Of a stretch of DNA of 64,000 nt, positions 1-64,000 are shown one piece after another. Under the pieces are notes generated by a model that worked only from the letters and a program-made list of their open reading frames with translations, was not told the origin of the DNA and did not search any database. The stretch spans positions 9,907,677 to 9,971,676 of the forward strand of contig CM082592.2 in assembly GCA_040954595.2 (NCBI GenBank), in the 5' to 3' direction. Made by a program: the position numbers and the translations under genes. Numbering within the stretch: position 1 is the stretch's first letter; every line of letters starts with the position of its first letter. Origin of the DNA: Balanoglossus misakiensis (lineage: Eukaryota; Animalia; Hemichordata).

Positions 1-55
1 GACTTGGACCAAACCATGGCAGTGTGAAAGGGTTGAAGTATGCATTAACACTGAC

Positions 56-3000
56 CTGTGCCACTGGACTTTGTGCTTGGAAAAGTATGCGTCTGCCGAG
101 CAGTTCAGCGAATATACAGCCAACAGACCACACATCCACTGCTGTGCTATAGTGCTTGGTTCCAGTTAAAATTTCTGGCGCACGATAGTACTGAGTAACT
201 ACTTCCTGAGTCATGTGTCGGCTCTCGTCAGGCTCCATCACCCGGGCTAAGCCAAAGTCGCATATCTGTGGGGAAAAAAGTGAAGATTCAGTATGTCTTG
301 GTTCCATGATAACAACAAGGAGGAACAGTCACAGCCACCGAAGTTCAGGTCAAAATGTTACCAGTACATTCACATCTGACGCTCAATTTATTCACTGCCA
401 GACAAAGGAGCACTTGTCACCATGGTGCAAATTCTCTGCACTTGAACACTGGTGGGATCCCCCTTTTAGCATGCAGTCAGTATCCATGGCAACCACACAC
501 GTTTCATAGTAGCATCCTTGTGACAAGTGTAAGTCAAACGCACCAGAGCAGGAACTTGGTTTTGAGTATTAATTATGTCATTGTTTTAATCTATTACTGA
601 TGGATTTTGTATGTACATATTGTTACAAAATATCAACTGTCAAAGCTGAGCCCAGAGTTTGTACTCTTGAACAGCACTTTAAAATTCAAGGACTTCCGAG
701 TTTCCAGTGATTTTCCACAAGTATGTGGTATATTATAAGCCTAACTTTGGTCTCACGACAAGAAAAAATCAACAAGACGCTCCAAGGAAAGCGTAAGAAA
801 TTAGTCTCTGTGAGGTTTGTAAAAATTTGAAAATCAGATTATGATAGCAAAAACGTGGTCATGCAGTTAAGCACTCTCTGCTAGAGCTAAGGAAAGAAAC
901 TTCAGCTGGATTATATTCTATAAACCTGACAGTGCGGAAGCAGTCCAATATGTACTTACTTTAAGCACGCAGTTGCTGTTTACAAGTAGATTTCCTGGCT
1001 TAATGTCCCGATGGAGAATATGTGCAGAGTGCAGATACTTCAAACCTGTGAAAATGGCAGAGATACAACCGCAGTGAGTGATGTGCGTTGCTAAGGTGTT
1101 CTATATATCTAGGTGGCCAGCAGCACAGCACACATCCATGAATCAAGAAGGATGGGTTTCACCTTTCACCCTCATTTGCATACGGATTCACAGTGGGTGT
1201 TGTATGGTTGGATTTTATGGTTTTTATGTGAACATTTTGTGCGTGTTTTTTTTTTTGCAGAGGTAAAATACACTGAACGAACTGTACCAACAAAAACTGG
1301 AGTACCGGTAGTTGTTAAATGCAATGGATTTATGACTTTTTTTTAAAAAATTCCGGCTGTTGACAAAATTGTAGCTGAAATGCTCTACCAGCCATAAAAA
1401 ATATGGAATTAATATCACGCATGCAGTTATTCATGGTGAACAAACATTGGACTGCAGGCAAATGTGGAAGAGTTACGGCCCCAAAAATGACAATTATACG
1501 TCGTAACACACATGGTTGAAAAGAGGTCTGCAATATTTTTATAGAAGTCTGATCATGGGTCAGACAAGGAAAATACATTTTTTTAGTTCTGCCAAAATGT
1601 TGAAAGAAAAATCAACTTGAAGTTTAAATGCTTAAAAATTTATATGTCCTATTTCACTCTTTTCATGCCAGTATCCATTGATATGTGTTTTCAGACATTG
1701 ATGTGGATCTAACACAATGGTATAAAATCATAAAATACATAAAAAGCACAGCGGCCACTTTATCCATTGAATTCAGAAATTTTATTAGCTGGAGTATGCC
1801 AACCATTAGCTGCAGATGGCCTCCGTAAAAATTTCCAGCTTAACAATGGTTTCCTAGTGAACATATTGTAGTATGTCACCGAACTAATATTTTTAAAGTA
1901 AAATGAAATTGGCAAGTTCTCGAGGGAGAGATGTGTTTACAATATCACTGTCTTGTTTGGTGTTGTGAAGCAACCGATTAAAGCTATTTTGGGCACCTTG
2001 AAAACACGAAACAGGAATAACATTCTAAAAATATACATTTTATCCAAAACACCTAACCTATATCAGAAAAGCATATTATTGCAACCACTTATTTATCTTG
2101 GCCCGAGCACAAGACTCCCAAGCGCATCTGATCTCATTAATATTCATAAGTAATTCCTTTAGAGTGCAGATACCATTTCTTGAAGGTGCTGCATAATAAA
2201 GCTATCAAATCAATTTTTGAAGATGTTCTTCGAGCTGTCGGATTGCATCCACTCAATTGCAATAGACAGGACAAACGACTTCGCATGCGCGTACTGTGTC
2301 TGAGAGAACTACTTTGTACTACAGTCAATACATACTCCTTTTTCTTCTGGCTAACAGGCGAAGCAATTTGACTAGACTTGCCCTTGAAGAACCAAAGGCC
2401 TTGAAAGGGAATTTCCAGAGAATTTACCTTGTGTTTATGATATTGACAAGCTCCCTAGTGAATGACAACCGTAGACGCTGCGATAAGCGGCTAGTAGTCA
2501 TCCTCAATGACCAAACAAACACCCGAACACTGTCAGTGCAAAGGCCACCACACGAATACACTAAATTCTGGAGTTGTTAACGTTTCAAAAAACTAAACTC
2601 ACATTCATAATGATTTGATATTTTGATTGACACATCAATAATTTTGCTCTCATATCACATGTATTTGGGTCAAGACCGGGAGCATTTGGATGTGCCAGTC
2701 ATTTCAACAAAAGCCATTTTGAATGAAACCCGCTTCTGCACCAATTTGTTCATTTAGGGGAGAAATCGAACAAATTAGCTGCCATATTGTCTGTTGCATT
2801 GCATCTGTTTTAGGAATCATAACAGTGCCTCTTCAAGCCTATGACACACACACATATGTAGATGGGGATATTTCAAAGCCTGTGTGCACAAATGTTAGCT
2901 CAATATCGGACAAAGCATGCCAGAATGGTATCAAAAAGGACTTACCTCTCAGTATTTGGTAGAGGAAGACTTTGACGTGATCTGCACTAAGTGGCTGTGG

Positions 3001-6000
3001 TGAGACGATGATCTTATGTAGGTCACTTTGTAAGAGTTCCGTAACAACATAACTGAATAAGGTGCTGGGTTAAGGGAAATGATTTCTCCTACCTTCAAAC
3101 TGACAACACACTGAAGAGAGACAATGGACAGGATCTTTGGCTTTGACAACCATTATGCATAGTTACATAGTGTATACATACACACAAACACACGCCAAGC
3201 ACTGACCTGTATTAATATATTTAATTACAACATTTTGAAAAGTTGTTGTGAAAAGTTTTGTCAGTAAATAACAAAATCAAACTATCAGAAGGATAAAAAT
3301 AGACGACATTGTTTATTTCAAGTGAAGGCCACCTGGTTGACTATTATCCCCCCAAACTGTTGTTTAACCTTGAGAAATTGGTCAGTACAAGCATCGAGTG
3401 GTTTCCTACTTCCTGTAAAAGAGGTGACAGCAACCAGTGTTCCTGTTGTCTAAAAATAACGCTGTTCAGCATGACTAATAGGGGTTCACTGTCCGGAATA
3501 ATATGCATCTTTTCAGTGTTGGACAAAACTTTAACGTTTTAGTCACAAAGACCGGACGCGCTTCATCACCGTGGTCACTCACACACGCACACAGGGGGGA
3601 AGACGGTGATCATTTCTCGCGAAGGTGACCGTCATGACGTAGTGTGATGTAAACACAGACCCTGGGAGTGACGTCTGCTGTGTGACGCAAGTTTTGTTTT
3701 CTGAGGACGACCCATGACCTCTCATTGTGGTAGGTGCTCTCGCCGGAGGGGGTCAGAGGTCAAACACTGTGTGTGATTTATGGTGTTATGGTGACATTTC
3801 TCCCCTCGGCCATAAAAAGGTGAAGAGAGCAGAAAGCTAAATAGTCTAAAAAAAATAATGGAACAAAATGTTTCAGAAGCAGGAATGAGTATAAATAACA
3901 TGTCACTTCAAATAAAAATAGAATGTCAAAATATAGAAGCTTGAGCCCTTAAAATAGCAGCTTGCAAAAAAATTATGAATGGCCTGTCATATTACTGTCA
4001 ATATTCATGAATCAAACGATACACAATACATGTTACATGATTTAGGGTTCTTCTACGGATTCGCATGAGAAGACTACAGTGTGCTGAAAAATAGCAGACC
4101 TCCTTTTTAATGAAGGCATCAAAGTCATCACAACAATGAATTACAATGTCGTGCCAGCTGTACAAGCTAGGGCCTTTGAATTTCAATTTCAAGATTAATT
4201 ATCATAATTAACATACGACAAACAGAAAAGTCTTACATTATCACCTCAGCCGGGAGTCTTTTAAATATTAACTTTTCTACATATTAACTTTTAAAGACTT
4301 ATTTACTTTGCATTGGTAATTTATGACATTGGCCAGAGTTTTTCTGTTCCACATAAGCTGCCACTGTTGTCGACAAGAGAACTCAATTCACGTGAAAATT
4401 TCAAAAGTTCTGCTCAAAATGTCTACGCCAATCCAACAGTGAATAGTTTCAGCTGCCTTCCCACCCTGGACACGAACATTACAACAAGAAGAATTCTACA
4501 AGCAAACATGCTACATTTACAAGATGCAAATTCTGAAATCTTTTGACGCAGATTTCAGAGTTTGAAGCTGTGGGAAAAGAAGCCAATGCTTGCAATGTCT
4601 ATTTATCTAGCGCTCGCACTGGAAACATTTGAACTTTATCTCTCCGTGTGACTTTAAACAGCTGCTTGATATGATTGAAAAGAAATATATCCAATTTGAT
4701 TAGCTTAATGCCATCTTTTGCTGGAGGCTACACTGTGCACACTTTTTCAAATTTCAATGACTCGCTGCTAGGGCTTCTTCCTGAGCGCACAAAGAATGCA
4801 ACTCAATTCACCGTGCCTCATAATTAAGCACTAGACCATTTCATTAAATTCTCTATCAAAAAAGTCCTCGTTACTGATAAAAAATTGACCCAAAAGCGCT
4901 CTATTACAGGGAGATCCTGAAACAACATCTGAGAATCACATTTTTGTCCCCTTCTGATTTTTTTCCCTTTTGAATTATAGTAATTAGACTGAAAGCACCC
5001 TTTCTGATGTAAATTAATAACGCATTTTATATAATGACACTCACTTTTTTGGCATTAAAATGGGGATTAAAAGATTAATGTGTGTGTAATTGTGGGAAAA
5101 CCAGGCAATAGAAACTGTGAATCAGCGTCCACACTCGGGGAATCCCCCCCCCCTCTTCAACTTGTCTGTCCATGCACGACACACCTGTTATGCCATGTAT
5201 TTACCAATAAATAGACCCCCCCCCCTCTCTCATTGTTCAAACACTATTCAAATTGTCAATAGCCAGTCCCCACAACAGATGTTACATTCTCAGGCCGGTG
5301 GCAGTGAAAAATGTCTCCTTTTATCCTAATTAATTCAAAGTTCCTGTCAATTATGAACTTACACAGGGGTACTTCACAAAACTGCACAAATGGTCAGTGG
5401 GGGCGACTTCTAAAAGTTATGGCGCGATCTTTAAGTATTCCACTGACTGTGGAAGTTTGTAAAATCCAAATTCTGTCCTGGTTCCCATAAAGAGCTCAAA
5501 GAGTATCTATCATCAGTTTTCCAATGCCGGGCAGCACTCAGTTCAGTCACAAAAACCATCGTCAATTATTTCCCTGAAAGCCAAGCTTTCTTTTGTTTCT
5601 CGTTAGCAGCTCATTAACCCATGCCCAAAAGCTGCTTTTTTATACCCTTGGCCATGAGCTTTGCATTGGTAATGGTATTAGCTTTATTCAAATGGTAATT
5701 GACTGCAACAGGGCCAAACTGCACCCCTCCTGGCTTTCAATTGGGAGCAACAAGAGACTTATCGGCAGAGCAAAGAATACTTGAATTTAGACTTTAAGGG
5801 AGGGTTAGGTCAACAGCTTCCCAAACTGATTCATCCCATAGACAGTAGATTTCCTAACATGCCAGGAATGCATACCACAGCCACGCCTAATACCATCCAT
5901 CCTACAGAATTTATATTACATCATATCATACAACTTCAAGCCTTCGTATGAAATTACAACACACGTACAACACTTGGCATCTTTATCCTCTTCACTCTGC

Positions 6001-9000
6001 CTACATTATTAGCGTACAATTTTGATAGAATTCTGATAAAATTCACAACAGCTGTTATCAAGGTTTCTTACTACACAGACCATCACAACCATCTTCATAA
6101 ACAATGCTAAAAAATTTTGCTATTATTAATTCTTATGACCAATGAGAAGAACTCAAGGCTATACACACAGCACTGGCATTTTTCATTCACTTTTTTTTTA
6201 ATATTATTTTTCAGCCCCTTGGGCTGCAGCGACTTTTATACGTCAATGGTATTACAAAAGATGGCCTTCAGGTAAAGATCTTTGTCAAATAGCTACCAGT
6301 ATAAACAAAGGGATATTTAACATGCATGAGAACTTCTAAAACCAATAAACATTTAAGTGATGTCATCTCACGGCCTTCTAAGGCTTCTTTTAATTAAATT
6401 CCAATCCATGAATAAAAGGGCTTGACTCACATGAAGGCCAAAATCATTTCTGTTCGATTTTTTTCATGGACAGGTACGCATATACATGTACATGTACCAG
6501 CCATGGTTTCAAGGTCTCGGTACAGGAGAGGCATTTTGTGTACGCAGTGGCCCTGTTGTGAAAGCAAGCAGGCTTTCAAAAGAAAAAAATCTCTGAAGAA
6601 AATCTAAGAATCTTTGATTGTGAAGCCATACCATAGATGGGTGTGCTGCATTTTGTTTTGGGATTATAAAAAGGCCCCCCTCAGGCAAAATCTGAGAATA
6701 TTTGAAGTTCATTACCACCCTGAAGTGAAGTGTTTGATTTAATTCTTAGAGAAATCCTGCTTCATCTCCTGAATAATCTCAAGTAAACACACAGAATCAG
6801 GATTTTGCTTTTTATGCCCAATGACACACTAACGACATTGACACTGCACTTCAACAGAATCAGCAACCATTCCATGGAAATTGAAAAACTGTCGCTATGC
6901 TCGCCAACATTTTTACCCCAGCCCCCCACAGCCTCAAGCAAAGGACTTTTTACTTGATGACTACATAAACTTCATAGAAAAAGCCGAGTGGTTAACGTTC
7001 ATCAAATCAACATTGACCACGGAGGTAGAAACGAGACCGCAACACACGGACTGACATTACGACGGGCAAATTTGCCTAATATGTTGCCGTATGCACCCTG
7101 CTTCAGAAGGAGAGAATTTCCATAAGCTTAAGCACTTGAGGGAGATTAATTTTTCCAACAAGGCCGCTCTGGGTCCATTTAAAAGAAATATCTGCGGTAA
7201 TCAATAACTCGACACCTGTACAGAAGAAGTACTGGCAATTGCTCCTTCATAAATAACTACATTTGCAGCTGAAATGCAGGAAATTTGGCCAACCCTGTTC
7301 TCGCCAAAATATCAATCAGGCTGATTTCTCTGCGTACAGCGAGTTTGATCTACGCAACCTCTTGTACAAGAAGGCACACTAAAAGCAAGCAAACATATTT
7401 AATTCACTGTCACGTATTGATTGGTATATTATTCATTCAGGAAATATGTTAGAGCACATTTAGCATACGATAAATAAGGGAGTTGAGTTTGTGAGAAATT
7501 AAATACATTAGTCTTGATTCTACGTTCATTACAGAGGGGCTGTTCACTGCGTAAACGATTAGACTTTTTTACATGGTGTACCACAACTGAGAAATTGAAC
7601 TTATATTAGCCAGAATTTTTAACAGGTACTACGTAAATGTCAGTCATATAACAAATGCAGTATAGGGGAATATTTGACTGTTTTCGATAATTTTGTTGGT
7701 TGTGAAGCTTTAGACAATTGTAGACAAAAATCAACCTCAATACAGACAGATAGAAAGAGATCATCTATGATCTCGGTACTGTCAAATGAAACCGGGAATT
7801 TGTGGTGAAATATGCAACCCCTACTGCTATAGATTACACCAGGACTTGATGAAATCCAACCAGTCGATAGTTTAACGATCAGCCTTTAATTATGAAACAA
7901 AACTGGCAATGATACAGCTAAAGGTTGAAGTACTTATACAGGCAAGGTGATAGCGTGGATGTATGGAGCAGTGTTGGGAGATTTAGCCAAGCATAGAAAG
8001 CCAATATACTGCATGGCCTTGACCTGAGATGCCTATGTGTACACTCAGTTATGCCAAATGGAAGCATTGTCCTTGAGCAATGGTGTGTCTATGTGTGTGT
8101 GTGTGCACATGTGTGTATGTGCACGTATGTATGTGTGTATGAATGTGCCTTCATTTTCTATGGCATACGTATCGTGCTGGGGTTTGAAAAACTCCAGTGT
8201 TCTAAAATCAAAAGCAAGTCCGACAAAAACAGACATCGTGTGTTAAATGTACGTTTCAAATCTAGCATTCTTTTCCCCAACAAATGAACAAAATGTCATC
8301 ACAACTACACATACATGCCCTCCTAGAGGTGTGATAAGTCAGCACCACCTATAGAAACAAGTACCCTATGACCAAAATATTGTCACGACATGCCAAAACG
8401 AAAACAAAACAAACTTGTTCACTCCAACACTATCAAAAATCATTCAACACAACCCTTCAAGCAAGTACATAAAGTATTATGTATCTTAATTTCAAGCTGG
8501 CCAACATTTGATGTTCACATAAAATCCAAATGTCTTCTTACGTCAGCATTTTCAAGCATATCCCTGTTTGGAGGGAGTTTTTTTACTTCCACAGACATTG
8601 ACACAGTACAAGGCCAAACAGAAAATAACTACACCATTTTTTTTGTGTGCAGCCATATTCCAATATCATAATCAACTTTGTACCATTCACCTATGAATAA
8701 ATAATGAAAAACGCACCCTACAGGTTACGTTTGCTCTCAAGTATTCGGTAATATTTACCCAATCCTATAAATTATCAAACTGTTATTGTAACAGTACACA
8801 CAGGAAAAGGATACATTTCTTCAAAGAAGTCTACGTGTGGCGGTTGCAGGATATCTAAAGCCTTAAGGACCTGGAAATGATAAATAAAAAATCATACTTC
8901 AATATGCTCTGTTGGCAGGAGATGAGTGGAAAAAGTGTCCTGTTTCAGAATGACCCTGTCACTTACACCTTTCGACTTTGAAATAAAAACGAACAATGTT

Positions 9001-12000
9001 TCATTCATTTTTCGTTGACTTAGGATAACTCAATGATTTTTTTCATTCCAGCTTCAATGAAGCCAAGAAAGAAAGTCCATGATATCGATTCTCCACATCT
9101 GTGTGATGCATGTGACTCACATTTTGATGAAACATCATCATTGCGACTCGACTCTGCAAGTCTTCATGTGTTTTATTAAACAAAATTCCGACACTTCCTG
9201 TGTGAGTTTCAATATGGATTCCAACACCATGAGTCTAACCACATCATTTTGTATCCTTACTGCTTGAGCACACTTAACTTCTTAAAATATTTTTTTTTAC
9301 TTACATTGTCATGCCTGAAGAAGAATAGCATTTTCAGTTCTCTATAGACTCTTTTACAAGATATAAGATTTTGGAAGACATTGGGCATTTTCTTGAGTGC
9401 CACTCTCTTGCCATCCCTGGGGTCGGTGACGGACCTGATGAGAAAGAGAACAAATTTTCTTTTATTATCAGCCTCTTTGGACTCGAACATGACCCCAATT
9501 CTTACAAAAGGACTAAAATGGTAATAAACAACAGGGAAAGTGGCTATAGTCCGACCAATGAAAAGGCCTGGTCAAATTACTCTGAACATTGTATCAAGTG
9601 CAACCCCTCCTTATATGGAAAAAATTTGCATAAATTTCCATAACCAAACATGTGCTCAAGAAACAGGTTTATCCCCTGAAGACGCAAGTCACTACTTTGG
9701 ACGCCACACAGTCTAACAAGCAAACATTCTAAATTCTCATGAGAGTTCAAGATCATTTTATCATGATAAGGTCTGTCTCAACACCTGACTGTCAATACAT
9801 GAATTATGTATTGCTGCAAAAACTTCATAAATTAGAAAAAAATAAAGTCTGCTAGTTCAATATCAAAAACCCTTAACCCACTCCATCAGAGATGAAAATT
9901 ATGCACTCAACACGTGAGGGTGCATTATAACAACTAGTATGGAGAGAGGGTGGTTGCGGTCAGTCCATCTCATAGTGGTTAAGCCCTCTACCGCACATTA
10001 CTGCTGAATTTTAACATTGACTAATGCAACATCTAGTGGGTTCTGGGAAATAGCTGTGGTTTTTCTTTTATTTCTATGGCCTGAAGTACAAATTTTGGTT
10101 CCTTCCAACATGTCTCATTACATGCGTATAATGCGTCTATTTTTTTACGGGATTAATTCCATGGTCCAAATACTGACTACAAATGTCACAGTGTTGACTT
10201 CAAAGATGGAACAAAAACTGCCAACAAGGTGCTGAAATAACAAAGGCTTGATTGTAATTTGACTGATTAGGGCATAATTAGCTCCACCACACAGAAGACT
10301 AACAGAGCCCTTTTCAAAATGCATGGTTATAACAACAAGCAGCAAGTTGACTTTCATTACAATGGTGACACTAAAATAAACAAAGGAGACCACTGTAGGA
10401 AGAAAAATTAATTTGGTAAACTTCAAGCATGAGATAATGTTCGCTGATGACTGTGCATGCACTGTACAGCCAGCTTTCAAAAAGCATGTATTTAATGAAT
10501 TCATTGTGGCGTGGACTATCGGTATACCAAAGGAAATGAAGAACCATTCGGTTATTTCACTATAATCGCAATTCATTTATTTTCACAGTACTTGTCTTCA
10601 TGCTGACTGTATATATTGTAAACAGTATTCTCACATATCAAAGGTTCACCTGTTGTAAAAAGCTACTTTTATACATTTAATTGCCTCCTTCCAAGAATTT
10701 AAAATAAAGAAAGCAGGTCGGTCCGACAGATTTAAAAGGCAAATTGCAACAGTCGTCGTTGGTTACGTTTTACATGTGTTCTAGCATGTGGCAACCAGTC
10801 CCACACATATACGAGTCACTACGCTATGCGCCTTGTCAACTTTTTACCGCATTACTTTTAAGAGGCTCTTCCAGTGGACAGCCAAACAGCTTCTTTCGCT
10901 GTTCATACTGCTACAATGCCACTTCACATCTGATTCAATCATAAAATATTTTTCCCTCGCAAGTACTAGACCAGAACTTCCAAATTGCTGATATTTCTCT
11001 CTCAGAGATACAGCTATAGAATTATACCCTTTTTAACCTCATTTGCTTAATGCCCTCGTTGAAGAGACATTTCATAATTACATTTTAAAATATGGCCCCC
11101 ACTTTCAGCTTTTCTGCTTTTTTTTTAATTTGGCGATGATAATACCCATGGGATGGCTTTGAATGCAGGAACTTTATTCACTGTCATTAGTTATTGCAAA
11201 TAATACCACAGTCAATCTTCCATTGTGGGAACTTGCCACGACACAATAGATTGGTTCATTGGATTTACTCTTTTCACAAATTGGGCTTCTTGATTCTCAA
11301 ATAGCGCCAACACTTCCCTTTAATTAATACATACATTCATACAAAGCTCAGCTTTTTCCTCTAATACTGTGCAATAGATTTCATCCTCTTGACTTTACAC
11401 CAAATACATGAATACAATTTGTGCGTGTGGAGGGCTGGTTCAAAGTACCCCATTGGGCAATATATCAAGATTTTACGTAATTACAGGAGGCTGCCATTTT
11501 TTAAATTGTATAACCATGGATACTTATAAATGCCACTATTGTGTTCTATGCCTCCAGGCAAAACAATTGACAAAGCCTTCTTTTCTGAATGTTAACATTT
11601 TATAGGCCCTTTTGTTGGAGAGTCTTTAACATTTCCAACTTTTACTGCAAATATTCTCCAATAAAAAAAAATTCAAAGCAATGTTGTGAAACCAGCATTT
11701 TTTTTCCTGCTTCATTTTTTTATCAGTTTAGTAAAAAAAAATTAAGATTAACGTTTCTCTTAACCATTTCTAATTCTATAGGAAAAATTAACAATTTCAA
11801 ATATAGCACCTTGCTTGGAGCATAGAGTTAGGAAGGATAATCTCGCCTCCTACGTCCATACTTCATGCAACTTTACCCTCCCAGATTCAATTCTGTCTTT
11901 TGTACATGATAATACCAATAGCATATGAAATTATATACTTTTGTTAGGCTTATTACAGCAATGTTAAAAATGAAATAATAACACTGCTGGTATAAAAACA

Positions 12001-13182
12001 ATAACAACCACAGTAAATCTATAAATAATTCCTAAAATAACAACAACTGGTACATGTACTTTCATTCAAACAGAGATGACCAACAGGAAGCCCTAAAACT
12101 GCTTTGTGCCAATTAAAAATTGACAACTTCATAGGGAATCGGTAAGAATTGATGTTGAAAATAGTATGTGTTGTCGGATATAAAGACCAAGAGAGAAGAG
12201 AGAAAAGGATAGTTTAGTCACCACACTGGAACATATTCTGTGTCCCTTTCTCATTGGTATTCTGAAACTTTAAATTTTAAATGTGATGTCACTGACAGCC
12301 AGAACTTTACCAGGGATTTGCAAAACCATGACAAAATCATGAAATCGACATTTTGTTAGAATGTAGCAATTTCAAACTTTCAGGTGGTCACACATGTGTG
12401 AACGCGGTAAGTTCTGGGGAGGGAGCGATAGCGTCCCCTCCTCCAAGGGACCTACAGTCAGGGGGAACTTGACAAAGCAACAAAGGGGGGGCCAGCCTCT
12501 TCACTCTGCATGTCTATTACGAATGGATTAGTTTGGTGCGAATGTATGCGGCGTGAAACTTTCCGTTGTCTGATGACAAAACAGTGGAAGTTCTCCAGAC
12601 CCTGATTTACAAATCGGCTCACCAGTGCTTGGTAGAGGGTAGAAACTTCCGACAAATAAAAAAATCCCGAGGTCTCATGCCTAAGCCATGACTCAAATGA
12701 TGTCGACGGCTACGTGGAAACAAAAGCCGGGCGCCGAACAAAGAAATTGCAACGGACTCGCCGCATATACCCTCACAAACTTTTATCCCAATGAAAAATT
12801 AAAAACACACATGAAAAGTGTCTACAGAGTGTGTCAGATCGATTAGAAACATTGTCTGTGTCAGATATATACAGTTTACATTGACCTAGACCCCTCTGAT
12901 TTTCTGTGGACACTCAGGTTCCGCGTCTACAGCGATCAGCTGGTCGGCAATTTTTAAATCGCGCCCGGACAAAAGATATCACATGCGTTAGGGTTTAACT
13001 TACCAGACAACTCCGAAAGCTCCATACCCAATGGGTCGGTCAGGCTCCACGTCTGCACGGGCTATCGATGCTGCTGCCGCCGCCTGGTAGTAGGGCTGGG
13101 TAGCGCTGAGGATAGCATGGTCTCTAGGAGCTGGGGCCCCGTTGTAAGCCATCTGTCTAGTGTGACCACCCACCACCGCCAT
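56..13182 (-). CDS. NLK: Nemo-like kinase (MAPK family), 5' part; gene continues past the left edge. Exons 13004-13182, 9305-9434, 8815-8870, 2946-3052, 960-1045, 56-265
   Basis: Spliced translation gives MAYNG..., [60 protein letters not shown] and the NLK-specific TQE activation motif ([14 protein letters not shown]). Exon phases are consistent across GT-AG junctions. Confidence 0.97.
3053..8814 (-). other. U12-type (minor spliceosome) GT-AG intron of NLK, ~5.8 kb
   Basis: Donor GTATCCTTTT (8814 downward). Branch site TTCCCTTAAC at 3078-3069, about 15 nt before the AG. The junction restores ...FEEI/YVVTELL. Confidence 0.93.
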
Positions 13183-14517
13183 TACAACTTGAACGCCCGT
13201 CTAGCTGAACGCTGCACACACGCTCTGCACACACGCTGAACTTAACAAAGAAACATACTGATACTGCGTGCTAAATCTACTTGAAACGTGGTAAACATAC
13301 AGGGTAGAACTAGGTGCAACCTCACTTCTAGCCGTGTCACGAGGAAGTTGCCATAAAGGTGGAAATTCACGAAATAGAACCTAAAGGCCGGCTGAAGTAC
13401 TATCTAGCGAGCAGAGACAAAGCCCTGTCGTAGTCTCGTGCAATATCACGAGACTTTTGCGAGATTACCTGGTGAAGGCCACCGGCCGAGGATCAATGGT
13501 AATTTCAAGGAAGGTGAAGTTGGGTTAAGGTCGCTGATCGATAATGTTCGTCCGTGTGCCTGATCAGGAAAAATAAGTAACTCCGTAGATAAATTGTGTT
13601 TAAGTCACGATTTTCCAACGCCGTCTTTATCCTCCCGACTGAAAGTTGTAAAAACTGATATTGTGTGGAGTCCACTCCATACAGCTCTGTAACAGCTCAG
13701 CTCCGCACACCTGCTGTGTAAGATGTTACGATGTCTCACACGAACTACTTCCATATATGAAATAAATTCTAAATGATGATTAATAGTGTTATATCAAATA
13801 CCAACTGCAATACATGAAATTCAGAATTATAAAAGAAACGCGGACGTGATGTTTATGCCTATAAAAGTCGGGCTCCGACAAGTCAATGACCCCGGAAGTA
13901 GGGTAGGTGATACACGACTACTTCCTACAGGATGGATCACGACTGAAACGTAACAAACAAAAATTGTATGACGCGAGTGTCGACGTGTTGGTAATTTACA
14001 GAAACTTATCAGAGAGATCTCAGACAAGGAGTTGTAGGCAGATATTCGGTACATGGGCCATCGACCAAATATTTCTTTTGTGCGCGGCTGGGCTTACACG
14101 CTCACCGTGACAGATATACCTATGTAGCATTCGGGAGAATTGGCCTAAAGACACGACAAAATACAATATAGTACAATCAAAATATTTTTAACTAAAAGAA
14201 TGACACTGGTAAAAAACAAATAGGCTTATCAAGAAATAAAGTGGTCTATTAAAATATGTCACATAGACTTCCAAATTTTAGCGGATGGCGATCGTTCTTT
14301 TGTACTTCAGTATACCTGTTCACTTCAAAGTCATGGAGACATTCAAGCCTTGAAATATTCACTAACGTCATAATGTCATCTGATGATAATAAAGGTTCTG
14401 ACCTTACGATATTATTTAGAGATATCAAATAGTGGTATTGACAGCAGGCAATTGGACGAGTTCCAATATTGAGTTCATGGCCGACACACTTACAACAAAC
14501 ATTATTTGAGCAAATTG

Positions 14518-15963
14518 TGTCCGGTAAAGCTTAACTAAGAATTTAAACTTCCAAAATAAATTTAAGCTGGATGGAGTCGCTTACTATTCAGGATAACAAC
14601 ATAGCAACATTTGTTGCCGTGTTGGACTTTCTAACTCTGTACAAGAGCTGAGTGTGTAGGGACCTGTATGTAGTCGGAGACGCGTGTAAAGCGCACCTAG
14701 TGTCGTACACGTCAAGGCGTCCTACATGTCCGGTAAAGCTGAACTAAGTATTTAGACTTCCAAAATAAATTTAAGCTGGATGGAGTCGCTTACTATTCAG
14801 GCTAACAAAATAGCAAAATTTGTTGCCCTGTTGGACTTTCTCACTCTGTACAAGAGCTGAGTGTGTAGGGACCAGTATGTAGTCGGAGACGCGTGTAAAG
14901 CGCACCTAGTGTCGTACACGTCAAGGCGTCCTCCATGTCCGGCAAATCTGAACTAAGTATTTAGACTTCCAAAATAAATTTAAGCTGGATGGAGTCGCTT
15001 ACTATTCAGGATAACAAAATGGCAACATTTGTTGCCATGTTGGACATTCTTACTCTGTACAAGCGCTGAGTGTGTAAGGACCAGTATGTAGTCGGAGACG
15101 CGTGTAAAGCGCACCTAGTGTCGTACACGTCAATTCGTCTTCTATGTCCGGCAAAGCTGAACTAAGTATTTAGACTTCAAAACTAAATTTAAGCTGGATG
15201 GAGTCGCTTACTATTCAGGATAACAAAATGGCAACATTTGTTGCCATGTTGGACTTTCTTACTCTGTACAAGCGATGTGCGTGGAAGGACCTGCCTGTAG
15301 TCGGAGACGCGTGTAAAGCGCACCTAGCGTCGTACACGTCAATTCGTCCTCTATGTCCGGTAAAGCTGAACTAAGAATTTAAACTTCAAAATAAATTTAA
15401 GCTGGATGGAGTCGCTTACTATTCAGGATAACAAAATGGCAACATTTGTTGCCATGTTGGACTTTCTTACTCTGTACAAGCGATGTGCGTGGAAGGACCT
15501 GTCTGTAGTCGGAGACGCGTGTAAAGCGCACCTAGTGTCGTACACGTCAAGGCGTCCTCTATGTCCGGTAAAGCTGAACTAAGTATTTAGACTTCCAAAA
15601 TAAATTTAAGCTGGATGGAGTCGCTTACTATTCAGGATAACAAAATGGCAACATTTGTTGCCATGTTGGACTTTCTTACTCTGTACAAGCGATGTGCCTG
15701 TCTGTAGTCGGAGACGCGTGTAAAGCGCACCTAGTGTCGTACACGTCAAGGCGTCCTCTATGTCCGGTAAAGCTGAACTAAGTATTTAGACTTCCAAAAT
15801 AAATTTAAGCTGGATGGAGTCGCTTACTATTCAGGCTAACAAAATGGCAACATTTGTTGCCATGTTGGACTTTCTTACTCTGTACAAGCGCTGTGCGTAG
15901 TCAGAGTCACGTGTAAAGCGCCACCTAGTGTTGGGAAGTCGTACACGTCAAGGCGTCCTCCAT
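14518..15963. repeat. Tandem array of 7 units of ~209 bp (minisatellite/satellite-like)
   Basis: Unit start TGTCCGG(T/C)AAA recurs at 14518, 14727, 14936, 15145, 15354, 15562 and 15761. Units are near-identical, with no unique spacers. Confidence 0.97.
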
Positions 15964-16491
15964 CTCCTGGATCTTGCAAAACACTCAAATATGGCAAAAT
16001 CTCGGTGGATAGCTTTTATTTCAATATATTAGCTAGTGCATATGCCCTGGAGAGTGGCCACAACATTCCAAACACAAAGTACATGTACACACTGTCGGCA
16101 TTACATAGCATTACGACCAAAACTGTGCGAGATTGTGGTTAAAAAGTTAAATTAACTTGGGAGTGTTTTCATAGAAATGACTGACAGTCGTTATATAAAA
16201 ATGTTTCTCTGCTTGTGCGGTTTTCCTGAATAAATCAGTTCTCATAAACTGACTATTTTTTTCAATTATGGTATCATTATGTTAAACAACAAAGGAAATC
16301 AAACGTGGCCACAGTTGCTAGGTTTTTAAATACAGTTACACAAATTTCATTGTTAGTTCCATCCTATTTTACTATATACATTTCTACAGATTTTATAGAA
16401 AGTCTGTTAAATGCGGTGGATGCTGTGGTACTCTCTTCAATTTTAAAATGCAGCCTTCAGTGTTGCTTGCTGTCAATGAAGAAGCTGATCT

Positions 16492-19301
16492 TCAGTGAGC
16501 ATTGACAAATTCTTCTCCCTTCTTGATGTTCTTCTTCAGCTCGGGAAGTGCGTCTTGGATGAGTTTGTTCTCAAAGTCAGTCAGGTTACCCAGACCAAGG
16601 TTTCTTTCAGTGCCATTTTTCTGAGAAGAAAAATGTGGATTGCATATATTAATCAATGTAACATGTTGGTTATGGAGGTGTGTATAATGTTAGCAATATC
16701 CAGGTGCCCGCACTCTGCACAACCCCATCTAGAGAGTGAGATTGTAGATCATCATGCCACAATTGGATACTCACCCCAAGAAGAAGAGGCGTGGAGAAAT
16801 ATTTGGCTTCAGTGACGTTGGACTCAACAAACGCACACTCAATGACACCTTCCTTGCCATTCAGTGCATCCAATAGCTGTTACGGAGCGAGAAAGAAAAG
16901 AATAAATGAAGTATGTATATCAATATCTGAGAAAATAATGGCGCTGTCCATATGATTATTCAGAATAGATTCAACAACAAAGATATGTCAACTTACAGCA
17001 AAGGTGAATCTGGCACCAGCAAAAGCCATAGACAGTGTAGCAGAACCTGCGCCTGCTTTGGCTTCAACCACTTCAGTTCCAGCATTTTGAATACGCACTG
17101 TCAACTTGGATAACGCATCAGCATCAAAGGATACTTTCGGTGTGCACTGTTGGTGAAAAGAATTGAAGCAGTGTAAGTACACATGCATGGTTTACACAGT
17201 TTAGGTCTGGATTCATGCATAATGCATGGCAATGTATAAAGAAACAATTATGAACGAATGATTCACATAATTTCTTTAAGAAGTTCAGAAGTCACATCAC
17301 CTGAGACACAAGTGGTACAATGGTCACACCGGAGTGGCCGCCGACAACTGGACATGAGGTCTGAGACACATCAAGACCCTTGGCTTCGGCTATGAACGTA
17401 TTTGCTCTGACAATATCTAGTGTTGTCACACCAAAGATCTTCTTGGGGTCGTAAACACCGGCTCTCTTGAAGACTTCAGCTGTGATTGGTACTGTTGAAT
17501 TCACCTAGCACAAAAGTGGCACAATTTAGTAATATAGCAATTATCTACATACCCATAGGCCCCATTGCTGGATTTTCATAGAACTGATGATTGGTTATTC
17601 AGTAAAATGCTACAATAGTAATCGACTTCATCAAAAAAATACAAAAAAGTATGCTTACTGGGTTTGCAATGATGCAGATGAAAGCATTTGGACAATGTGT
17701 AGCACTAGCCTCAGCTAGGGTTTGAACAATAGATGCGTTGGTATTGAAAAGGTCATCTCGGGTCATTCCTGTGAACAGTAGAAGAATACGTGTGTAAATG
17801 ATAGTCTGTACTAGGGCATATTCAACTTGCCAAATGTCAGATTCAAGCTCTGTTGAAACACAGACACTGTCTATGGTTGAAATGAAAAGGCGTCACACTA
17901 ACCTGGCTTCCTTGGAACACCAGCAGGAATAACAACAATTTCACAATCTTTCAGTCCATCACCAAGCTCTTCTGGACCAGTGTGCGCTGTGACACGGGCT
18001 GGGGTTTCGATGTGACTGAGATCAGCGGCAACACCAGGGGTATTAACAATATCATACAATGCTAAGTGACTGATGAGAGGGCTCTCTTTCAGCAGTAGTG
18101 ACATGGGTTGGCCAATACCACCAGCTGCACCTAACACGGCAACTTTCCTGTTCGCCTGTGGAGTTGGAAAGATTTTTTTTACACTTGCGTAACAAGAAAA
18201 ATGCATCAGGGTACGATATGGACGATGGAACCAGGAGAAAATTGACATGTTTACACTGCATTGTTGTACGTGACAATATCATAACAAAAGCTAAGGGCAA
18301 CTGGAGCAGACGAACCCAGGTAGATCAGCTGTGGGAGGCCCCATAACTCATGCACATTTAGTGTACCAAATGCACTTCCATGAATGTACCAAGGCTTGTC
18401 TAGTGTTGTAATAATGTTGCAAAACTCTGATAATCTATTTGGTTACAGGGGTGCATAAGACAAGTTAGCTCTGGACTTATGCGCTGTTTGGGTCTACGCT
18501 GCTCTCCGTCCCCCACAGCTATGGAGCCATGCGTAGGAAATCCTGTTGGGTTGCGGAGCAAAATGATTCGCACCGATTTTCAAACAATAAACTACATGAA
18601 CATGTACATAATGTTGTCAGAAATAAAGATCGAACGAAAATTTCACAAATGGAAACCTACTTGACGTGTTTGTCGCCGAATCGTAAACGTCGTTAACGCA
18701 GCGCCGTAAAACTGGTGACCCTCCCATACAAACACGCCGAGTAAAACACGTGTCGATCACATGACTTAAATGAAGGTGAACGTCCATGTTTGTATGGGAG
18801 GGTCACCAGTTTTACGGCGCTGCGTTAACGACGTTTACGATTCGGCGACAAACACGTCAAGTAGGTTTCCATTTGTGAAATTTTCGTTCGATCTTTATTT
18901 CTGACAACATTATGTACATGTTCATGTAGTTTACTGTTTGAAAATCGGTGCGAATCATTTTGCTCCGCAACCCAACAGGATTTCCTACGCATGGCTCCAT
19001 AGCTGTGGGGGACGGAGAGCAGCGTAGACCCAAACAGCGCATAAGTCCAGAGCTAAAGACAAGTATACTTCGTTGGTTTGAAATTAAACATGAAATAGAC
19101 TGTGTATGTCGTGTGAGTGCAATATAGAGATGCAGACGTGCAGACATGCAGTGTGCACGTGCAGTCTATCGAACATGGGACCGGTAGGTACACACCGGGT
19201 GAGAAATAAAATTGGCAGTTTGAAGTACTTACTCTACTAGAACTGGAAAAACTCCTTGCAAAGACGCAAACGGTGCTCGGTTTGATTATCCTCGAAAACA
19301 T
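16492..19301 (-). CDS. MDH2: Mitochondrial malate dehydrogenase. Exons 19233-19301, 17903-18155, 17659-17768, 17301-17504, 16997-17146, 16775-16876, 16492-16620
   Basis: Mitochondrial presequence MFSRIIKP...ARSFSSSSR, then [71 protein letters not shown], ending ...KGEEFVNAH*. Confidence 0.98.
18466..19055. mobile_element. Non-autonomous fold-back DNA transposon (MITE-like) with ~269 bp terminal inverted repeats, in MDH2 intron 1
   Basis: 18466-18734 is the reverse complement of 18787-19055 (one mismatch noticed), with a 52 bp spacer. Termini are TAG...CTA, flanked by the identical 9-mer AAGACAAGT at 18457-18465 and 19056-19064. Confidence 0.92.
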
Positions 19302-19845
19302 TTTGGGTAGAATTAGTTTATTTGCGCTGATCTTGAAGAGAAGAGTTTGACAAAGTACACTGTACGTTTCCTTACGTGACCCCGACAAGATGGCGATGAA
19401 CTACTACGCATGTGCATAGATTGTCTGCTTCAAAAACCCACAATGCACCACTGCGGTATCTAGGAAATATCCAGGAAGTTCATCACCAAAGTGGATGGAT
19501 ACATCAAGAGCGTGGAATATAAGAATTTCGAAGTTCTTACGATGAAAATACATTTATAAATATTTTATAACATACGATACAGTCTAACACATTTGTGTCT
19601 TAACTTTTAGAATATCTATGGGCTCTTCTTGGAATGCCAGACCTTCGAACTATTTTCAACTTGCGGATGTTTCCTATGTTTAGGTTCGGTGTTGCAAGGC
19701 TGCAGTACCCTTGTGTACAGAATGTCGATGAAATCTAATAGTGTACATGCTGTGATGAGAAATTGCCTGTAAACAAACCTGTTTATCTCACTCTTAGGCG
19801 ATCACAACTTTTATTCTAATCACCACGTCAGCATAAGACAACAAA
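19302..19845. promoter_or_regulatory. Bidirectional promoter / 5' UTR region of MDH2 and STYXL1
   Basis: Divergent ATGs 544 bp apart. YY1-like AAGATGGCG at 19387-19395, NRF1-like ACGCATGTGCA near 19406, ZNF143/Staf-like CCCACAATGCA at 19437-19447. Confidence 0.7.
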
Positions 19846-21674
19846 ATGGCGGGATATACGATGTGCGAACCCACTGAACTGTACAACATCTTACAACAAG
19901 GAACGACGTCGTATCCTTGTCTCAGCGATCCAAATTATCTGCTTCTCCTAGGTAAGAGCAATTTATGATATTGTTTTTAAAAATAAACTTGTTGCTTTTA
20001 AATCTTGGGACTGTGTTGTGGCATATATAGTTTATCTGTGAACAGGAGAGCATCTTGGTGAATATTCATTGTTTTATATTTTCCTCTTCTATTTAAGATG
20101 CAAGAAAAGAACATGAATACAATGAAAGTCACATCATCACATCAAAGAAAGCCCCTAGTGTAAGTTAACTTCTTTTTTGAGCCATATTTGGAATGATTTC
20201 ATGCAAGGGAAACTTCAGTGCAGTTCCAATCTGATCACTCTGACTTTAATATCAATGATGGCATTACTCTTTCAGACAGAAAATGAAGAATTTCTTGTAC
20301 CATATGATGCAGAATTAGAATGTAAAACACATGTAGTAGTCATTGACAATAGCACAAGGAGTTTAACAGACACAGGTAAGTGGGAACATTCATACAATCA
20401 GCACTGAAAATACTGGTTTCCTAGAACCAGTGAAATATATATTAGCACTGATCTCATTGGAAAACAAGTGATTTTCATGGACCTCATATATGGCTAATTA
20501 CTGGACACAAAACTCTCTTGATCAGGTCCTGCCATTGACTGTGCTCAAGTGATGTCGGAAATGGGGAGCAAAAATGCTGTGAAAATTCTCCGCGGAGGCT
20601 ACGAAGACTTCTCAGCACTTTACCCATTCCTAAGAACACAGAAAATCATATACATGCCGAGAGAGCTAGACGATCTTATGACATATCCCATTGAAGTGCT
20701 ACCGGGTCAGGTGTATCTTGGCGATCAAAAACAGTCCTGCAGTGCTGTGGTACAGAAAGACCTGAAGATTAAAGCCAGGGTGAATGTCACGTTAGACAAT
20801 GATGATCTGTGAGTATCGCTTTTGTGACATTTGTAAATTTAATCTGCTTAAATAATAAAGGTTGGTTGGTTCTAGGTACAAGACTGGCATTCACTTTTCC
20901 TTTCTTTCTTTCCAATAGTGGGACAGCAGAGGACTGTGATACATTACAGCTTCCTGTCATTGATGACAATGATGCAGAACTGTTTGTCCATTTCCAGTCA
21001 GCTTGTGAGTTCATAGGTAAGTGGCTGATGATGAAGTCAAAATGTACCACATCTCAAGAACAAAAACAAGTAATTCATTACGAGTTTACACAAAGTGCTG
21101 TCATCAGTATTGTCTTATATTTTCCAAGCATGTCATCAAAACTTTCAAAGGAAATCTATCCAGATTTGAGTTCAGCGTGGGACTGTTGACTGTGATGTAA
21201 ACATTTAAACATTGCTTATTTTCAGAATCACATTCAAAGGACAACAAAGTTGTTTTAGTCTACAGTGATCTTGGTATCAGTCGAAGTGTGACAGTAGTAG
21301 TGGCATATCTGATGTATTATTACAAATGGAGTCTTGAGGTGAGCCAGTTTCTGCTTCAGCTGCCAAAACATCATGTTGGAAGTTGTCTTACTCAGTGTAA
21401 CCAACCAGGATTGATACTGTCTTGAGATGTGTCCGGTCATGTTCATTTTTGTTTGAGTGTATCACCATTTGAGATACCAGAGAATCGTTTAGTAATGTGC
21501 GTGTGTCACCACATCTAAATCTGTGTAATAACTTTGTTTCAGGATGCGTACAGGCATGTTGAAGATTGCAAGTCCACCATCCGTCCCAACAGAGGATTCA
21601 TTGAGCAGCTTTCACAATGGGAAAAAGAAATCCATGGGGAAGCACTCACAGACATTTCAGATCCAAATTATTGA
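19846..21674 (+). CDS. STYXL1: STYXL1 / MK-STYX pseudophosphatase (rhodanese + DUSP domain). Exons 19846-19951, 20098-20159, 20276-20375, 20526-20808, 20919-21016, 21226-21338, 21543-21674
   Basis: N-terminus MAGYTMCEPTELYNILQQ...DPNYLLLLDARKEHEYNESHI, ILRGGYEDFSALYPFLRTQKI, a degenerate PTP loop VLVYSDLGISRS (no Cys), and IRPNRGFIEQL. Confidence 0.95.
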
Positions 21675-22778
21675 CTTTTCCCAAACTACCTTTCCTCTAC
21701 TTAGCATTTTACCACACTGAGAATAAGGTGGTAAAAAGTGTTACATTGTAAATCCCTCCATTTTAACATTCACAAGTACTATTTGCTTTAGTTATCAAAA
21801 GGATACCCTGTAAATACCTGTATATTTTATATTTTCAAAACTGTTGAAAATGTCAATTTGTTTTAATTACTGGTAGTTGCAAAACATTTACTAAAATGCT
21901 TCTACATAGAGTAACATTGTATTCCATGCAAGGAAAGATCTACATTCAAGACGTCATCTTGCACTTTTTTTGTCATGAATGCTTTTAATTTAAATAAATA
22001 TATATATGAGAATCAATTTGTCTCCATATAATTTGTCATCACAGCTTTTGACAGTATACAGTACAAAACCAACACATTTCACTTCACATCTGATTTTATT
22101 GAACATAATTGGTTTCCATTCAATAACTCCTGAAAACAGTGAAAGCAACACCAATACTGAATCAAACAAGTACAACTGACATTGGCACCATTTTGCCCAA
22201 TGTCCATGTCATTGCTTGATCAAACCACAAAATCTGACAAGTTTCTTGACAAATGCTCCAAGAAAACAAGTCTAATGAAATCAGCCACGACATATGTACC
22301 CTCTTTTCCTGTAAAAAATCACACCTGATCTGACGCCAGTTTTTTTGTTCGGTCATCAACGGCAAATGAAAACTACAAAAAATATACTATAGAGAACAAT
22401 AAAATATATATGATTATATATTTGAAAACACTTCAAATTTAACACACTTTTTTATGTTTCTGTCTTCAATGAACTATTAAATGTCTAATCTAGATTAACA
22501 CCATGATATAAATCTCTGAACTTGTTTTCCATGAACACGAAAAATGGCCTCTCCTTTATGACTTGGAAGAATCATGATTATGAAAACAAACTGCTCACTT
22601 TGGTAAACTTCTGAAACTTTGTTGTTCGATCAAGCGCTACCTGATCATACAGTTAAACAAATCTGACTGTCATAAAAAACACACACCCTAAAATCCTCCT
22701 GAAACCACTACTCAAGCCCTGTTTTAACACGAAATGGCCTGATTGTCTTGAAAACCTTGGCTTGTTAGAGCATCCACT

Positions 22779-28374
<5,596 letters not shown>

Positions 28375-29236
28375 CTTGCCGGTAACTAACCTGGTTGGAT
28401 ATTGTAATTATGAAGTCTGCAAAAAAAAAAGGATATTGGATATTTGTGCAACAAATGTGATTAGCTTGTCAACTACAGTACTTTCTTGCTCGATACATCC
28501 CCCCTATGAAATAATCTAACTCAAAGCATAGCAAGTTGGTATGAAACTTTACCTATTAAACTTTTTATTGATGAGGGCGCGGTTCTCGTGCCCCCCCCCC
28601 CCCCCCCCGCAGCGAACATAACCATGTGCATTATGCAAATTAGCTAATAAAAGTTTTCAGGTTTTTCCTCACTCATCAATAACCCTTCTCTTCGGAGATT
28701 ATACAAGTAAAGACGACACACATAAAGCGAGGATTCAGTCATTCCAAATTTATCATTTATAAGTTCTCTCTTGAACAGAGTCTCCCACACGGATTGTATT
28801 CCGTGTACGTGCGTCATTTGAAACTTGTTGTGACGTCGTTAATTTCACCTTCGACTTTCCCCTGATTGTCGTTCAAATTTCATCTCAGAGCCGTCAAACA
28901 TTCAATCACAAAAAACTAGTAACCGTACCACTTACAGCCAACCCTTCGAACAAGTTTCGTCGCATACAATGAGTCAATATTTGACGCTAAAATAAATGTA
29001 AATGCGGATCGGGTCCCGAATGTATATGACCTCAGCGCCGTTCCCCATCACTCCATTATCTCAGTCTCATCTCTGAGGAGTTCCATCAAATTCTCGTCTA
29101 GTTTTTCACGTTCTTACAACCCATCACAGCCAACTTGTCGATTATGAAGTAAACTATCATGACAACGTTTTAAATGTTGGTTAAAAACTTTCAATTTCGG
29201 TCATAAATTTACTCAAAAATGTCCATGTACACTTAC

Positions 29237-29350
29237 CTTCCTACTCAATAAAATGTGTTACGATAACTTCCGAACTCTTCCCGAACGTCGCTGTCACATT
29301 TTGCATCATAGCCAATCAGCGGTTTAAATATGTATTGGTGGGCGTGGCAT
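29237..29350 (-). promoter_or_regulatory. Probable PIWI first (non-coding) exon and core promoter
   Basis: Strong donor AAG|GTAAGT at 29236 and acceptor poly-T GCAG near 28417, just upstream of the ATG. CCAAT boxes near 29312 and 29334 and a GC-box GGGCGTGG near 29340. Confidence 0.5.
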
Positions 29351-29716
29351 CGACGTTTTCTTCCTCATCACTTGCATCCTGGATGAGCTCGAAGCATTTT
29401 TGAAACATTAATTATCATACAAAAACGTTCAAAGGGAGAAGATGGTCTCTTTGCCGAGGTTGTTTTATATTTGATGGAATCTTTTGAGAGGCCAAGATGT
29501 AGGTCAAACTTTGACACAGATTCTATAGAAGAAGTGCGCCCCCTTCCCTCATATATATGTGAAATTCAGGAGTACGGACTGCCCCTATAAAATCTATATA
29601 TTTTATAGAAAGAATAAACAGCCAGAAAATTGCGGATTTTGTTTATAATGGTTTATTTTTCACATCCATTTCTGAGCATTTATCCCAAAAGGAGGCGAAC
29701 ATCTTTAGTAGTCAGT

Positions 29717-31075
29717 TCAGTCGAGCAAGTACATGTGAAGTGCTCCAGCGATGGCGAAGAACAGAAGTCCGACGATAATCGAAAAGAGGAGTCTGCGCCT
29801 CAATGCTCGTTGATACCACGTGCCACCTCTGGTGGCGGTAATGTTGCCTTGGTGATCGAAAAATGTGTACTCGGTAAGACTGTCTTCGCTGCTCTTATCT
29901 GTCGCGTCATCTGCCTGTTTCATGGCCAATTCGGCTTTGCTTCCACGTACTAATTTGCGGACTGCTCCCTTCCACTTGGTTTGTCTACCCTGATATAGAA
30001 AGTAATATAGAATTTACATATTTCCCTTCCTTAATAGAGTCGCTTATCACATGGCCCTGACTGCAGTGACTGGCACCTCTAGTGCTATATTAGAACTAGT
30101 GGAAATATCGCCACTTTCAGCGCAATACTATTCATTTACAGAGTGAAAAAATAATAATGAACATACCTTAGTATTTTCTGTGAATGACCGCAAACCCCAA
30201 TTCAAAGCCTGAAAGTTAATAAAAGAGATCGTTACCACTGACTGACTTCCACAATTTCAACAACCCACCACGTGTGGATAATACCAAAGTTTTGTTGGAA
30301 TTTATAAGAGAATGGAATCGAAATTTATATACATATACTTGCCAAGGACAGTAGATCATCAATATAAGCTAGCTGCTCTGGAGACGGACTCAAATTCTTG
30401 GCTTGGGCAAGATAAGACATAGCCTGTCGTGAGATAAAATGGGACGTAGTCGATGTTAGTATTCTTTAATGGATTTCACAGATCTAGAAAAATGTCTGGC
30501 ATAAATGAAACGATGTGAATAAAATCGTTATACCTGCATGTTATGACCGGTTGTGATTGCAATAGATCCGACCTTTATCAGGTACTGCAGGGTCTTCGAC
30601 TTGTTGCCAGCGGCTCGCCAGTGACGTACCAACTGAGGATAAATGCTATTGAGCTCGCTCTCGTCCTTTCCTTCTTCAGCTGCAAAACTAGTAGTTGAAA
30701 AAACATTTCATCCATTTTCCTCTTTTGATCATGTTAATTGATTTACTCTTTGGAGACAGTTACAAGTAAGTAAAAAATGTAAATTTCGAAATGATAAATG
30801 AAGATTGCTGAAGTAAACCCAGCATGTATAGAAGATAGAAATCCCTTCGATAGCTTTTGTCATTACCATGAAGGGGTTGGTACATTAATTTGTTTCAATT
30901 CTTACCTTTCCTCCGACTGTTTAGCACCGCTCTTAAGTCCCTTTAGCTTGGATTTAAATGAAGTTGACTTTGCTGTGAAAAATGAAAATGTATAAATGAT
31001 TGACAAATGGCGGTGGTGGTTATTTTTGCGGTGATGGTGAAAGGTAGGGACCTTCATCATAAACACAATGGCATG

Positions 31076-31155
<80 letters not shown>

Positions 31156-34100
31156 AATTTACCTTCTGGCTTTTCCTTCAGGTAGTGGTCTTCCAGACTG
31201 GTAGCCACCCTTCCGTGCAGCTTCTTGCGTTGGCTCTCGGTCAGCTGCGAGTAGGCGCACTCCTGCATCAGACTGGTTCTGAAGCGCAGTGTGTTCTGAT
31301 CGCTCTCATAATCCACGTAGTCCATCAGGTTGGCCCTGACCAGGTTATTGATGGATGCCAGGATTTTCTTGTTGTTGGAGTTGGGCACCACGCTCAGCAG
31401 CAGATCCCTCCCCATCGACATGCCAATCACAGCCGCGCACTTGATGACCATACGGTCGCCGGCTGGCAGTCGGTCGACCTTGGCAAGAATCATACCTATC
31501 GAAAATATGCCACAAAACAATTATTCGCAATTTGAAATTAAAAATTAAACTCTTGTGTTATCCCAATAAAATATTCTTTTCGGGATCCATACAGTACTTC
31601 TTACCTTTCAGAGAGTCTGGTAAAGGCAAGTTACTGAGTTTAACTTTTGGTGTGACGATACAGATATACTGGCTGCGATCGAGGCTTGTAGGGTCTGGTA
31701 GTATCCTCACTTTATCATTCGCTCGTAGCTCACTCACCAAAGCTTCCACCCAGGACGGTAACCCATGGCTACGCGTCTCCAGAATTCTGAAGAACAGAAA
31801 ACGAAACAGTTTTTAATTTTTCAGCAAATTTTCAAACTGTTGAAAAGTTTTACTTTGTCGTTTGCAATTTCGAAGACTTGACTTTTACTGAAGATTTTGT
31901 CAGCTTTAAATTTAAATTTTCATGTACAAATGTAGACACCTCAGACAACAATATACTCGCAAGTAAGAGGATACTATATATAATATCGATGCTTACTGCA
32001 CAAGATCTGCTGGCACTTTAACAACCTCGAGAAATTGGCAAGCCAAGGGTTCCATGTACTGCGGCTCTAGCCCTCCCAACTTGATGTTCAAAGTAAAGTC
32101 ACTGGAAAGCACTCGTGCGGCGGATGCGCATGGCTGTTGATTCGGCGGAAAGGTTCGCAAAGTCATGAGGCACACGGCGTTCGAGTCGGCCGCCAGGTCA
32201 GCCAACAGATCCCAGGACTCGGTGTCGATGAAATGGGCGTCGTCGATGGCGAAGATCAGACAGTGCCTGGATGTGATCTGAAGAGAGTGTAAGATTCTGT
32301 CGTCATTGTCATGTATAACGACAGGCATTTGGTTTCTATTGTCCCCACCAGGACATGTGACTGTTTCACGAAGCAAGAACATTTTAAAAGTTTCATGTCG
32401 TGTATTTCAAAAGCAAACACTAGTAATTATTGATACATGAAGCTACACTTGCAGACAGACGGACAGACAAGGAAACACGAACATTGTTTAGTACTTGGAA
32501 AACTTTCATCAACGTACCTGGTGGACTAATTTAACAAGAAGTTTCTTTAGTTCCTGGTCCCGTTTTGATGTGCTCATATGCGTGAACTGTTCGCCATATG
32601 GGAGCTGGTGGAGAAGAGGAGTTTCATATTATAATGTGCGTTTATTCTGTACAAGCCACCATGCACAGGTGACTCGTGATGATTCTGACAAAGTTTGGGC
32701 ATTACAGCAATACTCAGTTATTGAGAAGTTAGCGCAACTTACTTGAATACCCAGCAAGTCGTTGAGGAGACATAGATTATCTTTCACGCCCTCGGCGTCG
32801 ATTGCGTTGTAAAGGGCCTCTTCCCTTTGCACGTGACTGGTGAGCGTGTCCATGTGGAAGAGGATGAGCAACAGCTTCTTGACGGTGTAGTATGGTGTTG
32901 TGGAGTCATTCAACCAAAGTGGACATGATATCACCCTGCAAAGAGCCAAGAGCGGTAGAATAATGGTTTGTTTGAGACAGCGACCAGAGACGATCCATAC
33001 ATTTAGTTCAGCTGACTGACTGACTATCTGTCATTATACTCACTTGTGCCCCAGCTGAATCGCTTCATCCGTGGCTGACATCAACACCCGCGATTTCCCG
33101 ACACCCGCCTCGCCTTCGAAGATCACAAAACGACGGTGACTTTTCTCGCGGTGCTCCGTCATGAGACGCAGTGCCGAACTGAACAGTGACATTTCGTCGC
33201 CGTATCCTTCGTTTGAATAAAAGTAATTATTCATTACAACCACATTATTCCATGAAGTCGTCCACAAAAATCATCGCGATTAAGCGATCGATGAAAAAAT
33301 GACCGGCCGCAGTACTCCGGTCTAAACCCGATCTAAGCACAACTAAAACTACTTACCCAACAAGGGATGACCACTGTCCACTACATTCATTACATGCTGG
33401 CTCGGTCTGGTATTTGAAAAAGAAAAAGAGAAAGGGAAAGAGATGACGTCGGAATTTGGATGAACTTTATGCAGAATCTTTGATCCAAGACTCATATTTA
33501 CAGGGCAGTAAGGATGAAACAAAAACGCCAATATTCGTCTATTGAAAAGTGGCCACTTTACTCATATTAAATGTTTAAAAGTGCACTTCTGAAGTTAAAA
33601 TTAATTTTAAGAAACAAGTAATGTGGTTAAGCAGTTATCATTTCTGAAAGTTTCCAGATACTGACACACATGTCTTTCTTACTTTTGATCTTCAAGATAC
33701 TGTCTCACTATTCCAGCCTGTTGAACACCTTTCATTTCCTTGGTCGGAAGCTGCTTAAAGCAAAATCCACCAAGCTTCGACATTCTATGGGTTTCCTCGT
33801 CGGTTGCAATGACCGCTGGGTAGTGCATCATCAGACGAGCCGCCATGTTCACTTTACGACCAATCACTGTCGTTCAGAAAAAAAATGTCTTCATATACTA
33901 ATACATGTAATAGACGCTCAAGGATTTGCAATTATAGTGAATTTGTTTGCCAGATCTTGGTCATTTCATTTGCCAGCAGATTACATTTTGAAATGCAGAA
34001 ATCTGTTCCTACTGTTGCCTTTACCTGTATACTCGCATCTGTCGGGGTGGCCGACGACACCTGTGAACACGTTACCAGTGGTTACTCCCACCGATGCCTG

Positions 34101-36876
34101 GCTGTGATTGGAGAAAAAGAAAAGCAGTGTATAGTGAATCAACACATCACAGCAATTTTCATTTTACCCAGTTATGTTGTATATGCACATTTCTTTATTA
34201 TTAATATTCATAGAAATATTACTTACGCCACCTTGTTGACTTTCTCCAACCTTTCTCTAATCCTGTGCGAGCACTGCAATGCATGCGCACACTCGTTCTC
34301 GTGCTTGTATCCAGGGAGACCAAATATAACCAGGAATGTGCATCCCTAGATACAAAGAAGATGTGATTCAAACGTCAGGCGAATCCTCTTTTATCTTTGA
34401 GAAGAAAACGTTTATATACATGATCTACTGCCCTGAAAATATTGGGTTATTTAACACGTGTAACTATGCGTCCAGTCAAGAATTCCCTCATGTCTATTTG
34501 CATTATTTACACCACAAACACATGGCAACCCTTGAGGTATTTACACCATAGAATATATACGTGTACAATCGAAGTACAGACACAAAAACACTTACTTTGT
34601 CGAACATGAAAACCTTGTTCAGGCAACCTGGAAGAGATAAAAATAGAACAAAAATGACGGTGTAACCTGTTACAAACATCCAAAAGTAAATTGAACAGTT
34701 TTATTTTAATTGTGAAGAGGCTATAGATACCTTGGAACTGCACCACGGTGTCGTAGATGGCGTGGAATGTGTTTTGCAAAATGAAACACTCGTCGTCCTT
34801 GGCAACGTTTTCCAAAGTGAGATTGATGAAGACGATGGAGACTTGACGAAGCTCACACAGGTACTCCAGTGGTTGCTGCTCTTCAATCTATGTATAAATG
34901 AAATGAATAAATAAATGAACAGAGCGAAACTAAATACAAATGTACTTCAATGTGATACTTGACGGACTGTAAATCGGCTACTAACAAGACTTTAATCGAG
35001 TCTAAAGTGATAACATTACCTTATGCATAACAGGGGTCGCTATGTATGGTTCCAGCATACCCTTACGTACTGAAAAATAATGAGCAGTTGATTAGTGGAA
35101 AACGTACACTATTTATATTTTACTTTGCACATGTAAAGTTACTGGTATATTTCATTTCGAGCGTCTCGTGATTCTGTCAGTCTGTAAGTACACTGTAAGT
35201 ACACTTTGACTTTAAACCTGACACTTACTAACTGTCTGGATCTTTTGGCGTTTCCTTGGCAATGCTGTGTTGAACTTTCCTGATGATTTCTTTTTGCTCA
35301 TTTTGGTCTCTGTCAACGAAACGAAGAAAGATGCAATTTATTGAAGCAAGTCTTCTTTCTTAATATGGCACCGATCGAGAAAGAATCTTACTCATCGTCT
35401 GTAACGATTATAATTGCGAATACTTACTCTCTTTTTCCTTTGGTGCCTTCACACCAAAAACTTTGGCCCAGTCTTTGGTGGTGCTCTTGATCTGGTGAAA
35501 AAAACAGAGCTCTGTCAGTTGGCAATATCGTTGATCATGCCATTAAAAACATATTGTTCTTCGCGTCAACGCATATAACGTATCCAAAATAATTGTTTTT
35601 AACTCATCATAATGTTCTCCACAAACCTGGACATGTTTGGAATCTTCCATCATGGCGAAATTAGCAAGTTCTTTGTCCGGCAGCACTTTCCAGGCCTTTG
35701 GAGACAACACGACCAATCCTGGACGTGCAGCGCCCTCGGCGTTCCTGACGTTTTCAATGCAGGGTCCTGACATGACAAATTGTTGGACGTCTTGGTTTCC
35801 CAGGAACGTGATGAAGACCGGGCCAGCAGCGATACCTATACATAGTTGTAAGCAAAAGTTAGTTTAATGGAAAAAAAGAGCATGTTTTAAAAATTCGCTT
35901 TACAGGGAACACATTATGCAGGAAATGGGTTTTACATGAATTTGGCATTATCTGAAGTGACAGAAATGACGTCGGAACATACCAATTTTGACGCGAAGCT
36001 GGACGCCAACTTCTGTGTCCCAGTCATCACATTTATACTGAATGTTGAGTCCACATCTGACAGCGCTGGCCAGTCCATGGATGACAGTTTTGACTGAAGT
36101 CTCCCAAAAAGCTAAGATGGCGTCACCTTGCAAACGGAAGGACGTGAATAAAACACATTAAACGCTGCTCTTATTCACGTGTTTCAGTAAAGATAAAATA
36201 ATATTACAAGGAAAAGAATTGTTACGTTTCTTTTTTTATTTGACAATATCATCACAGTACCTGCAAATTTGATGACGTCGCCTTCAAAATTCAACACGTT
36301 CTCCACGATAGCGCCGATGTATTCGTTTAGAGTTTTAGTCAGCGCGTCGGAGCCGCATCCTTTCTTGGCTTCGGCGCCATACTTCTCGCATAGAGCAGTA
36401 AATCCTGTATTTAAAAAGGGGGAACACTTTGGCCGTAAATCATATAAAAAGAACCAAAATGGTATCCAAATACGGGTGTTTCTTACTTTAGTTTTGCATC
36501 GAAATACATGAAATGGTCTATAGTGCTTACCCGACACATCCACAAACATGAGAACACCGAATAGGGACTCGGAGTGCGGCAACTTCTTTTGAAGGCCGTT
36601 CTGGATTACAACGTCTGGGACATGACTGACGAGCTGACTTGTATAGTCTGTCGAAACATTCGAGAAATAACAAAAAAAATAAGAACAAGATTCATCACAA
36701 GCCTGCAATACTGTACTTTCAGTTTGCTCGCAAACGGTTGCCACAGTTCTTAACTTTCATCGCGTAGGGCCTTTCAAGTCTGTGCCTTCAAGTTCAAGTT
36801 GGTTAGAATCGACATGGATCTTACCCGCATCAATTTTTGATGGTTTAACTTTAAGCGCCTTCTTCTTTGCAGACAT
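29717..36876 (-). CDS. ADCY10: Soluble-type adenylyl cyclase (ADCY10/sAC-like): two class III cyclase domains, a STAND P-loop NTPase, a short helical region and a C-terminal transmembrane segment
   Basis: C1: VSHVPDVV, GVLMFVDVSGFTAL, DVIKFAGDAILAFW, LRVKIG. C2: YLCELRQVSIVFINL, NKVFMFDKGCTFLVIFGLPG, GVTTGNVFTGVVGH, EYTVIGRKVNMAARLMMHY. Walker A GEAGVGKS and Walker B FAIDDAHFID. Final exons join in frame to ...RRRLLFSIIVGLLFFAIAGALHMYLLD*. Confidence 0.9.
31079..31152. repeat. (CT)37 microsatellite in an ADCY10 intron
   Basis: Perfect dinucleotide run starting a few bases inside the donor site. Confidence 0.98.
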
Positions 36877-37050
36877 TTTGCGCTTAAAAAGATTGACGTG
36901 CAATTTACGGAACTGTCATCTTTGCTACATGTCAAAGAGTTGTACAGCGCAAAAGTTAATTTTCCCAAGATGCAGCGCGCCCATTGTGCTGTTTGTTCTT
37001 TTGTTTCTGATGGTGTCACATCAGGTCAAAGGTTGTTTCAGGTCACCAAA
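36877..37050. promoter_or_regulatory. Compact bidirectional promoter of ADCY10-like and ERAL1
   Basis: Only 174 bp between divergent ATGs. ZNF143/Staf-like TTCCCAAGATGCAGCGCG at 36962-36979 and YY1-like CAAAATGGC at the ERAL1 start. Confidence 0.65.
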
Positions 37051-40000
37051 ATGGCAGCCACCATGCTTTCACGAGTTTTGTTTTGGAGACGAGTTTTTAC
37101 CAATATCGCATATTTTAACAGGCGATCGGAACCGAGGCGAGGTAAGAACGTTCATTTGGTCAAATGTCATTGTTTGACAACCTTCAAAAACACCATCACC
37201 CTGTACACAGTGCGGCTGCACGCTGCAAAATGACGATCAATGGACGTTCTACTCGTTGACAACTAGAACGGCTGTGTGTTGCATCACAGGCCTTTGCGCA
37301 CCAGCGAGTCGAGCCTGAGTTACGATCGTGATGCAACTGTATTATAATTTTCTACCGCAGGGCCTGTGAGAGTGTATCAGATGTGGCAGTGTCTGTACCA
37401 TAGCGATGTCTACAATTCTACAGGACCAGAACCACAAAACAAAACGATTGAAGAAAAGGGAAAATACCATGAAATCCAGCCATACAGAGAATCACTGAAA
37501 CCAATGACTACAAATAAAGGTCTGTGCACAATTTTAATTTGAAGCCAAACGTTATAATGTACATTCTCTCTCTGAACATTTGTTGATTGTGCTATGGGTT
37601 CGTCATCTTGGTTTATCTCTGGTTTCTAATTTTAGCCTATCATGAGTTATTGTGCTTGCAAGTTCCTGACCAACCAGAAGATGCCAAGATACTAAGAGTG
37701 GCAGTGATTGGTTCACCCAATGCAGGCAAATCAACGTTAACCAATCAGCTGATGGGTAGATGGGTGAGTGTACATGTATATTTAATGGCAATGGCAATGA
37801 CATTAAAAATAATGAAAACGGCAATATTTAAAGAATGTTTATAATTCACACAGAATGGAAAGTTTTTGAAAACCCATTTGTACTTAGTGGTTGTTTTTTT
37901 TACAGGTATCATCAGTGTCAAGTAAGGTACATACAACTAGAAAGAGAACAACAGCTGTACTGACAGAAGGTGATACACAAATTGTGAGTAGAAATCATGT
38001 ACAATGCAACACCTGATTTGTCAGAACTCACTGTGCTGCAGTAAAGTCTGTTTGAAGGGACTTACTGAGAAAATTGTTCAGCTTGCAATGCAAAAGGGTT
38101 TTGTTTATGGAAGTTCTATTTACACACTGATTCATTCCTTCATTTGTGTATAGGTATTTCTGGACACTCCTGGTATGGTTGATCCAAGAAAAGCCAAAAG
38201 GTAAGTCTGGAATGAAGATGTTGATTTAGATACAGTGGTATAATATGTCTATAAACATGCATTCTTATGGTTATCAACTTTCTTCACAGACACAACTTGG
38301 ATAGACCGATGGTGTCTGATCCAAAAAACGTCTTTGAAGATGCTGACCTCGGTAAGTTGCATAAACCAGCCATGAAATTTCATCATATACAAACACTCAA
38401 TACAAAGTAAAATGTATTGGTCAATTCTGATAGGAGTACATATTATAAATTTTTCAAGCAATTTACATGCAAGTATTAGAGGTAGTTAGTTTTCTTCTTG
38501 TTTCTCATCCTACTTCTGGTAAAACTGCTCATAAAAATGAAATTTGGATTGTGTATTCTTTTCAGTGATTGTATTGGTTGACATCTCAAATAAATGGACC
38601 AGGTATAAGTTAGATCCAGATATACTTCTGACACTGTATTCTAATCCAACTATTCCGTCAGTCCTTGTACTCAATAAGGTAAGCTGTGTGTGTGTGTGTG
38701 AGTGAATTACTGCTGGAAGGAATTCCAGATTTTTCGTGGTGGCATTACATTTCAAATCCATATATGCATCCATAGAATACTTATGAAAGTTCAATTTCTC
38801 TTCCAGATTGACACTGTGAAAACCAAACACATGCTTCTAGGATTGACCGCCCAACTCACAGAGGGTATCGTTGGAGGCCAGAGCTTTGAAGTGGATGAGT
38901 CAACAGCAAAGTTACTTGGTTCCCATAGCGCAGGGCAACCCATGAGTTTGAACATTGTGAAGAAATTAAACCATCTGGAACGCAAACTGAGAGAGGAAAG
39001 TGAAAAAAAGCTGCAGTTGAAGGACTTGAATGTTGAAGATGTGGACAGAGAAAAACTGGCCTCAGTTTACCAAGACTGGAAGAGACGACAGGCTAAGAAA
39101 ACATTTCAGGAGAGTACAATTGAAAAAACAGATCCAGTGACTGCACATAATGTCGCTAAATTATGGACAGAAAACTTTTCCACCGAGGGAGTCAATAAAA
39201 GTGTCGATGAGAATGATTTTGAAGAAACTGGCCAGGTATTTACAAGCAGGGCGGTTCTGCCACCAAGAGATGAACCCACCTGTGATGATAGGTCAGGTGA
39301 TAGGGAGGAATCAGGTGACTTAGAATCAAATAATGACGTCACCACGAAGGAGGAATCCGCAGACTCTGAATCACAGGATGAACTCAGTCTCAATGAACTT
39401 CAGCAGTTCCTCAGCAGGGAGGATATTGATGAAATCTTGGAGGAGAACTTGAAAGAGGAAGTTTTGAATTCCAAGCTCAAAGGGATAAATCTGAAGGATT
39501 TAAAATGGATTAAGCACAGATTAAGGATTGAACAGACGAAGAGGATTAAGAGAGCGATACGAAAGAGGAGTGGCTGGCCACGATTTGAAGCTGTGTTTAT
39601 GGTGTCTGCTTTGGACGGTGAAGGCTCTCAAGATTTAGAGGTATCAGTCTATGTACTAGTGCAGTTTACATGACAAAAGTGCTAGTGATCAGTGAGCGAG
39701 CATTGACTTTTATGTGTTCTATTTGTCCAGTTATCCTGACAGAGCACAATAAAATCTCGGTTGAAATTAATACAAGCTCTGCATCATTCGCAGGAATTTT
39801 TATTTGCTAATGCCAGACCAGGAGACTGGGAATACCATCCAGACGTGGTGACCGACCAAGGTCCGGAAGAAGTCATCCATGAAGTGATCCGTGGAAAACT
39901 GTTGGAATATCTTCCGGAAGAAGTACCCTATCAACTGAAACAGGTTATGTTTCCTTAGTTCCTCTCATAGTGTATTGGTAAACTTGGTTTCCATGATTTA

Positions 40001-40377
40001 ACCATGGCTACCATATAACCTCTCCAATGTCAATCTCATATTATATGTTTTGTGTTTTCTTTGTTACTACAGAGCACGGAACTGTTTGAGAAGAATGAAA
40101 ATGGTGACTTGCACGTAGCACAGAAAATTGTCTGCAGAAAGAGAAGTCATGCTGTAAGTAAATTGGATGCTGAAGTTGATGATCTGGAATTCTATTCCAA
40201 CTTTACTATTTTCCTGCATACTATTTTCTTTCTTCCACTTGCTTATAGCGGATGCTACTGGGTTCTAAGGGAAAGAAGATCCTTCAAATTACACATGAAG
40301 CCGCAGAGGACCTGATGAACACATTTCAGTGTAATGTTCAACTCTACTTGGACGTCAAGTTTGAGAAGTCGTCATGA
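37051..40377 (+). CDS. ERAL1: Mitochondrial Era-like GTPase, multi-exon
   Basis: Presequence-like MAATMLSRVLFWRR, G1 GSPNAGKSTLTNQL, VSSKVHTTR, G3 DTPG, G4 LNKID, GWPRFEAVFMVSAL, LPEEVPY, and KH-domain LLGSKG. Confidence 0.95.
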
Positions 40378-40962
40378 TCACAACAGTGTTGTGAAGACAG
40401 TACTGTATCCATGGAGGATGTTGCTCACTTTGCCACAATTTTAAAGGCATTGAATTATTAAGAGGGGGTTAACAACAATGACAGTGACTTATATGCAATG
40501 TTGTTAATATGAACCCCCTTCTATTTTATGGATTTACCAGTAGGGACCTTGAAACTATATCCTGTATAACTAATCATGCTATAATTTATGTATTGTCAGA
40601 TTACATTGCCTGGGGTTTCTAGAATGTTTCAATAAATACAGCTGTTATTTACAAAACATGTGTTGTGTGGTACATGTGTTTTAATATATTGGAGTGAATG
40701 TTGAAATCTTGCTACAGATTTCCCAAAATACAGTTCTCCCCTGCTTAAGTCAGGTGCTTAGTAAAATTAAAATAAATGTGAGTACTTACTGGCTATGCGA
40801 GCGTCGTTGACCTAGATGACCTTGATGTCGTCTGCTACAGCCATGCCCGATTGGTCCATTTATTTTTACCCATGATGCAATTTAGAAAATGGCTTCCGTC
40901 GTCCACGTTGTACTACACAAGATGTAAACACTGCATGTTTTTGCTGATTCTCTGTGTTAAGC

Positions 40963-42048
40963 ATGTCCTCAGACACGGCTTCGTGGTACGAAACGCTATT
41001 TGATGATATTTTTCAAGTAGGGCTTGCCGTAATTTTCATAGTCTTGATTTTCGTATGCAAACGATATCGATGGTTCCTGCCAGCTGTAGATAGGGACCCA
41101 GTTCAAGATGACACTGCGGATGCAGAAGACTTCACTGCGTGCAGCTCACCCGATTGCGTCCGATGTCGTAAATACAAACAACTTGAAGGCCAGCTCTTGC
41201 CGAAACTGGAAGAATTTGCATCGAAGAATTCCTGGGATGGGCTCGAAAGAATCCTCAGCGCGCTCGAAGAAGCGGACATCCATTCAGAAAACCAGGAAGA
41301 CACCCTTCAGCGACCAAACGTCTTCTTTCTTCCGGGTTTGCGTGCTCTTCCCTGGTGCGAAGATGCTCACGGTCGAGATCTCTGCAAGATGAAAGATAGT
41401 TTTCATGGCATCCTGCAAGATTTCACAAATATATACAGAGAATTTCTGGGCGGAAATACACAGGGATGGCAGACGAACAACGTCCCGACAGGGGAGTGGC
41501 ACGTATTTCATCTGATAAACCAAGGGGAGAAAATCACAGAAAACTGTCGGAGGTGCCCGGATACTGTCCAGCTGCTGACCGATTTGAACGACGTGATGAA
41601 CCGCAACGTATTTGGCAACGCTACTTTCTCTGTCCTTCAACCAGGCACACACATAACTGAACATTATGGGCCAACCAACGTTAGATTGCGAGCCCACATT
41701 GGTATGTTGTGTTGTTATTATTTACTCACATGAAAGTGACAGATAACTTGTACTTGTAGTAACAAATGATCTTTAATTTCTGCTAGCTGCCACGCCCCTT
41801 TCAAATGCAGTTTTTCTTTCAAATCCACAGGGCTAATTGTACCACCGAAGTGTAGCCTCACAGTTGCCGGGGAAACCAGATCCTGGGTGGAGCAGGAGTG
41901 TTTGATGTTCGATGACTCTTTCCTCCATGAAGCAAGGCATGATGGGAAAGATGAAGATGGACCTCGAGTTGTCTTCATGGTCGATTTCTGGCATCCTGAG
42001 GTAACAGACCTGGAAAGGAAAGTGTTGGATGAACTCTTTTGCATCTAA
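40963..42048 (+). CDS. ASPHD2: Aspartate beta-hydroxylase domain-containing protein (ASPHD1/2-like 2OG-Fe(II) oxygenase). Exons 40963-41701 and 41831-42048
   Basis: N-terminal TM ([13 protein letters not shown]), [50 protein letters not shown]. Confidence 0.92.
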
Positions 42049-42892
42049 CTGATACACTTGATGGATGTCTGGTGTGAGAGCATACCCGCCTGGTGTATGG
42101 AAGTGGACACAGGATGAAGTTATGAATGATATTGGTTATCGCATATAGACAATAGTTTCTATGGTTAAAGTTCCCAGTTATTGTATCAGTAGTCAAAGCC
42201 GTGTCATTGCAAATCATCGTCTTTGGATTTTTGGGAATACATCATAAAACACTATACCACAAAGTATATATTATAAAGTCTATTTTATTGAAGTAACAGA
42301 AATACATGGAATATATGACAAGTAGAACTCAATAATTATGATGTACCTTCCTCTGTTATGTATGACATTCACTTCTAGAATTATATCCAAACTTAAAGGG
42401 GAAAAATCACAAAAATGTACAGTGATCAGTGTTCACAAAGAAAATGTTAACCTAGATCTTCAACACTTATCACCATTTTCTATTTAAGTATCCATATTTC
42501 ACCCCTTTTAAAATCCATCATTTTCACACTTTCATTTCCTGAGCTTGCTATTTTTTTGTGTAAAAAGAAACTTTGTTTATCACAATCAGCAAGCAGGATT
42601 GTTTTATTTGTGAGCTTGTTTGAGAAACCAACCAACAACAGCCATGAAAGGTTTCTGATCTGATATTTTCTAAAAATTTCATTTACCATGATAAAAAAGA
42701 AACATCTTTTAAGTTTCATCACAAATCGGCACAAAATTTATATTTACAGTGGTTCTCAAATGTCAGTCATATCTGGTAAATTTCCCAACAGAAAACTTTG
42801 AATTCTATGACAGACAACATCAAAAAGTAAATGCTGTGGAAAACTAAACTAGATAGAAAAACATCCACAATGCACAACAAAAATTTCCGTGC

Positions 42893-56055
<13,163 letters not shown>

Positions 56056-58022
56056 TTTGGCTTACAAGTTCCCCTGCAGATCAAACAGATCACAAACGAC
56101 ACATGGTTACAATATACAACTGCAGACCCATGATTTTCCTGGTACATTTGTACTCAATGGCCTCGTTTTGAAATTTGGTCACTTCCGGCCCCCATGCGTT
56201 CTGTGCGTTGTACTCCATTACAGCAATCAACATTGCCTTGGAAGTTGGAAAAGATACTTTGGTGAACTTAAACGATATAAATTATTTTAGAAACAGAGAG
56301 AGCATTCTATATCAATTCCTTTGAAGCCCTGCATTAATGCACAATCAAGTCGACCAAGTTTACATAAACCACGCGAGTTTGGATATCGACATTATCGTCA
56401 ATTTACAAACAACACATGCGTCAAACTTCGCGCACAATAAACATTGCCGAAAAACTACCGTGCGTGATAAGTTATTCATAATGTGCAAAGCAAAAGATGC
56501 TCATTGTGTGCAACAAACTTACCAACGACTTAAAAGTCGTGATCGGATATTGCTAGAAAGCCAGCGTTAGTAAGAAAACAATGCGTTTCAGTTCAATGTT
56601 GCAAAATGGCGAGCTGCGTGTGCGGGACGTATGGGATTGGACCCTCCAAGTTACCCATTAAGACACACCTCAGTATGGCTTCATAAATTTGTCGCTTACA
56701 TGAAACGAATTACTCGCTTCGTTAGGTGTTATCAATACTCTATATGTCACGACGAACTTTGGAAATCCCAAATTTGATAAATAGCTGAATATTCGTCACG
56801 ATATAACTTCTACCATCAACGATGCCTCAAAACTGACAGCCAGGGAGTACTTAATTTAGGCTCGTACGCCCATATTGGAAAAATCTTGTGATACAAAAAG
56901 GAAATCGTTATATTGCAACATTGATAAATTAATTTTGTTATAAGAAGGATGTAATTTATATTATTAGCTTTGTATTTTTGTGTTTTCCTATATTTAAATC
57001 AACTTTTCTTTCGGGACAAGTGATTCTTACTGTTTCATGTGTTTGAAAGCTTGGATCGAACAACATGAATGCGATCCCACAATGCACTGCTCCGGCTGTT
57101 CCCATGGTTGTGAAGGTGACTCTATGACACAGGTAAATAATAACGGGTTGCATTCCTATTCACAGTGCTGTTGACTAATTATTAGTCAACATTTTGCTGT
57201 GAGAGTTGTATAACGTTTGATAACATACCAGTGGCGGGCGTCTAGGGCACAGATCTTCCAGAAACCCTAGATCATGCTCTAGTTGATGACCTTCACAGGT
57301 AAGGGATTTTCTCAACCGATGGGTGGATGGAGCAGGTCTTTCGTTTACTGTTCAGACAAAATAGACATTGGCTGCCTGTTTGTCTATTGTGAGAGTGTAC
57401 CAGACAATAAGAAAAAGATCGTGGGGTCAGTTTCTGCGCCATTTTGTTATACGTGTAGTACTCTGGCTATGTCGGAAATTAAACCTCATATATTATATTC
57501 TCACTAGAGTAGGGTAAAATTATTTTTGAAATATTAAAATTTGGTTTACTCTGCAATGGCAAAGTATGAATAATTATTGTTCCAGACAAATAGTGAGTGA
57601 CAGAGGTCTGGTCACCACTTAAACTCATCACCGGGGTTAATACTAACAAGTATTTGTACTTTGATTGCAAAAGTACATCACAGTTTTACTGTACAAAAGC
57701 AGACAATGAAATGTACATTGTAGCTAACATATACTGATATATTATATATGTACTGCATGAGTTTAAAAATTGTTGTATTCAAATAATATTTGTCAAAAGG
57801 GGTTGTTCTTTATGTGCAAGTGTTTGATCTAATTATTGAAATAACCAATCTTTATTTTCAAAAGCCACTCAGTACTAGTATCTAGTGTGATGTTTCAGTT
57901 AATTATTAATTGATATGCTAATGTGATAAATTTCTTTTGTTGCATTGGCAGGTTTAGGGAGACAGCAATAGTACTGGTCTTCCTTTGTTCCACCATTTTT
58001 TTTCGGAACACAGTCGTTCATC

Positions 58023-59675
58023 ATGACATCAGCAGAAGTACAGCTGCGAAATGCAGAGAGTTCCATCCTCTTCATGCAGCAGGAACACGCCAAGACATTA
58101 CAGGGACTTCACACAGAGATACAGAAATTACAAAAGAAGTGCTCGGAGCTTACGTTTGAGTTAGCCATGAAAACGACCACAACCGTTGATGAAGGTACGA
58201 CAATGAATAGCTAAGCATCAGTAATATACGCAATGGTTCTGTTTGGTTATTTCTTTCATTTTCCTGGGTCAATCACTCATATTAAGATTCAATCACTACA
58301 TGTCTATGTTTTTAGGGCTTCTTAATATGCATGCCACGTTTTTACTTAAAATAATTTATCCAAATAATTCAGTATAGGCACATGGTCTACCCAGTATCAA
58401 AGTTCATGTTTGAGTGTGTAAAGTTCATGTTGGGAATTTGCGGAGGAAGTTGAATGGAAAAATAAGTTACTCATTACTTCAAAAAAATATAAATGGCAGT
58501 CATTCCTATGGAACTGACAGGCAGTGCACACATCACAGTCTCAATGTTGTAGAGTAACTTTCCCACCAATATTCCCACCTGCGTCCAGAGGTTGCAATGA
58601 AATATTGATGACGTGAATCAAAATGGTCAACTATCCATTTGCAAATCTACCATTATTGCAGACAGGTCTGTGTTTGCTGGAGTCTAAGTCTAATTTCCTG
58701 AGCTGCCAGAGTCACAGTACAGACATCATCAATCTTGATTTACAGTTGGGTGGATTTCTATGGTTGCCATAGTTTCCATGATGCAGGCAGATGCCATAGC
58801 CACCATCTGTGTGTGTGGAAGCATTAGTAACAGACGGAAATGGGCAACTTTAATTTGAGGGTTCCCACATTGTGTATGAGACATTTTTGTTTGAAACACC
58901 CATTCTGTCTATATCCACAGAGTACTACATGAAGAAAATCAAGACTCTGGAAACAGAACTGAAAACGAGAAAAAGTGAAAGAGAGAACAATGAAAAAGAA
59001 ATTGAGAAAAGGGACAAAAGAGTCAGTATGTTGGAACAACAGCTGAGAGCACAAGAAAAGAAATATCGCGATGAACTGAAGCTAAAATCACAAAAGATAA
59101 ATTCCTTCTCAACTGAACTTGATAGTAAATCTACTACAATTGCATATCTCACAGCAACGCTTCACAAAGAAAAACAAAAACGCAGGGCCAGGGAGGAGCA
59201 GAATTTGGAAAAATACGGCAGCAGAGATGCCATGAATCCATTGCCTCCGAGGGAGCCAGCCTCAGGAAGTGCCAGGAGACGATCACAGCTACGGAGAAAC
59301 GCAACATCCCCAGTGCAGAACGAGGCTGTCGTCATGGCGTCGGTGAGCGAGGGACGAGTGGGAAGCGGTGGTCGTCGACCACCGGTGCTCAGGTCAGGTT
59401 CTCCGGCCGTTGCTGACCCGGCACCATTCCTTGCACCGCGCGAGACATCGGACGAGGAGATCCGTGTGGAAGTCAAACCCAGTCCTCCAGTATTACCGCC
59501 AATTCACGCACAGGACATGGAAGCTAAACACTCGGCTGTTGCCCGAAGGCATTACAGGCTTGCCAAGAAAAGGGCTAACGGGCAAGCTGAAGTGAACACA
59601 CTTGCCATTGATAAAATTGCCTCAACTGACCCTGAGTACAGACACCTGGAAAAGTCGCCTACTGACTGCAATTAA
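58023..59675 (+). CDS. CCDC92: Coiled-coil domain-containing protein 92-like. Coding exons 58023-58194 and 58921-59675
   Basis: QLRNAESSILFMQQEHAKTLQGLHTEIQKLQKKCSELTFEL (CCDC92/74 N-terminal motif), ELDSKSTTIAYLTATLH, ADPAPFL, PPVLPPI, EVNTLAID. Phase-1 GT-AG intron. Confidence 0.88.
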
Positions 59676-60761
59676 TCTGAACTTGAACTTCAAACAGATT
59701 CATGCGGAGATCTGAAATGAATAAGGGACCGTCAAATTCTAAAATACAATGTCAGTTTATTTTGGGGTCGGTGCAGTATACTTATGCAACTCAACTGTTG
59801 CAGTTATCATGAAAAATGACTGAACATCAAATTTTTTTGTACAACACTATTATTGGTTCATTTTTACCACTTTCTGCGTGTCTTTTTAAAACTATCCAAT
59901 CATTGCACATCAAATCAGGTTGGTGATTTAACAGTGAACTTTGTCTCAGACAGCAGGTTATCGCTTTGTCATGTGTGCCTATATTTTTTTATTTTGCCCG
60001 GATAGATTTTATACCAAACTATGCAGAGCCATTTTACTGCCACCTGTAAATCATTTATCATGTTATATGTCATGATTGGTGTATAAGAGGTCATGTGATT
60101 CACGTAAAGAAATGTACTCTGTCTGTGTGTACAACAGTCACTGTATTAAATATATACAATGTGTGCATCCAAACAGCCTGTCTCTGTCTGTGTTTTGATT
60201 CCCGCCAAGTTATAGACGTTCCGTGGAATACAAAGATATTCTATATATTCACAGCCCATTATAAATAAGACAATTCTGAAACGATCTAGTTAGTTGGAAG
60301 CTGGCATAAGATTAGTAGATTGGAGGTGACCCACCGTGTACAACATTGCTCTAAAGCGCCCTCATGTGATGTGAATGAGAACACGAAGTTCTCTCTCAGT
60401 GGCGCGCCATCCCCGGCCGTTCCCATGGATACACGTTCTCTCTATCATCCGCACAAATTCTAGTCACATGTTCCTCGCGTTTTCATTATTAAAACTCGAT
60501 TCATTTAGATAATATGCCTGAAGGAAAAGATAGAATACTGCATACCTCTCTCTTGAGAGAATTTAATATGATAGCTATCTTAAAATAATTTTTGTGTTAG
60601 TGATCAAGGATCTTCGAATCAAGACAAAGGATTAGAACATTCCTGGAATTAGAACACTTTCACCATGGAATTGAGTTTTTAATTCGCTGATAGCGGTACA
60701 GGAAATCGTCTTGCGCAAAACGTGAACAACATGCACGTGAAGATTTGTAGACAGAGCAACC

Positions 60762-62061
60762 ATGCCGGTGATCGAGTTTTCTTTCAAGACGCTGTTTTTG
60801 GTTCTCGCGTATTTCATTAGTTTGATCCAGTTCTTCCGTCGGTATCCCCTGTACGATTCCGAAATCAAGGACTCGATCGCCCTCCTCCGCCGTCTGCCCG
60901 GGAGTGAGTGCGGGGGAAACTTCACCATCTACCAGGTCACGGACGGAACATCATTCGTGAAAGCGGTCCTCCAGTCCGACGTAAGGGACACGAAACTGGT
61001 CAGCTGCGATATCTTGGAGGAGGGGGAGGCAGCGAGGGCTATTCTTTGGCTCAGCGGACTCATCCGAGATGGGTACGTGAATGGGAATATATTCCACTTT
61101 CTGAACAGCACGGATGAAATGGTTGATTTGCTCGCAGCGTGTCGGTACATCATGCATTGGGATGACTCCGAAGAAGAGCTCTTGGAAAAGATGAAGAGAA
61201 TGGTACTGAACCGAGGCCATGAACCGACGGACGAAATTGGGTAAGATGCGCGTGGTTTGTACTACTGTTATAGCACAAGTATTTAAGACAACTAACGCCA
61301 TGTAAATACTTTAAAGTTCTTCCGCCAATTATAACTTTTTGTGTGCAAATGACGATCCAAGGAAGACAAAAATCATACCATCATGCCACATGTCCACTGA
61401 ACTTACCGGTAGAGGGCGATCTTTCACAAACTCCATTTACTCCCTCATCCATAGCAACAACCCTGAACCAGCGTCTTCCCAGAGCAGCGCTGCCCATCCA
61501 GGAGCAGTAAAGACACTCATGAATGGAATTTATCCGGGAACTTTATGGTGTGGCTTGGACAACATAGCTGGTGATGTCTACAGTAAACTGGGTAAGAAAA
61601 AATTGAGTGATATTCAATGAATTCATGACATCATATGATCACACTTTTACCCCTATTTTTTCCACAAATTTTGGTATTTTTATAATTACTTAAAAATTAA
61701 GTATATCCACATCATCACATGTTCTAATTTACTCATAGGTCCTCAGCGGAAAGCTGACAAGTGTTGCCGTGCCCATGACCACTGTCGACCCAGTCTGAAA
61801 TCATTCGAGCACCGTTATCACCTGACAAATGAAGCCCTATGGCGGACGTCGCACTGCTCTTGCGACAGAACTTTTTATAACTGCATGAAGCGTGCAAGGA
61901 CAGAGACAGCCGATGAAGTGGGCAGGTTGTTCTTCAACGGACTCAATATGAAGTGTTTTGATTTTGACTTCAGAGAGACCTGTGTCTTGAGTTTATTTGG
62001 TGTCTGTCTCGACAAAGAATATTTATGTGCCGCTGTTGTGAGGGACAACAAGCGATACTAA
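60762..62061 (+). CDS. Group III (bee-venom-type) secretory phospholipase A2-like. Exons 60762-61240, 61455-61591, 61739-62061
   Basis: Hydrophobic N-terminus, IYPGTLWCG, DKCCRAHDHC (catalytic His, Ca-binding Asp), SHCSCD, FYNCMK, VGRLFFN..MKCF. Confidence 0.9.
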
Positions 62062-62653
62062 CAGCTATTTGTCCCAGTTTGGAAGTTTTTAAAAAATAAA
62101 CTAATATATAAAGGAATGTTTTCATCCAATATCTTTAAATAATAAATATACCAACTGTACGGCCTGCTTTGACATGAAACAACGCATTCATGCCACTGTT
62201 TCTATGGACACCAGATGCTGAAGTCATGTGATTGGTTGCTTTGTGTCACATGACTGGCATCTGAATATCACTTTCTGAGTCGTGCTCTTGGAGACATGAT
62301 AGTCATACTCTTACATGTAAAATTGCCAAAAATCAAAATTTTATTGTATGCCAATATATCACCATAATCACAAACACAATGTCCACAGCTTGCATAGATT
62401 TTTGCAATGGAAGTACATGTATACCATTTTCCTGAGCAGACACTATAAGTTTTTCTGGATAAATGAATGGTATATGGCATCTTATCAAAATGCCAATCTA
62501 CTGTCTTACACTCTAACAAGTATCCCTTCTGCCTGTATCAATTAACATATATATCATACATGATAAAAATAGGTACATCAAACTATGAAAGGATTTTAGA
62601 TTGTCAATCAGACACATTGAAAAAAAACTACAATGACTGTATTTTTGGAATGT

Positions 62654-64000
62654 TCATGTTTTTAATTTACAGTATATGGCCTCAGGATCACAGTCTTCAT
62701 ATTCCTTCATATTAGGATTATCTAAATCTCCTCTATTTGGATGATCCTTCGCATTCATATCATCTGACGGCGGCCCTGTGGTCCGTACACAGGCACATCT
62801 TGACTGGGTTGATCCAGGCTTGAAGAGTTGTCGGGGAACCCCTACCCAATCTCTTTCAATGCCACCACTAAAAAAAGTTAAAAAAATAAAAGTCACAAGT
62901 AAAATTTAAAGCTCTATCAGTTGGAATTTATTTCTGTCCAGTTATCGACTGCACACGATTGGGATATGCTCCTCACCTTTTGTTGGAACACCACACCCTG
63001 CCACCAGTTTTCTGTTTCCATTCAGAGTTACAGGGTGGGAATCTTTTCTTTACTTCCATATCAGCACTTTTTTCTTCCTCCCCTTTTGCTATCAAAGCCT
63101 CAACTTTGGCCAATTCCTCCGTTGGGTTTCCATTCTTGTCATAATATCTGCCCTGGAGTTTACCTTGAAATGGAATAGGGAATTATATTAAATGTATTCA
63201 GTTAACTTCTTGCAAGACCTCGAACATGCATCATTCTGTCTCTGACTTAATTAGTGCAAGAAGAGCACCACCATCTCCTTATTGTCATAGCTTTGCTGCA
63301 TAAATGCAGGAATGTCTGGCCAAACGAGACTAAGGTTAGTGAAACTGAAATGTCTCAGGTATATGCACTGCAATGTTTACACCCCTCCTCGTCCTCATCC
63401 ATCTTTTCCTTACCTGCATATTTATATTGCTTTTTATAGAAATCAACCCAGGATTTGACTTCTAATGATTGGGCTGGTGTGAAACCTGACAAATCGTCGA
63501 TAAGACCCTTTTCATTGAATTCACCTGTTACAAATGCTCTTGTACCATCCTTCCCTGCACAAAACAATTGAGAAAACAAAGATGAGAAAAAAGCTCCTCA
63601 GGTATAAAGTATATGATTATGGAATTAAGAATGCATGGATGATTACAATTCATCACCATGACAACACAATCAAGCAGTCATTACACACACACACGTACGT
63701 TCCGAATCAATGTATACCTGCAAAGAATTCATATCCGCCTCCAGGTCCATAATGTTTTCTCCCAGATGACACATCAAATACACTTCCTAATACTGCAACG
63801 CACAGCCCTTTACTACCAGGCCCTCCTGAGTAATCTCTCAGTTCATCAGGTGTAAACACTCTGGACGTCTGGGTGGGGGTGTTCTGTTGTTTCGCTGATC
63901 CAAATACAAGTTTCAATTTTTCTATCAAGTCGATCACAATCTGTTTACACGCCTGTAATGTTTCTGGATTCTTTGTAAAATAGTATCCGCCCAAAACGGC
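62654..64000 (-). CDS. CYB5D2: Neuferricin (cytochrome b5 domain-containing 2, MAPR family), 3' part; start lies beyond the right edge
   Basis: [65 protein letters not shown]...RCACV. Confidence 0.93.

Follow-up and report, generated by a model that had tools for sequence, protein, structure and literature searches.

The minus strand of the window (the whole 64-kb stretch of Balanoglossus misakiensis DNA analysed here) carries, from 36876 to 29717, an intact 25-exon gene of the ADCY10 ('soluble' adenylyl cyclase, sAC) type, the predicted product of which is 1111 amino acids (aa) long, has its sole stop at the end and terminates in a hydrophobic helix. The gene is probably an intact second ADCY10 copy, belonging to an ancient short form common to acorn worms and echinoderms; its C-terminal helix would lie in the membrane of the ER or of a later secretory compartment, and its cytosolic C1-C2 pair would make cAMP locally without G proteins, the last trait being proposed by analogy with sAC. 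The whole model is 80% identical over 1100 columns to the Ptychodera flava protein XP_070572450.1 (1110 aa, labelled 'adenylate cyclase type 10-like' in RefSeq), the tail included and the 3' junctions unbroken, and a query with the terminal exon alone returned one protein out of 188 candidates, the same record, with 67% identity across the full exon. This identity to an orthologue rules out that the tail is a chance read-through. A second copy in the 64-kb window was not found by tblastn.

The exon joins are based on splice signals and on gene models of other species. Exon 1 (36825-36876) holds the start codon at 36876 and encodes a hydrophilic N-terminus with no signal peptide. C1 starts in exon 2 (36531-36647), which carries the metal-binding D54 (human D47), and continues through exon 3 (36261-36404; K102, human K95, of the bicarbonate site, at 36268-36270), exon 4 (35983-36126; D106 and K151, human D99 and K144) and exon 5 (35627-35835; R183, human R176, of the bicarbonate site, at 35744-35746). 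The C1-C2 linker in exon 6 (35428-35491) is followed by a basic linker in exon 7 (35229-35309) and further linker in exon 8 (35020-35069). C2 starts in exon 9 (34731-34887) and runs over exon 10 (34596-34627; K344, human K334, and the FMF pocket residues), exon 11 (34227-34345) and exon 12 (34025-34101; T415, human T405) to its end in exon 13 (33683-33866; N422 and R426, human N412 and R416). Exon 14 (33357-33406) links to the STAND domain, the NTPase of which begins in exon 15 (33044-33206), with Walker A at 33091-33114 and a paralog-specific Y495 (33202-33204) replacing the arginine of the GR motif, and extends over exons 16 (32743-32935) and 17 (32518-32604) to exon 18 (31997-32277), which encodes Walker B (DD) and the next strand. 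The helical domain with its GLP motif is in exon 19 (31605-31786), the winged-helix region, without the first Cys-rich insert of long animal sACs, in exon 20 (31163-31495), and a basic linker in place of the second Cys-rich insert in exon 21 (30906-30972). Exons 22 (30534-30687) and 23 (30343-30423) encode a first and a second TPR-like hairpin, the former placed by a model of the Saccoglossus orthologue; exon 24 (30167-30208) is short, and the terminal exon 25 (29717-29989) encodes a basic helix containing a Trp, an acidic linker, the tail anchor and the stop. A candidate polyadenylation signal (AATAAA, 29652-29657) lies 60 nt past the stop. The last four exons had been joined in frame by the first-pass annotation and are indeed present and continuous in the 1111-aa model; it had overlooked exon 30906-30972 and left the GC donor after 30343 unremarked. 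Acceptor 30687 requires the overlooked exon; a join that omits this exon and enters at acceptor 30679 stays in frame as well and gives 1086 aa. Intron 20 contains a long (GA)n/(TC)n microsatellite (31080-31151). In older RefSeq annotation of Saccoglossus the gene is divided between two models, one of 466 aa for the cyclase and one of 638 aa for the NTPase and tail, which a newer model of 1140 aa unites (records P0011, P0079, P0078); the split models may have hidden the tailed architecture.

The segment at aa 1088-1106 (29735-29791) is a predicted transmembrane tail anchor. As in all transmembrane calls made here, the prediction comes from hydropathy sums (Kyte-Doolittle scale, KD) and not from a trained predictor: the 19-residue mean is 2.41, the maximum elsewhere in the protein being 1.50, and the helix is preceded by a net charge of +4 and followed by five residues with a net charge of -1. 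The terminal hydrophobic helix behind a basic patch, which had first drawn attention to this gene, is thus present. It lies fewer than 30 residues from the C-terminus and is the sole predicted membrane segment, the two six-helix membrane domains being absent in that no other segment exceeds a KD of 1.50. With a single terminal hydrophobic helix, a short tail after it and no signal peptide, the protein has by hydropathy the sequence features of a tail-anchored protein. Ends of equal hydrophobicity occur in three of the 351 stop-to-stop frames of at least 60 aa in the window, exon 25 among them. Between the cyclase ATG (36876, minus) and that of an Era-like GTPase gene running the other way (37051, plus; PF01926 in 37587-37841) lie 174 bp (36877-37050), which leave little space for an upstream signal-peptide exon; if the cyclase had a bidirectional promoter in common with this housekeeping gene, broad expression would be likelier than expression confined to sperm. 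The basic helix (aa 1024-1038, 29939-29983), which may resemble calmodulin-binding helices, has a Trp that is invariant in 13/13 tailed orthologues aligned. Pfam searches with the terminal exon alone and with exon 20 alone gave no domain, and in a protein atlas the C-terminal 180 residues gave sub-0.9 matches only (unnamed and TPR clusters).

The distribution of the tail was followed in a cluster-level set of 228 proteins of at least 400 aa, the window model counted in, gathered by three homology searches, a profile search of 1.84 billion representatives (best 150) and cluster look-ups. Among the matches listed, a terminal transmembrane-like helix is found in 20 of the 228, all 20 being of the short paralog and coming from 13 species: that of the window, Ptychodera, Glandiceps, Saccoglossus, Asterias amurensis, Acanthaster, Patiria, Amphiura, Diadema, two Lytechinus, Strongylocentrotus and Antedon. 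None of the remaining 208 among the matches listed (long animal sACs, bacterial-type records and five tail-less records of the short paralog) has one. The conservation in relatives that the first-pass annotation had proposed to look for is hence found in hemichordates and echinoderms alike, and the tailed orthologues in 13 species rule out a species-specific novelty. Five of the 25 short-paralog records were scored without a tail, namely Holothuria (907 aa), Patiria isoform X2, Asterias rubens, a partial Saccoglossus and a partial Anneissia record; the Holothuria model and Patiria X2 stop ahead of the TPR hairpins, the Asterias rubens model exits the helix half-way, and some of these records may be real soluble isoforms. 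Judged from the protein sequences, the conservation makes a membrane anchor well supported.

Between the cyclase core and the tail there is a STAND module. Pfam recognises PF00211 in two stretches of the Ptychodera orthologue, corresponding to tandem class III cyclase domains, and PF13191 over cut-off after C2; Walker A and Walker B are intact. An AlphaFold model of the Saccoglossus C-half, built from an 80-row alignment (pLDDT 84, pTM 0.80), contains NTPase, helical and winged-helix parts followed by four confident helices forming two hairpins, and ends in a weak basic helix, a disordered linker and an isolated terminal helix. In Foldseek it matches the STAND folds of CED-4, PH0952, Apaf-1 and MalT (E 9e-9 to 6e-7). 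The full-length model was poor (pLDDT 60, pTM 0.32) and served for family matches only. The claim that most of the TPR tail has been lost is borne out: in 11 tailed rows the stretch beyond the YPQLxxHW motif is 138-215 residues long, compared with some 470-700 in long sACs that are complete, and in the window protein it is 159, tail counted, in place of a TPR-like region of about 500 residues.

Several traits mark the short form as one paralog. In a 39-row alignment the STAND GR motif reads GY in 10/12 and xY in 12/12 short-paralog rows, while R is kept in 25/27 others, and a single column has C in all 12 short-paralog rows versus S in all 27 others. Both Cys-rich inserts are missing from the short paralog; the first is found in 27/27 others. 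Long sACs from cnidarians to mammals have the two inserts, the second being reduced in molluscs and a few others. The inserts, which lie in the winged-helix region (CxC plus flanking Cys; CxxC ... CxC) and are conserved from cnidarians to vertebrates, look like metal-binding sites. Long and short copies occur together in at least seven species (Glandiceps, Asterias amurensis, Patiria, Acanthaster, Diadema, Lytechinus pictus and Antedon). An IQ-TREE LG+C20 tree joins the hemichordate and echinoderm tailed forms in one clade with a support of 99/96; it was run on 24 of the 39 rows, the other 15, which included the mammal, having been removed as near-duplicates or long branches. The clade is not firmly placed among bilaterian sACs (support 80/82), which makes the duplication at least as old as the split between hemichordates and echinoderms, over 500 million years ago, and maybe older.

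Two alternatives to an ancient, anchored paralog concern its history and its mature product. The hemichordate and echinoderm tailed forms might have arisen by two separate truncations of the long gene, as a FastTree of all 39 rows would have it, in which the tailed proteins fall in two groups that do not join; the tail sequences, moreover, cannot be aligned between the phyla (hydrophobicity and position being what is retained), and the pocket residues differ. Such a double origin is nevertheless improbable: the GY, the S-to-C change and the loss of both inserts are common to both groups, the truncation point is identical and the Trp of the basic helix invariant, and beside the LG+C20 tree two AU tests reject a grouping of the hemichordate tailed forms with the long Glandiceps copy (p-AU 0.006) and of the echinoderm tailed forms with the long echinoderm copies (p-AU 0.002), both groups having been chosen after the FastTree topology was seen. 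Scanned column by column, the alignment is less decisive, with 8 columns in favour of the tailed clade, 7 in favour of the hemichordate tailed forms with the long Glandiceps copy and 1 in favour of the echinoderm pair. The main product might also be soluble, the tail exon being minor or unused. Splice types are GT-AG in 23 of the 24 introns and GC-AG in the one after 30343 (30209-30342), where a competing GT donor at 30339, 4 nt downstream of the GC, when joined to 30208 shifts the frame and leads to a 1021-aa end without the tail; of six ways tried to splice onward from exon 23, three retain the tail. Use of this donor, or an earlier termination, would be in line with the canonical GT, with its U1 consensus score of 6 of 9, equal to that of the GC site, with a shifted stop in the second-last exon, adjoining the last junction, from where decay is not expected, and with the tail-less RefSeq models of Patiria (X2) and Holothuria. 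A predominantly soluble product is very improbable all the same, in view of an exon 24 that is conserved in the GC frame only (that of the Ptychodera, Glandiceps and Saccoglossus orthologues, none of which fits the shifted reading), an exon 25 that resembles Ptychodera throughout, the retention of the tail in 13 species, and a consensus G at -1 and AAGT at +3 to +6 that the GC site has and the GT site lacks. The tandem GC/GT donors at 30339-30343 are also a possible splice switch between an anchored and a 1021-aa soluble enzyme.

The cyclase core matches human sAC with an E of 3e-95, and its best matches in the PDB are human sAC. The equivalents of human D47, D99, K144, K334, T405, N412 and R416 are all intact, and this earlier claim was confirmed against both human sAC and the mammalian ADCY10 record P0111, which retains human numbering and served as the mammalian reference; koala and camel matches tried as ADCY10 controls lack catalytic residues. 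The bicarbonate ligands of sAC are given as K95 and R176 in PMC12867704. Their counterparts in the window protein, K102 and R183 (in ENVR), are both present, and in this respect the first-pass annotation was right about an intact bicarbonate site; the arginine it had named, in LRVKIG, is the wrong residue and was discarded, as alignment to human sAC puts it at R142.

The K/R pair occurs in 4/4 hemichordate tailed copies, the long Glandiceps copy having N/N; long echinoderm copies are K/N and echinoderm tailed copies E/N (7-8 orthologues). Three echinoderm orthologues checked (P0013, P0075, P0083) have a charge-reversed pocket (K95E, M337E, R176N), the residues of which hint at proton or cation sensing. 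This acidic pocket (E95, E337, N176) would be unable to work by bicarbonate, and since the echinoderm tailed copies combine E/N with a second acidic residue, bicarbonate sensing is not family-wide. For the acorn-worm pocket with its mammalian K95/R176 pair, the chances that it answers to bicarbonate appear evenly balanced. According to PMC12867704, the sea-urchin and salmon sACs respond to pH, restoring R176 in the sea-urchin enzyme (N198R) did not confer a bicarbonate response, and bicarbonate in marine invertebrates, at 1-5 mM, is below the human constant. As the N198R enzyme is still blind to bicarbonate, the K and R residues permit but do not establish bicarbonate gating. The supplement table of the same source lists Saccoglossus, the single hemichordate entry, as K/R; this fits the tailed paralog rather than the long gene, and, no accession having been found in four supplement files, a mix-up of the paralogs is a mere possibility.

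What gates the enzyme and where its tail is inserted allow further alternatives to the preferred reading. Gating by pH or another cue in all members, with the hemichordate K and R being structural or vestigial, falls only a little short of an even chance: it would agree with the pH activation of the sea-urchin and salmon sACs and the bicarbonate-blind N198R, with the residues of the echinoderm orthologues, and with the departure of the window protein from mammals at the pocket-near positions 166, 167, 172 and 180. It sits less well with the retention of both K and R in every hemichordate tailed copy beside a long Glandiceps copy without them, and with L102, V175, F336, M337 and F338, which equal the mammalian pocket. 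As to the membrane, the terminal helices differ between the phyla: hemichordate tails have a KD of 2.3-3.2 and a net charge of -1 to -3 behind the helix, echinoderm helices are weaker (1.8-2.0 in several), and sea-urchin tails carry a charge of +1 to +2. In mammalian cells, according to PMC5450235, ER clients have hydrophobic helices and low tail charge, and tail charges are about 0.2 (0.21) for the ER, about 1.1 (1.12) for mitochondria and 6 for peroxisomes, the classes overlapping. By these values hemichordate tails would fit the ER or secretory membranes, and sea-urchin tails would be ambiguous. Insertion into the mitochondrial outer membrane or another non-secretory organelle is unlikely; it would be compatible with the less hydrophobic sea-urchin and crinoid tails, whose C-terminal charge is +1 to +2, with the overlap of the mammalian classes and with the 174-bp head-to-head region, the Era-like GTPase being presumably mitochondrial, and it is opposed by the hemichordate tails, which match the reported ER pattern, a rule drawn from mammalian cells.

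The preferred reading, a second ADCY10 copy anchored in a secretory membrane, would then work as follows. The protein would be made in the cytosol and inserted post-translationally by its tail, with the enzyme facing the cytosol and the C1-C2 pair making cAMP at the membrane surface; given the hydrophobic helix and the neutral-to-negative five-residue tail, an ER or secretory membrane seems a likelier destination than mitochondria or peroxisomes. With the TPR sensor and Cys-rich inserts gone and GR changed to GY, control may have moved from a ligand-reading tail to membrane position and the allosteric pocket, the STAND switch perhaps being retuned as a further control.

Compared with mammalian full-length sAC (ADCY10, sACfl), the window protein has the same tandem C1-C2, catalytic residues, K95/R176 and STAND NTPase after C2, but it is about 500 residues shorter, its TPR region is reduced to two hairpins, the Cys-rich inserts are lost, GY stands for GR, and, unlike P0111 and every other long form screened, it terminates in a hydrophobic helix. 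By hydropathy it thereby departs from the usual definition of an sAC as having no transmembrane segment. The nearest relatives among the matches listed (37-47% identity) are the long invertebrate sACs of echinoderm and coral sperm, which are about 190 kDa, pH-activated and K/N; in sperm the long invertebrate form is membrane-associated according to PMC12867704. The transmembrane cyclases ADCY1-9, which are weak matches, have in common with it a predicted membrane-bound source of cAMP and a C1/C2 pseudo-heterodimer; the window protein has one helix in place of two six-helix domains, and an sAC-type core with a STAND module. Bacterial cyclase-STAND-TPR proteins, PH0952, MalT and Apaf-1/CED-4 have the same fold of NTPase, helical and winged-helix domains and start of the TPR; here the sensor repeats are nearly gone, and the bacterial-type records screened are without a terminal hydrophobic helix. 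To judge from its sequence, the protein is like tail-anchored clients of the GET/TRC40 or EMC routes in lacking a signal peptide and having a single helix fewer than 30 residues from the C-terminus.

A description of a tail-anchored sAC was not found in the non-subscription literature searched, and the RefSeq models already include the tail without labelling it, calling the protein simply 'adenylate cyclase type 10-like'. The suspicion that the architecture is undescribed thus stands, and it is a real, conserved and apparently undescribed ADCY10 variant. Animal adenylyl cyclases are classified first of all as soluble or transmembrane, and a membrane-anchored sAC paralog, present in two phyla and in the sea urchin, a classic sAC model, would break this division. 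As a natural deletion experiment the short form also bears on the C-terminal region of ADCY10, hitherto unexplained, in that the STAND switch was kept and the sensor repeats were dropped, and it offers a clean test of bicarbonate versus pH in a marine invertebrate enzyme that naturally has K95/R176 beside a long paralog without them. Work on echinoderm sAC with inhibitors or antibodies may have been registering two enzymes. It is a tentative, on the whole rather doubtful generalisation that ambulacrarians possess a third kind of animal adenylyl cyclase, a broadly expressed, tail-anchored sAC core on an organelle that is neither soluble nor of the twelve-helix type, its allosteric pocket having been retuned towards opposite ends, to a K/R bicarbonate pocket in acorn worms and to an acidic E/N/E proton or cation pocket in echinoderms, the long paralog serving sperm; if true, part of the 'sea-urchin sAC' activity credited to membranes and somatic tissue would be that of the tailed gene.

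Two further genes lie nearby. Directly downstream of the cyclase and on the same (minus) strand is a Piwi gene (about 25900-28372) with Piwi_N and PAZ domains and an RG-rich N-terminus from an ATG at 28372, and a gene of two exons on the plus strand (40948-42048) encodes an aspartyl/asparaginyl beta-hydroxylase domain (PF05118).
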